This document shows positions 1 to 64,000 of a stretch of 64,000 nucleotides of DNA, in pieces. This stretch comes from a virus: IMG/VR virus record IMGVR_UViG_3300029922_000031, positions 41,075-105,074 of that record. One strand, given 5' to 3'. Below the pieces are notes generated by a model, which was not told the DNA's origin, ran no database searches, and saw only the letters and a program-made list of their open reading frames with translations. Within the stretch, counting starts at the first letter, position 1, and each line of letters opens with the position of its first letter. The position numbers were made by a program, and so were the translations under genes.

Positions 1-594
1 GACCGCAGCGCGATCTGTCTTGGAAAGTCCCATGAAATCAAAGACCATTGCCGCGGTTACACGCCCAACAGCGAAGACGGCAATGTCGCGGCCGCGGCCT
101 GACTGCGCGCGGGCCTGACTGTGCTGAACCGCGTCGAGAAGGAATTGCGGTGGCTTGTCGATCAGGTCGACGAACAACCGCGCCCGCGGCGAAAGCCGAT
201 TCATCACGAAGTCGCGGGTGTCGGCGCGTTCGAACGCCTCGATGCCGGATAGGCCAGCATCATCCTCGATCGCCTCGTGCAACCCGCCCGAATCTTCGGC
301 GGGCTCGTCACCCGGCATTATGTCGAGCGAAGTGCATTGACCGTTGTCGATCTGATCCTGCACCCATCGGTTGATGTGGTGATGCATTCCTCGGCTCAGA
401 AACGCCAGGAAGGGGACGCCGTATTCCTCGCTCCAGGCGTCCCGAGCCTTGCACCAGGCGATGCAGAGCTCCTGATAGATGTCCTGCGCCGTTAGGCTGG
501 CGGCGCCGGCCGCGTGAGCGCGTCGTAAAACGCGCCACGCGAAGCTCTTGATGGCCTTGTCGTGCTGCGGCGTGAAGGCAAGCTGGGTGTTCAT
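1..594 (-). CDS. Sigma-factor-like/transcription regulator protein, 3'-truncated by the window edge
   Basis: Not in the ORF track. ATG at 594 overlaps the AAA gene stop (TGATG). It reads MNTQLAFTPQHDKAIKSFAWRVL...AQDIYQELCIAWCKARDAWSEEYGVPFLAFLSRGMHHHINRW...RLSPRARLFVDL and stays open to base 1. The DxxQE...F..F pattern resembles sigma70 region 2. Confidence 0.45.
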   Translation of the reverse strand, partial: MNTQLAFTPQHDKAIKSFAWRVLRRAHAAGAASLTAQDIYQELCIAWCKARDAWSEEYGVPFLAFLSRGMHHHINRWVQDQIDNGQCTSLDIMPGDEPAEDSGGLHEAIEDDAGLSGIEAFERADTRDFVMNRLSPRARLFVDLIDKPPQFLLDAVQHSQARAQSGRGRDIAVFAVGRVTAAMVFDFMGLSKTDRAAV

Positions 595-1754
595 CACACG
601 CCGCCAAAGACACGTTGAGCGAAGCCGTCGGCGGTCTCTTTATCGACGCGCGAGAGACGCGCAGCCCAGGCGGCGATCAGACCCGCCCGCCAGGCGCCAC
701 CCTTCATCACCGCGAAGCGCGCGGCGTTGATCAGCTCGCGCGGCGAGATCGTCGAGCCCAACCGGGCGGCCTTGAACGCCTCGCGAATGCTGTTGGCGAA
801 CTCGACGAGCTTGTCGGCGTCCTTTTTGTCGATGTTCGCCTGACCGGCGATCACCATCGACTCGACCTTCGGCTCCATGTAACCGATCTCGATCGTGACG
901 CCGAAGCGCGAGAAGTTCGCGCCGTCCTGCATCTGGGTGCCCTGATAGAGACCCGTCTCGTCGCCGCAACCGTTCGTGTTGCCGGTCGCGACGAAGCGGA
1001 AGTTTGGGTGCGGCCGGATCACGCGCTGCGCCGGCGGAGCCTCTTTGATGTAGAGAGCCTTGCCTTCGAGAACCGGCTGATAGACCGAGAGAACGGGCGC
1101 GGTGCCGCGGTCATACTCGTCGGCGCAGTAGACGAAGCCTTCGAGCATCGCGACGGCCAGCGGACCGAGTTCGAACTTGGTCTCGCCTTCCTTGACGACA
1201 TATTGCCCGATGATATGCGATTCCTCGGTGTTGACGGTGTGCTGGACGCGCATGAAGGGGCGCTTCGTGCGCGCCGCGATCTGCTCGAGAAGCGTGGTCT
1301 TGCCGGTGCCGTGATAGCCCCAGACGTAGAGCGGGGCCTTAAGCTCCTGTGCAATCAGGATTGACTTAAGGTTCTCGATGTCAAAAACGTAGTTCTGGTC
1401 CACGTCGGGCACGAGCTGTTCGGCTTCCGGCGTCAGCTCGGACATGACCGGGATCATGATCGGCTGGCCGCGCGCGTTCATCGCCGCCTTGACCTCGCCG
1501 AGAGCGAAGATTTCGTGCATCGGCTGACGATCGCCGCCGACGACTTTGGCCTGCTCCTTCTGAGCCTGCTTGACGCGGATCATGCTCTTGGCGGCCTCGG
1601 AAAGGATGGGCTCGCCGGGGTATTCGCGCTGGTAGCGGGCAATGTCCCAGCCAGGATGATTCTCGCGAAGGTAAACTTGGATGGAGTGGCACAGTGCTCC
1701 GTCGAGCTTGCACTCGATTTTGCCGCCACCGATAGCGGGCGTCGTCTCCGTCAT
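594..1754 (-). CDS. MoxR/CobS-like AAA+ ATPase with N-terminal Zn-finger-like segment
   Basis: Walker A GYHGTGKT, Walker B YCADEYD, HPNFRFVATGN and SPRELI motifs; adjacent to a VWA gene. Confidence 0.9.
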   Translation of the reverse strand: MTETTPAIGGGKIECKLDGALCHSIQVYLRENHPGWDIARYQREYPGEPILSEAAKSMIRVKQAQKEQAKVVGGDRQPMHEIFALGEVKAAMNARGQPIMIPVMSELTPEAEQLVPDVDQNYVFDIENLKSILIAQELKAPLYVWGYHGTGKTTLLEQIAARTKRPFMRVQHTVNTEESHIIGQYVVKEGETKFELGPLAVAMLEGFVYCADEYDRGTAPVLSVYQPVLEGKALYIKEAPPAQRVIRPHPNFRFVATGNTNGCGDETGLYQGTQMQDGANFSRFGVTIEIGYMEPKVESMVIAGQANIDKKDADKLVEFANSIREAFKAARLGSTISPRELINAARFAVMKGGAWRAGLIAAWAARLSRVDKETADGFAQRVFGGV

Positions 1755-1841
1755 GATCGTCTCCTTTGTCGCTGCGTCGCTGCAAACGATGCGCTGTTAT
1801 CGCGCATCGTGTCTTGGTTCACAAGTCAATTCTGACTGGCG

Positions 1842-4220
1842 TCAAGCGGCAAGTAGAATCCGCTTGAGCTCCTTCATAATCGTCGAGGGGAGCTCCTCGA
1901 TCCGCTTAAGAACAACATGCTTCGGGTAATAGTGCCGAACCGAGTCATCCATGATCCCGATACCGATCACCTCGATGCCGCGCTTTGTCGACTCCTCGAT
2001 GACCTGATGGAGATGCGAATTTAGCGCAGCCTCTGGCCTTTCACCGCTACGATAGGTGTAGTGGGCGGCGGCCGAGGGCGACCCGTCGGACAGAACGATC
2101 AGCACCTTGCGCTTCTCCTTGCGCCTCATAAGACGAGTCGCCGCGACCTCGATGCACTCGCCATCGACGTTGTTGCGCAGGAAGTTCTGATGCTCGGCGG
2201 CGACCGCGAACCGCTGCTTGACCGCCGGCGTCAGACGCTCGTTGAAGTCCTTGTAGATTGGCATGTAGATCGGCTCGATGCGGCCGTATTGCTTGCCGAT
2301 GCGAGCCTCCTCGGCCGTGATCAGATCGTCCAGCGTGCGGTTCGCGGGAAGCGTCGTGAAGCCGAGCACCTCATGCGCGATCTTCACCCGTTCCAGCGTC
2401 TGCGAGAGGGCGTAGGCCGCCTGCATCGCCGTCGTCATCTTCTTCCCGCCCATCGAGCCGGAGTTGTCGACCACCAGTCCGACCGCTGTGTCCTTCGACG
2501 TGTTCTCGTGGAGACGGCGGAAGACCCGATCGTCGCCGACGAGCAACTTGTGCAGGCTCGCCGCGTGCAGCCGACCCGACCGGAAGCCGGGCAGCTTGAG
2601 CACGTTCGAGCGGGACGCCATGAGCCGCTCAATGTCCTTTTGCATCGGCCCAATCATGTGCCGCGTCGAGCTGTCAAAAGACTCAAACTCCTCGTCCGTG
2701 ACTTTACCCGTGATGACCGAGACGTCGTCGTAGTCCTTGGTGAAGACGCGATATTCGGCGCCGCGCGTCATCCGGGTCGCAAGATCGGTGATCTCGCCGA
2801 CGATCGCGTCCTTGAATTTGTCGCCGTCGACCTCGATCTCCATGTCGGAGAACGCCGACGAACCCATGCCTGGATCCTTGCTTTCGCCGGACTCCTCTAG
2901 TTCGTCGCTGGGCTCTCCGCCGGCGGAACCTTCTCCAGCTTCTCCGCCGGACCCTTCGTCGCCTGCGTCGCTGTCGTCAGACTCAGACCCAGCGCCTGCG
3001 CTGCCATCGTCAGACTCCTCATCCTCTCCGCCGTCACTGGCAGACGTTCCGACTTCGCCGTCGTCGCCGTCTTCATCCCGCTCTCGATCGGCGGGCTCTC
3101 CGTGATCGTTGTCCCGTTCTCCATCGTCACCGTCGGCGTCATCCTCTGACTCCTCGGGGTCGACAGCTCCGTCACCGTCTCCGTCGCTCCCATCAGCATC
3201 ACCAGCACCTTCGCTGGGGAGTTCCGAATCATCGCTCTCTGACTCACTCGAGCCAGAAGTCTCTTCATCCTCGGATTCATCTTCGCCTTTCTCGCCCTCG
3301 CCGGGCTTCTCGGTCTCTTTCGGTCCGTCAGCTTCCTCGCCGGCATCCTCCTCGGACGACTCGCCCTTGTCTTCGCTGGGCTTCTCGTCATCGCCAGTCG
3401 ATGCTGACTTATCCTTTTCGGCAGACTTTTCGCCGCCGGCACCCTCGTCTTCCTCGTCCTCGGGCTTGTCCTTGTTCGCGCCCTTGCCGTCGCTCTTGGT
3501 CTTCTCGGTCGAGTCCGACTTGGACGGCTCGGTCGGGGAGCCAGGCGGCGGAGCGGGCGGGGCAGGGGGCGGCGGCGGGCAGAGAACGCTGTGATAGACC
3601 TCTGCGATCGCGAAGGCGTCGCGGGTGTTCTTCATGCCCGTCATGCGAGCGCGAATGTCTTTCGGCAGCCCGTCGAGCAGCGACTTGACAAGCGGATGCT
3701 CCCAGTAGCCCTTGCCCGTCATCCAGTCATTGAACACCTTCTGGCCGCAAAGCGCGCGCGCCATCACGACGATGATCGCCTCGAACTCCTTCTTCGGATC
3801 GCCCTTGGCTTCCGCGATGTGCGGCTCGGTGATCTTCTTGAGGAAGAACTCGTGCAGTCGGCCGAGATTGTAGTGCGAGCCGGGGAACTTGTCGGCCATC
3901 CGCTTCTCGATCAGCGGATCTTCGAGCATGTTCCACAGGCCGTGCAGCTTCGCGCTCGCCCTGCGCTCCTTCATCTTGTAGGTGAACTCGGTGAAGAGGA
4001 TGTGCGCAACCTCGTGGTCGATGAAGCCCTGGATCGCCATGAGCAACTCGGCCGTCGCAGTGTCGGGGATTTGCGGGATGTTGACCCGGATCGGCTTCCC
4101 GGCCTTGTCGTTCTCCACATACGCAGAAGCGCCTCGCTGAGTGACGACCAGCCCCTTGCCTGCAAGGAGCTGGGTCACTTTGACGATGACCTCGCGCATT
4201 AGCGCAATATCTTGATTCAT
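1842..4220 (-). CDS. CobT-like VWA-domain protein with N-terminal HExxH domain and long acidic linker
   Basis: MIDAS VVDNSGSM, LIVLSDGSP and EVIGIGI; N-terminal DHEVAH...ED; about 230 aa D/E/S/G-rich linker. Confidence 0.88.
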   Translation of the reverse strand: MNQDIALMREVIVKVTQLLAGKGLVVTQRGASAYVENDKAGKPIRVNIPQIPDTATAELLMAIQGFIDHEVAHILFTEFTYKMKERRASAKLHGLWNMLEDPLIEKRMADKFPGSHYNLGRLHEFFLKKITEPHIAEAKGDPKKEFEAIIVVMARALCGQKVFNDWMTGKGYWEHPLVKSLLDGLPKDIRARMTGMKNTRDAFAIAEVYHSVLCPPPPPAPPAPPPGSPTEPSKSDSTEKTKSDGKGANKDKPEDEEDEGAGGEKSAEKDKSASTGDDEKPSEDKGESSEEDAGEEADGPKETEKPGEGEKGEDESEDEETSGSSESESDDSELPSEGAGDADGSDGDGDGAVDPEESEDDADGDDGERDNDHGEPADRERDEDGDDGEVGTSASDGGEDEESDDGSAGAGSESDDSDAGDEGSGGEAGEGSAGGEPSDELEESGESKDPGMGSSAFSDMEIEVDGDKFKDAIVGEITDLATRMTRGAEYRVFTKDYDDVSVITGKVTDEEFESFDSSTRHMIGPMQKDIERLMASRSNVLKLPGFRSGRLHAASLHKLLVGDDRVFRRLHENTSKDTAVGLVVDNSGSMGGKKMTTAMQAAYALSQTLERVKIAHEVLGFTTLPANRTLDDLITAEEARIGKQYGRIEPIYMPIYKDFNERLTPAVKQRFAVAAEHQNFLRNNVDGECIEVAATRLMRRKEKRKVLIVLSDGSPSAAAHYTYRSGERPEAALNSHLHQVIEESTKRGIEVIGIGIMDDSVRHYYPKHVVLKRIEELPSTIMKELKRILLAA

Positions 4221-4320
4221 CGCTGCTGTCCTCTTAAGACTGAAATCGTGTTCTAACGATACAGTCAGAGAGAGTGGGTCACAATTGGCAATGTAAGGGA
4301 GGGTAGAGAAAGCGGATGAC

Positions 4321-4545
4321 TTATCTGAGTAGCATCAAGGACGGGCCGAGCGGGTTCAGAACGATGTAGATGTTGCCGAAGATCGGATGAGTTCCGAAAA
4401 TCGCGTGATTAGGGCGAGTTGTAAAATCGCTTCGGTCGGTGAGTTGCTCGGCGTATGTCAGCGCGACGTCATACGCAATTTCGCTGATCTGATCGATAAC
4501 GCGGGCTGCCGCCAGCGGCTCTGATTTGACTGTGGCTAGATTCAC
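4321..4545 (-). CDS. Small hypothetical protein
   Basis: 74-aa ORF co-oriented with neighbours; plausible composition; no recognised family. Confidence 0.5.
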   Translation of the reverse strand: MNLATVKSEPLAAARVIDQISEIAYDVALTYAEQLTDRSDFTTRPNHAIFGTHPIFGNIYIVLNPLGPSLMLLR

Positions 4546-4839
4546 TGTTCGTTATCCCCATCATATTTGGGCCGCCTAAGCTTCACTGTTTGCTCGTGAA
4601 ATCTAAAGCAGCTTTGAATTACATTTCGACGTTTGTCGTTAAAACATATAGCGCTTTCCCGGTGGGTCGTCTAAAAAAATCAATCGACGTTGACTGTTTC
4701 CGGCTGCGTCACCGCTGCAAACTCCGTTACATAGGGAGGTGTATCAATCAAGGACAAACTCGTGTGACTTTTTAGCGTCTCTGAAAATGTAACGCTAAAG
4801 CGGTGCGGCGCTCTCGCTGCACACGCTCACGTTACGAAG

Positions 4840-5283
4840 TCACTTTTTCAGCATGTTCTTCGGCAACATGTTCAGAAACACAGCCATCGCGGCCATTGTT
4901 TCCACCGTCTGCTTCGGGTCGAGATTGCCGGTCGCCGCGCGCCACGGCTTCAGAAGAATCTCCTCCTCATTCGGCGTCGCGATGCGACCAAACACCGTCT
5001 CGATCGCTTCGCCCAGATTCGGCCAATATTGCTGAAGCGCCAGACGAAATAGGTGGGTAGGGTCGACGTGCAGCGCCTTGGCGAGCGCTGGAATTTTGTC
5101 AAGCGGGACTTTCGCTTCACCACGCTTGAACATGGAGATAATATTCGGCTTGTCGTAGCCGGCTTCGAGGGCAATTTCACGTTGAGTCTTCACGCCCTTA
5201 AGAGCATCGATCTGTTTATCCAAGTATTTCGCAACCATCGTGCCCGCGAATGGCATTCCGGCTTTCACTTCTGAGACGGACAT
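4840..5283 (-). CDS. XRE/Cro-like HTH transcriptional regulator (candidate repressor)
   Basis: KTQREIALEAGYDKPNIISMFKRGEAKVPLDKIPALAKAL HTH pattern; GGAG RBS; divergent from repC. Confidence 0.82.
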   Translation of the reverse strand: MSVSEVKAGMPFAGTMVAKYLDKQIDALKGVKTQREIALEAGYDKPNIISMFKRGEAKVPLDKIPALAKALHVDPTHLFRLALQQYWPNLGEAIETVFGRIATPNEEEILLKPWRAATGNLDPKQTVETMAAMAVFLNMLPKNMLKK

Positions 5284-5649
5284 TGTCTATTCTCCCTCTT
5301 ATACGCTTATAATACGCTTCGTAGTCGTTCTTTAGCCAGTGACGCTCGAAAACATTCATCATTGAATGATACCGGGCTCAATGAATGATATAGCGCGTCG
5401 CGTCAGCAGTTCGTGGGAACTGCTCGGGTTCGCTTGGAATATCAATCACCATTTACTGAGAGTCAATCGTCGCTTATGGCAGTTTGCGATGCCCACGAGA
5501 ATCTCAGGTCGTTTTGTTCCATAATCTATATTATGCGAATCAGAAATGTTAATTACTTGGCGGGCGAATCCGCCTTCTCCGAATCGCACGACTCAGACAG
5601 AGTACCCTTGTTTATCAACGGGGTGATTCTGCCCATGAGCTAATCGGAC

Positions 5650-5737
5650 AAAGCAAAAGCCCCGCCAGGGTTGCCGCCCTGGCAGGGCTTTGGGTCTCCA
5701 AGATGGGTCCGCGCTAAAGGGACCGACCAAATCGCAA
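5650..5737 (-). ncRNA. Counter-transcribed RNA (ctRNA/incA type) regulating repC
   Basis: Minus-strand promoter TTGACA (5772-5767)-N17-CTAGAA. The transcript ends in the hairpin AAAGCCCTGCCAGGG-CGGCAA-CCCTGGCGGGGCTTT followed by TGCTTT. It is antisense to the repC leader, the established layout of repABC/repC replicons. Confidence 0.8.
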
Positions 5738-5819
5738 TTCCCCTTCTAGCGCGCGGCTGATTCGGTTGTCAACAGTCTTCTGGCTGGTGAGCGCCCGAGC
5801 TTTGTCCAAAGGAGGACAA

Positions 5820-6971
5820 ATGCTTCAGACCGGCATTCGCCGCTTGAGCCCTGGCGCTCTAGCGGTCAGGGAGATTCGCGCTCAAAAGACCGAAGGTGTC
5901 AACCGCAGGGCGCTGCTCGCCGCGGCGCGCGACGCCAGCCAGGCTCTCGACCTTCGCAGCTCCGTGCGGCAGGTTCTTGGTGAGCTTGCCGCCTGCTATG
6001 GCGAACAGGAGCTCCAGCGCGGGCTCATGGTCTGGCCCTCGAACGAGTATCTCTGCCGCAAGACGGGCTTGGCCGAGCGCACGATCCGTAAGTGCATTCG
6101 AGCCTTGATCGACGCCGAGCTGATCGAGCCGGTCGACAGCGCCAATCGCAAGCGCTTCGCCGTGCGCGGGCCTGGCGGGATCATTCGCGACGCCTACGGC
6201 TTCAATCTTGAGCCTATCTACGCCCGGCGCGCTGAGTTCGCCGGCGTGATCCTCGAGCACCAGCTTGCAGCCGCTCGTCGATCGGCGTTGTTCGACGAAC
6301 TGACCATCCAGCGCAAGGGCGCCGAGGAAGCCCTGAGAGCGCTCAGGGCGAGCTTCCCCGCGGTCGAGTGCCACGAGCACGAAACGGCGATGATCGCGCT
6401 CCTGGCCACCCTGCCCCGCCGCTCAGGTAGGAGTGCGCCGGATGCTGCCGTGGCGGCGTGGTTGAATCTGAGAACCGCCTTGGAGAACCTGTTCTTCGAA
6501 GCCTCTCGAAATCAAAAAGAGTCCGGCAGAGCCGGCGATCCGTGCCGTCACAAAGAGCCAGACAAAAATTTCTCTATCGAGCTTTGCCAGAGGCAGCCGG
6601 AAGGCTGCGACCCGGTTCGTCAAAACGAACAGCCAGCATTGGATCTGATCGTTGAAGCCTGCCCAGCGGCTGCGGCCTATTCCCGGCCTATCTCAAATGA
6701 AGATGACCTGATCCGGATCGGCCGGGAACTTCGGGGTTCGCTTGGAGCGTCAGCCGAGGCGTGGGTCGAAGCGACGGAAGGGATTGGATTACGGCGCGCG
6801 GCCGCGCTGGTGCTCTATGTTCTCCAGCTCGCCGACGATGATCAGAACTCGGGCGAGCAGAAGATCAGAAAGCCCGGCGGGCTGTTCCGTCACCTGGCGC
6901 GCAAGCTCGCCGAGGATCAGATGGACTTTAACGCCGAGCTGATGGCTTTGCGCCGGCGACACCTGGCGTAG
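5820..6971 (+). CDS. repC: Plasmid replication initiator RepC (alphaproteobacterial repABC family)
   Basis: VWPSNEYL, TIRKCIRALIDAELI..DSANRKRFA, AYGFNLEP, VEACP, LGASAEAW and IRKPGGLFRHL motifs; GGAGG RBS at 5811; A-rich internal segment at about 6500-6580 (possible oriV). Confidence 0.93.
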   Translation: MLQTGIRRLSPGALAVREIRAQKTEGVNRRALLAAARDASQALDLRSSVRQVLGELAACYGEQELQRGLMVWPSNEYLCRKTGLAERTIRKCIRALIDAELIEPVDSANRKRFAVRGPGGIIRDAYGFNLEPIYARRAEFAGVILEHQLAAARRSALFDELTIQRKGAEEALRALRASFPAVECHEHETAMIALLATLPRRSGRSAPDAAVAAWLNLRTALENLFFEASRNQKESGRAGDPCRHKEPDKNFSIELCQRQPEGCDPVRQNEQPALDLIVEACPAAAAYSRPISNEDDLIRIGRELRGSLGASAEAWVEATEGIGLRRAAALVLYVLQLADDDQNSGEQKIRKPGGLFRHLARKLAEDQMDFNAELMALRRRHLA

Positions 6972-7105
6972 GCGAAAGAATTTTACACAGCAGATAGAGA
7001 GACGTGCAGCCGAGAACCAGAAAGACCGAAACAGTGCTGAGCGCCAAGGCGACGCATGCCAGTGTGTCTGCGACGTCGGGTGCGTAGTGCATTGATAAGC
7101 CTAAG

Positions 7106-7137
7106 AAAAAAGGGCGACCCTTTCGAGCCGCCCTTGG
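7106..7137. terminator. Hairpin terminator between convergent repC and ligase
   Basis: AAGGGCG...CGCCCTT inverted repeat with an A-tract on the left (U-tract on the minus strand). Confidence 0.6.
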
Positions 7138-7204
7138 GACAGAGAGGGCTGCGAACAGCCACCCATTAGTCTACAGACGGGTATGGATAAGTCAACGCTG
7201 ACGG

Positions 7205-8734
7205 CTACTCCGCGGCAACGGCGAGCGCCGGGTCTTTGTCGTCGCGGAATCGGATGAAGCGCGGGTGGCGCAGCGAGCCATCAGGGGTGACTTCATGGAA
7301 CTCGACCTCGATCAGCCGGCCGATGATCTCGCAGCCTAGCGCCTGATATTCGAATGGCTGAATGTCGTCGTGACCCAGCAACCGCACCTGGTCGGCCTTG
7401 TATAGCCGCCAGAACTCCTCACGCTGCGCGTCAGAGAAACCGCCACCGACGCGAACGCTGACGCCCTTGCGATCGACGATCAGCCCGCCGAGCTTGCCGA
7501 CGTACTTGCCCTCGCCCTCGAAGGCGTCGATCACCCGAAGATCCTCAGTCTCCTCATTTTTCATCTTGAGCCAGGAGCGCGACCGCTTCTTCTGATAGGT
7601 GCCGTCGAGCGGCTTGACGATGGCTCCTTCGAGCATCTTGTAGCCGCCAGTGACAGGATCGGGCGTGACCGCGAGCAGCTCCTTCTCGAGCTCCTCGTCG
7701 CCGCGCGCCAGATAGGAGGCGAGTGTCGTCGTCCGATATTCCTCGAAGATCGAATCGATCTCCTCGTGCGAGTGAGCCAGCCGACGCGGCACCAAGCGAA
7801 TCCAGTTGCCGGCCGGGGCGAACTGAACCAGCCAGATCAGGAAGGCACGGCGCAGGTCGTGCTTCATATTGAACTCGCCGAGGTTCCGAGCGGTCATGAA
7901 CGCAAACGGCACGGCGTCGAAGACGTGATAGATCATCTCCGTCGCTTCGACGCTCTTGCGACGCACGGCGCCGGAGCTCTCGCCGAACAGGCCACTGAGC
8001 GCCTCGCCCTCCAGAGCAATCGACGCGCCGGCGTCGCCGCCCAGTATCGCGTAATACAATTTTGCCAGCGGATGAGGGGGCGCTAGTGGCGGGGGCACTG
8101 CGTCGGCAGCGTGCTTCGCCGTCCAGTGAGCCTTCTTGACCATCTCCGCGACGTGGACGCCTAGACCGTCGAGCGCCGGGAAGTGATTGCCGACGCGGCT
8201 GAAGAACTTGCCAGTGCCATCTTTCACCAGACAGGGCGCCCGCAGGCCGTCGAGCTTGGGCTCCATCGCCACCGGGAAGGTCTTGATGCGCTTCGGCTCG
8301 TATTTGTGGCTCAGCATGACCTCGAAGGTCGGAATCAGGCCGGGCTTCAACTTGTTGACCGTCTTGGCCGTGACGCCGCAGCGGAGATCCTTCGACAAAA
8401 TCCGCCAGAGCAGCTCCGAGCTGGTTGCATCCAGCATGTTCATGAGATCCAGAACGTTCTCCTGCGCCAGGTTGCCGGTCATGATGCGAGCCGCGAGACC
8501 GCGAATCGTCGCCCAGACCAGGACGTTGCTCGCGTCGAAGCGCTTCGTGCCAATCGACTCGACGTGCGGCGGCGTGATGCCGAACGTAATGAACGGATCG
8601 CAGGCGTATTTGAGAACCTCGATCATGAAGGGATCGCCGATCGTGCCGTTCAGGATTCGCTCCTTCTCGACGCGCGATGAGGTCTTGTCGATGGCCCAGA
8701 ACGTCTCCATCACGTCGTAAGCAGTCATTCCCAT
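7205..8734 (-). CDS. ATP-dependent DNA ligase
   Basis: Motif I EPKLDG, then EGE, VFD, EGAIVK, WLKMK, and OB-fold GGGFSD...LRHPRF. Start placed at ATG 8734 after an AGGA RBS. Confidence 0.95.
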   Translation of the reverse strand: MGMTAYDVMETFWAIDKTSSRVEKERILNGTIGDPFMIEVLKYACDPFITFGITPPHVESIGTKRFDASNVLVWATIRGLAARIMTGNLAQENVLDLMNMLDATSSELLWRILSKDLRCGVTAKTVNKLKPGLIPTFEVMLSHKYEPKRIKTFPVAMEPKLDGLRAPCLVKDGTGKFFSRVGNHFPALDGLGVHVAEMVKKAHWTAKHAADAVPPPLAPPHPLAKLYYAILGGDAGASIALEGEALSGLFGESSGAVRRKSVEATEMIYHVFDAVPFAFMTARNLGEFNMKHDLRRAFLIWLVQFAPAGNWIRLVPRRLAHSHEEIDSIFEEYRTTTLASYLARGDEELEKELLAVTPDPVTGGYKMLEGAIVKPLDGTYQKKRSRSWLKMKNEETEDLRVIDAFEGEGKYVGKLGGLIVDRKGVSVRVGGGFSDAQREEFWRLYKADQVRLLGHDDIQPFEYQALGCEIIGRLIEVEFHEVTPDGSLRHPRFIRFRDDKDPALAVAAE

Positions 8735-8750
8735 CAGATGTTTCCTTTCG

Positions 8751-9353
8751 TTATGTAGAAGCTTTGATGGCCGCATTAAGCGCGGCAGTCAGATCACCCG
8801 TTGCGGCCGCGCTCGGCGTTTCTGCGGCGGGCTCCGCCGGAGGCGGTGACGAAAAGATGCCGCGTGAAATCTTCTTGCCTTGCTTGGCTTCCGGCGGGTA
8901 CTCGGGAATTTCGCGATAGCCAATGTCTTCGAGAGTAGCGATCTCGAGACCCTTGAATTTATCGAAGCCCTTGAGCCCGTTGCAGGCGCGAATGCGATCG
9001 AGATGTTGCGGCAGAATACCGGGGTAGTTCGTTATCGTCGTCTCCGGGACGACGATGGGCGCGATCGCTCGCAGCACCTTATCGGAAAGACGGCCGAGCT
9101 TCGGCGTAGTCGAGAAATAGGGATCGACGCCGGCGTCCGGGTCGAGCTCCTTAAACACAGCGCCCATCGGGCACTTGGAGGCGGACATGCACGCCTGACA
9201 GCCCTTGCGAACCTCTGGCCCCTGCCCTCGCCAGACCATATCGCGAAGCTTGTTACACTCGCGCATTTCGACCTCGGCCCCGAAGATCGGGCAGACGAAG
9301 CGAAAGCGATTCTCGGCGCTGAGCGACTTGCAGGGCGTCATTGATATCGTCAT
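8751..9353 (-). CDS. Cys-rich hypothetical protein (putative Zn-binding)
   Basis: CP...C...GCQACMSASKCP cysteine cluster; translationally coupled in the operon. Confidence 0.7.
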   Translation of the reverse strand: MTISMTPCKSLSAENRFRFVCPIFGAEVEMRECNKLRDMVWRGQGPEVRKGCQACMSASKCPMGAVFKELDPDAGVDPYFSTTPKLGRLSDKVLRAIAPIVVPETTITNYPGILPQHLDRIRACNGLKGFDKFKGLEIATLEDIGYREIPEYPPEAKQGKKISRGIFSSPPPAEPAAETPSAAATGDLTAALNAAIKAST

Positions 9354-10048
9354 CAGAAAGCTCCATAGTTCGGGTTTGCTTCAGTCCGCTTCTGCGGCGG
9401 CGCAAGAACTGAAAGTATATGATCGTATTGCGCGGACACTGACCCACAATTGATCAAGTCAATGTCTGCGATCTTGAATTTCTGTTGCGTGCTTATATTA
9501 ACAAAGATCAAGCATTGATCAAATGGGCGTCGATAGTATTCAAACTTACCATCGTGAAAAGCACCGCCGAGCATGTCGTCTATGCTGAGATAGCTTGCGT
9601 GCGCCGCTGGCTCTTTGACTTTGGGAGCAACTGGCGGCGTGTGACTCCGCGGCTCGACTGAACTTGAGATTATCTCGAACGCGCGTTGCGCGACCTTGTC
9701 GTAAAGCCCGGCCATCATTGCCGCAGAGCATCGCTCCTGCTCCTCTTTATTGATCGACCCGACGATCTTGCGACCTACGAAAGCGCCATCGCGATCCGTT
9801 ATCTCCGCCCACAATTGAGTGGCGTCGGTCGCGTAATCCTGAAACGTCGTGAGATTGCAGTCGCCGCCGGTGGGCGAATGCGCGGTACACTTTGGCGGAC
9901 CCGCGACGACATGGGCGGGCATGACAGAGCCCGTCCCATAGATCTCCTTCACGAACGGTTTGACGTCGATCCCGAAGCCATTTTCGGAGAGCAACTGCAA
10001 CGTTCTGGAGAGAAGCTCGCTGCCAGTGTCGAGCGTCGCAAGCGCCAT
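9353..10048 (-). CDS. Hypothetical protein ending in NPNYGAF
   Basis: ATG 10048 overlaps the upstream TGA; ORF tiles the operon. Confidence 0.7.
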   Translation of the reverse strand: MALATLDTGSELLSRTLQLLSENGFGIDVKPFVKEIYGTGSVMPAHVVAGPPKCTAHSPTGGDCNLTTFQDYATDATQLWAEITDRDGAFVGRKIVGSINKEEQERCSAAMMAGLYDKVAQRAFEIISSSVEPRSHTPPVAPKVKEPAAHASYLSIDDMLGGAFHDGKFEYYRRPFDQCLIFVNISTQQKFKIADIDLINCGSVSAQYDHILSVLAPPQKRTEANPNYGAF

Positions 10049-10596
10049 CAGAACGAGCCCCAATTGGGGTTGCGCGCCAGATGATCAATCACCGGCTCGG
10101 GCTTCTTTGGCGTCTCGGCGGACCTTGTTCTCGTGCCGATTGGGCGATCATCGACGACGGGCGACAGCTCGAATTTCATGTTGAAGAGGTGCTCGAGCGG
10201 GCTCTGGCTAGACTCGGAGCTTTCACCCTCGGTCAGTTTGTCCATGAACGCACCGATCTCGTGTTCCAGATCAGACCTAGTGGCGCAGACTCGCTCGATT
10301 CCGTAGCTGAGCGATGAGGATCTGATCCCGCCGCCGGTGGCATCCGAGTAGTCTCGACTCTGTTTTTCCGAAATCTTCGTGTTGCCTTCATCGAAGGCGT
10401 AGCCTACGCTTACCTTCTTCGTGCAGGTGATGATGGGCTTGCGCGCGCCGATTTTGCCCCACTTGAATAGTAGAAGCGCCGGCGCGATCGGCTGCTTGTA
10501 CTTCGAGATCACAATGACCTCGTAGTCCTTGGTGCCGCCGATGTGCTTCAGATAGGTCCGCGTGACCAGGATCGGGAACGGGAACTTGTCGCTCAT
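10048..10596 (-). CDS. WGR-domain-like protein ending in NPNWGSF
   Basis: KDYEVIVI...LLLFKWGKIGA...KISEKQSRDY matches the WGR pattern (K.Y...WG(R/K)IG...K.K..KGY). Confidence 0.6.
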   Translation of the reverse strand: MSDKFPFPILVTRTYLKHIGGTKDYEVIVISKYKQPIAPALLLFKWGKIGARKPIITCTKKVSVGYAFDEGNTKISEKQSRDYSDATGGGIRSSSLSYGIERVCATRSDLEHEIGAFMDKLTEGESSESSQSPLEHLFNMKFELSPVVDDRPIGTRTRSAETPKKPEPVIDHLARNPNWGSF

Positions 10597-10666
10597 AAGG
10601 TGTCGCCGCCTCGCTGCTTCGTCAGTCATTATTGACTATAGCGACTACGAAGCGGGACGCTCGCGG

Positions 10667-11743
10667 CTATGCGTAGGGATTTCGAATCCGAAATTTTACG
10701 TCTAAGAGCGTCGAATATGACTCGGCCTTCCGGAAGCTCTCGCGCACGACGACGCCCGGCACCTCATTTGGATCCATGTCTTTGGGCAGCCGGGCGATGC
10801 GAACCCGCAGACCGAGACGCTGGAGCATCTTTGCGGCGTCGAGGGCAGCGATTAGGGCGGCAGACTCGCCGTCCCACATCAGGGTTACTTCCTCGAGCCC
10901 GGCCGCCTTGAGCCGCAGGAAGCGACCGAGCTGATCGTTGCCCGATGGATCGCCGTAGGAGAGGTGCTTGCCGAACGACCCGACGCACACGACACTGCGA
11001 AGATCGACCTCTTCGTCGAAGGCCATTTTGGTGGCGATCACGTCGAAGGCGCCCTCTCCCATGCAGACGCGCTTCACACCGACGGCGTTCTGACCGTTGA
11101 AGAGATAGCGGCCGGTGCCGGGCAGGCCCTTGGGGAAGAGGTACTTGCTCTCCGAGTTGCCGGTGATGTCGCGGCCCTGGAAGGTGACGAACTCGCCGTC
11201 GAGATCGTAGACGGGGATGATAACCCGCATGTCGAACTTCTGGCCGCCTTTGGAGCCGTCTTCCTTCTTGAAGTTCCACCAGCCGGTCTCACAGAAGCGC
11301 AGATGGAAATGCTTGGCCATTTCGACCGTGCAGCCGCGCTCCTCGAGATAGAGCAGGTTCTGACCGTCAGACGTCGGCAGCTCGAACGAGTTCGGGAATT
11401 CCGCCTTCTCGTTCTCGACCGCCGCGGTCGTTAGGCGGCGCGGGCGCCAGCCCTGCTCACGTAGCGCGGTGCGCGCGTGTTCGAATGTCTCCCGCCAGGA
11501 GCCGCCGAGGTGTTCGTGAATGAATTTGAGCTTGTTGAAGCCCTCGCCGCAGGAGAAGCAGTTGCCAATGCCGGTGTCGGCATTCAAATATATTTTCCAA
11601 CGGCGCTTTCCACACGTTGGGCATTCGTGCAGTTGAAGCTGGCGGCCGCTGCGCCCGTGAACTGACTTAAAGGCGATGCCTTCGTTCTCGAGATAGGTCT
11701 CCAGATCGAGAACCTCCGTGATCTCGTCAGCGTCGTCTTTCAC
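10667..11743 (-). CDS. dnaG: DNA primase (Zn finger + TOPRIM)
   Basis: CPTC...CFSC Zn finger, YLEERG, FQGRDI, TOPRIM EGAFD and WDGE, DPNE. Confidence 0.9.
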   Translation of the reverse strand: MKDDADEITEVLDLETYLENEGIAFKSVHGRSGRQLQLHECPTCGKRRWKIYLNADTGIGNCFSCGEGFNKLKFIHEHLGGSWRETFEHARTALREQGWRPRRLTTAAVENEKAEFPNSFELPTSDGQNLLYLEERGCTVEMAKHFHLRFCETGWWNFKKEDGSKGGQKFDMRVIIPVYDLDGEFVTFQGRDITGNSESKYLFPKGLPGTGRYLFNGQNAVGVKRVCMGEGAFDVIATKMAFDEEVDLRSVVCVGSFGKHLSYGDPSGNDQLGRFLRLKAAGLEEVTLMWDGESAALIAALDAAKMLQRLGLRVRIARLPKDMDPNEVPGVVVRESFRKAESYSTLLDVKFRIRNPYA

Positions 11744-11943
11744 TGGTGAAACTCGAGGAAAGCCAGGCGCTTCTGCCGATCCAGCTTACGCTCAACGGCG
11801 TCGAGATAGTCGTCGACCTCGGGTGAAACGACGGTGGCGGGGACTGCTCGCATGGACCGGCGCCAATTGCGCGGCTCGAACCGAAGCTCGGTCTCTTTGT
11901 CGCCGACCTCGATCGCCAGTTGAATCGCGTGTGTTGCGATCAA
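11740..11943 (-). CDS. Small hypothetical protein
   Basis: 67-aa ORF overlapping both neighbours by 4 nt. Confidence 0.55.
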   Translation of the reverse strand: MIATHAIQLAIEVGDKETELRFEPRNWRRSMRAVPATVVSPEVDDYLDAVERKLDRQKRLAFLEFHQ

Positions 11944-13301
11944 TGGGGCAACTCCTTCCCGATAACTCCTTTGAGAAATTGCATTTTTGATCTGTCAGAT
12001 TTTATTCTAAGGATGAAGCCGTCCTCGCTGTTTCGCGCGGCCGCAAAGAACAGGCGACACTCGCCGGCTAGGCGCTCAGGCTCGGTCGAGTTGATGGAGA
12101 TGACAACGTCGGCGGTGCGAATCTTGTTCAGATCCTCGGCGACGTCGGTCATCCTGGCGACGGACGCCTTGGCGCCTTCGCGGTTGGTCTGCGTAGCAGT
12201 GAGAACGGCGGCGTTGTAGTCGAAGGCGATCGCGCGCAGATCGATGAAGATCGTCCGGAGATTCTCGCGCTCGACGTCTGAGCGGTTCTCCGGAGCCATG
12301 ATGTCGCCGTAGTCGGTGATGATCAGGTCGAAGATGATGCCGCGGGCTCGGTGGCGATCCAGAACGCGCCGAACTTCCGAGCATTTGAGCGAGCCGGAGG
12401 CATACTCCTCGATGATATATTGCCCTGCCCGCTTCTGCGCGGCTTCGACCGCCTCCTGCACCTTGAACGGGTTCGTGCCGACCAGCTTGATCAGCATGTC
12501 GGAGACGCTGGCGTCGACGCGATCGGCGATGATCTTGGCGCCCACCTCGCACGAGAAATAGATGACGTTCTTGCCGCCCAGCGCCGCCTGTTTGCCGAAG
12601 TCGCCAAGCGACATCGACTTACCGCCCTTGGGCGGCCCCATCATCACCGAGAGCTCTTTGCGGCCCCAGCCGTGGTGGTAGAGAAGCTTATCGAACTCCT
12701 CAATCCCGGTCGGGATGCCGTCGCGCACGCGAACACCAGACAGAAGGTCTTTGCGTTCGGTAGTGCGGTGCTCGATCTCGGCCCAATAGTCGTAGCTGTT
12801 GCCCTCCTGCCCGGCGCCGACCATCAGCGCCTCGGACATGAGCTTCTGAATCTTGCCGTATTCCTTTTTGCTGACCAGCTCGGCCGAGGTGAGAATCGCC
12901 TTCTCGACCGCGCGATTGCGGGCGAAGTCGGAGATCTCCGCGATGACCATTTCGCGGTCGCCGATCGGCGTGACGACCAGCTTCTTGAGCTGAATGACAA
13001 CCTCCGGCAGAAGGTCGGAGCGAATCTTCTTGGCTTCGAATGCGCGCTTGACGACGTGCGCGAGCGCCGAGCCGGGCGCCTCCTTGAAGCGAGTGAAGTG
13101 GTCCAAGCCGACCGCGACCAACGAAGCGTTGATTTCGCTGTCGAAATACTCGGGCTTGATCAGACCGTAGGTTCGAACCGCAAACGAAGTGTCGCGCAGA
13201 AGCAGCGCGACGATCTTCGATTGGATGCTCTCGCCGAAGTCGTAGCCCGGCTCCGAGGGGTCTTCCTCGGGTGCGATAGCTGTCGCCGCGGTCACGGTCA
13301 T
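11940..13301 (-). CDS. dnaB: DnaB-like replicative helicase
   Basis: Walker A GPPKGGKS, YFSCE, IITDYGDIM, TATQTNR, AEDLNKIRTAD. Confidence 0.92.
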   Translation of the reverse strand: MTVTAATAIAPEEDPSEPGYDFGESIQSKIVALLLRDTSFAVRTYGLIKPEYFDSEINASLVAVGLDHFTRFKEAPGSALAHVVKRAFEAKKIRSDLLPEVVIQLKKLVVTPIGDREMVIAEISDFARNRAVEKAILTSAELVSKKEYGKIQKLMSEALMVGAGQEGNSYDYWAEIEHRTTERKDLLSGVRVRDGIPTGIEEFDKLLYHHGWGRKELSVMMGPPKGGKSMSLGDFGKQAALGGKNVIYFSCEVGAKIIADRVDASVSDMLIKLVGTNPFKVQEAVEAAQKRAGQYIIEEYASGSLKCSEVRRVLDRHRARGIIFDLIITDYGDIMAPENRSDVERENLRTIFIDLRAIAFDYNAAVLTATQTNREGAKASVARMTDVAEDLNKIRTADVVISINSTEPERLAGECRLFFAAARNSEDGFILRIKSDRSKMQFLKGVIGKELPH

Positions 13302-13576
13302 TCCTTCGCGAGCGTGAAGCTCTCCAGAGTGTGCTTGAAAACAATCAGCGTTGATTGATCTTCGAAGACAAGCTTAAGGGCGTACTTGTCCGCCTCAAGA
13401 AGGAGTGCGGTTATCATGCCGCCGTCGTTGCCAGCGACAGTGATCATCTTGCCCCTCATGGAGGCCAGCTCGTCGTCGTGCGACCAGCTCTTTGGCTTCG
13501 GCATCGACGCCTTACGTCTTAAGCGATCGGCGGAAAAAGTCTCACGGGCCTTGTAAACCTGCGGGGCGTTGCTCAT
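13298..13576 (-). CDS. Hfq/Sm-like RNA-binding protein
   Basis: HDDELASMR..ITV..NDG..ITA.L..ADKYALKL...LIVFKHTLESF aligns by eye with Hfq Sm1 (G..L.G.I..FDQF.ILL) and Sm2 (MVYKHAIST). Confidence 0.7.
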   Translation of the reverse strand: MSNAPQVYKARETFSADRLRRKASMPKPKSWSHDDELASMRGKMITVAGNDGGMITALLLEADKYALKLVFEDQSTLIVFKHTLESFTLAKE

Positions 13577-13630
13577 CCGTAACTCTCTGTTTCGTGTGAT
13601 GAATTTATAGCAGACGCAAAGCGGCTTACG

Positions 13631-14332
13631 TTAGGCCGCCTCGAGAATTCTTTGCGAGACCTCGTGGCCGAACCGGGCCTCGATCTTGGCGATCGGGAGA
13701 AGATCACCGTCAAACATGCCCTTGAGAGACATGAAGGAGTTGCTTCGCTTGGTCGCCTGGTTCATCAGCCACTCGTGGTGGTCGTCCTGCGCCGGCGTGC
13801 CGACGTAGTGCTGAACCCGGAAGCTGTAGTGGTCGCCAACGTGCAGAAAGCCCTGCTGATGATCCTCCCATTTTTTCTGGACGAACTCACAGACCTCGCC
13901 GGAGTAGAGCTGGGCGGGCCGCGGCAGATGCGGGCGCTTCCAGAATCGAAGGCACGCCTCCATCGCGAAGTCGATGTAGAGATCGTAAGGGATTCCCATC
14001 GCGTCGGCGTGTTGCCGGCCGCGCCAGATCGCTGAGATCAGCGCCTGCGGGCATTCGAACAGATCGTCCCTCTTGAGTGGTCGAACGGCTTCGGCGCCTC
14101 TGTAGTCGATCGTCTTACGAAAGAAGCGCCGATAGACCTTCTTGAACTCGTGGGCATAGAGATAGGTCGCCTTGACGGGGTTGAGATAGCGATAGTCGAA
14201 CCACTTCGAGGTGAAGAGGTCGCACTCGTAATCGCGCCAGTCCTTTCGGACAAACCGAAACATGGCCTCGTCGCACTCCTCGTCCGACAGCGCCATGCCG
14301 ATGATTTCTTCATTGCTTGCTGCGTCGCTCAT
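13631..14332 (-). CDS. Conserved phage-plasmid hypothetical protein in the replication block
   Basis: 233-aa aromatic-rich ORF (WFDYRYLNP, ADAMGIPYDLY, LPRPAQL) upstream of the helicase. Confidence 0.75.
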   Translation of the reverse strand: MSDAASNEEIIGMALSDEECDEAMFRFVRKDWRDYECDLFTSKWFDYRYLNPVKATYLYAHEFKKVYRRFFRKTIDYRGAEAVRPLKRDDLFECPQALISAIWRGRQHADAMGIPYDLYIDFAMEACLRFWKRPHLPRPAQLYSGEVCEFVQKKWEDHQQGFLHVGDHYSFRVQHYVGTPAQDDHHEWLMNQATKRSNSFMSLKGMFDGDLLPIAKIEARFGHEVSQRILEAA

Positions 14333-14361
14333 GTCATTGATTATAGCGCGCAGAGCGACGG

Positions 14362-15159
14362 TCAGACGCTGAGAATGCGCTTTAATCCGTCGAACGCCTC
14401 GCTCGGCGCGGCGTCGTCGTCTTCATAAGCGAGCACAATCGTCTTGCACACCCCTGACCGAACAATATCGTCGGTTGTGAAATGAACATGACCGAATTGA
14501 TGCTTGTTGGCGAAGCGACGAACGGCGTCGGCCAGGCCCGAGCTGCCGTCAATGTCCTTCTGCTTCATGTCGCCGTTGATGACGACCTTGCAGTGCTGAC
14601 CGACGCGGGTCAGGAACATCTTCATCTGAACCGGCGTGGAGTTCTGCGCCTCGTCGAAAATGACGAACGCGTTTTTGAGGGACGCGCCGCGGAGAAACGC
14701 GAGCGGCCGCGCCTCAATGACGCCGGACTTCAAGAGATATTCTAGGTGGCCGCTGCCGAGGCACTCTTCGAGAGCGTCGCGAACCGGGCGCAGATATGGC
14801 TCAAACTTCTCGTCAAGCTCACCGGGCAAAAAGCCCATCGACTCGCCGGCCTCGACCATCGGCCGAGTGACGATCAGCTTTTCGATCCGATCTTCCTTCA
14901 GCTCTTGCGCGGCGAGCGTCACGGCGTAAAACGTCTTGCCTGTGCCGGCCGGGCCAGTACCGAAGGTGATGATATTGGATCGAATTGATTGATCGTATAG
15001 ACGTTGATTGTCCGTGAGCGGCTTAAGAATAGTGCGGGTTGGTTTGACGAGTTCCCGAAGCTGTTCTTCCTTTACGACGGCCAGAAGATTGTCATTGTTG
15101 CGTCGTTTACTTCCGCGTCTCTCGGCTCTATTGCCGGCGCGCGATCGGGAAGAACCCAT
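14362..15159 (-). CDS. phoH: PhoH-family ATPase
   Basis: GPAGTGKT, TRP, GFLPG, FLRGASL, DEAQN, KMFLTR, GD..QKD, DIVRS. Confidence 0.95.
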   Translation of the reverse strand: MGSSRSRAGNRAERRGSKRRNNDNLLAVVKEEQLRELVKPTRTILKPLTDNQRLYDQSIRSNIITFGTGPAGTGKTFYAVTLAAQELKEDRIEKLIVTRPMVEAGESMGFLPGELDEKFEPYLRPVRDALEECLGSGHLEYLLKSGVIEARPLAFLRGASLKNAFVIFDEAQNSTPVQMKMFLTRVGQHCKVVINGDMKQKDIDGSSGLADAVRRFANKHQFGHVHFTTDDIVRSGVCKTIVLAYEDDDAAPSEAFDGLKRILSV

Positions 15160-15257
15160 TACAGTGCCTCGTTCGAAAGGTAGGGGTCTCTTTATTCCAA
15201 AAGCTTAGAGCATAAATCAGGAATGATCTACTCTTGTTTTTGAAAAATTCCTCCCGC

Positions 15258-16346
15258 TTACATTTCGTACCAGCCCTTCCCCCACAGCAGCAGCAGACGC
15301 TCAAAGTACGCCTCGTATTTGGCGCCGATGACGGCGTGCGAATAGCGATCGATGACGTGGTTCTGAATTTTGAGCGGCGTTAGCGATCGAGCTTTGATCG
15401 CCGCGTCGCAGAATTCCTTGAACGTGCGGCAGCGAAAGCCGGTGACGCCGTCGATAACGGTCTCGGTGAACGCGCCCCAGTCGCTGGTGATGACTGGCGT
15501 GCCGCAGGCCATCGCTTCGATCGCGACGTTGCCGAAGGGCTCGATATAGATCGTAGGAACGAACACGGCCGTCGCCTCACTCATGAGCTTGCCGCGCTCT
15601 TCCGGGCCGACGACACCGACGTATTCGACTTCGGGCGACCAGACGAGACCGGCCTCTTTGGCGCCAGGGCCTGCAATCACGAGTCGCTTGCCGAGCCTCT
15701 GGCAGACCTCGATCGCGATCTTGTAGCCCTTGCGATCGATCAGCCGGCCGACGAAGAGGTAGTAGTCCTTCTTCTTGCGAGTCGCCGCAGATCCCAGAGG
15801 AAACATGGCCGGATCGAGATAGCCGGGAATGACGGCCTCGAACCATTCGCCGTTGGCGTTCTGCGGATTGCCGTGCGTCGCGGCGCCGTAGCAGGTGTGC
15901 ATCCAGGCGTAGCTCTCCCACACCCGATATTTCGAGAACGTCCCGCCGTAGCCAATGCCAAACTCGACGGTCATGAACTCGGGGAAAGCGTCGGCGATCG
16001 CCTTGTGCGGGTAGCCGCCGATCACGCAGATGAAGTCCTTGGGGAGCGCACGCCTACGAATCTCGGTGATCGCGTTGGCGTTAAAGAGACGCCAATGAGC
16101 GTCGTTGGGGTCGAAGCTGGCGCTGACGTAGTGCTTGTCGCCGACTGCGGCCGCTCGAACGATTTCCGAGATACAGGGGATGTGTTCGGTGCAGGGCGCC
16201 TCGTTCTGTTCGCCGGCGTAGAGAAAGACCTCATGACCGCGCGCCATCATCATCTTGCAGAAGCCGATGACCTTCGCCGTGTAGGCGCAGGTTGAAAACT
16301 CGGCGACCGTGTTCGTGTGGGGTAAACTGACAACGTGGAAGCGCAT
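15258..16346 (-). CDS. GT-B (family 4) glycosyltransferase
   Basis: YLFVGRLIDRKG and EPFGNVAIEAMACGTPVI...GAFTETVIDGVTGF signature. Confidence 0.92.
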   Translation of the reverse strand: MRFHVVSLPHTNTVAEFSTCAYTAKVIGFCKMMMARGHEVFLYAGEQNEAPCTEHIPCISEIVRAAAVGDKHYVSASFDPNDAHWRLFNANAITEIRRRALPKDFICVIGGYPHKAIADAFPEFMTVEFGIGYGGTFSKYRVWESYAWMHTCYGAATHGNPQNANGEWFEAVIPGYLDPAMFPLGSAATRKKKDYYLFVGRLIDRKGYKIAIEVCQRLGKRLVIAGPGAKEAGLVWSPEVEYVGVVGPEERGKLMSEATAVFVPTIYIEPFGNVAIEAMACGTPVITSDWGAFTETVIDGVTGFRCRTFKEFCDAAIKARSLTPLKIQNHVIDRYSHAVIGAKYEAYFERLLLLWGKGWYEM

Positions 16347-16412
16347 GTCCCTGCCCTGAATCAATCATCACTGACTGATGTTATAGCGCACAGAGAGCCC
16401 CGTGTAGAGCGA

Positions 16413-16970
16413 TCAGTAGTTGGCCACAAGCGCGAGCACGGCGGCTGAGCACGCCGGCCAGTGCGAGTCATCGGCATAGGTCGCGTCGGCAGCGGTGATG
16501 AGCGCTCGGCACGCGGCGACCGTCGAGGCGATCCACCCGACGGCAGTCTGATACGTAGTCATGTCGGCGGCACTGAGAAGCCCCGCCGCCGCGTTTCCGA
16601 TCATGTTCTGCTGAGTAGTTGCGGAAGCGACGGCGTAGATGCGCCGAGAGCATTCGGCATTGATGGTGTTGGCGAGAACGTTGGGGTCGAACTGCTGTCC
16701 ATAGACGACCGTCTTGATAGTCTGCGTGCCATCGAACGTGATGGTCACACCCGTCGGTGTGTACCAGGGCGCGGGTGGTGCATCGACGAGCTGGCGCAGC
16801 ACCAGCTTGCTGCCATCGGCCAACACCTGACCGAGCGCGGCGCAGTGAACGAAGTCGCCGTTCGAGAGCTTGATGACGTCGGGGATGCTGGGGAATTGAC
16901 CCGCTGTATCGCCGAAGAACTGTAGCTCTTTGCCCGTGGCGTCGACGAGCGAGTAGCCAATCTGTTGCAT
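16413..16970 (-). CDS. Tail-fibre-associated/assembly protein
   Basis: Lies after the fibre genes; C-terminal helical INAECSRRI...W...HWP pattern typical of fibre chaperones. Confidence 0.55.
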   Translation of the reverse strand: MQQIGYSLVDATGKELQFFGDTAGQFPSIPDVIKLSNGDFVHCAALGQVLADGSKLVLRQLVDAPPAPWYTPTGVTITFDGTQTIKTVVYGQQFDPNVLANTINAECSRRIYAVASATTQQNMIGNAAAGLLSAADMTTYQTAVGWIASTVAACRALITAADATYADDSHWPACSAAVLALVANY

Positions 16971-16971
16971 G

Positions 16972-17994
16972 TCACATCCCAAGCATTGCTAGGTTGAAGC
17001 CGAAAGTCGCGCTAATGTAGAAGGTGTAGCGGACCATGCCCGCCGCGCCGGTGCCGCCCGATCCCGACGCCCAGTTGCCGCCACCCCCGCCGCTAGGGGC
17101 CGCCCCGGCGTTCGACGACGTCCCAGCGTTGCCGCCTGCACCGCCATCTGGAGGGCCGCCCGCACCACCTGTACCAGTGGGAGACGCTGCACCGGCTGTG
17201 CCAGCTCCAGTTGGGCCGCCGCCGCCGCCACCCCCGCCGCCGGGACTGACCTGGCTGGAGTTTCCACCACCATTGCCTCCATTTTTCCCTGTAGCCCCTG
17301 TTGGCCCATAAGTGCCACCCGTACCACCGACCGTATTGGTGATGGCGTCTCCGCCCGTACCACCCGTTGCATAGAGGCCATTGGCAATTGAAGTTGGCTG
17401 CGAGGTAGCTGAGATATTCAGCCACGAATTTGTTCCGGTCGCGCCAACGTTGATCGATCCAGCGGTCGTGGCGCCGACAGACCAATGAAGCGTACTTCCT
17501 GATGTAAAGGAGAGCAGGAGCAGGCCGGCATAACCACCACCAGCGCCACCCGATCCCGCCTTATTGTGGCCACCGCCTGCCCCGCCGCCAGCGTAAGCTT
17601 CAAGCCCGACGGCATATGTGCTGGCCGGGGCGCTTGCGCTGCCCGCGCCGGTCGCCGTGACGGTCGTCGAGAACTCGTAGGTGACGTCGCCGCCGATGCC
17701 TGGCGCCCAGCAGGGCGTCGGCAGATCCCACAAGCTCGGCTGCAACGGCAGCGTGCCAGAGCCAAGCGCCTTGAGGAAGCGCTCCGACTGCGCGCGCGTT
17801 CGAAAGAAGCCGATCCACGCAGCGTTCCCGTCAGGGCGACGCGCGATCAGGTAGCGCTGCGGACGAGCAACGCCGTCGAGCGGGCGGGCCACGCGCTCCG
17901 AGCGCGCGATCGCCGTCCCTAGCGTTTCAAGCGCGCGCGCGGCAAGAAGACCAGGCGGTGGCTTGAAGCTGGGATTGTAGTGAGCCAGCATCAT
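16972..17994 (-). CDS. Glycine-rich virion fibre-like protein
   Basis: AGGGAGG...GGAGGGYA...ATGGTGG...[10 protein letters not shown] glycine-rich domain common in phage fibres. Confidence 0.7.
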
Positions 17995-20351
17995 TGCAGC
18001 GCGTAGATGCTGTAGGTCGACACACCGTTGATGCGTCGGATGAAGAGGATGAACTTGCTACCGCTCGTCGTCGTCAGCGGGCTGCCGATCGACGAACCAA
18101 CTGTGTAGCCAGAGAACGTGATCGAGCCGGCGGATGCCCCATTGGTGACGAGGATGTCGATCTCGCAGTCAGACGCCGGCGCCGCCAATGTGAAGGCGCC
18201 GTTGTTCGTCAGATACTGCACGTTGCCGAGCGCCGGGTTTGGCGTCGTGGTGCCGCTCGAGACGGTGCCAAGGTTGTTTGGCGCGAGCGAGAAGCCGACG
18301 CCGATCGTCGCCGTCGCTGAGAAGTTCGGTCCCGATGCGCCGGTGGCGCCGGTCGGGCCGATTGCACCCGTGGCGCCTGACGCTCCTGATGCTCCGACGC
18401 CCGTTGGGCCGGTGGCTCCAACAGCGCCGGTAGCTCCCGTCACGCCGACGCCGGTCGGTCCGACAGGACCCGTCACACCGATAGGTCCAGTAACGCCTAC
18501 GGGGCCGGTGGCCCCCGTCACGCCCGCTCCGGTGGCTCCAACAGGGCCGGTAGCTCCAACAGGGCCGGTGAAGCTCGCGCCAGTGACACCAATCGGACCA
18601 GTGACACCGATCGGACCAGTGACACCAATCGGACCAGTGACACCGATCGGACCAGTGACACCAATCGGACCAGTGACACCGATCGGACCAGTCGCGCCGG
18701 TCGCTCCGACTTGGGCGATCAACGTCCAGTAGGTGCTCCAGCTTGCGCCAATTCCAGGCTCGGTCGTCGAGCCGGAGGTGTTTCCGAGCTTGCAATAATA
18801 GCTTGCGCCACCATCCGAGACTGCGTCGTTGATCGCGTAGACGGTGGCCGTAACCCAAGCGCCACGCCAATTGATCGCAGGACCCGTGACGCCGGTCGGT
18901 CCGATCGCGCCGGTGACTCCTACGGGACCAGTGACGCCGGCGGGGCCGGTTGCCCCTGTAACGCCCGCGCCGGTCGCCCCAACGGGACCAGTTGCGCCAG
19001 TGACACCTGCCCCGGTCGCCCCGACGGAGCCTGTCACGCCTACGGGACCAGTGACGCCGGCCGGGCCGGTAGAGCCGGTTGGACCAGTGGCGCCCCGCTG
19101 CGCGATCAGCGTCCAATAGGTCGTCCAGGTTCCACCGACACCGGGCTCAGTGCCCGATGCAGACGTGTGCGCCGACGTGCAGATATAGCTCGAGCCGGAA
19201 TCCGCGACGGCGTCGTAAACGGCGTAGGCGGTGCTCAGCGCCCAAGCGGAGCGCCAGGTGGTTGAGCCGCCCGCGGGACCGGTTGCTCCGGTCGCTCCGG
19301 TTGCTCCACTTACGCCGGAGTCGCCAACCTGAGCGAGCAGACTCCACTTCGCCGTCCAAGCCGACCCAAGGCCGGGCTCGTTGAGGGCGGCGCTCGACGT
19401 GTGTGCGGTCGTACAAATGTAGCTGGAGCCGGAATCCGCGACGGCGTCATTGACGACGTACGCCGTTGCGTCGGCCCACGCTTGACGCCAGTTCGTGGAG
19501 CCGCCCGCGGGGCCGGTCGACCCAGAGGGGCCACTGGCGCCGGTCGGACCGGTTGATCCCGTCACACCGGCGGGGCCGGTCGGGCCAGTGGGGCCGGTTG
19601 CTCCGGATGCGCCGGGTCCGGTGGGACCAGTGAGACCCGTCGTGCCCGTCGCGCCTACGGCGCCTGTAACGCCGACAGGTCCAGTGACACCGACAGGTCC
19701 CGTGGGGCCTTCGGCGCCAGTCGGGCCGATTGCACCCGTGGCGCCTTGCTGCGCCATGAGCGACCAGTAAGTCGTCCAGCTTGCGCCAACGCCGGGTTCA
19801 GTCGTCGAACTCGACGTGTTCCCAAGCTTGCAGTAGTAGCTGGAGCCGCCGTTTGAGACGGCGGCGTTGATCGCGTAGACGGTGTCCGTGAGCCAGTCTG
19901 AGCGCCAATCGATGACCGGGCCAGTGACGCCGGCGGGACCGGTGACACCCGCGGGGCCGCTCGCTCCCGAAGGACCGGTCGAACCGCTGGCGCCGGAAGC
20001 GCCCATGACGCCGGTTGGGCCTGTCGTACCTTGAGCGCCGGTCGGGCCGACGGAGCCCGTGGGTCCAACAGGTCCTGTGGGACCACTTGCGCCGGAAGCG
20101 CCAGTCGAAGCGAGAAGACTCCACTTCGTCGTCCAGCTTGCGCCGACGCCGGGCTGCGTCGTAGAACCCGAAGTGTGTGCAGCGGTGCAGATGTAACTCG
20201 AGCCGTCGAGCGAGACTGCGTCGTTGAGGAGATAAGCGGTGGCGGTGAGCCAGACATCACGCCAGTTTGTCGAGCCGCCCGCGGGGCCGGTGGGGCCGGT
20301 GACGCCGATCGGGCCGGTAGAGCCGACAACTTGAAGGATAACGCTCGTCAT
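17991..20351 (-). CDS. Collagen-like (Gly-X-Thr) fibre with five CBM5/12-like modules
   Basis: Long GPT/GVT/GAT tracts interrupted by five WR..W...T.Y..NDAV...G(S/A)SY.C...(H/N)TS....PG.G..W...W.L.AQ modules. Confidence 0.85.
18580..18687. repeat. Perfect 36-bp tandem repeat x3 (18-bp unit x6) encoding (GPIGVT)6
   Basis: ccagtgacacc(a/g)atcgga six times with a and g alternating. Confidence 0.95.
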
Positions 20352-20401
20352 CTGCCCATGGTCCTAGAGAAACCCCAGAGTAAGTCAAAACTGATTGATA
20401 T

Positions 20402-22279
20402 TCAAGCTCGCCATTTTCCCTTCTGGAAAGTCACGAGGCTGCGCTTGTCGTTCGGGTAGTGAATGATGTCGGCCGTAGCCCAGCTCGACGGGCCAAGATT
20501 GTAGCCGTGATGCAAATTCATCCCGCCGGCGCCATAGACGCCGTCGTTAATCGAGGGCGAGTGCTTATCGCCGACAGACATTTTCCGACCCATCTTCGCG
20601 TAGCCCATCATGGTCGCGCGGGTGCCGTTCGACCCACGAAAGCCGTGATGACCGCACTCGATCCCGCCAATCAGGTAGGAATAGCCGTCATAGGCCCACT
20701 CGACGTGGTCGACGCTCTTGCCCATCAGATCGCGCAGGGCGTATTCGAGCAGCGCGAACCGTTCTGGCTCCTTGTAGGCGTCGAGCGCCTTGGCGACTCG
20801 ATAGCGATTGTTCGCCATCGCCGCCTCGAGTTTTAGACCGAATGAAAGATTGATGCCGTCATTCCGATAGCGCCCCTCTTTGATGTAGCGATTGAGGGCG
20901 AGATCGTGATTCGATTCGACGTTGACGATCTTGAGACCGGGTCGTTTGAGCGCGGCGTAGAAGGCGCCGAGGTTCTCGACCTCCGTCTGAACCGACGAGC
21001 GGCCGCGCACCGCCAGCTCATAGGCGGCATGGCCGTCGTCTGCCCTGTGATGGTTGCCGATCTCCTGATCGTGCCCGTCATGAATGAAGATCGTCTCCGG
21101 CTTCAGAACGTCGAGGATCGACTGATTCCAGATGTGCTTGTTCGTACGAACGTCGAGACCGAAGTTGCCGCGCGCGTTCGCCGGGTCGAGCTTGGCGTGA
21201 TGCAGGTCGCCGAAGACGATCGCCTTGACCGTGTGACCGGTCTCGACCAGGCCGTCATGCACGAAGATGTTGAGGTCGTAGAAACTTCCATCCTCGCTGG
21301 CGTTGAGCTGCCGGCAGAAGACATCGCCATCTTCGTCGAACTCGACCAGCGTCGCGCCGATGACATGGTGAAAGATCGACTTTGAGCCGGCTTTCCGGGC
21401 GATCACCTTGGGGCGCGTGACGGCGCCGGAGGTCATGATCTGATAGGCTTGAACGCCCGGATCGGTCGACGGGATGCTTTCGAGCGCGAGCTTGGAATGC
21501 GGGAAGACTGCCCAGCGGCTGCGGCTGTATGTGGCGAGACCGGAGAGCGGCCGATCGGCGGTCGGCAGCGTGTTCATTTCGCCGCAGAAGACGAAGTTAT
21601 CGCCGATGGCGAGCTGACCGAAGCACAGATGCGGCGTCAGTTCATTGGCGTAGGAGCGCGAGATCGGGTTGTTCTCGCTCCACCACTGCGTCTCATAGGT
21701 CCATGGGCCGACGATGATCTCGGCGCCGATCGCCGTGGCGTAGGCTTGAAGATTGATCCAGAACTCGGCGTGAAGCGGCGCGTCGTTCTGAGCGCCGGCG
21801 AAGATGAACTTGCGATCGCGGCAGTCGGCGATCGGCGCGACCCGGAGGGTGTCTGAGATCCAGGTGCGCGGGGTGCCCTCGATCATTTCATAGACGCCAG
21901 TATCGCGGTCATAGCGCTCGGAGAGATAGCTGTCGACGATGATCGCTTCGGGATTGATGACGGGATAGTCAGAGCGCTGCAACAGCGTTGTGATCTCTGC
22001 GTTCAGTCGCGTAGCGCGCGCTTTGGCATGATCTTGGGCGGTGAGCTCGGGCGCTTCTTCTGTCTTGACCTCGACATCCTTCTCACGCGACCGGGTGACG
22101 ATCAGCGGCAGGCTCATGCCCGCCTCGAGGAGCTGACGATGCGTCGCGGCGCGGTTGATCACCGATTTGCGGGAGAGGCCGAGAGCTGCCGCAACATGCG
22201 CGATAGTCGGGCAATCATCGAGATCGTTGTACGCGGCGATGAACTCGTCCATCTTCGGGACAGATTGGAAACCCACCAT
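20402..22279 (-). CDS. Phage T5 A1-like metallophosphoesterase/nuclease with N-terminal HTH
   Basis: Matches T5 A1 motifs as recalled: AQN, EMNTLPTADRPLSG, KAG, VEFDEDG..RQL, FYDLN, GDLH, HD.HD...NHH, VESNHDLAL, GIECG.HG, GYN.G.SSW, C-terminal F.KGKW.A. Confidence 0.85.
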   Translation of the reverse strand: MVGFQSVPKMDEFIAAYNDLDDCPTIAHVAAALGLSRKSVINRAATHRQLLEAGMSLPLIVTRSREKDVEVKTEEAPELTAQDHAKARATRLNAEITTLLQRSDYPVINPEAIIVDSYLSERYDRDTGVYEMIEGTPRTWISDTLRVAPIADCRDRKFIFAGAQNDAPLHAEFWINLQAYATAIGAEIIVGPWTYETQWWSENNPISRSYANELTPHLCFGQLAIGDNFVFCGEMNTLPTADRPLSGLATYSRSRWAVFPHSKLALESIPSTDPGVQAYQIMTSGAVTRPKVIARKAGSKSIFHHVIGATLVEFDEDGDVFCRQLNASEDGSFYDLNIFVHDGLVETGHTVKAIVFGDLHHAKLDPANARGNFGLDVRTNKHIWNQSILDVLKPETIFIHDGHDQEIGNHHRADDGHAAYELAVRGRSSVQTEVENLGAFYAALKRPGLKIVNVESNHDLALNRYIKEGRYRNDGINLSFGLKLEAAMANNRYRVAKALDAYKEPERFALLEYALRDLMGKSVDHVEWAYDGYSYLIGGIECGHHGFRGSNGTRATMMGYAKMGRKMSVGDKHSPSINDGVYGAGGMNLHHGYNLGPSSWATADIIHYPNDKRSLVTFQKGKWRA

Positions 22280-22360
22280 GAATCAGTTCTCTCTGCTGCG
22301 CTGGAACCGCTTGAAAGCGATCCCTTCTAATATAGCAAGATCAGTCAACGTTGACTGGAA

Positions 22361-22687
22361 TCATTGGAGTTTCGTCCGTTTCATAGCGGCAGTCGCCTTC
22401 TCGTAGTAGTTTACGATGTTGCTCATCCGCAGCATCCAGCTTGCCACTTGGACGTCGTTCTGGAGGGCGAGCTTCTCGTCGCCCATCGACACGCAGGCCA
22501 TTGTGCCGCAGAGACCCCAGTGAATGCGCGAGAGCTTGACCGGCGCCGGGCGAGCCGGCTGCGCGATCGCGATAGGCTCAACGCTTAACTGGACGGGCGG
22601 CGCCGGAGGCTGACTCGAGCAGGCTGTCAACAGCGTCATTGTCGCGATTGATAGCGTCAATCGCCTTGACCATTTCAGGATCGACAT
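22361..22687 (-). CDS. Outer-membrane spanin (Rz1-like lipoprotein)
   Basis: Lipobox LLTAC followed by a Pro-rich segment; overlaps the i-spanin 3' end. Confidence 0.75.
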   Translation of the reverse strand: MSILKWSRRLTLSIATMTLLTACSSQPPAPPVQLSVEPIAIAQPARPAPVKLSRIHWGLCGTMACVSMGDEKLALQNDVQVASWMLRMSNIVNYYEKATAAMKRTKLQ

Positions 22688-23033
22688 TTGCATCTTCCTT
22701 CTTTGCTGGCGTGATTGGCGGCTTCGGCTCAGTGATGGTTTGGATCTGCGTCTGAACATCAGCCGCTTGGCTAGACGCCGCCGCATCGGAATTCACGAGC
22801 CCCACAAGGGCGCCCGCCTGCGATCGCGCCTGCTGGCGCTGAATCTCCGAGGACTGCGCCTGATACTGCGTGACGACCTCTGCCCTGGCAGCGATCTGCG
22901 CCTGTGCAATCAGTCGGTTCTGAGTGGTTTCGAGGTACATATAGAGAGCGAAGATCACGCCGGCGAGCGCCAGAAGCGCGACACCGATGGCGATAAGACG
23001 CGGAACGAGAGTGGTGGGCCAAAGACTGAGCAT
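22578..23033 (-). CDS. Inner-membrane spanin (Rz-like)
   Basis: N-terminal TM segment plus Q/A-rich coiled coil; ATG 23033 with GAGG RBS; in the lysis cassette. Confidence 0.72.
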   Translation of the reverse strand: MLSLWPTTLVPRLIAIGVALLALAGVIFALYMYLETTQNRLIAQAQIAARAEVVTQYQAQSSEIQRQQARSQAGALVGLVNSDAAASSQAADVQTQIQTITEPKPPITPAKKEDANVDPEMVKAIDAINRDNDAVDSLLESASGAARPVKR

Positions 23034-23040
23034 TAGATCC

Positions 23041-23397
23041 TCACGGCATGGGCGGGGGTTGCGGCTTCTCAGCCGTCGGCGGAGCTTCCGGGATCGGCGA
23101 GCGACGCCAGGCCGGGCTCTGATAGGAGTTGTCGTCGTAGGAGCTCGACCCGTAGTTGTTGCGGCGGTTGTTGTCGTCCCAGACCGCGCCAAAGATGTAG
23201 GCGGTGAGCAGCGTGACGCCGGAACCGGATAGAGCGATGAAGGCTTGATCGTATAGAGCGTTGTCGATGCCGCGAACGAGGATCGCAGTCATCGCGACGC
23301 CCATCCAGATCAGGGTTGCGAAGAGCACGCGCCGACGATTCTTCCAGTTGTCCTCAACCGGAATCATCTCGATCGGCTGCGCGCCCGCCTGGCCCAT
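23041..23397 (-). CDS. Holin-like two-TM protein
   Basis: ATG overlaps the endolysin stop (TAATG); WKNRRR-TM1-TM2-YIFGAVWDD. Confidence 0.65.
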   Translation of the reverse strand: MGQAGAQPIEMIPVEDNWKNRRRVLFATLIWMGVAMTAILVRGIDNALYDQAFIALSGSGVTLLTAYIFGAVWDDNNRRNNYGSSSYDDNSYQSPAWRRSPIPEAPPTAEKPQPPPMP

Positions 23398-23975
23398 TAC
23401 GGAGCCTGCGCGGCGTCGAGAAAGGCGTCGTGATAGTCGGCGATCTTCTCGGCGCAGTCGGTGCCATTGATGATGCGGCGCGCGTTGACCGGGTCGTCGT
23501 TCGTCGCGCTGAAATAGCCGCCGAGCTTGGCGCCGGTGAACCAACCTTCGATCATCCCCATGATCATGATCGCCGCGGCGATGTCGGGGCGCTCGGCCAG
23601 TTCCGGGTTCGCTTCGAGATTGTCGTTTGCGTCGAGGACGCCGAGTTCGCGCAGCCGTTTGGTGGCGTGCGCGTAGTTGGCCTCCCAGGTGAGCTGAACG
23701 TCGCCGCGACCGAAATACGCCTGGTGCCAGGGGCCAGTCGGCACTCCGTAGGAATGGCCCCTGCCCTGCCCATACTCGTCGATCGGCTGCATGGTCGCGG
23801 CCGTCTCGTGATAGGCCGTCGCAAGGCTGTAGCAGACGAAGCGCACGTCGGCGGCCGGGACCCAGTGCTCCCAAGCATCCAGAATCGCCTGCATCCCGTC
23901 GACCTGGCCTTGGCCTAGATTGCCGGCGAACAAGGAAGCGCGAATGGAGGGGAAGAACTTGTCGCGATCAATCAC
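23397..23975 (-). CDS. Endolysin, GH19 (chitinase/lysozyme-like)
   Basis: LATAYHET, YFGRGDVQLTWEANY, NPELA and ARRIINGTD motifs. Confidence 0.9.
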   Translation of the reverse strand: MIDRDKFFPSIRASLFAGNLGQGQVDGMQAILDAWEHWVPAADVRFVCYSLATAYHETAATMQPIDEYGQGRGHSYGVPTGPWHQAYFGRGDVQLTWEANYAHATKRLRELGVLDANDNLEANPELAERPDIAAAIMIMGMIEGWFTGAKLGGYFSATNDDPVNARRIINGTDCAEKIADYHDAFLDAAQAP

Positions 23976-23989
23976 GGATCTATCCTTGG

Positions 23990-24361
23990 TTAGTCGTGCT
24001 GACGTTGCTCGAATGCGCGGTCCAGGCGGGCGCCCAAATCGCGGATTGCCGTGGTGACGCCATCGATTGCAGAGAAGAGCCGCGCCTCTACTTGTCGCAG
24101 CGTGTCGGCGTTGACGTATCGCGTGGCGACTTCGAGTTTGTGCTCGGTGAGCTCGCGGCTGACGACGGCGAGAGCCTTTTCGGTCTCCGCGGTCTTCTTG
24201 GCGGATTCAGCGAACCCGACTTCGGTCTTCGCCCGCTCTTTGACGCCGTTGATGTAGGCCGATGCCGCTGAGCCAAGCGCGATGATCATCGCGACCGTCC
24301 CGAGAATCTGGCTGTAGGTGGGAAACCAACCGGACGAAGCCGGGCCGAAATCGGGGGTCAT
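23990..24361 (-). CDS. Single-TM coiled-coil protein (holin/antiholin-like)
   Basis: N-terminal hydrophobic helix plus coiled coil; directly before the endolysin. Confidence 0.55.
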   Translation of the reverse strand: MTPDFGPASSGWFPTYSQILGTVAMIIALGSAASAYINGVKERAKTEVGFAESAKKTAETEKALAVVSRELTEHKLEVATRYVNADTLRQVEARLFSAIDGVTTAIRDLGARLDRAFEQRQHD

Positions 24362-24438
24362 CAGATTAAGGTCCGCTTCGAGCTAGAGCACAATCAATGT
24401 TGATTGATCATACCAGCCGAAAGTGAAAAAGGGAACTG

Positions 24439-25101
24439 TTAAGCTAGCACCGCCGAATCGTCCGACAGTCGGCGCCAGGCGCCGTTCGAATAGACGACGA
24501 GAACGCCGGTGCCAGCGCCGACGCCCTCGCCCGTCTTGCGGCCGTTTGTTGCGAAGGCGACACCGCCAACGACGCCGGCCGGAAGCGCCGACACCAGGCA
24601 TCGCATCGTCAGAAGCAGAGCATTGGAAGTCAGAGCGGTAAAGGTGCCCGCCGCCGGCGTGACGCTGCCGATGACGACGCCGTCCATGACACCGCCGAGA
24701 CTGGCCGCGCTGATGATCACGACACCCGAGACCGACACGTCGCCCTGAAGAACGCTGGAAATCGGGGAAAGCGCGACGAGCGCCGCGTCGATCTGAAGAA
24801 GCGACTGAGCGATGAGGCTCGAAGTGTCGATGTCGCCGAACGCTGGCGTTGGGAAGGCGTTGGTCGGCGTGAAGTCGCGCTGAATGGCGTTTTGCTGCGC
24901 CGTCTTAGTCGTGCCGACATAATTGGTGGTCAGCGTGATCTGTATGTCGGAGTCGACGCTGAGAATCTTGTACCAGACGCCCTCTCCCTGAATCTCGAAC
25001 AGGTCGTTCGCGGTAACATTGGCCGCCCACTGCGTTCCCGCGCCAGCGACGACAGGGGATCCATTGGTGACGTTGACGGTGCCGAGACGATACTGAGCCA
25101 T
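24439..25101 (-). CDS. Tail fibre/spike protein
   Basis: N-terminal YRLGTVNVTNGSPVVAGAGTQW anchor typical of tail fibres. Confidence 0.7.
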   Translation of the reverse strand: MAQYRLGTVNVTNGSPVVAGAGTQWAANVTANDLFEIQGEGVWYKILSVDSDIQITLTTNYVGTTKTAQQNAIQRDFTPTNAFPTPAFGDIDTSSLIAQSLLQIDAALVALSPISSVLQGDVSVSGVVIISAASLGGVMDGVVIGSVTPAAGTFTALTSNALLLTMRCLVSALPAGVVGGVAFATNGRKTGEGVGAGTGVLVVYSNGAWRRLSDDSAVLA

Positions 25102-25160
25102 GAATGCCCTTCCTGCTTCCGCAAGAGTAAGTCAAAACTGAATGATTCTCTACCGCAAAA

Positions 25161-25505
25161 TTAGGTGAGCGGCATTTCCAGATCGAGAATCTTCAGGCCG
25201 CGATTGATCAGCGCCTGCGAATTGAGATGGTTGCGGCCCGGCATCGGTAGATTGAGCGTGGGTGTGAAGTCGGTGGCGATCGCATAGACCAGCCCGAACA
25301 GAGTGTTTCCGGTCGGGCCGGGGATCGTCTCGAACACGGTCAGTTGGAGGTCGCTGTCGACCGACTTGATATGAAAGATCTGTTTGAGGCCGGGGATCGA
25401 GACGAATTGACCGACCTTTGCATTGGCGAGAAAGGCCGTGCCGTCGCCTTTGATCGTGCTGGTGTTGCAGACGAGTCCAATCGTGCCATCGGTGTATGCG
25501 GCCAT
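25161..25505 (-). CDS. Short paralog of the tail-fibre N-terminal domain
   Basis: Y..GT......I.G.GT.F.AN...I.SVDSD.Q.T...AI..DFTPT...P.P shared with 24439-25101. Confidence 0.7.
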   Translation of the reverse strand: MAAYTDGTIGLVCNTSTIKGDGTAFLANAKVGQFVSIPGLKQIFHIKSVDSDLQLTVFETIPGPTGNTLFGLVYAIATDFTPTLNLPMPGRNHLNSQALINRGLKILDLEMPLT

Positions 25506-25527
25506 CGACTTTCTCCAAGATTATCGG

Positions 25528-26037
25528 TCAAAGACCATAGGTGCGGAAGGCGTAAGCCTGTGGCGACGTCCACGACGTTGGATTTGCGAAGTTGATGACA
25601 GACAGAAACAGGAAGATATAACTCGTCGTAGCGAAGAAGCCTGAGTTCGCGCCTGTGCCACGTGGCGTAATTACACCGCCGGATGTAACATAGGTCACAG
25701 TTCCACTGTTATAGCTGGCGACCCAATCATCCGTTGCTGGATCTTGATAGGAAGCGAAGACGAGCGGGATATAGGCGTAGGGCGTGGCAAAGTTATACTG
25801 ATAAGAATAGTAATAGGCGGATTTCACATAAGAAGCATTAGGTGGATTGTAGCTGACCGGCCCAGAAAAGGACGACCACGGAATTTGTTGCGCAACGGAC
25901 GCCCCGCCGTAGCGAGACCCGTAAGCGTCGAAAATAACATCAGCCTGGTTAGTCGGGGATACCGCGCTATCTCCAGAACTAGTGGAGCGCATAACTCCTG
26001 CACTCGGGTCGATGTAAAACTGGGTCGTCAAAGTCAT
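25528..26037 (-). CDS. Tail-tip-associated protein
   Basis: Downstream of J; beta-rich, aromatic, lower GC; Y.YIP.VF motif shared with the next gene. Confidence 0.6.
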   Translation of the reverse strand: MTLTTQFYIDPSAGVMRSTSSGDSAVSPTNQADVIFDAYGSRYGGASVAQQIPWSSFSGPVSYNPPNASYVKSAYYYSYQYNFATPYAYIPLVFASYQDPATDDWVASYNSGTVTYVTSGGVITPRGTGANSGFFATTSYIFLFLSVINFANPTSWTSPQAYAFRTYGL

Positions 26038-26040
26038 AGC

Positions 26041-26940
26041 CTAATGCCATTTATTCTTCATAATAAAGATTGAGGTTGGAGCGATAGCGAGCGTCTTGCC
26101 CGCGCTGCTGTAGCCGCTACCGCGCCCAACAACGTAAACACGTTGATCGTCAACATAGATGTTTGGGGATGCCAAGGCAGATACACGAAAATCGGGGTAC
26201 GAGATCGAGAACACGAAGGGGATATACCCGAGACTGTGCTTGTATGAATATATGTAGTCTGCGACCTTATTATACGTTGGCGTCACGCCGGGTGCATTAT
26301 ATTGGTTCCAATTCTGCACCCAGCCCAGCGATGAGACCGTCTCCGAATGAAGCGGTCGGCCAAGCACAGGCCCTAGTGACGCCGGCGGGATCAGAAAATC
26401 CCAGACATTCGTCGAGCTGATCAAGCGTCCAGGCTTCGATACGACTGGGCCACTGGCGTCCCACTTCATCCATGTGGTTCCCGCGCGAGATCCTGCCAGC
26501 GCGGTGGGATCGGCGAAGAAGACGGCCCATAGGCCCGTCGAAACATTCCCCATGGCCGGGAGAGACATGCTCGATTCCGACACTGCGAACCCGCTGGAAA
26601 GCTGATACGCGGTCTGCAAATCTTCCCACAGAGTCGTTCCGTAGTAGTTGTAGGGTAGCGGATGGCTTGAACTGTATGCCGGAAGATCAGGTACATAGAA
26701 AGCGCCGGCGACGAACGGCAAGAAAGGCAGCGTGGGAAAACTGACGGTCGTAATAGCAGTGGGCGATAGAACCGCCGTCCCGTAGTAGCCCGCGGCTGTG
26801 CTCAGCAACTCTGGCCAGTCAGAATCGAAGATGATGTTGGTCGGATCAGTCGGCGCCGGGTCGGCATCGAAGCCAGGCGCGACGACGCGAAAGCGGTGCC
26901 CCCCATCCGAGAAATATCCCGCCTTGACGCTGATGGTCAT
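26041..26940 (-). CDS. Tail-tip-associated protein
   Basis: FRVVAPGFDA...IIFDSDW, VSKPG and HSLGYIPFV motifs typical of proteins following J. Confidence 0.6.
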   Translation of the reverse strand: MTISVKAGYFSDGGHRFRVVAPGFDADPAPTDPTNIIFDSDWPELLSTAAGYYGTAVLSPTAITTVSFPTLPFLPFVAGAFYVPDLPAYSSSHPLPYNYYGTTLWEDLQTAYQLSSGFAVSESSMSLPAMGNVSTGLWAVFFADPTALAGSRAGTTWMKWDASGPVVSKPGRLISSTNVWDFLIPPASLGPVLGRPLHSETVSSLGWVQNWNQYNAPGVTPTYNKVADYIYSYKHSLGYIPFVFSISYPDFRVSALASPNIYVDDQRVYVVGRGSGYSSAGKTLAIAPTSIFIMKNKWH

Positions 26941-26943
26941 AGA

Positions 26944-29900
26944 TCACGCATTGAAGTAGATCGCCCCGCCATCGAGATCGATGATCATTTTCCCGTCAGT
27001 GCTCTGGATAGTGCCGGCGGTCACAGCGCCAATATCGGCGCTGATCGCCGAGAGCGTGGTGACGTCAAGCTGCGCCGCGGTGATCGAGTTGGCGGCGATT
27101 TGGGTGGCCGTGATGGTGCCGGCGGCGATTTGGGTGGCCGTGATGCTGCCGGCGGCGATCAAAGCCGCGGTGATCGAGTTTGCGGCGATCTGAGTAGCCG
27201 TGATCGTTCCCGCCGTTAGGCGATCGGCGGTGATCGCGCCCGCCTGAATCTGGGTAGCGGTGATCGTGCCAGCGGCGATCTGATCGGCCGTGATCGAAGC
27301 AGCGGCGATCTGCGCGGCCTTGATTGAGCCGGTGACGATGTTCGAGCCGTCGACAACGGTCTGACCATAGCTGACGATCATTCCCGCCAGGGGAGTATAG
27401 CTGGCGAAATTGATCACGTCGGCGCTAGAGCTCGCGGCGATGTCGTTCGAGAGTGTCGTCGCGTCCTTCTCCCACCAGACGTAGATGGGAGTGCCAGTGT
27501 AGGTCAGAGAGCCCGCAGCCACCGTGACGGTTACGTTGTCGCCGGCGTCGTCGAGATATTGGATTGTACCGGCCGTCCAGGAGAAGACGCTCGTCCCGAT
27601 GTTGAAGGCGAAAGTGAAGCCGGTGATCGTGACGCCGCGCAGGCCGATGGTCAGTAGGTTAGCCGCAATGGTGTTGGCTGCAATCGAGCCGCCGTCGATC
27701 TTGGTCGCGTCTGAACCGTTCTGCCAGGAGGCGAGCGTTGTCGAACCGTCGATCTCGATTAGACCGGCGGCGATCTGGGTGGTGTTATTGTAGTTGATCA
27801 GGGCGGCTGGATCGCCAATCTCAACGCCTGTCGTGCCGATGGTGATCGTCGGCGGGAGTGAGGTCGTAATGTTGAGAAGATCGCCCGTAATTGAACCGGC
27901 GACGAGTCGATCGGCGGTGATCGAGCCCGCGACAATGTCACCGTTGGCGACTGCGCCAGGCGTGACAGAGACGGGGCCTGCGTAAGCACCCGCGACGCCC
28001 GACGTGTTGACAGCGCGCACCCAATAATAGAGCTCTACGCCCGTCGTGAGCCCCGCCTGAGTGAATGCAGTCCCGTAAGACGTGCCGGCCAGCACTGCTG
28101 CGCCGAGCACACCGGTCGTGCCGAACCAAATCTCGAGATGATCGAGGTCGGCGTCGCTCGGATTGACCCACTGAAGATAGACGCTCTTGAGCGATGCGGC
28201 GACGGCGAGCTCAGTGATAGCGCCCGGACCGGTCGTCTTCGCCGGCATGGCGATCGAGATGCTGGCGCAGAATGCCGACGCATACGCCGTCTGCGACCAA
28301 GCTCGGACCTTGACCGTGTATGTGTGGCCGGAGACCAGGTTCGGCCAGGAGAAGATGTCGAGCGAGGTCTGATAGCTGATGAAGGAGCCGGCGCCGTCCT
28401 GAATCTCGACGTCGAAATAGGCGAAGTTGCTCGAGGGCGAAGCGTCCCAGGTCGCGGTCAGAACCTGTTGAACCTCACCCGTCGTCAGAGTGAGGTTGCT
28501 GGTAGATAGCGCAAGGCTGGTTGGAATATCTGGCGGGGTGACGTTGGGCGTGTAGCCGCCCACTGTCACAGCGAAGGGCGGCGAAATGTTCAGGTTATCG
28601 GTGCCGAACTGATCGTAGCCGGCGATGCGGATATAATAGGTCGTTCCGAGATCGCCGGGGATCGCGACCAGATTGTTTGACCCCTGATAGACCGGCGTCG
28701 TCGCAAGGGGATCGAAGTTCTGATCGGTCGAAGCCCAGACAAAGGAGCCGACGAAGTCTGCATCCGACGGGTTGACATAGGTGACATACATCGCCTGCGC
28801 GCCAGACGTGACGGTCGGGAAGATGACATCGGGGACCGGATTGTCGACCGCAAGCGTCACCGCCGGGGACTGACGACCAAGAGTATCTTGGACCACGACG
28901 CTGACCGAGAACGCACGCTGCGGCCCGCGGTTGAAGGCGACATTGTCGGCGGTGTTCTTATCAAAGGTGTAGACGTAGTCGCTGGTGTAGACGGTCTCGG
29001 TGCGCAGCACCGTGCCGGTGGTGGCGTCAAGGATTGAGACGCTGTTGCAGAGAAAGAAGGGGTTGACGCTTCCTACGCCTGCGGTGCTCTGGCCAACATC
29101 GCTGGTCGAACCGGGGAAATTATTCTCCCAGGTGACGTGGCAGTCCTTGCCGCTGAAGTTGGCGCTGTTGCCAGAGTCGAAGACTTCCAACATGCTGACA
29201 TAGGGCGGCGGCGTCGCGGCCCAGCCCTGTACGTTGTAGTCTATGGAGACATCCGTCGAAACGCGGCCGTCAAAGCCGACCGATTGAATGTTGAAGGTCC
29301 ACTGACCAAGCTGAATGCCGTCGGCGTCAAGGCTCGAGACGTTGGTCTGACCGATCGTCGTCGTGCCGCCGATATTCGGGCTGATGCCAGTGACCAGATA
29401 GGACTGAGCGAGGAAGTCATCCGAGGGCGACCACGAGAACGTCAGACGATTGGCCGCAACGCCGTTCTGAAAATAGACGCTCTCCTGCACCTGAAAATTA
29501 GCAGGCGGGTTGATGGTCGACTGCGGGCGCGAATATTGGATCGTCGCGAGATTTAGATTACCCTCGACTCGATCGTACTTCGTCGGATCGTAGAAGAGCG
29601 CCGTGATCTTGAAGAGGTTCTTTTCAGTCTCGGCGATCGAAATAACGCGATATTGCCGCGGCGCGAGCTCGGTGCTGGTGATCACCCACATCGCGCCAAT
29701 GAGCGGCGCCTGCGCAAGAGCCGACTCGAGCGTGACCGTCTGATTGTCCGTACTGAAACTCGCGATCGTCTGCGAGCCGATCGTACCGTCCGGAAATTCA
29801 ACCATGAGCGCGTAGGTTTGACCCAAGACCGGAACGAACGGCTGATCTAAAGTCAATACTGACTGGCTCGTGATGACCTGAATACGCCCGCCAAGCCGCA

Positions 29901-31410
29901 CTTGAGCTTTGTTTGGGTCGGCGATCGCGATGACGTCGCCAGGCCGAACGTCGATATGATCCCAGGAAGCGGTATATTCGACGGTCTCGGTGGCGAATTG
30001 CTCGGTATCGAGCAGCCACTTTCCCATGCGGTTGGCCTGGCCACGGCTCGTGCAGCCAATCGCGGTCAGGTTCGTCTCGCGCCACCCATATTGAATGAGC
30101 TGCGGCTCGCTGACCACTACCTCGACGTCAGGCCCGTAGAACATGATCGGGTTGTTCCACCGGATCATTGCGACCGAATGCCGAGCCTTTAGAGCTGTGC
30201 CGCTGTAGTTGAAGTGCCCGTCGATGACGTTCGTCGGCGAGACCAGCTTAACGGGATCCATCGGCATATCGGCGATGGCGAAAACCTGGCCAATCGACCA
30301 GTAGGCCATGCCTCGGAAGCTCGACGTGATGTTCTGAAGAGCCTTGTAGGCTTCCTGGCGATTATTAAGCACACCATTGAAGGTGTAGCGCGGCTCCTGC
30401 CCGCCGTAGCCGTCAGAGACCAACTGATCGCAATATTGGGCGATCGAATAGAGCGACCACTTGTCAACTTTGGTGGCGTCGATGAACTCGCCGATACCGT
30501 AACGATCGTTCGTGAACAGGTCGTAGAGCACCCACGCCGGGTTGTTGGAATAGGCCATTTGGAATGTGCCATCCCAAACGCCGGTGTAGACTCGAGTTGT
30601 CGGATTATAGTTGCTCGGAACCTGAATGATCAGGCCCTGAATGTGAAACGACCGAGCTGGGATTGCGCTTGCGCTAAACAGCTCCGAATCGACGGTGAGA
30701 CCGACAACCGCCGAGTTCGGGTAGATGAAGTTGCCGGCGACGATCGTCGTGTAGGAATCCCACCACGTTTCGTTCTGCAAACGAACGTTATCGGAGTCTT
30801 TGGTGATCCGCCGAACGCGCAAATTGCAGGGCGTGCTGCCCGGTGGGATGTCGAAGACGCTCTGGTGCTGATAGGCGCTGGTGCATTTCTGATTGTTAAG
30901 GTTGACGGTGGCGGCGAGCGTCCAGTAGCCGCCATTAGGCTGAATTTCGACGACCCACGAAACACTGGTTGGATTTATGTTGCCACTGCTGTCCGTCGAC
31001 GTGAGCGCCGGCACGCGAACAATCACCTGAGCGGAAGTGACGTCCGGGTCGACAATCGTCACCGCCGAAGGCGAGATGTTTTCCTGAACTTGAATGCCGA
31101 CCGCGATGACGTTCTCCGCGGTCGAATTGCCGGGCAGGGCCGGCTGGTCGGGCAATCCCACGCGGCTTTCCCACTGCACACCGCGAAAGTTCACGGTGCC
31201 ATTGGCATTCACCACCGGCGTTTGGTTGAAATAGATCGAGGTCCCGCCGTTGACGAGACCCGCGATCTGACCCTCGCCGATCAGCTCGACGATGCGTGCA
31301 AAGGCGGCCGAGCGAAGCGTATTGTCCGCCTCGACGCCTTGCCCGCCGCCTTTGATAAAGCCGCTGAGAGAGGAGGTCTTTGAGCCCCGAATGGGAAGAG
31401 GAAAATCCAT
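26944..31410 (-). CDS. Tip attachment protein J (central tail fibre) with FN3-like domains
   Basis: ELIGEGQIAGLV, YSNNPAWVLYD, IAQYCDQLV.DG.GG.EPRY, GCTSRGQA.R.GKW; C-terminal ITAxQIAAG repeats. Confidence 0.93.
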   Translation of the reverse strand: MDFPLPIRGSKTSSLSGFIKGGGQGVEADNTLRSAAFARIVELIGEGQIAGLVNGGTSIYFNQTPVVNANGTVNFRGVQWESRVGLPDQPALPGNSTAENVIAVGIQVQENISPSAVTIVDPDVTSAQVIVRVPALTSTDSSGNINPTSVSWVVEIQPNGGYWTLAATVNLNNQKCTSAYQHQSVFDIPPGSTPCNLRVRRITKDSDNVRLQNETWWDSYTTIVAGNFIYPNSAVVGLTVDSELFSASAIPARSFHIQGLIIQVPSNYNPTTRVYTGVWDGTFQMAYSNNPAWVLYDLFTNDRYGIGEFIDATKVDKWSLYSIAQYCDQLVSDGYGGQEPRYTFNGVLNNRQEAYKALQNITSSFRGMAYWSIGQVFAIADMPMDPVKLVSPTNVIDGHFNYSGTALKARHSVAMIRWNNPIMFYGPDVEVVVSEPQLIQYGWRETNLTAIGCTSRGQANRMGKWLLDTEQFATETVEYTASWDHIDVRPGDVIAIADPNKAQVRLGGRIQVITSQSVLTLDQPFVPVLGQTYALMVEFPDGTIGSQTIASFSTDNQTVTLESALAQAPLIGAMWVITSTELAPRQYRVISIAETEKNLFKITALFYDPTKYDRVEGNLNLATIQYSRPQSTINPPANFQVQESVYFQNGVAANRLTFSWSPSDDFLAQSYLVTGISPNIGGTTTIGQTNVSSLDADGIQLGQWTFNIQSVGFDGRVSTDVSIDYNVQGWAATPPPYVSMLEVFDSGNSANFSGKDCHVTWENNFPGSTSDVGQSTAGVGSVNPFFLCNSVSILDATTGTVLRTETVYTSDYVYTFDKNTADNVAFNRGPQRAFSVSVVVQDTLGRQSPAVTLAVDNPVPDVIFPTVTSGAQAMYVTYVNPSDADFVGSFVWASTDQNFDPLATTPVYQGSNNLVAIPGDLGTTYYIRIAGYDQFGTDNLNISPPFAVTVGGYTPNVTPPDIPTSLALSTSNLTLTTGEVQQVLTATWDASPSSNFAYFDVEIQDGAGSFISYQTSLDIFSWPNLVSGHTYTVKVRAWSQTAYASAFCASISIAMPAKTTGPGAITELAVAASLKSVYLQWVNPSDADLDHLEIWFGTTGVLGAAVLAGTSYGTAFTQAGLTTGVELYYWVRAVNTSGVAGAYAGPVSVTPGAVANGDIVAGSITADRLVAGSITGDLLNITTSLPPTITIGTTGVEIGDPAALINYNNTTQIAAGLIEIDGSTTLASWQNGSDATKIDGGSIAANTIAANLLTIGLRGVTITGFTFAFNIGTSVFSWTAGTIQYLDDAGDNVTVTVAAGSLTYTGTPIYVWWEKDATTLSNDIAASSSADVINFASYTPLAGMIVSYGQTVVDGSNIVTGSIKAAQIAAASITADQIAAGTITATQIQAGAITADRLTAGTITATQIAANSITAALIAAGSITATQIAAGTITATQIAANSITAAQLDVTTLSAISADIGAVTAGTIQSTDGKMIIDLDGGAIYFNA

Positions 31411-32129
31411 TAGGTGTTACCGGAAGGCTGAGTGTATTCGGACGGACTGCCGGTGACGATGCCCTGCCCTGTTTCTGGATCATAGGTGTCGATGTTCGTG
31501 TTGCCGTCGGTCGGATTCCAATTGACGGGAATGTTCTCGATGTCGAGCGCGCCGGAGATAAGCTGCGAGCCGCAGATAACCTCGCCGTAGATCAACGGCA
31601 CAGGATTACCCTGCGCATAAGAGTTGTCGGGACCGGCGAGCGTGAACGAAGCCTGCTCATTCGGGTTCTGCTGCTTTGGCGCCAAAAGGGTCGCAACGCC
31701 AGCGAGTGTCAGCGCTAAGCCGACCATCGCCACGTTGCCGTAGCTAAACGCGCCCATGAGGCCAGCGCCGAGTGGCGCAGCGAGAGCGCCGCCCGACATG
31801 AATAATGCCGTACCGATCAGAGCGACGCCAAGAATTGTCTTCAGCGCGCCGCCGGCGGTAGAATTCTTCGAGCCAGCGATGTGCGGAACGATATGAAGAT
31901 CCGCCTGACCGAGTTTGAAGTCGTTCAGTTCGCCTTCATCGAGATACATCCCGTCATCGTTAGGATCGCCGCGCACGATCTCGAACGAACCTTCCCGCAG
32001 CTCCTCAAGGAAGCCCGTCAGATTGGCGTGGAGCGCGCGAATAGCTTCGCCGGCAGTCGCGACGTTCAGGCGGAATACGTCGCCGAATTTGTCGCCAAGC
32101 CGGCCGTGAAGCCAGATGTTACGAAGCAC
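31410..32129 (-). CDS. Lambda gpI-like tail assembly protein
   Basis: IWLHGRLG..FG, EAIRAL, HIVP..AG, GNPVPLIYGE..CGS.LIS. Confidence 0.9.
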   Translation of the reverse strand: MLRNIWLHGRLGDKFGDVFRLNVATAGEAIRALHANLTGFLEELREGSFEIVRGDPNDDGMYLDEGELNDFKLGQADLHIVPHIAGSKNSTAGGALKTILGVALIGTALFMSGGALAAPLGAGLMGAFSYGNVAMVGLALTLAGVATLLAPKQQNPNEQASFTLAGPDNSYAQGNPVPLIYGEVICGSQLISGALDIENIPVNWNPTDGNTNIDTYDPETGQGIVTGSPSEYTQPSGNT

Positions 32130-32898
32130 CGCTAGTCCCCTTGTAACGAACCCAAATCTCCGCGGCGCGCGCCCAGATACCGGCGGGTGTTCGATGCGAG
32201 AGGCGACCGGGAAGATGATGAATGATTGTGCCGTCTGAAGTCAGAATGCCGCAATGGTTGAGAGTCAGGCTCCGAATCTTCATGAGGAAGGCATCGCCCG
32301 GCTTCGCCTCCTCGCGCGGGATTTCGACGAAACCAGCCTTCTTGAAGTTGTCGACGTAGAGGGTCTGACCGAGCTTCTTCGTGTCGCCCCACCAGCCGTC
32401 AGCGCGAGGAAACTCAGGGAGAATGATTGACTCGAGCGGCCAGAGAACGCTCTGTTGAGCAAGCTTCTCTTTTCCCAAGCCGTATGTGTCGCGCGCAAGC
32501 GAGTAGCAGTCGCGAATCCCGTGCATGAACGAGCGTCCGAGAATCGGGGCGATCTCAGCGTTCCCGCCCCAAATCTCAGGTGTCGAGGTGATCTCCCCAT
32601 CCGTCGCAATGAGAACCCACGGCACGCCCGTCGCAAGCTGCCCAATCATGTCGCTATCGGTCGGAAATAGCGGGCCGCCGGGGTGCGAATGCACAACTGC
32701 TTCGATCTTCTTGCCATCGGTCTTCAGCTTGACCTGAAGCGCCGCGGCGATCGTGAAGTCTTTGTTTGGGTCGGTCGCGTAGTTGAAGCACGGCAGATAA
32801 TCGCCGTCGACGATCAGCCCGCAAGCCTCCTTCGGGAAGTCCCGGATCGTGTGCGCCTTAATATCGCTGATGTTCTTGGCCGTCAGGATAAAGGTCAT
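32119..32898 (-). CDS. Lambda gpK-like tail protein (JAB/MPN + NlpC/P60)
   Basis: PKEACGL, VVHSHP...PT..D, DCYSL.RD, NHCGI...IHH. Confidence 0.92.
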   Translation of the reverse strand: MTFILTAKNISDIKAHTIRDFPKEACGLIVDGDYLPCFNYATDPNKDFTIAAALQVKLKTDGKKIEAVVHSHPGGPLFPTDSDMIGQLATGVPWVLIATDGEITSTPEIWGGNAEIAPILGRSFMHGIRDCYSLARDTYGLGKEKLAQQSVLWPLESIILPEFPRADGWWGDTKKLGQTLYVDNFKKAGFVEIPREEAKPGDAFLMKIRSLTLNHCGILTSDGTIIHHLPGRLSHRTPAGIWARAAEIWVRYKGTSGAS

Positions 32899-33602
32899 TG
32901 GAACCTCGCAACGCCGGCAAAGCCACCATAGGGTAGATCGCCGGTAGCGCCGAAGCGAAGCTTGCAGCTCGAGACCATGCGGCCGCAGCCGTCCTGAGTC
33001 GGATCAGTGCTTGCCGCGTCCTGTGCGGTCATGATCGCCCCAGTGTAGGGGCACTGAGCCTTGGTGTAGTCGAAGGCGCCCGTGGTCATGTTCCAGACTC
33101 GGTATCGCCAGGTGCAGGTGTCGCGGATAACCATGCGCTTGGGAATCATCGCGCCTTGATTGTCGAGAGAAGAGGATAATTCCCACTCGATGAAGATTGG
33201 GTTCTCGCTCGATTTCCGCTCAACGAGAAAGATGTCTGGACCAAAAAGCGCGGTCGGATCTGCTTCCGCGGCGCCATCGAGATACTGAGCGAAGGTGCGA
33301 ATGCGAGTCAGCGTGCAACCAACGAGGTCGCCGAAGGTGTTCAGCATCGCCTGAAAAATGCCGTTCGAGTTCGAGACCTTAATTTTTGGGGTCGGCAAGC
33401 CGCCCGAGCCGCTCATCTCGAAGCCCGAATAGCTGACGTCGGTCGGCGTGTAGTAGACGCCATTGAAAGTCACGCCGAGATTGTTCTGAGCGGCCGCGCA
33501 GAAGCTCTGAATGGGGCCGCCGATCGAGCTCGTATCCAACTGAAACATGGTCACGAGTTCGCCAGGTGTCGGACTCTGAACATTTTCGGTTAGATTGGTC
33601 AT
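32895..33602 (-). CDS. Lambda gpL-like minor tail protein
   Basis: RIRTFAQYLD, IEWELSS, CTWRYR...CPY...C....SCKLRFG, YGGFAG. Confidence 0.92.
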   Translation of the reverse strand: MTNLTENVQSPTPGELVTMFQLDTSSIGGPIQSFCAAAQNNLGVTFNGVYYTPTDVSYSGFEMSGSGGLPTPKIKVSNSNGIFQAMLNTFGDLVGCTLTRIRTFAQYLDGAAEADPTALFGPDIFLVERKSSENPIFIEWELSSSLDNQGAMIPKRMVIRDTCTWRYRVWNMTTGAFDYTKAQCPYTGAIMTAQDAASTDPTQDGCGRMVSSCKLRFGATGDLPYGGFAGVARFQ

Positions 33603-33645
33603 CTCACATCTCTGCTCCTATTCACATGATAAGTCAATTTTGACT

Positions 33646-34002
33646 TCATGTTAAGGTGCTAAAATTCTGCGTTAGAGTTGCGTTGATTGTTCGTAGACCA
33701 CCCTGCCCTCGCTTGACGGACCAATCTTCGCAGGTCCATTTGGTCGGCGCGAGATCATCGGAGACCGTATAGTAAAACGGCACGTCGCCGCCCTGATCGC
33801 TGAAGAAGGTGTCGATCACGACGGCCTGATCGAGGGTCAGCGTCTCCCAGGTCAGCGTCAGCGAGTTCTTGATCCAGTTCACGCCGTCGCGCGTAGCCTG
33901 CGAATATCCGTCACCGAAGTCTGCCTTGAGCAGCTTCGGCTTACGCTTGATGTCAGTTCCCGGCGAGGGTGGCGGATCAGGGTTGAAAGTATTTAGGGTC
34001 AT
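33646..34002 (-). CDS. Lambda gpM-like minor tail protein
   Basis: ADFGDGYSQ...DG.N, F..QGG..PF.Y, W.C..W. Confidence 0.9.
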   Translation of the reverse strand: MTLNTFNPDPPPSPGTDIKRKPKLLKADFGDGYSQATRDGVNWIKNSLTLTWETLTLDQAVVIDTFFSDQGGDVPFYYTVSDDLAPTKWTCEDWSVKRGQGGLRTINATLTQNFSTLT

Positions 34003-34011
34003 CTTGGTCTC

Positions 34012-37000
34012 TTAGCCGAACAGAAGATTACCGGGACGCATTTGTTGCCGCAATTCATCCACTACCGTAGAACGTGCAATGCGCTCGACGTGCGCGCCAA
34101 CCTGTGCAGCCAGGTCCGCATTGTCCTCGGGGCGGCCGCCGTTCGCATTCACGATCACGTTATTGTGGAGCGTGACCTGATTGTTGCTGCGGCCCAGCGC
34201 CTTCATCTGCTCCTGCGTGAACACGCCCTCGTTCTTCTTGGCGATGATCGGCACCTCGTCGACGCCGACGATGCCGCCGCTGTGAAAGCGCGGCGCATTG
34301 GCGAACGGGCTGCCGCTGCTCATCAGACTGGCGAGCGACATATAGCGCATCCCTGACGCGCCGCCGACGATGCCGCCCGTGTGGTGAGTCGCGACGCCGA
34401 ATAGCGTCGTGAGCTTGCTGCCGCCACCGCCGCCACCCATCTTGCTGCCGCCGCCGACGGCGCCGGCGAGCTGCATCGGTGCGCCTTTGCTGCCGCCGCC
34501 ACCGCCCAGCAGTGATCCCATGCCGCCCAAGAGACCGCTCGCGGCCCCTTTCATAGCGATCTCAAGCAGGTCTTTCTCGATCGAGGCCGCAAACGAGGCC
34601 CAGTTCGCCTTACCGGTCATGATCTGGGTCGCCAGATTGTCGACAGCCGAGTTCATGAAGCTCGACGTCGCCTGTTGCAGATTCTTGGTCGAGTCTGCCC
34701 AATCCTGCATCTGCTTGGCGAATGGCGTCTTGGCCTGCATCGCAGCCCAATCAGCCGCGAGCGCGGCGTTGAACTGCTTGGAGATGACTGCCTTCTGCTC
34801 TTCGGTGCCCGTGAAGTTGGCGAGGTCGCGCTGATATTCCTGAGCTAGCGCATTGTATTTGGCGACGTCAGCCTGCTCCTGCGACATCGTCGACTCACGA
34901 TAGGTCTCGGTCTTCTTCTGAGCGGCCTCGGCCGCCTTCATGATGTCCTGATCTTGCTGAAGAGCGGAGTTCTGATCCGCCTCGCTCTGCGCCTGAGCAG
35001 CCTGCGGCGAGCCGGCGCCATATGCCGTCACGGCCTTCGAAACGTTGCGCTGACCCTCTTCGCGCACCTTTAGGAGCGCATCCGAAGCGCCATCCGCGCC
35101 GTGAGCGAGCTTCGTGAAGTCGTTGGCCAGCGCCTCGCGTCCTTCAACGAGCTTCTGCGCCGAGGCTTTCGCGGCCGTTTCAGCATCGGTGATCGCGGTC
35201 TTAAAGGCGTCGGCCTGCTTCTTGGCTTCGTCGGCCGCGCTGGCGGCATCCTTGAACGGCTGATAGCGCGGGTCGTCAGAGTTGTTGGTGCCAAATGAGG
35301 TCTTTTGACCGTTCTCTTTGATCCAGGCGATCAGCTTGGAGAGCTCGGTGCCGCTACCTTCCGCCTCGAGCGACTTGACGTCGCCCATCTTCGAGAATTT
35401 GTCGAACAATTCCATCAACGCCTTATTAGCGTTGGCCTGTTCAACCTGCGGCTGTAAAGTCCTAGCAGTTTCGGCGAGCCGATCGTTCTTCTGCGTCTCA
35501 CTTTCGGGAGCGTTCACCACCGAACGGTTGGCGGCGATCTGCTTCACTAGAGCATCTATCTGGGCGACGCTCATGCCGGCGCGACCCATCTCGCCGCCAG
35601 AATCGGCGAAGGCGCCGGTCTTGCCCATGTCGAGATGAAGATGCGAGTCCGAAACGCCGACGCGGGTGAAGCCCGCTTCGATCGCCTTGGTGACGAGATC
35701 GATGTATTGCGCGCCGGACATGCTGTTGTTGGCGGCGATGTCGACCGCCTCGCCCTTGTAATGCTCCGAGTCCTTCGCGTGATCGCCCTGTGTCGTTGAG
35801 GTGATCGTGAACGCGCCGGCCATCTGCTCCAGCGCATGCAAGGCGCTCTTGACGTCGTCCTGAAGCGGATCACTTGGGCTGGTCTTAGCAGAGAACGGAC
35901 CCGCATTGCCGAAGTTGATGCCTTGCGCCCAGTCAGTGGGCGGAGGGCCGCTAGGCGCGGTAGCGCGCGGCCCGGCCATGATCGAGCCGTTCAGTAGCGA
36001 GGCGGCCGGCTGATTAAACAAGCCGCTCTTCGCCGTACCATTGACGATGCTTAGAAGCGCGCTAGACGTGCCGTTAAGCGCATCGTTGACCGTCGTGATG
36101 TTCTGAGCCAGCGTGACGCCGAAGCTGTCCTGAAGCGCCTTGCCGGCGTCTACCGCGGCCTTTTGCGCCTTATCGAGCTCTTCGCGCATCGCAACCAGTC
36201 GAAGTTGATCGGGCGTCGTGCCGCCCTGGCCGGGATATTCGCCGCGGGCCTTCCTCGCCATAATCTGTTCGTAGCCGCTCAACTTGCCATAGAGATCGTC
36301 GAAGATCGTGTTGTTATCCTTATCGATTAAATCCGTCAGATCTTTTTCGAGCTTGTGACCACCAGAGATAATATTCTCGTAGTCGTCGGCCTGCGTCTTC
36401 AATTCCTTCATCTGCACGATCGCCTCGGCGACCATCCCGACATGACTGTCGCCGGCCTTACCCAACCGCAGCCAGGTCTGATAGAGCTGCTCGGCCGACG
36501 CATCCGCCCCTTCGATCCCAGCCTTGTAGCCGTCGATCGAGGCGTAGAGCTTCTGGATCTCCTCGCTGGCTTTCTCCATCAGCTTGTCGTCAGGTAGCAC
36601 CTTCTTGTTGAGCTGGAAGCCCATCGGCTGCTTGGCGTACTCATCGCGCTGCGTCTTCAGCGCCTGTTCACGCTCCTCCAAATTGAGAATGAATGAATCC
36701 GCAGCCATCTGGTCGGAGGGCGACGTTGACGTCTTGCGGACCTCTTCGGCCTTCGCCTTGTATTCTTCAAGCTTGGCGATCTCGGAATCGTAATCGCTCA
36801 TGACGCGATCGCGCTGAGCAGTCTGATAATCAGCAGTCGCCAGCGCCGCCGATTGGTGAGCATTGTTGATGATCTTCAATTGCGCGTCGAAGGCTTTTGC
36901 GGCTGCATCCGATGATTGATTATAGAGCAGCTTGATCTTCTGAATATCTGCGTCAACTAGCTGCATAGCCTTCGCGCTGATGCGCTGAGCGTCATTGCCA

Positions 37001-38889
37001 AGCCCTTCGAGCTGCCATTCGCCGGCCTTGCGCTCGAGATCAGCAAGTTCCTTCCGCTTCGCTTCCAGCTCTGGGTCAGCCGAGGCGTGGGCGGCGTTCG
37101 CATTGCCGAGAATGCCTTCAGCGGCTAGGCGGGAGGCGCGATCGGCCTCCATGACACGAAGCTCCTCGCGCTTGACGTTCAAGAATGCATTGGCGCCGTC
37201 TGCGGCTTCCTTCGACGCCGCGCCGTAGTGCTCGAGATTCTGCCACCCCTCGCGCGCGCGCGAGTTGAATATATCGAAATAATCACTGAGAAAACCAATG
37301 ACCGGTAGCGCGACCATTGCCGCTACGCTGAAAGCGCTCAAACCTTCGACGAGCAACGGCATGAAGGCGCCGGCGATCTTCCCGTTGCGACCAAGAACAC
37401 TAGCCGACGCCGCCATTTCGCCGGCGCCCGAGGCAGCGGTCGCCTCCTTGAGCGCGGCTTGAGCAGCAAGCGATTCCTGTTCGGCGCGGGTCGCAGCCGC
37501 AACAGCAGCAGCAGCGACCTCCGCCTTGGCGGCCGCTTGCTCGGTCGTCATTAAAGCTCGGCTAGCCATGCTTTCGGCTAGGGCTGCCAGTCGGGTCGCC
37601 TCCGCCGCAGTCGCCGCGGCCTCGGCAGACGTTGCGGAAGCCACATCGGCCGTTGCGGCAGCGGCCGCCTGCGAGGCATAGAGCTTCTGCATACCGGCCC
37701 ACTGCGTCTGCGGCTTGGTCGCCGAGACCGTGGCCATGCCGGTCGCGATCTGCACCTGCATCGTCTTCATCAGCGTCATGACGCCGGTGATCGACGAAGC
37801 AAAGGTGGTGAAGATGCCGCGAACCACCGAAATACCGAAGGCGATCGCTAGGGCTTCGCCAGCCGCCTCGATCTCCGTGTGAAACTTAGCGACGAGTTCG
37901 ATACCCTCGCGCAGATCAAGAACGACGGAGGTCAGGGCCGAGCCCAGCTCATTGCCAAGGCCCTGCGCGATCCCGTGGCCGCCTGCGCCGCCAGCGAGGA
38001 ACTCGTTGAAGTCCTTCATCTGTTGCTTGACGGTCTCGTAGAAGCCGTCGGCGTTCGGGAGACCGTCCGCACCGAGCGGCTTACCGACGCTCTGAATGGC
38101 GATGTCCTGGAGCAGTACCTTCATGCGGCCGATTTGACCGTTAAAGGTCTCCATCTGTCGTTGAGCGGCGCCGCCGAAGGCGCGCTCGAACTCTAGCTGG
38201 AGGGCCTGGATGGTCGATTTGGCGTCGACGGTGCCGGTGTGAATGTCCGTCATCATCTCGCCGTAGGACTCGCCGACCGAACGAGCCATCAAGCGAGCGG
38301 CGCTAGGCACCGCCATCATCAACTGATTGCGCAGTTCCTTCATCTGCACAACGCCCTTGCCGGCCATTTCCTGAAAGGCCAGGGCGGCGCGACCAAGCTC
38401 GGCATCGCCGCCGCCGAACGCTGCCACCGCGTCAAGCAGCGACTGCATCGTGCCCTTCATAGGCTCGAGGCCGGCGGCGTTCAGTCGAACGAAAGCGTCA
38501 TGGATCGCGTTCAGCGAGAACGGCGCATCCTTGGCCATTTCGCGGAGCTTGGTGACGGAGGTCGTCGCCTCCTTGAGAGGATCCTGCGCCGTCGAGAGCG
38601 AGCGCATGATCGTAACCATGCGCTCGAACTCGGCGTTGACCCCGACGATCTGGCGAACCCAAGACGTGCTGACGGAGTCGATCATCCCCATCGCCTGATG
38701 AGTCAGACCGAGAACGACGGTTACGTCTCGAAGCGTGGAAAGAAGGCTCTTGGAATTGCCCTCCAGAACTTTGATCGTGCTGCCGGCAGTCTTCGTCTTG
38801 GACTCGAAGACGTCAACGGCTTGTCCCGCCTGCGTAAGCTTGGACGTGAAGTCGTTGTCGTCTAGGTCGAGTTCAAAACTAAGGGCCAT
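34012..38889 (-). CDS. Tape measure protein with internal M15-like peptidase domain
   Basis: 1625 aa Ala-rich helical protein; tape-measure N-domain (QEMAGKG.VQMKELRNQL); C-terminal RFHSGG..G.DEVPIIA..NEGV. Confidence 0.93.
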   Translation of the reverse strand: MALSFELDLDDNDFTSKLTQAGQAVDVFESKTKTAGSTIKVLEGNSKSLLSTLRDVTVVLGLTHQAMGMIDSVSTSWVRQIVGVNAEFERMVTIMRSLSTAQDPLKEATTSVTKLREMAKDAPFSLNAIHDAFVRLNAAGLEPMKGTMQSLLDAVAAFGGGDAELGRAALAFQEMAGKGVVQMKELRNQLMMAVPSAARLMARSVGESYGEMMTDIHTGTVDAKSTIQALQLEFERAFGGAAQRQMETFNGQIGRMKVLLQDIAIQSVGKPLGADGLPNADGFYETVKQQMKDFNEFLAGGAGGHGIAQGLGNELGSALTSVVLDLREGIELVAKFHTEIEAAGEALAIAFGISVVRGIFTTFASSITGVMTLMKTMQVQIATGMATVSATKPQTQWAGMQKLYASQAAAAATADVASATSAEAAATAAEATRLAALAESMASRALMTTEQAAAKAEVAAAAVAAATRAEQESLAAQAALKEATAASGAGEMAASASVLGRNGKIAGAFMPLLVEGLSAFSVAAMVALPVIGFLSDYFDIFNSRAREGWQNLEHYGAASKEAADGANAFLNVKREELRVMEADRASRLAAEGILGNANAAHASADPELEAKRKELADLERKAGEWQLEGLGNDAQRISAKAMQLVDADIQKIKLLYNQSSDAAAKAFDAQLKIINNAHQSAALATADYQTAQRDRVMSDYDSEIAKLEEYKAKAEEVRKTSTSPSDQMAADSFILNLEEREQALKTQRDEYAKQPMGFQLNKKVLPDDKLMEKASEEIQKLYASIDGYKAGIEGADASAEQLYQTWLRLGKAGDSHVGMVAEAIVQMKELKTQADDYENIISGGHKLEKDLTDLIDKDNNTIFDDLYGKLSGYEQIMARKARGEYPGQGGTTPDQLRLVAMREELDKAQKAAVDAGKALQDSFGVTLAQNITTVNDALNGTSSALLSIVNGTAKSGLFNQPAASLLNGSIMAGPRATAPSGPPPTDWAQGINFGNAGPFSAKTSPSDPLQDDVKSALHALEQMAGAFTITSTTQGDHAKDSEHYKGEAVDIAANNSMSGAQYIDLVTKAIEAGFTRVGVSDSHLHLDMGKTGAFADSGGEMGRAGMSVAQIDALVKQIAANRSVVNAPESETQKNDRLAETARTLQPQVEQANANKALMELFDKFSKMGDVKSLEAEGSGTELSKLIAWIKENGQKTSFGTNNSDDPRYQPFKDAASAADEAKKQADAFKTAITDAETAAKASAQKLVEGREALANDFTKLAHGADGASDALLKVREEGQRNVSKAVTAYGAGSPQAAQAQSEADQNSALQQDQDIMKAAEAAQKKTETYRESTMSQEQADVAKYNALAQEYQRDLANFTGTEEQKAVISKQFNAALAADWAAMQAKTPFAKQMQDWADSTKNLQQATSSFMNSAVDNLATQIMTGKANWASFAASIEKDLLEIAMKGAASGLLGGMGSLLGGGGGSKGAPMQLAGAVGGGSKMGGGGGGSKLTTLFGVATHHTGGIVGGASGMRYMSLASLMSSGSPFANAPRFHSGGIVGVDEVPIIAKKNEGVFTQEQMKALGRSNNQVTLHNNVIVNANGGRPEDNADLAAQVGAHVERIARSTVVDELRQQMRPGNLLFG

Positions 38890-38904
38890 AACACGTCACC
38901 AGTC

Positions 38905-39315
38905 TCAAGCGTTCGAACCAACCGCCCTCATCGCCTTCAAAGCGGCGAGACCGGCACGATCGAGTTCTGAGACCATGGCCTCTGCCGCTCGGTCGATTTT
39001 AACCACCTCACCCATCTGATCGCGAAGAACGGTCATATACTGGCCGAATCCCTCGCCGGACTGCATCGAAGCCCCGATTTGGGCTGTTCTGATCGACTCC
39101 TCTGCCGCGAGACGATCGGTGTTTCGATGCAGAAGCCAGAACCGAGCAATCGGGAGAGAAAGTGTTTCCTGATCGCTCAGTCCGTAGAACCGCATAACGC
39201 GACAGAACAGAAATCCGAAGTCTATTTCGGAGACGAAATCGGCTGAACCGCCACTCGTTCGATCAGCGTTGCCAGAGCGGGGTCGACCACCGGCGGCGCG
39301 GCCGCCGGGACGGCC
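38905..39315 (-). CDS. Tail assembly chaperone T segment (C-terminal part of the G-T frameshift product)
   Basis: The -1 frame is open from the slippery site at 39321-39315 through IDFGFLFCRVMRFYG to the stop at 38905. Confidence 0.7.
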   Translation of the reverse strand, partial: GRPGGRAAGGRPRSGNADRTSGGSADFVSEIDFGFLFCRVMRFYGLSDQETLSLPIARFWLLHRNTDRLAAEESIRTAQIGASMQSGEGFGQYMTVLRDQMGEVVKIDRAAEAMVSELDRAGLAALKAMRAVGSNA

Positions 39316-39665
39316 AAAGGGTGCGATGCAGCTTCGGCCTCGACCTCCTCGTCGGCCGTCTTTTCGCCGTTGTGCGAGCGCGCGAATTCCAGAATCTTGT
39401 TGAGCTTGACGAGCGGCATATCCTTGAGCATGTCAGCCGTCAGAGTCTTGAACGACCGCGTGATCATGTTGATGATCACGTTGGCTTCCGCCTCCATGTC
39501 GCCGGAGCCGGCGCGCAGCTCCTGCATCATCTTGGTGTTGGCGATCCAATCGCGCAGCGTGATCGGGGTCAGTTTGTGCTCGATCTGGTCGAGCTTGATG
39601 ACAATGTTGTCCACTTCGACGTCGACTTCGTCGAGGTTGAGAAATTTCGTTTCCTTGCCGGCCAT
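39222..39665 (-). CDS. Tail assembly chaperone G
   Basis: Lies between the tail tube and tape measure genes; carries in-frame C CCT TTG heptamer. Confidence 0.8.
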   Translation of the reverse strand: MAGKETKFLNLDEVDVEVDNIVIKLDQIEHKLTPITLRDWIANTKMMQELRAGSGDMEAEANVIINMITRSFKTLTADMLKDMPLVKLNKILEFARSHNGEKTADEEVEAEAASHPLAVPAAAPPVVDPALATLIERVAVQPISSPK

Positions 39666-39750
39666 GTGTCTTCTTGTCCCTTAATGCAAAACTGGCGCAC
39701 CTTGCGATGCGCCAGTCAATATTGACTTACTCCGAGTCGAAAGACAAGGA

Positions 39751-40605
39751 TTAAGCGGCAGTCATGTCGCCGACGACGAACAGGTCGCCGGTGTTCGGAT
39801 CCGGGTAGCCGGAGAAGGAGACGTCGTAGATGCGCTCCTTGTCGATTTGGTAAGCGAACTTCAGGCCGCCGGCGGTCGCCGCGAGCGGAATGTTGAAGTC
39901 CTCGGCGCGGTCGGTGTCGGCGTTGACCTGCGGATGCAGGGTGAGCATCTTGGCGATCGCCAGGAGCGACGTGCCAATACCGGTCGGGACGATGACCTTC
40001 TGCTTGGTTGCGAGCACGCCGCCAGCCAGTGTCGCGCCCGAGACCGTCAGGCTGGTGCCGGACTTGACGAGCGTGATGGAGTTGTACGAGTAGAACGACG
40101 TGTCGTAGGCTGCGGCGGTCAGGGTCACGACGCCCAAGGCGCTGGTCGCAACGACCATAACCGAAGCATCGTCGATGGCGTTGATCGCCGCGGCAAGCAA
40201 GGCGGCCTGCGTGGTGGCATCGGCACCGATGCCGAACTGGTTCGCGGCGGCGGGCGCGGTCGCGGCCGTGAAGACGACGCCGTCAATCGAGATGGAGTCG
40301 CCGACGGTCGCAACGGTCGAGAAAGTCGCGGTGCCGGAAGCCTTGGTGGCGCCAGTTTCGACGATCGAGGCGCCGGGCATGATCTTGACCAGGTTGTCGA
40401 GGGTCGTTTCCGCGAGCGGAACCTTGACCGTGACGGTGCGGCCCATGATGACCTCGTTGACCACCGATTTGCCGAACTGATCGACCATGACCTGATGCGT
40501 ATCGGTCTTCACCTCAACGTCGACGCCGCCCTGGGTGTAACCCAGATCCTGGCCACCGAAGAAGACGCGGCAGACACCGAGCCGAACGTTATTCGTGTTG
40601 CTCAC
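39751..40605 (-). CDS. Major tail tube protein with inserted domain
   Basis: NVRLGVC.V.FGG.DLGYTQGGV.V...VDQFG...VPLAETT...ERIY.V.F.GYPD; position in tail module. Confidence 0.82.
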   Translation of the reverse strand: MSNTNNVRLGVCRVFFGGQDLGYTQGGVDVEVKTDTHQVMVDQFGKSVVNEVIMGRTVTVKVPLAETTLDNLVKIMPGASIVETGATKASGTATFSTVATVGDSISIDGVVFTAATAPAAANQFGIGADATTQAALLAAAINAIDDASVMVVATSALGVVTLTAAAYDTSFYSYNSITLVKSGTSLTVSGATLAGGVLATKQKVIVPTGIGTSLLAIAKMLTLHPQVNADTDRAEDFNIPLAATAGGLKFAYQIDKERIYDVSFSGYPDPNTGDLFVVGDMTAA

Positions 40606-40690
40606 GGTGATTTCCTTCGAAAAGATACGTCAAAACTGACTGTGGAGAATTATAGCCATGATGGGCGAGAAAAGTCAAAGCTGATTTAAC

Positions 40691-41095
40691 TCAGATCATG
40701 ATGTAGTGGGCCTTGATGTTGCAAGCCCACTCGTACTCGTTACCCTGTGTTCGCGGGTAGACGACCGGCCGCGTCAGCGGGAAACACTGAAGAACGCGCA
40801 TCAGGACGTCGCCGCTGACGGGATCCGTGAAAGTCCGGTTGTAGAAGGTCAGCGCGTTGTTGATCAGCAGCGACTGAGCGTCGCCGAAAGCGTGATCCTT
40901 GGAGCGCAGAATCGCCTGAAAACTGCCTTTGTAAAAGCCGATGATATAGTGGTTGACCGGGATGCCATCCATCGGCAGCTTCAGCAGGATGCCCTGCGTG
41001 CAGGTCTCCGGGATGTGATGCTCGAAGATGTCAACGCCAAGCGCCGTCGCCAGGTTGGCCTCAATCAGAACTTCGGCGATGCAGTCAAGATTCAC
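40691..41095 (-). CDS. Tail terminator-like protein
   Basis: Synteny (just before the tail tube); FQAILRS and P.VYP motifs. Confidence 0.6.
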   Translation of the reverse strand: MNLDCIAEVLIEANLATALGVDIFEHHIPETCTQGILLKLPMDGIPVNHYIIGFYKGSFQAILRSKDHAFGDAQSLLINNALTFYNRTFTDPVSGDVLMRVLQCFPLTRPVVYPRTQGNEYEWACNIKAHYIMI

Positions 41096-41538
41096 TTCCC
41101 CTCCTCCGCCATCGTCTGGGATGTGACTTCGATCAGCGCCGCCTCGAGCTTCGGCTCTTGCTCGGCCACCGCCCGGTCGATGAAATGCTCGCCGATATAG
41201 ACGCCTGGATTGGCGTTTCGCTTGGCGATCGTGCCGGGACCGGGGTGCATCGAGGAGTAGTTCTCGTCGATCTCAGAGGCGTAGGCGTCCACGTCGATGC
41301 CGCCGAACTCGCCGCCGGCGACGATGTCGATCGCCAGGCGGCCGCGACCCTCATAGGTCGTCTCCTGATGGATCGAGTCCTCCAGGTTGCCAAGATCCAC
41401 CGGGCAGAACAGCTTGGCGCGCTCGACGATCTTGTCCGCAGCACGGTGCATCACCTTACGGCCGTTCTCCGGGACCTTGTCGGCGATGTTGCGCAGAGCT
41501 GTCCGCAATGCGTCGGCGCCATAGAGCTTCCCGCCCAT
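41092..41538 (-). CDS. HK97 gp10-like tail completion protein
   Basis: AKLFCPVDLGNLEDSI...YA...FIDRA. Confidence 0.75.
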   Translation of the reverse strand: MGGKLYGADALRTALRNIADKVPENGRKVMHRAADKIVERAKLFCPVDLGNLEDSIHQETTYEGRGRLAIDIVAGGEFGGIDVDAYASEIDENYSSMHPGPGTIAKRNANPGVYIGEHFIDRAVAEQEPKLEAALIEVTSQTMAEEGK

Positions 41539-41888
41539 TACTGGCTCCCAGCTTCGAAGGTGCATTCGTAGTGGTCGAGATTGCCAGCGATGCTGATTCG
41601 CGGCTGGACCGAGATGCAGCGCAGCGAGACGCCGAGAATGACAAATTTGTCGCCCTCGGTAATCTGTACGCTTGACGGGAATAGGATCATGGCCGGCTCG
41701 ATGAGTTCATCCGCCTCGCCGCGCGAGGCCGATCCCGTCGATCGGATTGGCGTCTTCTGAACCGTCGGCTCGAGCTTGACGATAGCGCACGGGACAACAG
41801 CCGCCTCGCCATCATAGATCGCCTGGCCAAATTTATCCGTGCCTGCGGTGTATGACGTCAAAAGACCGGTCGTGTTGGGGAGGAACAC
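41538..41888 (-). CDS. Head closure/stopper protein
   Basis: DKFGQ N-terminal motif, beta-rich, ends LDHYEC; synteny. Confidence 0.65.
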   Translation of the reverse strand: MFLPNTTGLLTSYTAGTDKFGQAIYDGEAAVVPCAIVKLEPTVQKTPIRSTGSASRGEADELIEPAMILFPSSVQITEGDKFVILGVSLRCISVQPRISIAGNLDHYECTFEAGSQ

Positions 41889-41890
41889 GA

Positions 41891-42760
41891 TCAGCTCCGA
41901 GTGATGGTGTATTTGATGTCGACGTAGCCTTGGATGAAGGCGAGCGCCGCGCGCGAGACGCCTAGATCGAGCGGCTGAACGTTGCGAAAGGTAGTGTTCG
42001 ACTCGCCAATGCGCTCGGATAGAATGCCGGAGGCCCGGCGCTGCGCGTAGACGTCGTTGGCGAGGATCTGATCGGCCTCGACGACCTGCGCGTTGCGCAT
42101 CGCCTGGCGGAAGATCTCAGGATAATAGCTGTACCAGCGCTGCGTCGTCATCGCCGTCCACAGACGCGGGATGATGATCTCGTTGCGGCTGTCGAACCAG
42201 TTCAGATAGTTCTGAGCGTCCGGGTCGCGCGGCCAGCGCACGAAATAGCCAAGTTTGGTCAACCGCAGCCAGGCCGTCGACATGGCGTTGATGCGATCCT
42301 GCTCAGTCGCCGTCGGAAAGGCCGTGAGGTTGGGGAGATTGCTCGCGGTCAGAAGCGCCAGATTGTAGGTCTGAAACGAGTTCTGAAGCAGGACGAGCTG
42401 AGCGTCGCTCGCCCGAAGAATGTATTGGATTTTGCTGACGAAAGCGCCGGTGGGCGTCGTCATGGTGAGCTGAATCTCACGCAGACCAGAGACCGTGATG
42501 ATCAGGTTGCCGCTCTGAGTCCCGTCATTGATGTTGGGCGCAGGGCCGGCGAGCTGATTGCAGACTTCCGGGACGCTGATGAGGACCGAAGTGTCGGTGC
42601 TTCCCGGCGCCGCAAGCGCGGTCGTGTCCTGAACGATGTTCTCCAGCTCATCGAGCACTCGATAGGCAAGCGTCATCCCCGCCGGCGAAATGGCGGCGCC
42701 GTTCATGTCTACGAACGGGATCGTTACGGCGACCAATGCGCCAGCGGGGTAGCTGTTCAT
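41891..42760 (-). CDS. Head-tail adaptor protein
   Basis: NSFQT...AL.TA, AQ..EA..IL, GILSERIGES; synteny. Confidence 0.65.
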   Translation of the reverse strand: MNSYPAGALVAVTIPFVDMNGAAISPAGMTLAYRVLDELENIVQDTTALAAPGSTDTSVLISVPEVCNQLAGPAPNINDGTQSGNLIITVSGLREIQLTMTTPTGAFVSKIQYILRASDAQLVLLQNSFQTYNLALLTASNLPNLTAFPTATEQDRINAMSTAWLRLTKLGYFVRWPRDPDAQNYLNWFDSRNEIIIPRLWTAMTTQRWYSYYPEIFRQAMRNAQVVEADQILANDVYAQRRASGILSERIGESNTTFRNVQPLDLGVSRAALAFIQGYVDIKYTITRS

Positions 42761-42769
42761 GGCGATCGA

Positions 42770-43375
42770 TTACTCGGTGATCACGGGAGCGGACTTCTTG
42801 GCGAGTTGCTGAGCGTTGAGGATGTTCTCGATCAGATCGGGGATCGAGCGCGCCTTGACGCCATAGGGCAAAGCCACGTCCCGGAGACCCTGAATGCCCT
42901 TCTTCTCGACGAGGACGCACAGCTCTTCGTATGTGTAGAAGATCGTCTCTTGCTTGGCTTCGAGATCGCCGGATGCAACCAGCACCGCAGCGTCAGCCTC
43001 GAGCTGCTCCTGCTTGGTGACAGTGGCGTGTTCCAGATGCACCGCAACCGGCATACGCGCCGTGCGAGCGTCGATCATGCGCTGTTGCGGGCCGATCGAG
43101 TCGCCAGTCTCGGCGTCGACGGCGCGAATCTGAGTGCAGATGCGATCCGAGAACGTCTCGGGGATCGCCACATCGGACAGACCGTCAGTGAAGTCCACGC
43201 CACCGAAGTTGCCGGTATAGGTTTCCCAGCCCTTCTGGACGATGCGAATGCGCCGGGGCTCCCGACTGTCGGGAATCGGAACGGGCGGGCGGTGAACGCG
43301 GGGTTGACCGGTTGTAACGGCCGGCTCCTGGGTCTGGCCGTTTCCGCTAAGAGCGGCTCGACGAGTGAGGGTCAC
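42770..43375 (-). CDS. Head-associated hypothetical protein with C-terminal HeH/Rho-N-like motif
   Basis: YEEL......GIQGLRDVA..YGVKARSIPDLIENIL; follows the capsid gene. Confidence 0.65.
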   Translation of the reverse strand: MTLTRRAALSGNGQTQEPAVTTGQPRVHRPPVPIPDSREPRRIRIVQKGWETYTGNFGGVDFTDGLSDVAIPETFSDRICTQIRAVDAETGDSIGPQQRMIDARTARMPVAVHLEHATVTKQEQLEADAAVLVASGDLEAKQETIFYTYEELCVLVEKKGIQGLRDVALPYGVKARSIPDLIENILNAQQLAKKSAPVITE

Positions 43376-43403
43376 AAAATTCTCCGTTTATCTCTCGGCC
43401 CAT

Positions 43404-43432
43404 AAAGCAAAGGGCGGGATTGCTCCCGCCCT
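43404..43432 (-). terminator. Rho-independent terminator after the major capsid gene
   Basis: Minus strand AGGGCGGGA-GCAA-TCCCGCCCT-TTGCTTT. Confidence 0.8.
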
Positions 43433-43463
43433 AAGATAGATCAATCTTGACTGATTGCCAAGA

Positions 43464-44366
43464 TTAAACGTTGGTGATGCCCGCGAGACGCGCCAGCGAC
43501 AGCGTGCTCTTGAGAGCCGTGCCGACGTACCACTTCATGCGGTAGCGGACGGCGTCCTTGTTCTGGATGGTGCCGATGTTCTCCACTTGGATGCCGGCGG
43601 ACGGGCCGCCGAAGATCGCATGAAAGCCGTCGGCTTCATTCAGGCGGATCGCGTAGATCGAGGTCGTGGCGCTATTCGTGCCGCACGTCTCGTTGTTCGG
43701 GACGTAGTCGTTCAGCAGCACCGGGGTGCCGTCGAACGAGTGGACCGGACGACCGAAGTTCTCGATCATCATTTCTTCGGCATGGTTGCCGTTGAACGAA
43801 CGAAGGAGAGCGCGAACCGCGCGCCAGGTCGAACGGCGCATGACAAGCGCGTCGGCGCCGAGCTTGACGAGTTCCTTGAGCTCGTCGAGCATCGCCAGCG
43901 TCATGGCGGCGCCGTTGGTGTCGGCCAGAATCACCTGCGAGGGGTCGCAGAGCGACGCCAAGCCGTCAAACGACTTCGCGTTGACGCTCGAGGAGCCCTG
44001 AACCAGAGCCCGACGGAAGGCGCGGCCAAGACCCTTCGCCTTCGAAGCGAGCTGGATCGCAAGCTGCGAGTTGTGATCCGACTGGGTGGCCAGCAGGAAT
44101 TTGTCCATGTCGACGTCGCCGGCCATGATCTTCAGCGTGGTCGTGACTTCGGTGAAGGTCGCGCCGCCTTCGTTCACGGGATCGTAGGGCGACAGGAAGT
44201 CGGCCTCGGTCAGCGTGTTTTCGCGGTTGTAGACATACGCCTTACCGTCGACGTACATGAAGGGGACGAGAGCGAACAGTTCGTCCTTGTCGATGATTTC
44301 CTCAATGACGCCGCGCTCGAGCTGTTCGAGCGAGAGTTTGGCGGCTTCGGCAACAAGCAAAGGCAT
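43464..44366 (-). CDS. Major capsid protein (HK97 fold)
   Basis: 300 aa after the scaffold gene; YNRE.TL, GDVDMDKFL, FDGL, LDEL...V, R..WYVG.AL.S..SLARL.GI. Confidence 0.88.
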   Translation of the reverse strand: MPLLVAEAAKLSLEQLERGVIEEIIDKDELFALVPFMYVDGKAYVYNRENTLTEADFLSPYDPVNEGGATFTEVTTTLKIMAGDVDMDKFLLATQSDHNSQLAIQLASKAKGLGRAFRRALVQGSSSVNAKSFDGLASLCDPSQVILADTNGAAMTLAMLDELKELVKLGADALVMRRSTWRAVRALLRSFNGNHAEEMMIENFGRPVHSFDGTPVLLNDYVPNNETCGTNSATTSIYAIRLNEADGFHAIFGGPSAGIQVENIGTIQNKDAVRYRMKWYVGTALKSTLSLARLAGITNV

Positions 44367-44439
44367 TTTTAAGCTCCTGTAGCTTCTCGCGGAAGCTGGT
44401 TTCAGTCTCGTTCAAGACAAGTCAAAACTGATTGACCAT

Positions 44440-44467
44440 ATGATACCGCGAGAAGCTGTTTTGTCAA
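44440..44467 (-). promoter_or_regulatory. Sigma70-type promoter of the capsid gene flanked by two palindromic operators
   Basis: TTGACA (44467-44462)-N16-TATCAT; motif copies at 44420-44433 and 44479-44492. Confidence 0.6.
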
Positions 44468-44508
44468 ATACCGAAATCAATCAAATATGACTGTTTTCGA
44501 TGTTCGCA

Positions 44509-45399
44509 TTACTTTTTCTTCGCGGCAGCAGCCTGAGCGTTGAGAATCGCTTCGATTCGCGACGCGCCAGTCAGGCCCTTGGCCGCGGCCGCGGCGGCAA
44601 CTGCCAGGTCGGCAGTCGTCGAACGCGCACCAGCCGCCAACTTGGATTTCAGAAGGCTGGCGTGATCCGGGTCGGCCGCGACGATGCGCTTGATTGCCTC
44701 GTCGAACGCCAGCGGCTTGCCGGAGGCGTCGACCAGCTTCGTACGGTCGGCGGAGCCCTTCGGCTTGTCGTAAGCGATAACCGCGCCCTCTTCGATCTCG
44801 AAGTTCGAGCCGTAGACCTGGCGAGCCTTATTCGGCGGCAACACCATCTCCTTGCCGATGAAGTCCGAGCTGGAGAACGCCGAACCGATGGTCAGATCGC
44901 CAATCTGCCCGGTGAGCTTAGCGACGTCGGCCGACTGCGCTTCGATCTGCGTTCTCAGCTTGGTGACTTCCGCAGCGTGCTCGTCCGCCATCATCTTCTT
45001 GACGCGCTCGTAGTCGCCGGTCTTCTCGGCAGCCGCCTTCTCGGCGCTGACCTTGTCGGCAAGCATCTTCTTGATCTCGGCGACATCGATGCCGTCGAAT
45101 TCCTTGAGCTTGGCGGTCAGATCCTCGATCTTGGCCTTGCGACTCATGCTCTCCTTGAGAAGCGCGGCTTCCTTGTCGCTGAGCCCGCTATTGGCGTGCT
45201 TGTCGGCCTCGAGTTTGGCGGCAGCGGCCTTGTCAGCTTCGGCCTTGTCGGCGATAGCTTTGTCGGCAGCGGCCTTATCGGCGGCAGCCTTGGCGGCAGC
45301 CGCAGTGTCAGCGCCACCACCCGTCCCATCTTCGGGCTCCAGACAAACCATGCTGTAGAGCGAGTGATAGGAGTTGGTGTAGTTAATCAAACGAAACAT
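44509..45399 (-). CDS. Capsid scaffolding protein
   Basis: AADKA repeats and coiled coil; between portal and capsid genes. Confidence 0.75.
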   Translation of the reverse strand: MFRLINYTNSYHSLYSMVCLEPEDGTGGGADTAAAAKAAADKAAADKAIADKAEADKAAAAKLEADKHANSGLSDKEAALLKESMSRKAKIEDLTAKLKEFDGIDVAEIKKMLADKVSAEKAAAEKTGDYERVKKMMADEHAAEVTKLRTQIEAQSADVAKLTGQIGDLTIGSAFSSSDFIGKEMVLPPNKARQVYGSNFEIEEGAVIAYDKPKGSADRTKLVDASGKPLAFDEAIKRIVAADPDHASLLKSKLAAGARSTTADLAVAAAAAAKGLTGASRIEAILNAQAAAAKKK

Positions 45400-45477
45400 A
45401 GTCTTTTCCTTCGGTCGGTCACTTGACCTGATTTCGAGCCGATCACTTGGCCCTTCAGCGACGAATGTCGCTGTTCG

Positions 45478-47271
45478 TTATGCAGTCCGACTCGTCACCT
45501 GTCCTTGGCGCTTACTCGTCTGCGAATTCTTCTTGGCGGGCGGCTTGCCACCGGCCGGGGGTTCAACTTGAGTTTGAGGCTGAATCGCCGGCGTCTCTGA
45601 GTCGGTCAGCTTGGCCGGGAACGTCGCGGTCGGATTGCCGGAGAGGACGCCGTTGATCTGAATCTTGTCGGCTTCCGTGATCGGCCAGGCGTCGAGATCG
45701 GCGAGCATCCGCTTCTTCAGATCCGCCTTGAGAGACGGGAAGAGCTTGTCGATGATCTGCTTCATCTGCTCCTGACGAACCGACGGCGGGGCATCGATCA
45801 GCTTAAGATTCTCGGCGACCGTGAATTCGTCGTAGAGCGAGCGAACGTCGAACGTGTCGGCGTATTTGACCAAGCCGTTCTGACCTTCTTCCTGATCCGG
45901 GTCGAGATAGTCGCCAGGCTTCTCGCCATTCCAGGCCGCTAGAAGCTCGACGATCGCGTTCTCGGCGTTCTGTAGCGCCTCGGATTTTGTCGTCAGCAGA
46001 CTGTTCAGCCGCTCAAAGTCGTAAGCCTTGGCGACGCCGGAGGAATTGTCGATACCGACGGCGTTGTCCTGCTTGGTGCGCTCGCCGCCCATGCCAACCG
46101 AGTGATAGATCTCGTTGATGATCTTGTTCACCACCGTAACGATGACCTCGGCCTGCTTGACGTCCGGGCTGAGATAGAAGGGCGCCGCGCCGTTCTCGCC
46201 GTCGTAAAGAAAGACCCGCTTGGTCCCCATCTCACGAATCTGCTCGTACTTGTCGTCGCCAGGCAGCACGTTCTGAGCCGGCATCGCAAGCTGCGAGAAG
46301 GTTTGATCTTGAATGATCGCGTCGAGATTGGAGAGATAGTTGGCGGTCGCGCGGTCTAGGTAGGCGATGTCGGCGATCAGTGCGGGCGCCGAGTATTTGC
46401 TGTCACCCACGACGTTGCGGAGCGGAATGCATGGGACGCGGCCAATCGTCACGAGCCCCTGATCGACCAATTTGACAACGACCCTGTTGCTCTTGTCGGC
46501 CTGAAGAACATAGGGAAGGACGCCGGGCAGCGTGAGTTGCTGAATGGCGCCCTGAGCCGGCTGAATCATGTTGAAGGAGGTCGATGGCGCCGTCGTGCCA
46601 TCCGGCTTCATGTCGGCGTTGTCGGTAATCTCGAACAGATACCAGGAGTCTTCCGTCCACAAACGATAGCGGAAGCGAACGATGCCGGTCGATCTGATCG
46701 GGTCGGCGTCGTCTCGAACTCGTTCGCGCACCAGCATCCATTGCAGCGTGCCAGCTTCGGAGAAGCCAGCATCGAGCACATCTTGCGGTTTGACGACGTA
46801 AATGTAACAGCCGGAGCCGCTCGCCTGCTCGTCGGCCTTGGTCAGAACGGCCTCGCTCTTGCTGGAATCGACGAATAGCCAGACCAGTCCAAGCGTTGAC
46901 GCCTTGGTCGAAGCCAGGCGCATGAATTGCTCGATATTGAGCCCATCGAGCGTCGCCTTGCGCCAGAACTTCAAAACGTAGTCGGGCGCGTCGCCCCAAT
47001 TGCGAGCGACAGGGCTCTTGAAGATGTATTTCTGAATGAGATCAACCACTTCGCGGGTGTGGTTGAAACGATAGGCGCGCTCGACGCGCTCGTCGTATTC
47101 CTGATCGCCCTCTTTCACATAGCGAAAGATGTTGCCGCGAAACCAGACGCGACCGCCCTCGTAAGTCTCCTCGCAGAAAGTCCAGTGAGAGTGCAGGCGA
47201 TCGTAGTCCGGGTGGCGACGCGCTAGAAAGTCTTGCAGCGTCTTCTGGTCGGCTACATCAATCGTAAGCAT
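45478..47271 (-). CDS. Portal protein
   Basis: RHPDY...W....TY.GG, Y.ER..RAY.FN, IADIA.LDR...N..S, SSGVAKAYDF; follows terminase. Confidence 0.87.
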   Translation of the reverse strand: MLTIDVADQKTLQDFLARRHPDYDRLHSHWTFCEETYEGGRVWFRGNIFRYVKEGDQEYDERVERAYRFNHTREVVDLIQKYIFKSPVARNWGDAPDYVLKFWRKATLDGLNIEQFMRLASTKASTLGLVWLFVDSSKSEAVLTKADEQASGSGCYIYVVKPQDVLDAGFSEAGTLQWMLVRERVRDDADPIRSTGIVRFRYRLWTEDSWYLFEITDNADMKPDGTTAPSTSFNMIQPAQGAIQQLTLPGVLPYVLQADKSNRVVVKLVDQGLVTIGRVPCIPLRNVVGDSKYSAPALIADIAYLDRATANYLSNLDAIIQDQTFSQLAMPAQNVLPGDDKYEQIREMGTKRVFLYDGENGAAPFYLSPDVKQAEVIVTVVNKIINEIYHSVGMGGERTKQDNAVGIDNSSGVAKAYDFERLNSLLTTKSEALQNAENAIVELLAAWNGEKPGDYLDPDQEEGQNGLVKYADTFDVRSLYDEFTVAENLKLIDAPPSVRQEQMKQIIDKLFPSLKADLKKRMLADLDAWPITEADKIQINGVLSGNPTATFPAKLTDSETPAIQPQTQVEPPAGGKPPAKKNSQTSKRQGQVTSRTA

Positions 47272-47325
47272 GAGACTCTCTCAGATTCGTCGCCAAGATA
47301 AATCAGTTTTGACTGTAAATCAAGA

Positions 47326-49047
47326 TCAACGGGAAACGCCCGCGATCTCGATCTTGCGAACGGGATACTCGAGATCGATGCAATAGCCGACCGCGTCCGC
47401 GGCGTGTTCGATGTTCATCGTCTTGTCGACCTCACGGGTGCCGGGCTTGTAGATGACCTGCTCGAAAGCCGTGATTGTGTGCTTGCAGCCCTGGTCAACC
47501 CGCATCCGGATCGTGCCGTCGGCCGTCTTGAACATACGGTTGGTGGCGTTGATACGATCGGAGACCTTGGGAGACTTGCGGCGGTATTTCAGCCGAATGA
47601 AGCCGGCATCGCGCATGATGTCGAGATCCGATTCGCCGCGAGCATGACCGCGCTGCTGGCCCGCCGGGTCAGGATAGATCGTGGTCTGCTTGAGGTGACG
47701 GAAGAACTTCTCGCCCAGCTTATCTGAGGCTTCCTGGGTGTTCGAACCGAATAGCACGACCTCATCGACGATCCAAACCTCGCCGTTGAGTTGAGGCTGC
47801 ATGATGATCGAGGTCATCGGGTCGATGTTGAAGTCCTGCCCTATCCAGATCGGTAGCTTCGGGTTGAATAGATAGTTGCCGACGTGGAGCTTGCGGTCGA
47901 AGGCGTGATAGACGCGACCGGACATTGTCTCGAAGGAGTTGAAGTTGTTGGCGCCGCTCGCCAAAACGTAACTGTGGTCATGACTATCCACGAGCATGTT
48001 CATGACCGAAACAGGCTCTGCTCTAAAAGATCGATTAACGACCTCGAGGCTGAGAAGACCGAGTTCTGGCAGCCAACGCTCTTTCAGCCATTCTGAAAAG
48101 TGCGGAAAAGAATGACCCGCGGTTGAACTTCGACCAGCGTCGATATCCCTCAATAGGCGATGCGCCGCGCCGCGCGTCAGCCCAATCGCGGCGCCGATCT
48201 TTTCATAGGGGTAGCCATCGGCACGCATGTCGAGCGCCGTCTCACGTCGAAACTCGGCCTTAACCCGATATGCCTTTAGATATTTCGACCATTGCCAGCC
48301 GAGAAGCTCCTTCGCATCGCAATAGGCGAAGCCAATCTTATCGAAGAAGACGACGATGCCGGCTGTGCCGTCGTTCACCCGCAACCAATACGTCTTGTAG
48401 TCGTCGCCAGTCGCCGAGACCGACATCGTCACCCCAAGATCGAGCGCCATCGTCTGAAGTTGGTCGAAAAACGCCTGACCATCGAAGCCGGCCGCCTTGC
48501 ACATGTTAAGAGCTGGTAGTCGCGGCATTCGAGACTTACCGCTAATGTCGTGCGCCGGCGCTGTCCCTTCCGCGCCGAATAAAGCGGCAAGATAGGCACG
48601 CTTCACCGCAACGTCGCCATTGATGATCCAGTCCGGCACTAGAAAACTCTGTCGAACCTTAGCGCCGATCGGCACGCCAAAGTCGGCGAGATAGCGACAG
48701 TCGCTCTCGCCGAGCTGAATCTGATAGCCGTCTTTCAAATGCGCCGCAGATGTCTTCTTTGAACAAACCGTGACGCCGTCACAAAGACCAAGCGATTGAA
48801 GATCGCTCAAAATCGCCTTTAGATCATCTCGCTCATTGCTGTAGAATGCACCCTGCATTCTAGGGTAGAGCGAAATTGAGCCATCTCGCTTTGTGTATTT
48901 AGAATGAGAAAGCACGATCGTGCCGTCGCCGGTCATATAACCAACAAGCGCAGCAAGCTTCTCGTCGCCGGTGCGCGGCGCGTAGAGTGTAGGCGAAATC
49001 TCGATACGCTCAATCTCATCAAGCGCGATCTTATGAGGCGTCAGCAC
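47326..49047 (-). CDS. terL: terL C-part: LAGLIDADG endonuclease + HTH + intein C-terminus + terminase nuclease domain
   Basis: LAALVGYMTGDG and AYLAALFGAEG LAGLIDADG motifs; intein blocks F/G VMNMLVDSHDHSYVLASGANNFN|S; then SFETMSGRVY, IGQDFNIDP, YPDPAG, EHAADAVGY. Possible GTG start at 49047. Confidence 0.85.
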   Translation of the reverse strand: MLTPHKIALDEIERIEISPTLYAPRTGDEKLAALVGYMTGDGTIVLSHSKYTKRDGSISLYPRMQGAFYSNERDDLKAILSDLQSLGLCDGVTVCSKKTSAAHLKDGYQIQLGESDCRYLADFGVPIGAKVRQSFLVPDWIINGDVAVKRAYLAALFGAEGTAPAHDISGKSRMPRLPALNMCKAAGFDGQAFFDQLQTMALDLGVTMSVSATGDDYKTYWLRVNDGTAGIVVFFDKIGFAYCDAKELLGWQWSKYLKAYRVKAEFRRETALDMRADGYPYEKIGAAIGLTRGAAHRLLRDIDAGRSSTAGHSFPHFSEWLKERWLPELGLLSLEVVNRSFRAEPVSVMNMLVDSHDHSYVLASGANNFNSFETMSGRVYHAFDRKLHVGNYLFNPKLPIWIGQDFNIDPMTSIIMQPQLNGEVWIVDEVVLFGSNTQEASDKLGEKFFRHLKQTTIYPDPAGQQRGHARGESDLDIMRDAGFIRLKYRRKSPKVSDRINATNRMFKTADGTIRMRVDQGCKHTITAFEQVIYKPGTREVDKTMNIEHAADAVGYCIDLEYPVRKIEIAGVSR

Positions 49048-49270
49048 GGTGAACCTTGAATTTATGATGTGCGCTGGCTGAGATGATCTCGCCAGTCTCC
49101 AGTATAACGTCACAAATTATTTTGCGCCCCGTTTCACCGATACGCAATACGCTTGTTGGAATTCTTTCGCCGTCGGGTGTAATATGGATTAGTTCGTCAC
49201 CAAAACGAATATCCCGAATAGCCTTAACTTCACCATTCCACATGCGAACTTGCGTCTCAAGCAGATGACA
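47938..49270 (-). mobile_element. Intein with homing endonuclease inserted at EFEA|SFET of terL, interrupted by a +1 frame change
   Basis: Cys1 codon at 49270-49268 (CHLLETQVRMWNG...IRDIRFGD, block B ASAHHKFKV); terminal Asn at 47940-47938; span 1333 nt = 3n+1; visibly lower GC than the flanks. Confidence 0.88.
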
Positions 49271-49990
49271 CGCCTCGAACTCCTGACGGAACGACTTTTC
49301 ATCCATATCGCCGCGGGCCGCTTCGATTTCTTCGGGCGGGATGAACGGCGAGGTGATCGTCGGGAACTGCCAGCTTCTCCAGGGATTGACCCGCCAGATC
49401 TTCTCCTTGCGATCGAAATAGTTGTCGCCGCGCTGGCCGAGCATGTAGACGTCGTAGAGCCAGTTGAAGCTCTTCGGGGTGCCGATGATGATCGCGTCGC
49501 CGCCGGTCGAGGCCAGCGTCGCGCGCAGCACCAAATACCAGGTGTCGGGCCGCACGTCCTGCGCCTCGTCGATCACGACCAGGTCGAGAGCGGTGCCGCG
49601 GAGCGTATCCGGCTTGTCGGCGCCCTTGCACTCGATGATCGTCCCATTGGCGAGGAAGATCGTCATCAGGGTTTCGTTGATCTTGACGATCAGCCCGCGC
49701 GGGATCGTATCGATCAGCTCGCGCCACATAATGCCGCGCGCCATTCGATAGGTCGGCGCGACGTACCAGATGAGTTTCTTGGGCTTGCGGGCAGCGATCA
49801 GAATCGCATTGCGGGCACAGGCGGTCTTTCCCCATCGGCGGCCGGCGACAATGACGCGGAAGCGCCGACGATCATTTAGAACCGTAGCCTGGCCGGAATG
49901 CACGAATAGACGCTTGGCGTCAGCGCGCAACGCCCCGCGAAACGCGCGCCAAGCGACCTTTTCAGCCTTCATTGCAGCCGACAGAGCCAT
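49031..49990 (-). CDS. terL: terL N-part: terminase ATPase domain + intein N-terminus
   Basis: AGRRWGKT, WYVAPTY, LRG..LD.VVIDEAQD, IGTPK, FRQEFEA, then intein blocks A-B and stop. Confidence 0.9.
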   Translation of the reverse strand: MALSAAMKAEKVAWRAFRGALRADAKRLFVHSGQATVLNDRRRFRVIVAGRRWGKTACARNAILIAARKPKKLIWYVAPTYRMARGIMWRELIDTIPRGLIVKINETLMTIFLANGTIIECKGADKPDTLRGTALDLVVIDEAQDVRPDTWYLVLRATLASTGGDAIIIGTPKSFNWLYDVYMLGQRGDNYFDRKEKIWRVNPWRSWQFPTITSPFIPPEEIEAARGDMDEKSFRQEFEACHLLETQVRMWNGEVKAIRDIRFGDELIHITPDGERIPTSVLRIGETGRKIICDVILETGEIISASAHHKFKVHRADAS

Positions 49991-50676
49991 TAGCTCTCTT
50001 CCTCGATCACATCGTCGTCGAGGGAAGGAAGTTCCTCATCGTCGTTCTGCTGGCTCTTGCGCGCCGCAATGATCTCGTCGTCGCCCATGTAGCGAATGTC
50101 GATCTGCGGCAGCTCCTTCTCATCGATCTGGTCGTCGATGCCGAGCAGGCGACGCATCGCTTCATCGATCACGACGATGGTGCGCGCGGCGCCATTCGCC
50201 TCTTTTACCGTCGGCCCGACGCCGCCGCTGGCGAGGTCTTCGCGCCAGTGCTTCTGTCGAACACCTTCAATTATCATGGCGCTACGGAGCTGAGCGTAAG
50301 CCGAAAGCTTGTGCTCCTCGATGTATTTGAGCCGGCGATCGGCGAAAGTCTCCTTGATCTCAGCTTCTTTGGAGGCCGCGGCCGCGGCAACTTCGGCCTC
50401 GCGCGCGAGCTTTCGGCAAGCGAAGGTGATCTTCGCCTGGCGCAGGAGTTTCGAGACGTATTGAACGGAGATGCCGAACTTTAGAGCGCAGGCGCTAGGC
50501 TTGGTCAGACCCTCTGCGACCTGGTCACGGATCCACTGACGGTCCGCAGGGGTGGTTTTGCCCATCCCGGCGACAAAGACGCGCTTCTCCTCTTCCGGAG
50601 CCGCAGCGATCTCTTTTTCGAGCTCCGCGTCATCGGAAGCTGATACGCTCTCCGCAAGCCCTTCCTCTTCACTCAT
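49990..50676 (-). CDS. Probable terminase small subunit (HTH)
   Basis: Directly upstream of terL with TAATG coupling; HTH-like SACALKFGISVQYVSKLL; acidic tail. Confidence 0.6.
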   Translation of the reverse strand: MSEEEGLAESVSASDDAELEKEIAAAPEEEKRVFVAGMGKTTPADRQWIRDQVAEGLTKPSACALKFGISVQYVSKLLRQAKITFACRKLAREAEVAAAAASKEAEIKETFADRRLKYIEEHKLSAYAQLRSAMIIEGVRQKHWREDLASGGVGPTVKEANGAARTIVVIDEAMRRLLGIDDQIDEKELPQIDIRYMGDDEIIAARKSQQNDDEELPSLDDDVIEEES

Positions 50677-50804
50677 AACAAGTCCAATCAAAACTGACTG
50701 ATGATAACACATCCCGGAGGATGTCCATGTCCGTCCTCTCAATACTTACTAATAACTGTTAGTGATTAGTAGTTAGTACTTATTGAGAGGCTGGACGCGG
50801 ATTG

Positions 50805-51107
50805 TTAGAATTCCGCGTCCGGAATGGGCTTGAAACGCCTATAGGCGGCCGGGGTTGGTTTGATGAAGCACTTCATTCCCGGCTTCTCTGGTCCATGATT
50901 CTTACCGTAGACCAGTTCCACGGCGCCGTGATCACGCAAATAGCGTAGGGAGCAGCTAATTGCGGCCTTAGATACCTTCGGACCATAGGATAGCGCCGCT
51001 TTCAGCTCGTCGAGCGACGGAATCTGCCCCTTACCGAGAAAATTGAAGACGGTGCGAAGGATCTCGGCCTGCTTGTCCGTCGGGTCGAAGTTGTCGAGAC
51101 TGCTCAT
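50805..51107 (-). CDS. Winged-helix DNA-binding protein (LexA-N-like)
   Basis: TDKQAEIL......PSLDEL...SKAAISCSLRYL..HG.V. Confidence 0.7.
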   Translation of the reverse strand: MSSLDNFDPTDKQAEILRTVFNFLGKGQIPSLDELKAALSYGPKVSKAAISCSLRYLRDHGAVELVYGKNHGPEKPGMKCFIKPTPAAYRRFKPIPDAEF

Positions 51108-52012
51108 GAAAGTACCAGGGGCTCAGTTGGGGGTTGGCGATCGAAAGTGTTCAGTGCGAGCTCTGCGGGAAGCGCCCTACCCCGGTCCGGGTTCTTGAAG
51201 ACGCCGTACATCGGGCTGGCGAGCACCATCTGCTGGATGTTCTTGATCAGGGCGTGATCCGTCATGCCGTCGACGCGGGATGTGCCCTTACCCTTGTTGA
51301 CGCCCGTCTTCTCCATGTGGGAGTGGCGATAATAGAAGGTCCGGCACTCGGCGATGAGCTTTTCGCGCTCCAGACCGGTCTTGGAGCTGAGCTCGTCGAC
51401 GATCGCCTCGTAATCTTGCGGGCTGGCGACGAAATTCTCGCGGAAGAAGCGAATCCCGACGTCGAATTTGTTGGAATTCAGCGGTGTCACGAAGCGAAAG
51501 CCGGCCTTCTGACCAAAATGGTTGAATTTCGACATAGACGACTGAATCTCCATGAAGGTGTTGCCCTCCATGCGTGCGACCAGATTCATCATCCGGTAGC
51601 CGCAGCCAATGCCGCGGTACATCGTGTCGAACACGAAGCGACCGATGACGCGAAAGTTGTCGTTGATGAAGACGTAGCGCTGCGTGTTGACGATCTTGGT
51701 GTCGCCGCCTTTGGGCTTGAGCTTTGGGAAGGCGATGTGGCGCTCCTTCAGGAGACCCTTGGGCAGCCCGGTGACGATGACGCCGATGGTCTCGCCATGT
51801 AGCGTGGTCTTCCAATATCGGGCTCCCATCGGGATGCCCTCGGCCTTGTAGTGCAGGTGATGCAGCAATTCCCAGTCGCTCTTGTCGCCCCTGCTGACGA
51901 TCATGTCGTCTAACAGCGAGAAACGAGCGCTGGGGTGCATCCGTCGTTCGAGACGTGCATCGCAAGCCCCAGACTCGAGATACTCGTCAGTGAGCTTCTC
52001 TGTGAATGTCAC
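51104..52012 (-). CDS. GNAT-fold (Mom-like) acyltransferase partner of the ABC ATPase
   Basis: W..L..LHYK, IG.IV.G.P, RVIGRFVFDTMYRGIGCG acyl-CoA-binding motif, SSM.KFN.F..KAGF. GTG start placed at 52012 (GTGA overlap). Confidence 0.7.
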   Translation of the reverse strand: MTFTEKLTDEYLESGACDARLERRMHPSARFSLLDDMIVSRGDKSDWELLHHLHYKAEGIPMGARYWKTTLHGETIGVIVTGLPKGLLKERHIAFPKLKPKGGDTKIVNTQRYVFINDNFRVIGRFVFDTMYRGIGCGYRMMNLVARMEGNTFMEIQSSMSKFNHFGQKAGFRFVTPLNSNKFDVGIRFFRENFVASPQDYEAIVDELSSKTGLEREKLIAECRTFYYRHSHMEKTGVNKGKGTSRVDGMTDHALIKNIQQMVLASPMYGVFKNPDRGRALPAELALNTFDRQPPTEPLVLS

Positions 52013-52254
52013 GGCAGCGTGCGCCGATCGATGAAGAACTCCACGTAGAGGGCATAGCCGCCGCGGAAATAGAGCCACAGCCGGCGCCCACTCCATTCGG
52101 GGTGCGGTTCCAGGTACGGATTGAGACGACACAAGGTCATCGCCATGATGCGCGGCATCGACTTCGCGCCATGATGCGTCCCCTCACGCTCCCAGTGAGA
52201 GAGGCTTCCGTTGATCTTCAGGGACCAGCGGCGTCGCTTGATTAGGGTGATCAC
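52009..52254 (-). CDS. Small hypothetical protein (paralog of 62736-62984)
   Basis: GTGA overlaps at both ends; LNP..E.....G.RLW.Y...G.A motif. Confidence 0.6.
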   Translation of the reverse strand: MITLIKRRRWSLKINGSLSHWEREGTHHGAKSMPRIMAMTLCRLNPYLEPHPEWSGRRLWLYFRGGYALYVEFFIDRRTLP

Positions 52255-53000
52255 AGCGCGCGTATCTCCTCTACTTGACCGCAGTGAACGCACAGCCGTG
52301 GATAGGTCTGGTTCATGGATCGCGAATAGATGTGTCGACCGCCCTGCCCCGAGCACTCCTTCGATTCGGCCTTCTTGAGCCGGATCTTCTCGCGAAAGTG
52401 CTTCGTCACCATTAGAGTCGGCGCGAGCTCCATCTCGAGATCGGTGTGCGTGGTAGCGACGATCAGGGTCTTCTTGAGGGCTCGGGCGACCTTCTGGATA
52501 TTGAAGGCGATGATTCGGGCTGTCACGCGATCGAGCACGGCGCCGAACTCGTCAGCGACCCAGACGTCGTGCCCTTTAGACATCAGTGAGGCGAGCTTCA
52601 GCCGATAGCGTTGACCATCGGAGAGCTCCGAAGGCTTGCGCAGATAGAGATAGGCGTCCGAGATCCCGGCCTTGGCGAGGAAGTCGGCGGCGATCGTCGT
52701 CGTCTCGCCGAGCAGGTCGATGACCGGTTGATTCCCCAGCTCGATCTTGTCGAGGTCGGCGACGGTTAGCCCGCCGGCGCGCATCTGAGCGGCCAGATCC
52801 TTCAGCAGGAGTGACTTCCCGGAGCCGGACTGACCGGTGATGTAGACGACGTCGCCAGCGTTCACCTCGATCTCGAAGTGATCGTAAACGATGAACTCCT
52901 TCTCGGAGAGTCCGAGCCCGAAGCCTTCGGCGATCTCCAGCACGCGCGGGGTGCGCTCGACGGAGGTGGTGAATCGCTTGTCGACGACGTATTTCATCAA
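52251..53000 (-). CDS. Soluble ABC-type ATPase
   Basis: GQSGSGKS, signature LSDGQ, VADEF, H-loop ATTH; no permease nearby. Confidence 0.9.
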   Translation of the reverse strand: MMKYVVDKRFTTSVERTPRVLEIAEGFGLGLSEKEFIVYDHFEIEVNAGDVVYITGQSGSGKSLLLKDLAAQMRAGGLTVADLDKIELGNQPVIDLLGETTTIAADFLAKAGISDAYLYLRKPSELSDGQRYRLKLASLMSKGHDVWVADEFGAVLDRVTARIIAFNIQKVARALKKTLIVATTHTDLEMELAPTLMVTKHFREKIRLKKAESKECSGQGGRHIYSRSMNQTYPRLCVHCGQVEEIRAL

Positions 53001-53365
53001 ACCGGCTCGTTTTCGATGTCGTTGATGACTTCCGCGATCGTCGGATAGGATGCCCGAGCCCAGAACTTCAGGTCATCTTCGATCAGAAAGAGGCCGCCGA
53101 GGAACTTTATCGCGGTGTGAACCGGGTCAGGCTCTCTCGCCGGCAGCCCCGTCCAGCGCATGAATCCGCCAGATTTCTGGTTCCACGAAATCATGGCGAT
53201 ACCGGTCAGTTCGCCGGCCTCCGCCATCTCGAGCGCGTTCTTCAGCGCGTCGATGAGAACGGAATCGGCCTCCTTCACAGCGCTTGGCTCGATCTGCGGG
53301 TCGACATAGGGGATCGGCATGATCTTCTGGCCAGCTTTGAAGTTGATCACGTTATCATTGGACAT
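52997..53365 (-). CDS. Hypothetical protein
   Basis: DNVINF...L..ALE.AEAGEL.GIA pattern; tiles the operon. Confidence 0.65.
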   Translation of the reverse strand: MSNDNVINFKAGQKIMPIPYVDPQIEPSAVKEADSVLIDALKNALEMAEAGELTGIAMISWNQKSGGFMRWTGLPAREPDPVHTAIKFLGGLFLIEDDLKFWARASYPTIAEVINDIENEPV

Positions 53366-53386
53366 CAATCAATCCTGATTTATCAG

Positions 53387-54064
53387 TTACTTCGCGGAAA
53401 TCTTGATCTCGTCGAAATAGGCCATCAGTGCGAGCGCACCGGTCTTGCCGGTGTCGACTTCGATCTGGGTCATGAACGCCTTGACGCGCCGGCTCTGCGC
53501 GATCGTGAATCGCTTGAAGCCGAACGCCTTGGCGAGCGGTGCGTCCTGCTCGTCGACCAGGGCCTGCTTATCGGCGTTGGTCGTCTTCTGATGTTCGACG
53601 GCGCTCGAAATATCGTCAATGAAGGCGCTTTCGTCGAGCTCGCCGATCTTGTCCTGAAGGAATGCCAGCTCTTGCTCATTGAAATTGAGCGAAAGCAGGT
53701 CGTAGCCGAGATCCTTGAGGTCGTAGATTTCGGTCTGAATCATCTGGGTGTCGTAGTCGGTCGAGGCAGCCCGGTTGTCGGCCAGGCGCAGGGCGCGCGT
53801 CTCGGCATCGGAGATGTCGAGCACCAGCGCCGGGACCTTCTTCAGGCCCATCTTGATCGCCGCCAGGCGTCGGCCATGGCCGGCGATGATTGAACCGGTC
53901 GTCTTCTGAATGACGATCGGCTGCGTCCAGCCAAACTGCTGGATCAGCTTGATCAGCCCGTCGATCTGCTCATCGGAGTGCTTCTTGGCGTTATTTTCGT
54001 ACGGAACGAGCTTGGCGACGTCCCAGAGTTCGATTGTGCCGTTGTCGGGAATCTTGGACGTCAT
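53387..54064 (-). CDS. ParB/Srx N-terminal-domain protein
   Basis: LVPYENNAKKH, FGWTQPIV, IIAGHGRRLAA, LRLADNR. Confidence 0.88.
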   Translation of the reverse strand: MTSKIPDNGTIELWDVAKLVPYENNAKKHSDEQIDGLIKLIQQFGWTQPIVIQKTTGSIIAGHGRRLAAIKMGLKKVPALVLDISDAETRALRLADNRAASTDYDTQMIQTEIYDLKDLGYDLLSLNFNEQELAFLQDKIGELDESAFIDDISSAVEHQKTTNADKQALVDEQDAPLAKAFGFKRFTIAQSRRVKAFMTQIEVDTGKTGALALMAYFDEIKISAK

Positions 54065-54065
54065 G

Positions 54066-54269
54066 TCAGTCTCGCGATTTGGAAAGGAAGCTGTCGGCGT
54101 AGGGGTCGAGTTCCTCGACGGTGCCCTCGAAGTTCTCGCCAACGCCGCAGTCACCGCAGGCTTTATTGGTGTTTCCGGGCTTGAAGAACTTGCACTCCGG
54201 GCAATCGTCGAAGCGCGGCTCGGTGGCGGCAGTGATCTTTCGACGGGCCTGGCGGCGGGGCTTACTCAT
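54066..54269 (-). CDS. Small Cys-rich protein
   Basis: CPEC...CGDC..GENFE; fits between the two ParB genes. Confidence 0.6.
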   Translation of the reverse strand: MSKPRRQARRKITAATEPRFDDCPECKFFKPGNTNKACGDCGVGENFEGTVEELDPYADSFLSKSRD

Positions 54270-54969
54270 CGTCGAGTTCCGACGTCGTGCTCGTAAGAAG
54301 CAGGTGGACGAGTGCGTCGCCGGCGTTGGTTAGCTGGTCGGAGGCGGTGTAGCCGTGGGCCGTCTCGATACGCGCGATCAGCTCGGTGATGCGCTCGGAA
54401 TCGGCCAGCGGCACCTTGAAGCGCATGATGGCGTGGGTCTTGGGGACTTTCGCGATCGGCAGTTCAGGTTCTCGCTCCTGCTCTTCCTTGCCGTCGAACT
54501 TCCCATCAATGCCCAGCTCATCCAGGTCTATAGCTTGAGAACTGAAGATCGATGTCAGATCATCATTGTCATACGGGAGGAAGGATTGGATCTCGTTTTC
54601 GTTGCCCAGCTCTTTGAGCAGCACGGCCAGTGCCAGCGTGTCATCGGCGCCGTACCGAGCGTTGTCCGCGAGGGAAATCTCTTTCGCTTCCTTGTCGCTG
54701 ATCGGCCCCAGGTTGAAGATCGGGATGCTGTCGAGTCCGACGCGGACGGCCGACTGAGCCCGATGTTCCCCGCCGATAATCTCGAGACCGATCGCGAACG
54801 TGCCGCCATCCTCGATCTCGATCTCCCGAACGACGACGGGCTTGAAGCACCCGAACCGGCGGATTGAAGCGTCGAGCTTCTGCTCAACCGCAGGTGACAT
54901 TCGATTCGTATTCCAGGGATTTGGCAGTAGCGCGGCTGGATCCGCAGATTGGGCTTTGGACACAAGCAA
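54262..54969 (-). CDS. ParB/Srx N-terminal-domain protein
   Basis: LLPNPWNTN, FGCFKPVVVR, IIGGEHR, ISLADN.RYG.DD. Confidence 0.88.
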   Translation of the reverse strand: MLVSKAQSADPAALLPNPWNTNRMSPAVEQKLDASIRRFGCFKPVVVREIEIEDGGTFAIGLEIIGGEHRAQSAVRVGLDSIPIFNLGPISDKEAKEISLADNARYGADDTLALAVLLKELGNENEIQSFLPYDNDDLTSIFSSQAIDLDELGIDGKFDGKEEQEREPELPIAKVPKTHAIMRFKVPLADSERITELIARIETAHGYTASDQLTNAGDALVHLLLTSTTSELDDE

Positions 54970-55024
54970 TCCTGTGTTAGATAAACAGTCAAGACTGATT
55001 TACCACAACAGAGCGAAATAGCAA

Positions 55025-56647
55025 GTGGCTTTCGAAAAAACGAAAAGCATCAAACTCGCCGCCAATTGCGTTATCGCTAGGCTGATCGACGCCCCAAAGA
55101 AGGTTATCGACCTGGTGGCCGAACTGCTCTCCTATCGGGTCGAGGGCGCCGAATTCATGGGAACGACGAACTGGAGTGGCCGATCGAGCTTCTACTCGCG
55201 CCGAAATGACACCTTCCCGGCTGGCTTCGTCTATCTTGTCCACGCCGAACTGAGACGCCGCGGCTATGCTGTCCAGATCATCATGCGGCCGCATGTCGAG
55301 CCGCTGGGGCCTGCGTCGCCAATCGTCGACGAGTTCGGCAACGACAATCCTGACTACGATTTCCAGATGAAGGCGCTGGCGCAGGTCGAAAAGCATGGTC
55401 GCGGCATCGTTCAAGTCGCCACCGGCGGCGGCAAGTCGAAGATCGCCAAGCTTGTCGCCGCGCGCTATCGCCGGATGACGATGTTCCTGACCACCCGCGG
55501 CATTCTGCTCTACCAGATGGCCGATGGCTTCAAGTCGGCCGGGATGAACGTCGGGATCATCGGCGACGGGGTCTGGAGCCCTGTGCGCGGCGTCAACTGC
55601 GGCATGGTGCAGACCTTCATCGCCAGGCTCGAGGAACCCGATCTCAACGCCGAGATTCGCGCTCTGGTTAAATCTCACGCTTCAGCCAGCGCCAAGGCCG
55701 AAAAGAAGGGGTTGCCGCCGCCGGCGACGCCGAACCGCGCGGCGCTGGTCAAACTGGCTACCGCCAAGTTCGATGAGAAGACCAAAACGCTTGCCCGCCA
55801 CGTCAAGCTGCTCGAAATGGTCGAGGTGGTGATCGGCGAAGAGGCGCATGAGGCCGGCGGCGACTCCTATTACAAGATCCTTCGCCACTGCAAGAATGCC
55901 TCGATTCGGGTCGCTCTGACCGCAACGCCCTTCATGCGCGACGACGCCGAAGACAATATGCGGCTGATGGCGGCGTTCGGCCCGGTGCTGATCCAGGTCT
56001 CCGAGAAGCTGCTGATCGATCGTGGCGTTCTGTCGACCCCGAGCTTCAAGTTTCACGTCAGCAAGGCTCATCCCAAGCTGCATCGCACCTCGCCCTGGCA
56101 GCGCGCCTATCAGCTTGGCTACATGGAAAATCGCTTCATGCACCTCGACATTGTTGCCGAAGCGAAGATGGCGGCTGAACGGAAGCTGCCGGTAATGACG
56201 CTGGTGCAGCGAACCGATCATGGCGATGTTCTCAGCATGGCGATGCGCGACGCCGGGCTGCGGGTCGAGTTCATTCGTGGCGACAATGATCAGGTCGAGC
56301 GCAAACAGGCGCTCCGGCGTCTCGCCAAAGGCGAAATTGACGTTCTAATCGGCACTACGATCTTGGATGTTGGCGTCGACATGCCGGCGATCGGTCTGGT
56401 GCAGCTCGCCGGCGGCGGGAAGGCCGAGGTGGCGCTCCGGCAGCGTATAGGCCGCGCCATGCGTCGGAAGAAGAAGGGGCCGAACGTCTGTTTCGTTACG
56501 GACTACTCCGTTGAGCTCAATGAGCACCTCAAAGGGCATTCTCAGACCCGCAGAGCGATCATCGAAGCAACTCCTGGCTTTGGAGAACGAATTATCCCCA
56601 AGGGCGGCGATCATTTTTGGCGTCTGTTCGACAAAGTCACTGCTTAG
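55025..56647 (+). CDS. SF2 DNA helicase (UvsW/XPB-like)
   Basis: ATGGGKS, GEEAHE, LTATP, ILDVGVDMP, QRIGRAMR. Confidence 0.92.
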   Translation: MAFEKTKSIKLAANCVIARLIDAPKKVIDLVAELLSYRVEGAEFMGTTNWSGRSSFYSRRNDTFPAGFVYLVHAELRRRGYAVQIIMRPHVEPLGPASPIVDEFGNDNPDYDFQMKALAQVEKHGRGIVQVATGGGKSKIAKLVAARYRRMTMFLTTRGILLYQMADGFKSAGMNVGIIGDGVWSPVRGVNCGMVQTFIARLEEPDLNAEIRALVKSHASASAKAEKKGLPPPATPNRAALVKLATAKFDEKTKTLARHVKLLEMVEVVIGEEAHEAGGDSYYKILRHCKNASIRVALTATPFMRDDAEDNMRLMAAFGPVLIQVSEKLLIDRGVLSTPSFKFHVSKAHPKLHRTSPWQRAYQLGYMENRFMHLDIVAEAKMAAERKLPVMTLVQRTDHGDVLSMAMRDAGLRVEFIRGDNDQVERKQALRRLAKGEIDVLIGTTILDVGVDMPAIGLVQLAGGGKAEVALRQRIGRAMRRKKKGPNVCFVTDYSVELNEHLKGHSQTRRAIIEATPGFGERIIPKGGDHFWRLFDKVTA

Positions 56648-56674
56648 GGATCGATTTGCGCTATATACGTCTGT

Positions 56675-56863
56675 ATGAACACACGTCATGTCGATGCCGT
56701 ACACTTCTTTGACAGTCGCGGGGTATCCACGATGTCATTCGACTTCCTTTTGAGAGAGAAAGTTCGTCTTGAGAAGGAGGTTGAGCGTCTTACACGCCTT
56801 CTTGACGCCAACCAGCGTCGTCAACGTGCCGAACTCGACGAAAGAACCAAGCAGAACTCTTAA
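56675..56863 (+). CDS. Small coiled-coil hypothetical protein
   Basis: LLREKVRLEKEVERLTRLL heptad pattern; start uncertain. Confidence 0.45.
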   Translation: MNTRHVDAVHFFDSRGVSTMSFDFLLREKVRLEKEVERLTRLLDANQRRQRAELDERTKQNS

Positions 56864-56901
56864 TTTGCCCACCGAAGTAAGTCAACATTGACTGAGAGAA
56901 C

Positions 56902-57468
56902 ATGAAATTACCGCATATCATCTCGATTAGTGGCTTCCCTGGCTCCGGGAAGAGCGAAGTTCAACGAATTCTGAAGGATGTCTACGGCGTTCAGCCCATC
57001 GATGATGGCGATCCGCTGCGCAAGTTCGCGATTCAGCGCTTCGGCATGTCGCATGACGACGTCTACACTCAGGAAGGCAAGAAACGCTCGACCGACATTC
57101 TCGGCAAGAGCTGGGTGAACCGCAAAGCGCTCGGCGAGCTGGGTAACGTGCTCGAGGCGACCTTCGGCGCTCACATCATGCCGTTCATGGCGACGCGCAA
57201 CCTCGACCCCGCTCTCTCCTACAGCTTCGGCAGCGTTCGGCGCGATCAGGGCAAGTTCTACAAGAACATGGGCGGCGTCGCGTTTGGCGTCGAACGTCCT
57301 GGCACTCCGCCCTCCCCGCACGAGTTCGATCAGTTCGACCGGTCCGTGATCGACTGCTGGGTCATCAACGACGGGACGCTCGAGGATCTGGCGCAGTCTG
57401 TCGCCCTCATCCTCGAAATGCTGCAAGACCCGAACGCTCTCAGCTCAAACATTCGGCTGGTCGCGTGA
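56902..57468 (+). CDS. Deoxynucleoside monophosphate kinase-like P-loop protein
   Basis: ISISGFPGSGKS, DPLR, R..L..LG, VR, V.RPG, INDGTLEDL. Confidence 0.75.
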   Translation: MKLPHIISISGFPGSGKSEVQRILKDVYGVQPIDDGDPLRKFAIQRFGMSHDDVYTQEGKKRSTDILGKSWVNRKALGELGNVLEATFGAHIMPFMATRNLDPALSYSFGSVRRDQGKFYKNMGGVAFGVERPGTPPSPHEFDQFDRSVIDCWVINDGTLEDLAQSVALILEMLQDPNALSSNIRLVA

Positions 57469-57590
57469 AAGAGCGCTTCAAGCCTGAGCCGGTCGGCAAC
57501 TTTCTGGTGCTGGTCGGCTTCTTCGCTCTCTGCGGCCTCGCCTGGCTGCTGATCGACAGCATGAATCAGATCGCCGCCTGCCTGCACTAG
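57465..57590 (+). CDS. Small single-TM protein
   Basis: GTGA overlap with the kinase stop; FLVLVGFFALCGLAWLLI hydrophobic span; 41 aa, below the track cutoff. Confidence 0.45.
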   Translation: MKERFKPEPVGNFLVLVGFFALCGLAWLLIDSMNQIAACLH

Positions 57591-57668
57591 GCGCCTCTTC
57601 CCGAATCTGGTAGCGAATCTCCGACGCCCGATATTCGGGACTTCGCGAAGTGGGCTCGGGGACCGATC

Positions 57669-58319
57669 ATGCTCAGCATCGCCTGCCTCTCCCAGAAGGG
57701 AGGCGTCGGCAAGTCGACGATCGCTCGACTGATTGCGGTGTCATTTGCCGCATCCAAATGGTCGGTGAAGATCGCCGACTTCAATCTCAAGCAGAAAACC
57801 TCATCGAATTGGGCCGCCACGCGGATGAAGGCCGGCGTCAAGCCGACCGTCGCCGCGGAGGCGTTCGCCAGCGTCAAGAGCGCGCTGGCGCAGGAAGCGC
57901 TCTACGACCTGATGGTGTTCGACGGGCGCCCGGATAGTGACACCGGCTCGCTGGAGATCGCCAAGGCCGCAAACTTGGTTATCTGCCCGCTCGGCGTCAG
58001 CCTCGACGATCTCGAGCCCCAGATCGCCTTCGCCGCGGAGCTGCGCGCCAAGGGCGTGCGGCGGGATAAGATTCGCTTCCTGATCAACAATCCCTACGAC
58101 AGTTCCCTAAGCATCGAGGAAGCCAAGGAACTGATCGCTTCGGCTGGCTTTCAGACCTTTGGAGAGATTCTGCCCGGCCGGCTTAGCTATCAGCAGGCGC
58201 AGAACTTCGGGATGGGCGCTACGGAGACGAACTTCTCGTCGCTGAACGCGCGCGCGGCCGCGCTCGCCGCCGAAATATCCGAGACGCTTGGGCTCTTGAC
58301 CGATGGAGATTCAAAATGA
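57669..58319 (+). CDS. parA: Short (type Ib) ParA partition ATPase
   Basis: SQKGGVGKST deviant Walker A, MVFDGRP, ANLVICP; no N-terminal HTH. Confidence 0.92.
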   Translation: MLSIACLSQKGGVGKSTIARLIAVSFAASKWSVKIADFNLKQKTSSNWAATRMKAGVKPTVAAEAFASVKSALAQEALYDLMVFDGRPDSDTGSLEIAKAANLVICPLGVSLDDLEPQIAFAAELRAKGVRRDKIRFLINNPYDSSLSIEEAKELIASAGFQTFGEILPGRLSYQQAQNFGMGATETNFSSLNARAAALAAEISETLGLLTDGDSK

Positions 58320-58648
58320 ACGACGAGGTCAGCACTGAACACCCGGCCGAACCAGAGAAGAGGGGCATTCGCCCGCCACCGCGCCGGCGCAGCTTGCTCG
58401 AGGCGCGCGAACGGGTCGCTGAACAGCCGGCGCCCGATCATCTGGCGACGCCAACCGACGGCGGCTATCGCAATTTCGTCGATCTCGGCTTCAAGGTCGA
58501 GCCCTGGTTCAAGCGCCGCTACGCGATCGAGGCGGCCTTCCGCGGTCTGAGCAAGAAGGATCTGATGCTGGCCTGCTTCCAGGCGTTTCTGGATGCAAAC
58601 GGCGGGACGATGGAGAAGGCCAAAGCCGACTCAATGGTCGGCGACTAG
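58316..58648 (+). CDS. ParA partner, probable ribbon-helix-helix centromere-binding protein
   Basis: ATGA overlap with parA; flexible N-terminus then VDLGFKV..WFKRRY.IEAA.RGLS.KDL RHH-like pattern. Confidence 0.7.
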   Translation: MNDEVSTEHPAEPEKRGIRPPPRRRSLLEARERVAEQPAPDHLATPTDGGYRNFVDLGFKVEPWFKRRYAIEAAFRGLSKKDLMLACFQAFLDANGGTMEKAKADSMVGD

Positions 58649-59089
58649 ACGCTTCTGCCAGTAGAGGGAGTGCTCGAACGCCCAGCGCGTCATCGGGTCG
58701 AACAGACGATAGCCGCATGCCATCAGATTGTTCGAGGAATGAACGTTCTCGGTCGTATCGGAGACCATGCGAATGAGGCCAAGCGCGCGGGCCTTCTCCT
58801 CACGCACGGCGATCAGACGCTTCTGGAGGCCATAGCCGCGAGCCCGTGGCATGACGCCCGAGCGCGCTAGATAGCCAGCGCCAGGCGTCGCGGCGGCGCG
58901 GCGCAGGCAGCAGAAACCAACCGGGGTGTCATCGTCCCACACGACCCACCAGTAGCCCTCCTTGAGCGACGGGCAGTCGATCTCGTCGCCGAAGCATTCC
59001 TCGTGTATATCGATGATCGCGAGGCGCGTGAGCGACTGGCGACAGTCGGCATGACGGATTGCGAATGTTGGGGCTTCAACGAGCGACAT
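58631..59089 (-). CDS. GNAT N-acetyltransferase
   Basis: PVGF, YLARSGVMPRARGYGLQKRL, N..S.NNL..CGY. Confidence 0.85.
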   Translation of the reverse strand: MSLVEAPTFAIRHADCRQSLTRLAIIDIHEECFGDEIDCPSLKEGYWWVVWDDDTPVGFCCLRRAAATPGAGYLARSGVMPRARGYGLQKRLIAVREEKARALGLIRMVSDTTENVHSSNNLMACGYRLFDPMTRWAFEHSLYWQKRLVADH

Positions 59090-59092
59090 AGA

Positions 59093-59593
59093 TCACCGGC
59101 GCTTCTTGGCTTTGGACTTCTTGGCTTTGGACGGCGCCTCGAGATTTCGGATGTCGAAATGAGCGATGTCACCGCCGGTGGCTGAGTCGCAGAGTGAGGC
59201 GATCTCGATCGCTTTTGTTGCCGATGCGCCCATATGCATCGCGGCGTATGCCGCTTCCATGCCCGAGCCGCCGGCGATGAATTCGGCGGTCACTTGCCGC
59301 CATGCGCCATTTTCGATCGAGAAAATTCTGCCATCCCACTGGGCGACAAGAATCAGAATGTCGTCGCATCCAGAGAATCTGAAGACCTCGCCTGAGATCC
59401 AGGGTAGCGCCGACAAGGACTCCATCCCGCGAACCACGTCGAGTGCATCGGCGAGCGCGCCGCAAACACCGTAGACGACGCCGTGGCGCTGGCTAACGAT
59501 GAGCTTTCGAATCGCCTCCGGCACGATCACCGAACTGACCGTCGCTCTGGAGTCGGCGGCGATGATGCCGTCACGAATTGCGAGCGTGGTCAT
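59093..59593 (-). CDS. HslV/proteasome-like Ntn-hydrolase
   Basis: N-terminal MTT(L)A.......ADSRAT, GSG...A.AAM..GA.A..AI.IA..CD..TGG. Confidence 0.82.
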   Translation of the reverse strand: MTTLAIRDGIIAADSRATVSSVIVPEAIRKLIVSQRHGVVYGVCGALADALDVVRGMESLSALPWISGEVFRFSGCDDILILVAQWDGRIFSIENGAWRQVTAEFIAGGSGMEAAYAAMHMGASATKAIEIASLCDSATGGDIAHFDIRNLEAPSKAKKSKAKKRR

Positions 59594-59624
59594 TGGATCT
59601 CTCAGCTAGGAGGGCGCGGATCTC

Positions 59625-60332
59625 TCAGGCGGGAAAGGCGTGGTGAACGGCCTCGCAGGGCGTGCCGAGCGTCTGGGCGACGACCACGGCGGCAGCAGCG
59701 TTCGGGTAGCGCAGCGCGATGTTGACGTCGGCCCCGAAGGCGGTCCCGTTCCACCAGGCCGGCACGAAGACCGGTACGGCGGGCTTGGCGCGAAGTACCC
59801 AAGCCATCGTGACGTTGGAGTGATGCGCCGGCGCGCTCGAGGTCGCGGCTGCGGCTGCTTCTGCCGCGGTGGGAGTGTGCTCGGCGACCTTGAAGTGAGC
59901 GGCAGGGGTAGCCGCAGCGATCGCTCCCGTCGCGCCGGCGTTGCTCGTTGCATAAGCAGGACCGGTCGAGCCCGTCGCGCCGCCACCCCCGCCGCCAGCC
60001 AGGGTCGCACCCGTCGCACCCGTCGCACCCGTCGCACCCGTCGCAGCAGGCGCGACGACCGCGGCGTGGCTCACGTAGATCTCCCAGTCGCCGGCGAGCG
60101 TATCGCCAATCGAAGGCGCCCATACGGAAATGCTGCCGTCGACGTTCTTAATGTCGAGATGATGGTTGTAGGAGATCTGCGTTCCGGCCGGGAAGATGCC
60201 CAGTAGCGGCGCGCGATTGACGATGAAGGTGGAGCCGGGAACAAGGAAGACGAACATCCCCTTGCCGTTCCAGCCGGCGCGCGAGACACATTCGCCCGCA
60301 TGAAGGACCTTAAGTGCGCCACCGAAATCCAT
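59625..60332 (-). CDS. tad2: Tad2 (DUF2829) anti-defence sponge domain fused to a collagen-like linker and C-terminal domain
   Basis: MDFGGAL..L..G..V.R.GWNGKGMFVFLV...LDIK..DG....W.PS..D.LA.DW in the first ~86 aa; then ATG(ATG)3 tripeptides and a further ~100 aa. Confidence 0.82.
   Translation of the reverse strand: MDFGGALKVLHAGECVSRAGWNGKGMFVFLVPGSTFIVNRAPLLGIFPAGTQISYNHHLDIKNVDGSISVWAPSIGDTLAGDWEIYVSHAAVVAPAATGATGATGATGATLAGGGGGGATGSTGPAYATSNAGATGAIAAATPAAHFKVAEHTPTAAEAAAAATSSAPAHHSNVTMAWVLRAKPAVPVFVPAWWNGTAFGADVNIALRYPNAAAAVVVAQTLGTPCEAVHHAFPA
60004..60045. repeat. 9-bp tandem repeat (gtcgcaccc) x4.7 encoding Ala-Thr-Gly
   Basis: Direct reading of the sequence. Confidence 0.95.
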
Positions 60333-60419
60333 CGATCTCTCCTGTTAGTTGCCCGGCCCGAGGTAAAGGAGACAAACCCTCGGGCCGGGCACTGTGCCGG
60401 CGTGAAACGCGCGCCGGGA

Positions 60420-60986
60420 TTAGCCGGTGACGGTGATCTGGAAGGCAGCCGAGATGCTGTCGCCAGCGTCGTCGGTCAGCGTCACGGCGAAGATGAAGAC
60501 GCCGTCGGTGGTGGGCGTGCCGCTGAAGTGACCATTGGTCGCCATCGTGACTCCCGGAGGCAGGAGCGTCGGGTCGACAACCGCGGCGCTGTAGCCGCTA
60601 CCCGAACCGCCGATGAACGCCATCGAGGTGTCGGTGTAGGCCGAGCTCTTGGTCGCGGCGCCCAGCGTGAAGCTCGAATTGAAGTTGAGCAGCGGGTTGT
60701 TCTGAGTCTTGGCCGAGGAGATGCGGCCGGGGATCGAGATGTAGTTGGTCAGGTCGAGCTCGGCGGCGCCGGCGACCGGATCGGTATTGACCGGGCTGGG
60801 CAGAATGCCACCCGCATTCGACTGCGAGACGTAGGGGTTCGCAGCGATCGCGGCGGCGTTGGCGAGAATGGCCGTGTTGAGATCGGTCAGGACGGCGATC
60901 GCAGCGAGAACCGCAGCCTTCGTGTTCGCATCCGCGATCAGATTGGCGGCGGTCGTGGCAGTCGTGATGTCCGCGGTGGTGGTCAT
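60420..60986 (-). CDS. Putative-Ig (He_PIG-like) domain protein
   Basis: C-terminal LPPGVTM...G.FSGTPT..G.F.F.VT.TD..G......F.ITV. Confidence 0.78.
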   Translation of the reverse strand: MTTTADITTATTAANLIADANTKAAVLAAIAVLTDLNTAILANAAAIAANPYVSQSNAGGILPSPVNTDPVAGAAELDLTNYISIPGRISSAKTQNNPLLNFNSSFTLGAATKSSAYTDTSMAFIGGSGSGYSAAVVDPTLLPPGVTMATNGHFSGTPTTDGVFIFAVTLTDDAGDSISAAFQITVTG

Positions 60987-61056
60987 TTCAGAGGTGATCC
61001 TTATAGGGAATTGGATAAGTCAATACTGACAGACAACTGAACCGAAGTCTAGGCCC

Positions 61057-61362
61057 TCAAATGCCAGAGCCGGGAGGCACGATGCCGAGAGCGGGAATCT
61101 CTTCCCAGACGGCGACTGAAGTGCCGGCGGTCGAGATCGCCGTAAAGGCGTCCTGCGAATCTTCGCGCGGCAGAAAGTCTTCCTTCGCCCCGGCAGCGTA
61201 GTTGTCGCCGACGTTTGCGACCGCAGCCGCAAGGCCCGGCGCAACGGTGAAGGGATTGGCGCCGACATTCATCCAGCGCAGACCGGTGCGGTTGGGATTG
61301 GCGGCGACGAGCAACGTGGACGTCGCGGCCGCCAGAGTGACAATAGTTTGCTTCCAGCTCAT
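61057..61362 (-). CDS. Small beta-rich hypothetical protein
   Basis: STLLVAANPNR.GL...N.G pattern seen in phage accessory proteins; GAGG RBS before ATG 61362. Confidence 0.6.
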   Translation of the reverse strand: MSWKQTIVTLAAATSTLLVAANPNRTGLRWMNVGANPFTVAPGLAAAVANVGDNYAAGAKEDFLPREDSQDAFTAISTAGTSVAVWEEIPALGIVPPGSGI

Positions 61363-61401
61363 CGGGCGGTCCTCAAGAAGATCAGTCAATACTAACTGAT
61401 T

Positions 61402-61884
61402 TCAGCGGACAGGGCTAGAACTTTCCTTCCAGATCGCGCGGATCGCCGCTGCAACCGCCGGATAGGAGCGCGGATGCAGATGATCGCGCCCCGGAACGTA
61501 GGAGACTGTCTGAATGTGACGCGCGGCCGCGACACTGGCGATATGCGCCCGCGCCGAGTTGACGCCCGGCGGCAGAATCAGAACGAACTGGCCGGCGTCG
61601 ATGTGATTGATGATCGCCTCGAGACATGGACCGGGCGCGTCGTTGACGCCGGCGGAGATTGCGAAATGATCGAAATGACCGACCGCCAAGGGGACCTCGT
61701 GCTTGAGGATCCAGCACGACGACATGCGCTCGCGCGCGAAGGTCGCGACGTGGAGCGCATGACCCGTACCGAACGCGATCGAATCGCCGGCGGCGCCGTC
61801 TCGAGCAAACGCCGTCGCGACGCTTATCGTCACATAGAGAACGACGAGAAACGTCAGCTTGGCGCGCTTAGCGAACTTGGACAT
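61402..61884 (-). CDS. Secreted SGNH/GDSL-like esterase
   Basis: Signal peptide, GDSIA (block I), SAGVND (block III), DHLHP (block V). Confidence 0.75.
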   Translation of the reverse strand: MSKFAKRAKLTFLVVLYVTISVATAFARDGAAGDSIAFGTGHALHVATFARERMSSCWILKHEVPLAVGHFDHFAISAGVNDAPGPCLEAIINHIDAGQFVLILPPGVNSARAHIASVAAARHIQTVSYVPGRDHLHPRSYPAVAAAIRAIWKESSSPVR

Positions 61885-62380
61885 AGGCCACCACTTGCCG
61901 GGGACTGACTTCGCCATCGGCGACGCGATGACCCCAATTGCCGGAAGTAAGGAGAATGTTGCCGTCGGGCGCGCGGCCGCCGTAGAAGCCGACGTGATGC
62001 GGCATGACCACCAGGTCCCCCTGCTTAGGATTGCCTGTGTGTGGGCCATAGCTCAGCGCCGAGCTCGCCATGCCGTTCTTCAGCGGCTTGTGGCCGGTGC
62101 GCTCGAGGACGAACGACACGAACCAGGCGCACCAGGCGCCGGCCTTGCCGGTGGGGTTGTTGGCGCCGATCCAGCGCTTAGCCTCGCCCAGCGGGCCGCT
62201 GACGAAACCGAATGAAGTAACCGGGCCGTTCTGATAGGCGCTCAGCTCACTACAGCCGGTTCGACCGCAGGCCGCGGCCGGCTTCGAGCCAAGTTCGACG
62301 ATGAGCAAGGCTACGAAAAGCCAGAGAAGGACGCCGATGAGAAGTCGTATCTTCAGGTGGGCGCGCAAATACTTGAACAA
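61868..62380 (-). CDS. CHAP/NlpC-like (TIGR02594-type) peptidoglycan hydrolase with N-terminal TM/signal
   Basis: AWCAWFV...L, A.S...YG, GDLVV..HHVGFY, SGN. Confidence 0.8.
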   Translation of the reverse strand: MFKYLRAHLKIRLLIGVLLWLFVALLIVELGSKPAAACGRTGCSELSAYQNGPVTSFGFVSGPLGEAKRWIGANNPTGKAGAWCAWFVSFVLERTGHKPLKNGMASSALSYGPHTGNPKQGDLVVMPHHVGFYGGRAPDGNILLTSGNWGHRVADGEVSPRQVVAYVQVR

Positions 62381-62464
62381 ATTCAGCTCCGGTGTCGCGG
62401 TTGAGCCACGACCTTACCGAAAGCGGTCAAATAAGTCAATTTTGACTGTCACAATGGGCGGGAA

Positions 62465-62717
62465 TGTCTCTCGTGAGCGCGAGCCCTACTTCGCGACGCG
62501 CCGGCACTAGTCCAGGGAATCGGGTTCGTTCACCATTCGACGAGGACTGAGATCGCACACTCCCTGCGGTCGAGCTCGTTAGCCAGAGCTCACATCGCAG
62601 GTTGCGGAGTAATTGATCTCAAAGCCTTGTTAAGGCCCAGACCCGCTTCGTATGACAAAGTACCGTCGCCCGGCGGGTCTGATCTATCTCGAAGGCTGGA
62701 AGCTCTCACGAGAGACA
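62465..62717 (-). ncRNA. Candidate 253-nt structured non-coding RNA
   Basis: 13-bp perfect terminal stem (62465-62477 with 62705-62717), several internal stems, and an extended -10 TGcTATAAC placing +1 at about 62717. Confidence 0.65.
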
Positions 62718-62735
62718 ATTCACGTTATAGCAGCT

Positions 62736-62984
62736 TCAGCGCGGGCGTTTGTCGTAAAACACGTCGATGCAGAAGGCGCCGGAGGGTCGATAGACCCACA
62801 GTCGCCAGCCGCGGTAGACGCCGTAGCTCTCCGTTGACGGATTGAGGTTCGTCACCTTCAGCGAAACCAGCTTCCACCACGGCCAAACGCTCGGACCGTG
62901 CTCGGGCTGAATGAGGAGTTTGGCTTTGAACGAGATGTTGGTCGAGAAGACCATCAGCCGGCGCAGCTTGAACGAGATTCTCAC
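62736..62984 (-). CDS. Small hypothetical protein (paralog of 52009-52254)
   Basis: GTG start overlaps the upstream TGA; LNP..E.....G.RLW.Y motif. Confidence 0.55.
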   Translation of the reverse strand: MRISFKLRRLMVFSTNISFKAKLLIQPEHGPSVWPWWKLVSLKVTNLNPSTESYGVYRGWRLWVYRPSGAFCIDVFYDKRPR

Positions 62985-63151
62985 GAGACCACCTTCAGGT
63001 CGACGACCTTCGGGTTCGGGAATGTGCCAACATCCACCAGGGCCTTCGACCACTCACTCAGAGACCAGGCTCCGACGATCTTGTCGTCGACCAGCGCCCG
63101 GACGATCGAGCCGTCTTCGCTTTTCTGAATCGACAGCTTGCACTCGATCAC
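62981..63151 (-). CDS. Small hypothetical protein (56 aa)
   Basis: GGAGG RBS + GTG; MIECKLSIQKSEDGSIVRALVDDKIVGAWSLSEWSKALVDV...; below the track cutoff. Confidence 0.55.
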   Translation of the reverse strand: MIECKLSIQKSEDGSIVRALVDDKIVGAWSLSEWSKALVDVGTFPNPKVVDLKVVS

Positions 63152-63236
63152 AGGCAGCCTCCCTCTCCGAATTTCACCCCCTGTCCCGCAGGACAGGGGC
63201 CGTGGCTTTCAGGCCACGCGGCCCGTTCGGGCAAAT

Positions 63237-63313
63237 TGGTTGCGCGAGAGGGATTTGAACCCTCGACCTCCAGGGTATGAACCTGGCGAGCTCCCGGACT
63301 GCTTCACCGCGCT
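63237..63313 (-). tRNA. tRNA-Met(CAT), initiator (fMet)-like, CCA encoded
   Basis: 77-nt cloverleaf AGCGCGG...CCAGG-TTCATAC-CCTGG...GAGGG-TTCAAAT-CCCTC-TCGCGCA-ACCA; 1:72 mismatch; promoter TTGCCA-N17-TATTCC upstream. Confidence 0.93.
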
Positions 63314-63816
63314 GGGATGAGGAATACCTCAGTTCGATCGACTTGGCAAGTCAGTTTTGACTGTCGGGACGCGCTGGCCCTGCCCGCCGGGTTGTCTCCC
63401 AACTGAGTGGCAAGGATGCGGTGACAAGGATCTGTAGGTATTCCTGTAGTTTTGGGGCCGAAGTGACAAGGATAGGTTTTGGGTTGGCGAGCAATGGCGG
63501 CATAGCTCCCGAACTGTGGCATTTATATCTAAGACTTGTGTTCTTCCAGCCACAGTGAGTCTAATACGCCACACTGTACGAGAACACAATTCAAACACAA
63601 TCTAAACACAATTGACGCAACGTGTGACTATACCGCCATAGTGAGTCAATTGAGCCATAGTGTGTCCAACCGACCTCACTGTTGCATGAAAGACATGCGG
63701 AATCTTTGTGCAGTGCCATGCAAACTATTTTCGACGCCGCGCTTGCGTTTCGACGCGCAATCGCTACATTCAATCTTGCGACTGATTGAGTCGCGACACG
63801 CAAGAGAGTAATTCAA

Positions 63817-64000
63817 ATGTCTCACAAGCAATTCTCACTGTCTGACTACGCGAACGCAGAGCGCGACGACGCAGAGCGCGACAATGATCTTTTCGACGTT
63901 GCGATTGCGCTCTGCAATGCAAACGACGACGCAGAGCGCGACGACGCAGAGCGCGACGACGCAGAGCGCGACAATCAGTTGTTCGACAATGCGCGCTTGC
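63817..64000 (+). CDS. Acidic AERDD-repeat protein, 3'-truncated
   Basis: ATG 63817 after AAGAGAG; MSHKQFSLSDYANAERDDAERDNDLFDVAIALCNANDDAERDDAERDDAERDNQLFDNARL; upstream CTTGCG-N16-CTACAT promoter-like sequence. Confidence 0.6.
   Translation, partial: MSHKQFSLSDYANAERDDAERDNDLFDVAIALCNANDDAERDDAERDDAERDNQLFDNARL

Follow-up and report, generated by a model that had tools for sequence, protein, structure and literature searches.

Split-intein reviews and papers distinguish three forms of inteins, which are full-length, mini and split, and regard those that are split in nature as lacking an endonuclease and hence as fixed in their hosts, at a dead end of evolution. The IntN of canonical split inteins is about 100 aa long (88–105), their IntC is 33–54 aa long, and their break lies between N4 and C2, which is the site of endonuclease domains; no endonuclease is present (PMC2677866, PMC3620165, PMC10189870). 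The atypical split inteins of TerL and PolB are split after N1, with an IntN of 15–37 aa and an IntC of 104–168 aa that is a bare splicing domain without nuclease (PMC10189870; for a terminase IntC of 122 aa, PMC2677866). In the so-called fractured genes, an endonuclease of the GIY-YIG or Vsr-like type is encoded by a free-standing third gene between the intein halves, and Dassa et al. (2009) state that these endonuclease types are not known inside inteins (PMC2677866). The fractured genes were proposed as intermediate stages in split-intein evolution (PMC2677866). Finally, Gosselin, Arsenault and Gogarten described inteins whose endonuclease is encoded in another frame or on the other strand and whose splicing domain is one continuous ORF (bioRxiv 10.1101/2025.01.02.630785).

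The DNA analyzed in this study, hereafter the window, is a stretch of 64,000 nucleotides from the IMG/VR virus record IMGVR_UViG_3300029922_000031 (positions 41,075–105,074), and all features described below are on its minus strand. The earlier note on this DNA, which was made from the sequence alone, had claimed that terL is broken inside an intein of 1333 nt and continues in a +1 ORF2; this claim held on the minus strand, coordinates included. As read from the ORFs of the window, terL is interrupted at QEFEA|SFET by a LAGLIDADG intein that extends from 49270 to 47938, whose 1333 nt equal 3n+1. ORF1 (49990..49034) encodes 319 aa, consisting of 240 aa of the TerL ATPase N-extein and 79 aa of intein, and its ATG overlaps by one base with the stop codon of the upstream gene for a DNA-binding (TerS-like) protein. 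ORF2 is in the +1 frame relative to ORF1, ends at 47326 and, counted from its GTG, encodes 370 aa of intein followed by the nuclease C-extein.

The N-extein (ORF1 residues 1–240; 49271..49990) matched Pfam Terminase_6N (1.9e-08) and PHROG 2, terminase large subunit (1.7e-32), and was 64% identical to residues 7–221 of TerL of Rhizobium phage RHEph10. The C-extein (47329..47937, with its stop codon at 47328–47326) contains 203 aa beginning with SFETMSGR, matched PHROG 10250, terminase large subunit (1.9e-41), and was 66% identical to residues 222–423 of RHEph10 TerL. In addition, the model of its nuclease domain resembled the TerL nuclease domain of D6E, with a Foldseek rmsd of 2.7 Å. The two exteins join end to end at residues 221|222 of RHEph10 TerL, which has no intein (..FRQEFEA|SFES..), and QEFEA|SFE was uninterrupted at the insertion site in about 200 intein-less relatives. 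In TerL, the insertion site separates the ATPase domain from the nuclease domain. The genome is 93% complete and contains a single terL copy; a second terL was not found in it. A Pfam Terminase_6N search of this genome returned no gene, not even the known copy, and was set aside as a filter miss.

By ORF reading and alignment, IntN (79 aa; 49034..49270) begins with CHLLETQV and consists of block A (Cys1, CHLLET), N2, block B (SAHH, the SxxH motif) and a tail of six residues, HRADAS; the final residues of ORF1 are ..SASAHHKFKVHRADAS. IntC (370 aa; 47938..49047), which was delineated with alignments, an AF2 model and Foldseek, contains the N4 strands (KIALDEIERIEI), the LAGLIDADG endonuclease, an HTH-like segment and blocks F/G ending with NNFN. 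Alignment of homologues placed its C-terminal splicing lobe at 47938..48057, which includes block F (..VDSHDHSYVLASG) and block G (ANNFN) and extends to the splice junction. Cys1, the Thr of block A and the His of block B were invariant among 8 N-halves. Similarly, Asp357, Ser359, Tyr360 and the terminal Asn370 of IntC were invariant among 46 sequences, in which Ser+1 was at least 90% conserved. Hence, each member of the class-1 splicing set (Cys1, the SxxH His, Asp357/His358, Asn370 and Ser+1) was either invariant or at least 90% conserved. The penultimate residue of block G is Phe, where the canonical residue is His. Phe in place of this His is a known variation among inteins. Judged from its sequence, the insert qualifies as a class-1 intein, given an insertion that is absent from relatives, colinear exteins, the splicing residues and the HINT fold of a contiguous homologue. 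The junction peptide predicted for the ligated TerL is ..QEFEASFETMSGR.

The LAGLIDADG homing endonuclease domain of IntC (48313..48969; alignment and fold) possesses two motifs, of which the first (..VGYMTGDG) includes Asp41 and the second (..ALFGAEG) includes Glu160. Both catalytic residues were invariant among 46 homologues. Pfam LAGLIDADG_3 scored 20.1 bits in the window, slightly below the cut-off of 22.5 bits, and this family is recorded for most homologues. In Foldseek, the AF2 model of the endonuclease resembled I-DmoI (TM 0.68–0.75), PI-PfuI and TliVMA. Residues and modeled fold indicate an endonuclease of the single-chain, two-motif LAGLIDADG type, which is predicted to be active. 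Between the nuclease core and block F is the HTH-like segment (48139..48273), which is helical in the AF2 model and matched profiles of Trp-repressor-like and invertase HTH chains weakly (E 0.5–0.7); it is probably an extra DNA-binding module, although this is a weak assignment. When PDB sequences were searched with a profile of the intein part, the matches were weak HTH ones only and included no intein.

The position of the split was examined with the contiguous homologue P0050, whose AF2 model (pLDDT 91) comprises TerL and a HINT/LAGLIDADG intein and whose best Foldseek matches were the solved inteins TliVMA, PI-PfuI and PI-SceI (E 1e-14 to 1e-16). The split maps to a two-residue turn (KG, residues 285–286, intact in P0050) between strands 281–284 and 287–290. 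Moreover, the mini-intein L126 and the P0050 model put N4 inside the splicing domain. Alignments and models together place the break inside the splicing domain, at the turn that links the block B strand to the N4 strand, and not at the endonuclease boundary. When the C-half of the window was folded alone, its endonuclease and nuclease were confidently predicted and its F/G lobe was unfolded (pLDDT below 50), whereas the same lobe had a pLDDT of 87–97 in the contiguous homologue. No natural intein is known to function with a split at this position, with an IntN of 72–79 aa that ends directly past block B.

At the stop/start junction, ORF2 starts with a GTG in the +1 frame (49045..49047), and the TAA of ORF1 (49031..49033) lies 12 nt downstream of the last base of this codon, so that the two ORFs overlap by 17 nt. 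An SD-like AAGG (49054..49057), which comes from the block B Lys-Val codons AAG GTT, is 6 nt upstream of this GTG. Five split loci were read at the DNA level, which were those of the window, L003, L169, L088 and L089. All five have AAGGT 6–9 nt ahead of the ORF2 start codon, which is ATG or GTG, and the stop of ORF1 4–17 nt inside ORF2. The frame offset of ORF2 was +1 in four loci and −1 in L089, where stop and start overlap as ATGA. At the position of the AAGG, the contiguous allele L004 reads AAA ATT. SD-like motifs were found ahead of only about one quarter of the crude ORF starts in the window. The variable frame offset and a start codon of its own behind an SD-like AAGG favor a pair of coupled genes over a conserved programmed frameshift, with the frame-offset part of this argument depending on the one −1 case among the five loci. 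Since the AAGG belongs to conserved Lys-Val codons, its role as an SD may in part be a coincidence. GTG is a weaker start codon. The frame of ORF2 is open from 49113. A longer ORF2 starting there was rejected, because its 22 upstream codons are conserved ORF1 sequence read in the +1 frame, and stop codons interrupt them in L003 and L089.

About 50 related phages and prophages encode TerL as two overlapping genes, similar to the window. In an independent IMG/VR contig (L006), 1481 nt spanning the junction were 100% identical to the window, and a stretch of 4.5 kb was 99.89% identical, with 5 differences and an identical junction. The exact ORF1 protein was found on 7 contigs and the exact ORF2 protein on 5 (JGI and ENA). 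Intein alleles at the same terL site, whose comparison the earlier note had suggested, showed the frame break to be conserved in about 48 C-halves and 8 N-halves; contiguous alleles were also found. The roughly 48 homologous C-halves were 560–584 aa long, shared identities of 43–58% and had a common start position, as assigned by gene callers, equivalent to the GTG of the window. They begin with a Met a few residues ahead of a conserved K-V-x-L-D..W-L-E-F strand. The 8 N-halves, which represent at least six clusters at 50% identity, all terminate 0–6 residues past block B (F[KR]V), with IntNs of 72–79 aa. The spread of the C-leader lengths was about 11 aa. In P0061 and P0068, two other inteins of the same polypeptide are contiguous and the one at the terL site is split. 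Homologues with the split also include prophages of isolate genomes (Methylocaldum and Chelativorans). The N-halves came from a full HMMER library search, and a word-based search for which the 78-aa IntN was the sole query yielded only 2 proteins. Among 50,697 deposited phage genomes, tblastn with the intein part gave no match and thus no cultured phage with this intein. A profile scan of genome contigs with a three-sequence intein alignment found distant archaeal and CPR inteins only.

The split state was clustered on the intein tree, where 3 changes were needed and a single change was still admissible, and the split clade was deep, with paths of more than 1 substitution per site. On the C-extein tree, which was a FastTree tree of 202 columns with uneven sampling, the split state was scattered, requiring 34 changes, of which at least 12 were forced by well-supported branches. 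TerL of the window was in a clade with 98% support together with three intein-less TerLs. Given that the split inteins cluster on their own tree and scatter on the TerL tree, and that the closest TerL relatives are intein-less, the split element appears to be still mobile. We lean toward the view that these elements form a mobile split-intein family that is large and old, in which a full-length LAGLIDADG intein, broken between block B and N4, has kept trans-splicing and homing and is spreading through phage terL genes as a unit of two ORFs. Such a family would be intermediate between full-length inteins and endonuclease-free split inteins and would have a new natural split site (IntN of about 75 aa and IntC of about 370 aa). 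If so, each invasion by the two-ORF intein would 'fracture' the essential packaging gene of its recipient.

That the record is a metagenome-assembled contig, and that 3n+1 is the length that a one-base indel would give, agree with an option left by the earlier note, namely a frameshift lesion in the decaying terL of a defective phage or an assembly error. The conservation of the break effectively refuted this option, to which we assign hardly any probability: the junction was identical in an independent assembly that differed at 5 other sites, the exact proteins were on several contigs from different sources, and about 50 diverged homologues, including the prophages of isolate genomes, shared the break position and were otherwise intact in both ORFs. 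The depth of the split clade and the absence of a second terL also argue against it. The other option of that note, a programmed +1 frameshift, fared little better. Programmed frameshifting or hopping at the ORF1 stop would produce a contiguous precursor for cis-splicing. The same +1 shift would be needed in four of the five loci, a shift at the stop would give a linker exactly as long as that of L004, a contiguous allele, and an SD-like element ahead of a stop is reminiscent of the prfB site. The loci, however, deviated from a prfB-type +1 site in junction codons, SD spacing and frame offset. Their stop-context codons differed from locus to locus (TCA TAA G, GGC TAA G, GTC TGA A, GGA TAG T and GCA TGA C) without a common slippery motif, and the spacing between SD and stop was about 21 nt, compared with 3 nt in prfB. 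L089 would need a −1 shift, and its ORF2 frame is open for just 3 codons before the ATG that overlaps the TGA. Moreover, a start codon was kept in every locus, and the lengths of N-tails and C-leaders varied, as those of free termini would. Frameshifting is thus very unlikely.

A different possibility is that two polypeptides function without splicing, either with the intein fragments serving as a non-covalent dimerization module for the ATPase and the nuclease or with independent halves. The lack of the penultimate His in block G and the position of the insertion between two domains are in line with it. However, the class-1 nucleophiles and assisting residues were near-invariant across 46 C-halves and 8 N-halves that shared identities of 35–60%. 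Such conservation is unexpected if the splicing chemistry is dispensable and therefore argues against this possibility. In addition, about 450 extra residues would remain within the highly conserved motif QEFEA|SFE and disrupt it. We consider the lack of splicing unlikely.

The probable explanation is a naturally split, endonuclease-retaining intein that is predicted to splice in trans and has a new split site. The earlier note had favored a natural split intein whose C-half holds the endonuclease, and the break kept in about 50 homologues and the intact residues support that preference. We infer separate initiation of ORF2, association of the fragments, splicing and endonuclease activity. The product of the first gene would be the ATPase domain fused to the 79-aa IntN with blocks A, N2 and B. 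The second gene, translationally coupled and started at the GTG at 49047, would yield the 370-aa IntC fused to the nuclease domain. The two products would associate via completion of the HINT fold, in which the hairpin of the block B strand and the N4 strand is re-formed, and trans-splicing would produce a TerL of 443 aa that is colinear with its intein-less relatives. The two-piece intein would be freed, and its endonuclease may cut intein-less terL alleles during co-infection, so that homing would copy the element along with its internal stop/start junction.

If a split intein with an intact nuclease is mobile, splitting can precede the loss of the endonuclease and need not put an end to mobility, which bears directly on the origin of split inteins and on the model of Dassa et al. 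(2009). For protein engineering, the family may offer a break that evolved naturally between block B and N4, in dozens of diverged pairs that may be orthogonal. Genes for such TerLs are currently named 'LAGLIDADG family homing endonuclease' plus truncated terminase (e.g., the NCBI name of P0008), and they may pass for pseudogenes or be taken as a sign that a phage is incomplete.

Similar to the canonical split inteins, such as cyanobacterial DnaE and phage gp41-1, NrdJ-1 and IMPDH-1, the intein of the window consists of two ORFs, each fused to one extein. Its host protein is also an essential DNA-handling enzyme, the context is likewise mostly phage, the residues are those of class 1, and assembly by HINT completion is expected. 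Different from the canonical ones, IntN of the window family is 72–79 aa and IntC about 370 aa, the break comes earlier by one strand (between block B/N3 and N4), and IntC of the window keeps a complete, fused LAGLIDADG endonuclease. The atypical AceL-TerL, GOS-TerL and PolB16 OarG, several of which are in metagenomic phage terminases, are also split outside the endonuclease-insertion loop and have a long IntC. However, their IntN is very short and their IntC is nuclease-free, whereas the window has an IntN of 79 aa and an IntC with nuclease. Contiguous LAGLIDADG inteins at the same terL site (L004, L170-173, P0050, P0052 and P0060) shared local identities of 26–43% with the intein part of the window and had the same domain order. 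Different from the window, they and the solved HEN-inteins (PI-PfuI, 1DQ3; PI-SceI, 1VDE; TliVMA, 7QSS) are single ORFs.

The fractured genes, one of which is a terminase gene, are also phage genes broken by a split intein and a homing endonuclease, with overlapping or coupled coding regions. The window, however, has two ORFs only, with the LAGLIDADG domain in frame with IntC, and so lacks the third ORF by which fractured genes are recognized. Given that the C-half begins with splicing-domain sequence homologous to the contiguous alleles, the split likely arose by breaking a full-length intein and not by invasion of a free-standing gene. Similar to the inteins of Gosselin, Arsenault and Gogarten, several of which are in TerL, that of the window has a non-canonical phage architecture, signs of continued transfer and a frame change within the intein region. 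Different from those inteins, its splicing domain is itself divided, and its nuclease is read in one frame with the C-terminal splicing blocks and the C-extein. Thus, the intein of the window differs from the described split inteins, but not from the definition of 'split'.

The terL gene is located on the minus strand of the source contig, an IMG/VR viral contig of 105 kb that is 93% complete by the CheckV estimate. The window covers bases 41075-105074 of this contig, and the local gene order is a DNA-binding (TerS-like) protein, TerL part 1, TerL part 2 and portal. ORF1 (49990..49034, minus strand; 319 amino acid residues) contains the Terminase_6N ATPase domain up to ..FRQEFEA, which is followed by a Cys-initiated intein start; its TAA stop (49033-49031, minus strand) is six residues past the block B motif SASAHHKFKV. 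ORF2 starts at a GTG (49047, minus strand) in the +1 frame and consists of 370 intein residues ending with NNFN and a 203-residue nuclease domain beginning with SFETMSGR. TerLs that lack the insert, from SSU5- and nickie-like phages (~110 kb) and from Rhizobium phage RHEph10, resemble the exteins, which aligned to RHEph10 TerL at residues 1-221 and 222-423 with neither gap nor overlap. The sequence QEFEA/SFE (the slash marks the insertion point) was uninterrupted in ~200 related loci. The intein is 1333 nt long. Thus, what the earlier note described in the sequence was correct in each of its elements.

That note had also considered a lesion or assembly error. However, the L006 contig, which comes from another IMG metagenome, had 5 differences from the window in 4538 nt, of which 1481 nt including the junction were identical. 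The exact ORF1 protein was found on 7 contigs and the exact ORF2 protein on 5 (JGI and ENA), and near-identical ORF2 was found in Logan/ENA. Queries with the intein part of ORF2 identified ~48 proteins of 560-584 residues with identities of 43-58%. In all of these C-halves, two of which came from isolate genomes (Methylocaldum szegediense and Chelativorans composti), the initial Met was a few residues before the conserved strand K-V-x-L-D-x-A-x-W-L-E-F-x-P, followed by LAALVGYMTGDG. Contiguous homologs, of 840-866 residues, amounted to a handful. A full HMMER search with ORF1 identified N-halves from at least six clusters at 50% identity, all ending 0-6 residues past F[KR]V of block B, which corresponds to an IntN of 72-79 residues. 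Moreover, two of the N-half proteins (P0061 and P0068) possess two additional LAGLIDADG inteins that are contiguous and a third, at the QEFEA site, that is split, so the break belongs to this intein and not to sloppy assemblies. Given this recurrence and a single terL in the genome, the break is neither an artefact nor a recent lesion, and decay or artefact is hardly credible as its explanation. In public annotations, the TerL C-half is named 'LAGLIDADG family homing endonuclease' or 'hypothetical protein', as in the M. szegediense prophage (P0008/L169) and C. composti (P0016), which leaves the terminase of these prophages effectively unannotated.

Junction DNA was read for a small sample of five independent split loci: the window, the Methylocaldum prophage (L169), L003, L088 and L089. 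In all five, the block B Lys-Val codons were AAG GTx, which places AAGGT 6-9 nt before an ATG or GTG in another frame, and the ORF1 stop was 4-17 nt into ORF2. The second Lys codon was thus AAG throughout, and the preceding one was AAA in three of the four loci with Lys at that position (Arg in L169). The contiguous allele L004 has AAA ATT where the split loci have AAG GTx. The AAGG forms part of conserved codons, and SD-like motifs do not stand out in the window phage. Recoding at the ORF1 stop would agree with the +1 frame offset of four loci. In L089, however, the offset was -1, with an ATGA overlap of the classic type and just three open codons before the ATG. Moreover, the codons flanking the ORF1 stop differed among all five loci, as did the lengths of N-tails and C-leaders, and no conserved +1 frameshift signal was found in the five loci, each of which has its own start codon. 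Recoding is therefore very unlikely, and ORF1 and ORF2 are read, from these five sequences, as two translationally coupled genes. Similarly, the stop codon of the upstream TerS-like gene (250 residues, PHROG 867) shares its last base with the ORF1 ATG (49990, minus strand), so that coupling through overlap characterizes this part of the operon.

The start of ORF2 matched the segment K-V-A-I-E-D-A-K-V-V-E-R-F of the L126 mini-intein, a contiguous member of this family, indicating that it is homologous to the splicing domain and not the nuclease. In an AF2 model of P0050, a contiguous intein at the same site (66-row alignment, pLDDT 91), the block B strand (281-284) is followed by a two-residue turn and by strands 287-290 and 296-299, and the first LAGLIDADG helix begins at 309. 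Its best structural matches were the endonuclease-containing inteins TliVMA, PI-PfuI and PI-SceI, and it also matched I-DmoI and phage TerL domains. By this predicted layout and the mini-intein segment, the natural break takes the place of the turn in the hairpin that links block B (N3) to N4. Folding of the window C-half by itself (46-row alignment) gave confident endonuclease and TerL nuclease domains, and residues 349-378 (blocks F/G and junction) had pLDDT below 50, versus 87-97 in the contiguous model, which fits a splicing lobe that may require IntN for folding.

No variation was seen among 46 C-halves at the terminal Asn, at block F Asp/Ser/Tyr or at the LAGLIDADG acidic residues Asp41 and Glu160, and Ser+1 and block F His were at least 90% conserved. 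Cys1, block A Thr, and block B Ser and His were invariant in 8 N-halves. The penultimate block G residue was Phe, not His. The modeled endonuclease domain of the window superposed on I-DmoI (TM ~0.7) and intein nucleases. The LAGLIDADG core is separated from block F by an HTH-like segment (48139-48273, minus strand), for which HTH chains of Trp-repressor-like proteins and invertases were weak profile matches; Pfam PF08281 is recorded for the partial homolog P0053. With this segment, the endonuclease may have acquired an extra module for DNA recognition. Non-covalent assembly of the halves with no splicing is unlikely, given that the class-1 splicing residues, including terminal Asn, Ser+1, Cys1 and block B His, are kept. 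The conserved break, varying offset, start codons and kept residues support the reading preferred in the earlier note, a natural split intein with an endonuclease in its C-half. This is probably an endonuclease-retaining and still mobile TerL intein, in which ORF1 and ORF2 would be made separately from coupled genes and the intein halves would join the exteins by trans-splicing.

The split state required 3 changes in a 61-row tree of intein C-parts, and one origin was compatible with the supported branches. Split sequences were more than one substitution per site apart, and the split is therefore old. In a C-extein tree (186 rows; a quick FastTree of 202 columns), the split-intein label required 34 changes, at least 12 of them forced by well-supported branches; the total is near the mean of 42 for shuffled labels. 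Three intein-less TerLs, 76-85% identical to the window TerL, grouped with it in a clade with 98% support, and intein-bearing TerLs were at most 66% identical to it. The simplest reading of these trees is that the intein and its internal stop/start junction were repeatedly gained by homing and lost; the intein would be copied into terL genes along with this junction. Frequent precise loss without gain may also explain the scatter on the extein tree.

This TerL clade is a hot spot for inteins: at least four sites carry insertions (P-loop GK/C, FIG/TPK, QEFEA/S and EHA/xDA), and one gene can have up to three inteins; examples are L088:762-3005, P0059, P0061, P0066, P0068, P0071 and P0075. The inteins at the P-loop site include mini as well as full-length forms. 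The same terL in L003:760-3004 (IMGVR_UViG_3300035181_000217) has a second LAGLIDADG intein at FIG/TPK in the ATPase domain. This intein, too, is interrupted by a change to the +1 frame, directly before its first LAGLIDADG motif, and a TTG is found there 7 nt past GAGG and 4 nt ahead of the TAA. P0061 and P0068 have the allelic intein in contiguous form, and the L003 break may thus be specific to its lineage; a genuine break would mean that the L003 phage makes TerL from three polypeptides. The L126 mini-intein (2029-3678; ERZ1026898 NODE-30) lacks an endonuclease and lies two residues upstream (QEF/C...NNYN/CASFES), with Cys as the +1 residue replacing Glu of QEFEA, an apparent shift of the insertion point. 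A further intein was found in the nuclease domain of L010:687-1583 (IMGVR_UViG_3300002242_000651; ..NLEHA/CFHGD...VVSSN/CDALGY). Its center is overlapped in another frame by a nested ORF (1016-1444; 143 residues) rich in CxxC pairs, which may encode an out-of-frame zinc-finger or HNH-type nuclease (cf. bioRxiv 10.1101/2025.01.02.630785).

According to reviews and methods papers, natural split inteins have no endonuclease domain. Dassa et al. (2009; PMC2677866) reported endonucleases of the GIY-YIG or Vsr-like type, encoded by a free-standing gene located between the halves, and offered no more than a suggestion that LAGLIDADG or HNH genes might cause fracturing likewise. Among the papers searched, which did not include most subscription-journal articles, none described a natural split intein with an in-frame LAGLIDADG nuclease in the C-fragment. 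In a 2025 actinophage survey (bioRxiv 10.1101/2025.01.02.630785), nucleases are encoded in another frame or strand and the splicing domain is unbroken, whereas that of the window intein is divided. Canonical split inteins are broken between N4 and C2, with an IntN of 88-105 and an IntC of 33-54 residues, and atypical ones have an IntN of 15-37 residues (PMC2677866, PMC3620165, PMC10189870). Different from the canonical ones, the window intein is broken between N3 and N4, and it is also unlike the atypical ones with their short IntN.

Follow-up and report, generated by a model that had tools for sequence, protein, structure and literature searches.

A candidate structured non-coding RNA gene in a small lineage of peat phages

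Structured RNAs of the GOLLD and ROOL sort belong to the least understood parts of phage biology, and most of the candidates have been put forward from comparative sequence analysis alone. The pRNA of phage phi29 measures 120-174 nt, is made from its own promoter near the genome end, and combines a closing helix with a multi-way junction and a 3′ domain which the RNA can do without and loses. GOLLD and ROOL themselves are large and ornate RNAs, which are often found in prophages and beside tRNA genes (PMC5737381). The element examined here resembles the latter two in being phage-borne, tRNA-adjacent, non-coding and built of several stems, and its function is likewise an orphan one; it differs from them in its length of about 250 nt as compared with about 580-800 nt, it is unrelated to them in sequence, and there is no evidence of multimers.

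The element lies in the virus record IMGVR_UViG_3300029922_000031 (105,074 bases, estimated to be 93% complete), the final 64 kb of which were analysed; this whole stretch of 64,000 nt is called the window below, and coordinates refer to it unless another contig is named. A first-pass annotation, made from the letters of the window alone, had read the element as a new ncRNA gene that gives a closed 253-nt RNA and perhaps works with an Hfq-like phage protein. The generic marks of an ncRNA gene were all found in the present analysis, namely compensatory changes, an own promoter, the lack of coding conservation and exact contigs in RNA libraries, and we consider it very probable that the element is a real, expressed and structured ncRNA gene. 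The first-pass reading thus stands as far as a structured RNA with its own promoter and outside the known families is concerned, while a phage Hfq as partner is not supported and the stable RNA may be shorter than the closed form of 253 nt.

Arms and fold of the element

The predicted primary transcript, designated ncRNA W, covers 253 nt of the minus strand (62465-62717), as judged from its fold and from a homolog that scores 247 bits with the joint model. The 5′ arm of the closing helix P1 (TGTCTCTCGTGAG, 62705-62717) and its 3′ arm (CTCACGAGAGACA, 62465-62477), both read on the minus strand, are exact complements of each other, and the perfect 13-bp closing arms spanning 253 nt that had been described from the sequence are indeed present. 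We calculate that chance should give about 0.4 perfect 13-bp inverted repeats with arms within 400 nt per 64 kb, and four inverted repeats of at least 13 nt with separated arms were observed in the window, P1 included. The 13-bp closing helix by itself is therefore near the chance level and not beyond it, and the case for an RNA gene has to rest on other evidence.

The minimum-energy fold of the element was obtained at -111.7 kcal/mol (z = -4.2), and none of 200 shuffled sequences was as stable; judged by energy, the opposite (plus) strand folds equally well (z = -5.2). Each of the stems listed in the first-pass annotation reappeared in this fold: CAGACCCGC/GCGGGUCUG, GGCCUU/AAGGCU, an AGUCC/GGACU arm, a GCGCG-type arm and, within a long rod, the stems GAGAUC/GAUCUC, UACUCC/GGAGUG, CUGCG/CGCAG and UGAGCUC/GAGCUCG. 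The element folds into a multi-branch junction from which P2 and P3 emerge as hairpins of their own, and its internal loops are small, measuring 3x3 and 3x2 besides a 5-nt bulge.

Within the arms of P1, the first hairpin on the minus strand is P2 (62638-62681), which has 44 nt and is a hairpin in both of the phages compared below. It is followed by P2b (62623-62637), a small hairpin formed by GGCCUU/AAGGCU, which is weakly supported since the homolog keeps just 4 bp of it. P3 (62548-62621) is a rod of four stacked helices with double changes in the homolog, and its apical loop of 8 nt (UGGCUAAC, 62578-62585) is represented there by CUGGUAA. The 3′ domain (62513-62547) holds the conserved strings GUCCUC and GAACCCGA together with a small hairpin, and it includes the candidate 3′ end at 62513; the remaining 3′ trailer (62478-62512) forms a G+C-rich hairpin, which is absent from the homolog. 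A competing arrangement was also noticed around the junction. P1b (nt 22-29 paired with nt 178-186 of the element) and P2 are rivalled by an alternative pairing, in which nt 18-24 join nt 76-83 in the 3′ strand of P2. This alternative is also conserved, and either arrangement can form in both phages. These two conserved and mutually exclusive pairings may constitute a conformational switch.

A homolog in a related phage and its compensatory changes

A related phage contig (G001) was reached through the portal protein, in which it is 74% identical to the window phage, and its CHAP gene is 63% identical; the portal search of IMG/VR gave three contigs, two of which are fragments without the RNA region. 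G001 begins inside sequence resembling the 3′ end of the element. With a pattern built from the window copy and the G001 copy, a second contig from the same metagenome was obtained, IMGVR_UViG_3300028800_000148 (L090/G003), which overlaps G001 and carries the complete homolog of about 229 nt on its minus strand (L090:88-316). The homolog directly follows a tRNA-Met and its hairpin, and the two small ORFs found between tRNA-Met and the RNA gene in the window are absent from the relative. Over 215 aligned columns, identity between the two copies is 65.6%, and the alignment contains indels of 1, 8, 7 and 27 nt.

Some observations on the contigs themselves may be added. The two IMG contigs of the relative, G001 and G003, share about 125 nt, an overlap that starts within its RNA gene. 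Together with the Logan DNA contigs of run X6, of which one ends at 62532 and one starts at 62511, this makes two independent assemblies with a break in or near the element; the cause could be low cover, strain variation or something structural. The JGI contig Ga0302281_10034089 (L009) is identical to window 61339-64000 and continues for 89 nt beyond the end of the record (L009:1-89); the record end is therefore not the physical genome end. The copy of the element in L009 is identical to that of the window and so adds no sequence variation. The CHAP gene of the relative (P0002) is also encoded on an ENA contig of 113,945 nt.

The comparison of helices, which was drawn from two distinct sequences only (the window phage and the relative), took in P1, the junction helix P1b, the base of P2 and P3a-d. 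Among the 45 pairs compared, 32 are unchanged and 11 are altered on both sides and still paired, with one further pair changed on one side (U-A to U-G) and one broken. The alignment register of P1 and P3a-c is secured by conserved flanks, and of the 27 pairs there six have changed; all six are double changes that keep pairing, with none one-sided; examples are U-A to C-G in P1, A-U to G-C in P3b and C-G to U-A in P3c. P1, which has 13 bp in the window phage and 10-12 bp in the homolog, keeps 10 of its 13 pairs, one of them by way of the U-A to C-G change. In the rod P3, 10 of the 23 aligned pairs are altered on both sides yet paired and none is broken, one entire base pair of P3a has been deleted from both strands, and the distal stem has been replaced in sequence and still pairs, with its apical loop motif and the 3x3 internal loop AAU/UGC kept. 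P2 is 44 nt long in both phages and folds at -21.7 and -21.8 kcal/mol, respectively, with a conserved base (CAGA/UCUG) and a different interior. RNAalifold, run on a plain MAFFT alignment, gave 10 compensatory pairs among 62. The helices contain two G-U pairs in the window phage and five in the relative, and these favour the minus strand as the one that is transcribed, because they would be A-C mismatches on the other strand.

Taken together, these changes argue that a fold made of P1, P2 and P3, with the conserved 3x3 internal loop and apical loop of the latter, is under selection. The first-pass annotation had named covariation among homologs as a way to recognise the RNA, and the one conserved homolog that was found does carry compensatory changes.

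The relative also shows some features of its own. Its P3 apical loop, CUGGUAA, has 7 nt and the form of an anticodon loop (Y-U-NNN-R-A), which is perhaps a coincidence. Upstream of its tRNA-Met (L090, minus strand, about 720-545) there is a further candidate structured RNA, in which a box GCTATAAT is followed after 7 nt by GATCCCTG and about 150 nt on by CAGGGATC, giving an 8-bp closing helix; neither a counterpart in the genome of the window phage nor an Rfam match was found for it. Downstream of the RNA gene and ahead of the CHAP gene, the relative has a structured stretch of about 140 nt (L008:121-260, z = -3.9), which is flanked by two operator/promoter copies; it also had no counterpart in the window's genome and no Rfam match.

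Promoter, surroundings and RNA-library contigs

The TGcTATAAC box that had been reported ahead of the element is present as an extended -10 (TGCTATAAC, 62732-62724), situated 6 nt before the 5′ arm of P1. It belongs to a longer motif, CCGC[GT]-N8-GCTATA (62726-62744, minus strand), which was found three times in the window against 0.04 expected (10637-10655, 13606-13624 and 62726-62744, all minus). Genome-wide the motif occurs eight times in the record (all minus) and nine times in the relative, every copy pointing in gene direction, and one of the nine copies in the relative precedes the RNA homolog, 6-7 nt from P1 as in the window phage. The -10 part reads GCTATAAC in the window phage and GCTATATC in the relative, and its distance to P1 is conserved. 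As the -10 ends 6-7 nt before P1 in both phages, transcription should start at the 5′ arm. The own promoter attributed to the element by the first-pass annotation could thus be traced to a phage-specific motif class, which holds the same position in the relative.

The -10 part fits GCTANAWC, the -10 consensus of alphaproteobacterial housekeeping promoters. A -35 element would be replaced by the box at about -27 to -23, as it is by the MotA box in T4 middle promoters, and the motif as a whole looks like an activator-dependent middle-promoter class; it was also found ahead of the hfq-like/helicase/primase operon. The likeness to T4 middle promoters concerns the promoter only and not the RNA: by analogy, a host-type -10, a box in place of the -35 and the use for replication genes are common to both, whereas the box here is CCGCT/G and not the MotA box. 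When the region 62300-63450 was scanned for consensus sigma-70 promoters none was found, and a terminator scan of the same region gave no relevant terminator, an intrinsic terminator after the element being absent as well.

The long ORFs of the window lie nearly all on the minus strand. Read 5′ to 3′ on this strand, the locus consists of an operator-type promoter, tRNA-Met, a hairpin, a 56-aa ORF, an 82-aa ORF, the element, an operator palindrome and the CHAP gene. The tRNA-Met (63237-63313, minus) was identified by ARAGORN and by the Rfam tRNA model; it lies about 520 nt upstream of the element, in agreement with the tRNA reported near it, and is upstream of the RNA gene in both phages. Directly after it, a hairpin CCCCTGTCC-TGCG-GGACAGGGG (63177-63198, minus) is identical in the related phage and has no T-run; it may be a terminator or a processing signal without a U-tract. 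The two small ORFs that follow are without family support; the second has a GTG start at 62984 (minus) and was read as 82 aa, or 105 aa in the ORF listing. Upstream of the tRNA promoter, ATCCTTG(T/C)CAC is present three times (63407-63473, minus), and in the relative the sequence recurs at the matching place in L090 and after the RNA gene (L008:68-78); by their sequence these copies are putative iteron-like or regulator-binding repeats.

On the other side of the element, the operator copy said to stand just past its 3′ end is an exact palindrome (AGTCAAAATTGACTT, 62433-62447, minus), which holds a TTGACT -35-like hexamer for the CHAP peptidase unit. With up to two mismatches allowed, the palindrome AGTCAAAAYTGACTT has 20 copies in the window against 0.12 expected, and it also precedes the CHAP gene in the related phage. 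The gene that follows the palindrome downstream of the element encodes a CHAP/TIGR02594 peptidase of 170 aa on the minus strand. An RtcB RNA ligase gene is common to both phages (G000:C1:8807-9880 minus; G003:C1:16657-17739 minus); we treat it as shared context with no demonstrated link to the RNA.

All sequencing runs that contain the locus are, without exception, peat metagenomes. A RepC-like protein of the phage shares 41-46% identity with RepC proteins from plasmids of Microvirga, Methylobacterium and Bosea, which makes a member of the Hyphomicrobiales the probable host, in line with the alphaproteobacterial host assumed earlier. The RNA gene belongs to a small lineage of peat phages of about 100 kb, which are probably phage-plasmids with hosts among the Hyphomicrobiales.

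The element was also looked for in RNA libraries. In four peat metatranscriptome runs, 7-18% of the words from the surrounding 1,451 nt were present, and the contigs of three such runs, from three studies, were compared with the window over 61700-63700. Contigs of 100% identity from all three studies cover 62513-62699 (minus), namely X17 (62514-62664), X18 (62513-62699) and X20 (62513-62646), so that the presence of the element in RNA libraries is borne out by exact contigs in three metatranscriptomes. The sole other RNA contig of this region belongs to the CHAP gene (X17, 62048-62221). Assembled contigs cannot prove transcription, strand or ends, and expression is in this way indicated and not proven. 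The RNA contigs leave 62465-62512, 62700-62717 and most of the flanks uncovered, which is not evidence of absence, and the depths of the X17 contigs (21.8 for the element and 8.3 for the CHAP piece) are unusable for ranking expression.

The contigs of all three studies end at 62513/4, 48 nt before the 3′ arm of P1. The X20 contig is a fragment with sequencing adapters on both sides, the read-1 adapter standing at 62513 and reading the plus strand, and contigs X17 and X18 have no loose end. Provided that the library is dUTP-stranded (its strandedness is not documented), an adapter standing this way round would point to an RNA of the minus strand whose 3′ end is at 62513. The position lies in a locally conserved string, ACCCGA-NNN-CCU-N|GA, of both phages. 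An X6 DNA contig crosses 62513 (61700-62532) and another X6 contig starts at 62511; because DNA contigs also break at 62511-62532, the common stop gives only a weak hint of an RNA 3′ end at 62513. With regard to the closed RNA of 253 nt proposed at the outset, the arms and the helix are present, but the stable form may be shorter, as the contigs stop 48 nt early.

Known families, rival explanations and related systems

The whole window was searched with Rfam 15, and only the tRNA was returned at the gathering score. At E<=10, the region 62200-63000 gave only a chance Prion_pknot hit outside the element, and the homolog region of the relative gave the tRNA only. The statement that the element falls outside the known RNA families was upheld at both thresholds; there was no Rfam match to 6S, tmRNA, RNase P, SRP, Y RNA, pRNA, C4, GOLLD, ROOL, HEARO, self-cleaving ribozymes or riboswitches. 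Similarly, no match was found when the element was compared by blastn (word size 11) with 50,697 phage records and 72,556 plasmid records. Pattern scans of IMG/VR with the terminal repeats, the core GGGTCTGGGCC-N10-TTTGAG, the 3′ motif, and the promoter together with P1 returned only the relative, and no IMG/VR relatives of the CHAP peptidase or of the 82-aa ORF were found. In 80 JGI metagenome loci with CHAP homologs, which were searched by blastn, nhmmer and a covariance model, the element was present in L009 only; with the filters off, the covariance model gave hits of at most 16 bits in the seven closest loci, and the two inspected are Ala-rich coding DNA. The core pattern was further run against GTDB (185,579 species, one genome each), where it gave 10 hits, about the chance number, with none confirmed by nhmmer or the covariance model.

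As regards coding capacity, the best six-frame protein alignments between the two copies score 55-60, contain stops and are alike in several frames; no ORF with conservation or family support was found on the element, consistent with the absence of a convincing ORF noted earlier.

Several described RNA types were weighed individually. 6S RNA was rejected on its fold, for a single rod with a large central bubble would be expected in place of the multi-branch junction with small internal loops. The retron and Y-RNA readings both fail their defining test, because neither a reverse transcriptase nor a Ro/TROVE gene is present. For the former, closing repeats of the a1/a2 type, which are not specific to retrons, were found, and the reverse transcriptase model PF00078 had no match in the 105-kb record; for the latter, TROVE/Ro (PF05731) had no match in G000 at E<=1, where control genomes respond, and ARAGORN and the Rfam tRNA model found tRNA-Met and no tRNA-like module. 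A phi29-type pRNA was set aside for want of an Rfam match and of a loop pair that is complementary in both copies, as judged by eye. The Hfq-like protein suggested as a partner lacks support, since the Pfam Hfq model (PF17209) finds nothing in the three phage records (G000, G001 and G003) at E<=1.

Our preferred reading, which we hold to be somewhat the likelier one, is that of a stand-alone structured ncRNA gene of peat phages, which is driven by a replication-class promoter, trimmed at its 3′ end and active in trans by binding protein. The alternative that the element is a cis-acting leader of the CHAP-peptidase or late operon, i.e. an attenuator, a riboswitch or a put-like antiterminator acting on polymerase from the class-2 promoter, appears unlikely to us. 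It could account for the conserved, mutually exclusive pairings, the element is oriented like the downstream operon with no intrinsic terminator before the next gene, and attenuation could produce a 3′ end inside the element. However, in both phages an operator-controlled promoter separates the RNA from the CHAP gene, the relative has about 250 nt more with two promoter-like sites in between, no riboswitch or leader family was matched, and the RNA of the relative directly follows the tRNA and its hairpin as a unit of its own.

An equally unlikely explanation is a base-pairing regulatory RNA, that is, an immunity or antisense RNA which, like P4 CI or P1 c4, is cut out of a longer precursor and would pair with phage or host mRNAs. 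Complementarity to the genome does not exceed 13 nt and no antisense target is common to the two phages, the element is almost fully paired, unlike seed-bearing sRNAs, the Rfam C4 model gave no match and a Pfam Hfq was not detectable; on its side are the promoter within an operator-rich regulatory region, the processed look of the 3′ end and the conservation of single-stranded stretches. An Hfq-dependent sRNA was rejected in particular, there being no Pfam match to a phage-encoded Hfq, no terminator-like site and no target complementarity above 13 nt; a host Hfq may yet be involved.

We think it quite improbable that the element is an origin or primer transcript, whose RNA-DNA hybrid would be cut to a primer 3′ end at 62513 as in ColE1 RNA II or T4 ori(uvsY). 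The promoter class is shared with the helicase-primase operon, there is the hint of a discrete 3′ end, and the locus lies about 1.3 kb from the record end and adjoins the iteron-like repeats; nevertheless, the DNA after 62513 is G+C-rich and structured and not an unwinding element, the GC skew increases monotonically and does not switch at the locus, a repC-type replicon is already present in the genome, and the covariation of a long rod whose loops are conserved speaks for recognition of the RNA rather than for a hybrid. Finally, a MITE, fold-back element or other DNA-level site whose terminal repeats resemble an RNA helix by chance can be dismissed as highly improbable: although perfect 13-bp terminal inverted repeats bound 253 nt and two independent assemblies break in or near them, the element is single-copy in the record and absent from the phage and plasmid records, it has no dispersed copies (the core hits among 185,579 species genomes being at chance level and unconfirmed), its flanks (GTGAAT before and ATTCCC after, minus strand) contain no direct repeat or target-site duplication, and two phages only about 66% identical across it share its position and promoter and differ by compensatory changes in internal local hairpins.

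Under the preferred reading of a trans-acting RNA gene, the primary transcript (about 253 nt here and about 229 nt in the relative) would close on itself through P1 and then be trimmed from the 3′ side back to about nt 205 (window 62513). The stable RNA would be made together with the replication-phase genes and would work in trans by binding protein or as a scaffold or decoy, with the conserved P3 loops and the conserved junction strands as its contact surfaces. Protein binding is favoured over base-pairing because conserved loops are carried on variable stems and the RNA is almost fully paired; as a mechanism, scaffold or decoy action in trans is a tentative proposal, to which we would give somewhat less than even weight. 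A link of the RNA to the RNA-repair and tRNA functions of both phages (tRNA-Met and RtcB) is one possibility, and the anticodon-like loop CUGGUAA of the relative fits, though it in no way shows, a decoy for RNA-targeting defence.

The class so far has two members, and no described family fits it. We lean slightly towards regarding the two as the founding pair of a new phage RNA class, with a replication-phase promoter, a 3′ trailer that is removed, two exclusive pairings and an action on a host or phage protein. Three supports are combined here, a fold with compensatory changes, a phage-specific promoter class of the replication phase, and exact matches in environmental RNA libraries with a hint of the 3′ end. 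If upheld, the element would offer a small and tractable RNA (about 190-250 nt) for studying what such RNAs do during infection, and it would serve as a marker for a poorly sampled lineage of peat phage-plasmids, for which there is no cultured host.

Compared with other described systems, the element recalls retron msr-msd RNA in the inverted repeats at its ends, which close a structured transcript of about 200 nt; it differs in that no reverse transcriptase is present in the record and that the rod, the equivalent of msd, is present in RNA libraries. With the bacterial Y RNAs YrlA and YrlB, which go with Ro/Rsr and often RtcB, it has in common a closing stem made by the ends, a comparable size (about 100-200 nt in those RNAs) and the presence of RtcB in both phages, whereas its genome is without TROVE/Ro, a tRNA-like module and an Rfam match. 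From phi29 pRNA it is set apart by the lack of a match to the Rfam pRNA model and of a complementary loop pair as judged by eye; in layout, the features of pRNA given at the beginning, from the own promoter near the genome end and the closing helix to the multi-way junction and the 3′ domain that is lost, resemble those of the element.

Follow-up and report, generated by a model that had tools for sequence, protein, structure and literature searches.

In phage T5 the first-step-transfer (FST, or pre-early) DNA is without EcoRI sites, and the rest of the T5 genome has them. The locus analysed here resembles the T5 FST region in that a short, discrete part of a siphovirus-type genome of ~115 kb lacks a sequence common elsewhere in that genome and carries the gene for a small, likely DNA-binding, protein; an array of the palindrome CCATGG beside it could correspond to the injection-stop/binding region, as a positional analogue only. 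It differs in that a 2-bp step, GG or CC, is avoided and three amino acids are lost, as compared with a 6-bp site in T5, in that the unit, which we call the cassette, measures 1–2 kb rather than 10 kb, and in that these elements also live as plasmids. We found no homologues of the T5 pre-early proteins A1, A2, and Dmp, and the cassette proteins matched no PHROG or Pfam family significantly.

At the RNA level, genes free of MazF sites reportedly escape that RNA toxin, and CmdT is said to act at GA in mRNA. The likeness to the cassette is that individual genes without a short word continue to be expressed when other messages have been disabled; however, the constraint in those systems falls on the message strand, whereas the cassette is purged on both strands, in its promoter region, and in its flanks. 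GG and CC are, in addition, the commonest two-letter CRISPR PAMs. Restriction-site avoidance and CRISPR PAM depletion in phages have been described as weak, genome-wide statistical biases (PMC4246573, PMC12174588). They resemble the present case in the loss of a short word, among them the PAMs GG and CC, under a host activity that reads sequence; in contrast, the genomes carrying the cassette have an overall odds ratio for GG/CC of 0.70–0.81 and yet contain one unit with none at all in up to 1,530 bp, and rather than a depletion spread over the genome there is one such unit per genome, all other GG/CC-free runs being 96 bp or less. Finally, the modelled fold of the cassette protein matches winged-helix regulators (MarR, ArsR, PadR, and Fur-type folds) with Z scores of 7–8.4, but the protein has no Pfam, NCBIfam, or PHROGs match and its helical N-terminal domain is unmatched.

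The window, that is, the whole 64,000-nucleotide stretch that we analysed, ends where the single-contig IMG/VR record G000, rated 93% complete and "linear", ends. As the earlier note had stated, its final 262 bp contain neither GG nor CC although their G+C content is 55%; ~40 occurrences were expected from local base composition (P ~5e-17). A 15-nt tandem unit forms two arrays here, but these cover only ~78 of the 262 bp and, therefore, do not account for the absence, so that tens of GG/CC would be expected even when the repeats are discounted. The last CC before this desert lies at 63737–63738, and GG occurs on the plus strand only once after 63520, at 63699. When GG and CC were mapped over the full 105,074-bp contig, as the note had proposed, this was the single desert, and the next-longest GG/CC-free run was 90 bp. 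The desert starts at a repeat-rich junction at which the direction of transcription flips, tRNA-Met and the adjoining ORFs lying on the minus strand and the desert ORF on the plus strand. The 61 visible codons of this ORF include none for Gly, Pro, or Trp, and it is preceded by a GG-free ribosome-binding region, both as first noticed in the note (Table 1).

Table 1. Features of the cassette and its surroundings; positions are those of the window unless a contig is named
Feature	Position	Strand	Basis or remark
GG/CC-free desert, first 262 bp	63739..64000		runs past the contig end
Recoded winged-helix regulator gene, 5' part (61 codons)	63817..64000	+	motifs match the family alignment; predicted fold
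GG-free ribosome-binding region AAGAGAG	63802..63808	+	8 nt 5' of the ATG
Putative promoter: CTTGCG, 17-nt spacer, TACATT	63742..63770	+	reading by eye
Inverted repeat GACTG-ATT-GAGTC	63780..63792		between the putative −10 and the ribosome-binding region; seen in the sequence, possibly operator-like
GAC(T/A)CACT(A/G)TGG, three copies 5' of the cassette	63550..63666	−	local repeats only
DAERD-encoding 15-nt tandem unit, two arrays, inside a 50-nt higher-order repeat	63854..63972	+	repeat analysis
CCATGG arrays	L029 1412–1714 and 2813–2882; L012 13099–14036; L011 13685–15464; L010 14973–15334; L028 15432–15666		

The putative promoter begins 4 nt downstream of the last CC; a consensus promoter scanner gave no call for it. 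Genome-wide, matches to GAC(T/A)CACT(A/G)TGG were not above chance and the three best were all the local copies listed in Table 1; a T7-like promoter reading of GACTCACTATGG was rejected on the same grounds, there being three copies only, all local. At 63583–63615 and 63407–63473, the divergent intergenic region 5' of the cassette also holds AACACAATTCA three times in tandem and GTGACAAGGAT three times. Elsewhere in the window, at 57669–58648, the gene for a small ParA (216 aa) precedes an ORF of 110 aa that has no Pfam match and possibly encodes the centromere-binding partner.

Five metagenome contigs were identical to the window end, and all extended further; an exact-match search of viral contigs gave no match. 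One of the five, L029, overlapped the window end by 498 bp with no mismatches (100% identity) and continued for 4,217 bp beyond it (L029 position = window position − 63502). The note had allowed that GG/CC might return to normal just beyond the window. They did not: the full run without either measured 793 bp (L029 236–1028; window-equivalent 63738 to ~64530) and, after two leaks, one at a CAG|GCG junction and one in a GCC codon, was followed by a further 328 bp free of both (L029 1061–1388). Counting the two leaks, the desert in this phage is thus ~1.15 kb long and spans the putative promoter, a gene of 271 codons, and a terminator. The complete gene (L029 315–1130) encodes a 271-aa protein without Gly, Pro, or Trp, the hairpin terminator is built solely of GCGCGC (L029 1164–1187), and the desert goes on for ~200 bp past it. 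G000 stops 7 nt past the second copy of the 50-nt repeat, and contig L030 stops 89 nt further on; tandem repeats are the likely cause, so we regard position 64000 as an assembly break and not as a DNA end. Circular continuation into position 1 of the contig was ruled out, as GG occurs there as early as position 7 and L029 takes a different course. The other contig end (G000 1–420) is T-rich, of low G+C content, apparently noncoding, and contains repeated CTGAATCTTCGT; as L029 stops short of this end, the genome still lacks more than 4.2 kb, roughly 8 kb in total.

The relatives of this phage belong to the RHEph10/pLM21S1 group of Rhizobiales phage-plasmids, which are 115–117 kb long and carry ParA and RepC. 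The GG/CC-free run over the equivalent gene was shortest in a Shinella plasmid (723 bp), longer in the isolated Rhizobium phage RHph_Y2_11 (887 bp), and longest in the Methylobacterium AMS5 plasmid (1,530 bp), and in each of these three complete genomes it was the only desert, the second-longest run being at most 96 bp. Of 13 viral contigs found via the protein, 12 had the desert over the gene, with flanks of up to ~600 bp upstream and up to ~800 bp downstream; in L026 it reached 350–600 bp upstream. One or two additional small genes also lay inside the desert in some relatives. The cassette gene occurred on either strand relative to ParA, 0.8–7.7 kb from it, and the desert traveled with the gene. 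In three records classed as having direct terminal repeats, the location of the cassette was internal and variable (99.9 kb in a record of 119 kb, 61.2 kb in one of 116 kb, and 26.1 kb in one of 109 kb); as the start points of metagenomic records are arbitrary, these coordinates speak neither for nor against a terminal location. Homologues of rIIA and rIIB were present in the AMS5 plasmid (81863–85799; L038 1863–5799) and in the Shinella and RHph_Y2_11 elements, and were not found in the Methylobacterium oryzae element or in G000 (93% complete).

An element of the (C)AGAGAGA type lay ~7–10 nt 5' of the ATG in most of the 14 lineages in which the start could be assigned, and also in L002. The GG-free start region reads (C)AGAGAGA(C/A)A in this phage and in ~12 relatives; a proposed phage sRNA with an CUCUCUGU seed could pair with start sites of this type.

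Codon order was shuffled in nine independent genes: GG/CC at codon junctions were observed zero times or once, as compared with 27–42 expected, so it is at the nucleotide level that selection acts. Identity between the Shinella and Rhizobium proteins is only 25%, yet both genes have no GG or CC at all. G and C were not lost from the desert but were kept as GC and CG, with odds ratios of 1.6–2.1, arguing for selection rather than deamination. The G+C content was 48–55% in the desert and 60–66% in the genome, P for the desert ranged from 1e-17 to 1e-42 in three genomes, and the genome-wide odds ratios of GG/CC were only 0.70 and 0.81. Both dinucleotides were purged alike on both strands, and the purged DNA included the putative promoter region and the flank past the terminator. 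Palindromes without GG/CC were not avoided: GCGC and CGCG were abundant and at expectation (z −0.2 and −0.6), so that general avoidance of palindromes or restriction sites was not seen. The selection against GG/CC suggested by the note is strong and long-standing, and it starts at the putative promoter of the rightward gene.

The N-terminal 70 aa of the 271-aa protein consist of acidic DAERD repeats. Its 41 close homologues have no Trp in any case, 0–3 Gly, and 0–2 Pro. Searches of Pfam, PHROGs, NCBIfam, and the ESM Atlas with this protein and with the paralogue described below returned no family and no function. In an AlphaFold model (pLDDT 92), the N-terminal half is helical and the C-terminal part is a winged helix, with a helix-turn-helix followed by a β-hairpin wing (H154–170, E174–178, E184–188, and H193–201). 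Model residues 85–205 aligned to many winged-helix domains (Z 7–8.4, rmsd 2–3.5 Å over 72–84 residues), the best matches being domains of the MarR, histone H1, and RosR types at Z 8.0–8.4, a resemblance of fold and not of family membership; Foldseek against the PDB gave winged-helix matches only, all weak, and the helical N-terminal domain had no structural match. Judged by its model, the recoded gene encodes a winged-helix protein of a family not previously described, and the protein likely binds DNA; the predicted fold is a common one, and common arrangements can give a Z of ~8. Comparison by hhalign placed the Shinella and Rhizobium proteins in the same family (probability 98.6% and 92%), to which the full protein of this phage was assigned by motifs. 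Identity of the cassette protein with RepC was ruled out: there was no match to the RP-C domain, and a separate RepC of ~417 aa is encoded at 46.9 kb of G000.

With a family HMM we found two members in every element whose sequence reached far enough. The recoded copy has ~200 aa, with approximately no Gly, Pro, or Trp and approximately no GG or CC per 100 bp; the normal paralogue, located 1.5–3 kb away in tandem or convergent orientation, has ~290–390 aa, 19–35 Gly, Pro, and Trp residues together, and 10–20 GG and CC per 100 bp. In this phage it lies at L029 3185–4351 on the minus strand. As a paralogue of normal composition exists, the fold does not require the odd composition of the recoded copy. 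A search of 1.84 billion cluster representatives yielded a family of 400 members. Among the best 150 of these 400, 50 were poor in Gly, Pro, and Trp (36 had exactly none; median 205 aa) and 88 were normal (median 288 aa), with six changes to or from the poor state on a quick tree of these 150, although shared composition could exaggerate the clustering on which that count depends. The apparently noncoding stretch between the two copies is packed with CCATGG, 6–16 exact copies per 0.6–2 kb as compared with 0.25 per kb elsewhere, often paired at a distance of 10–11 bp, and it is the densest CCATGG cluster in every complete genome. An array of this kind would probably bind protein.

One high-GC Methylobacterium lineage, to which the M. 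oryzae plasmid and contig L013/L018 belong, as UNC378MF probably does, has an ordinary density of GG/CC in the gene (11–15 per 100 bp). PvP062 is a further host of an element without the desert; hosts of desert-bearing elements are AMS5, M. extorquens, Shinella, and Rhizobium. Junction GG/CC in this lineage numbered 34 versus 47 expected, which is near random, and its protein is still poor in the three residues, with two Gly, one Pro, and no Trp. To judge from these sequences, the loss of the desert looks like a recent relaxation of constraint. The M. oryzae element retains both paralogues, the CCATGG array, and the ParB/ABC cluster; only rIIA, rIIB, and two small ORFs are absent from it but common to the three desert-bearing genomes. 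Desert-bearing G000 lacks rIIA and rIIB as well, so no phage gene tracks the desert.

We propose, tentatively and at somewhat less than an even chance, that the cassette is written to evade an activity that recognizes GG·CC steps in duplex DNA. Natural selection keeps free of the GG·CC base-pair step a unit made up of the putative promoter, the GG-free ribosome-binding region, the gene for one predicted winged-helix protein, the GCGCGC terminator, and 45–200 bp of flank, the unit duplicating, in recoded form, a regulator with a normal paralogue 1.5–3 kb off across the CCATGG array. According to our proposal, the activity would act, in the infected or plasmid-carrying cell, on duplex DNA at GG·CC by cutting, modifying, or blocking it, and one site would suffice to disable a gene. 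Finding no target in the unit, it would leave the regulator copy still to be made when templates containing GG/CC, the normal paralogue included, were unusable. That both strands are purged, promoter region and flanks included, and that orientation is irrelevant argue for an action on duplex DNA rather than on the message. The absolute nature of the avoidance suggests that a single site is harmful, which suits cutting, blocking, or modification better than it does PAM statistics.

Several results speak for this escape at the level of DNA: there is one desert per genome in the relatives with runs of 723, 887, and 1,530 bp, and the desert recurs in the 12 viral contigs; codon junctions are almost entirely purged, and zero is kept between proteins of 25% identity; the desert follows the gene when it is inverted relative to ParA; the paralogue pair was present in every complete element examined, with the six changes of state seen among the best 150 members; and the lineage that lost the desert is near random at junctions while its protein is still composed with two Gly and one Pro. 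The paralogue pair suggests one sensitive and one immune copy of the same regulator. Against it, no agent was found: genes of the C5, N4/N6, TGT/DpdA, and QueC families (PF00145, PF01555, PF01702, PF06508) were absent from G000 and four complete relatives under conditions in which positive controls matched, and no phage gene co-varied with the desert. In the literature we found no enzyme with GG/CC-step specificity and no description of a local GG/CC-free gene; for DarT1, a guanine-modifying enzyme, no motif is defined there. The promoter included in the unit is itself only putative, having been read by eye. A nuclease, in particular, would not spare a genome cut elsewhere, and that version needs the extra assumption of staged DNA entry or of expression from a surviving fragment.

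The same absence of a co-varying enzyme, together with the winged-helix fold of the protein, favors an explanation in which the family acts on its own DNA. The paralogues would bind sites containing CC/GG, the CCATGG arrays, and silence nearby DNA, and the recoded gene, being without sites, would never be shut off. In each complete genome the densest CCATGG cluster adjoins the cassette, at the density given above, and the desert accompanies this gene family whichever way the gene is oriented. But a winged-helix protein reads 4–6 bp, and dodging CCATGG or its half-sites need not purge every GG and CC; binding of the paralogues to the array is only putative, and M. oryzae has the array and both paralogues yet no desert. 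We consider this explanation unlikely. It seems to us improbable, too, that the agent acts on RNA, either cleaving single-stranded RNA or modifying its bases where it reads GG and CC, and so disables other messages while that of the cassette escapes. Such an agent would fit a desert that approximates a transcription unit ending near the terminator (the transcript ends being predicted), and CmdTAC reportedly provides a precedent for dinucleotide-specific action on mRNA; however, a single RNA strand does not demand that GG and CC be purged equally, the desert includes the putative promoter and extends 45–200 bp past the terminator and, in L026, 350–600 bp upstream, and no RNase or ADP-ribosyltransferase was identified.

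Evasion of CRISPR or of restriction, which the note had offered as an alternative, would shield a key gene by removing PAMs (CC for type I-F, GG for many type II systems) or restriction sites containing GG/CC. PAM depletion in phages is indeed on record, but in its published form it is weak and genome-wide, whereas the desert is absolute and local, and cuts elsewhere in a 115-kb genome would be equally fatal, so that one safe gene gains little; the hosts, moreover, span four genera, and GCGC and CGCG are not avoided. Evasion fits poorly with one protected gene per 115-kb genome and abundant GCGC/CGCG, and we give it only a small chance. The other model of the note, in which the ParB-ABC(-GNAT) cluster chemically modifies GG/CC in virion DNA and host RNA polymerase first reads the unit left unmodified, fared worse and appears very unlikely. 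A modification that blocks reading would explain a promoter and terminator without GG/CC. But we detected no modification domain in the products of the cluster at 51–55 kb, two ParB_N proteins and an ABC ATPase; no GNAT domain was significant among the eight of its ORFs tested, and neither methyltransferase nor 7-deazaguanine genes occur in the five genomes searched. These three proteins of the cluster (46–69% identity) are, in addition, equally conserved in M. oryzae and in desert-bearing genomes; lacking any co-variation with the desert, the cluster is not supported as the agent. Chance, low complexity, or a local mutational bias such as targeted deamination, acting with no selection, could draw on the tandem repeats in the visible 262 bp and on the lower G+C content of the desert; set against P values of 1e-17 to 1e-42, repeats covering just 78 bp, enriched GC/CG, a conserved protein family, and absolute avoidance at junctions, it is hardly credible.

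One observation is accounted for by no model, including our preferred one of escape from an activity on duplex DNA. In two divergent lineages, L010 and L011, GG is tolerated in the desert solely within TYTKCGGTGY, at 30 sites that lie on both strands, in differing reading frames, and also in intergenic DNA (L011 11298–13345; L010 13700–14968). The exact 8-mer TGCGGTGC is enriched at least 30-fold in these deserts, as estimated from counts. A relative with 78% protein identity has no TYTKCGGTGY site, and no analogue of the CGGTG motif was found in the other deserts.

The forfeiture of three amino acids and the constraint on every codon junction over hundreds of codons, in lineages only 25% identical, imply very strong selection by an agent that recognizes just two bases, and no known enzyme, defense system, or DNA-binding protein accounts for the desert. 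Discovery of this agent could reveal a new mechanism of defense or takeover, or a novel means by which a repressor spares its own gene from silencing. The question is tractable: two Rhizobium phages, RHEph10 and RHph_Y2_11, have been isolated, several relatives reside as plasmids in cultured strains, a lineage with natural loss is available, and every element carries its own control gene of normal composition. In a broader and more doubtful form of our proposal, an undescribed kind of activity that reads a single GG·CC step on duplex DNA would operate in conflicts between phages or phage-plasmids and their hosts, and phages would answer it with a safe-zone unit, here a recoded duplicate of a regulator. 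If so, a GG·CC-reading activity could be widespread, and a regulator kept in one copy sensitive to the activity and one immune to it could act as a built-in switch.
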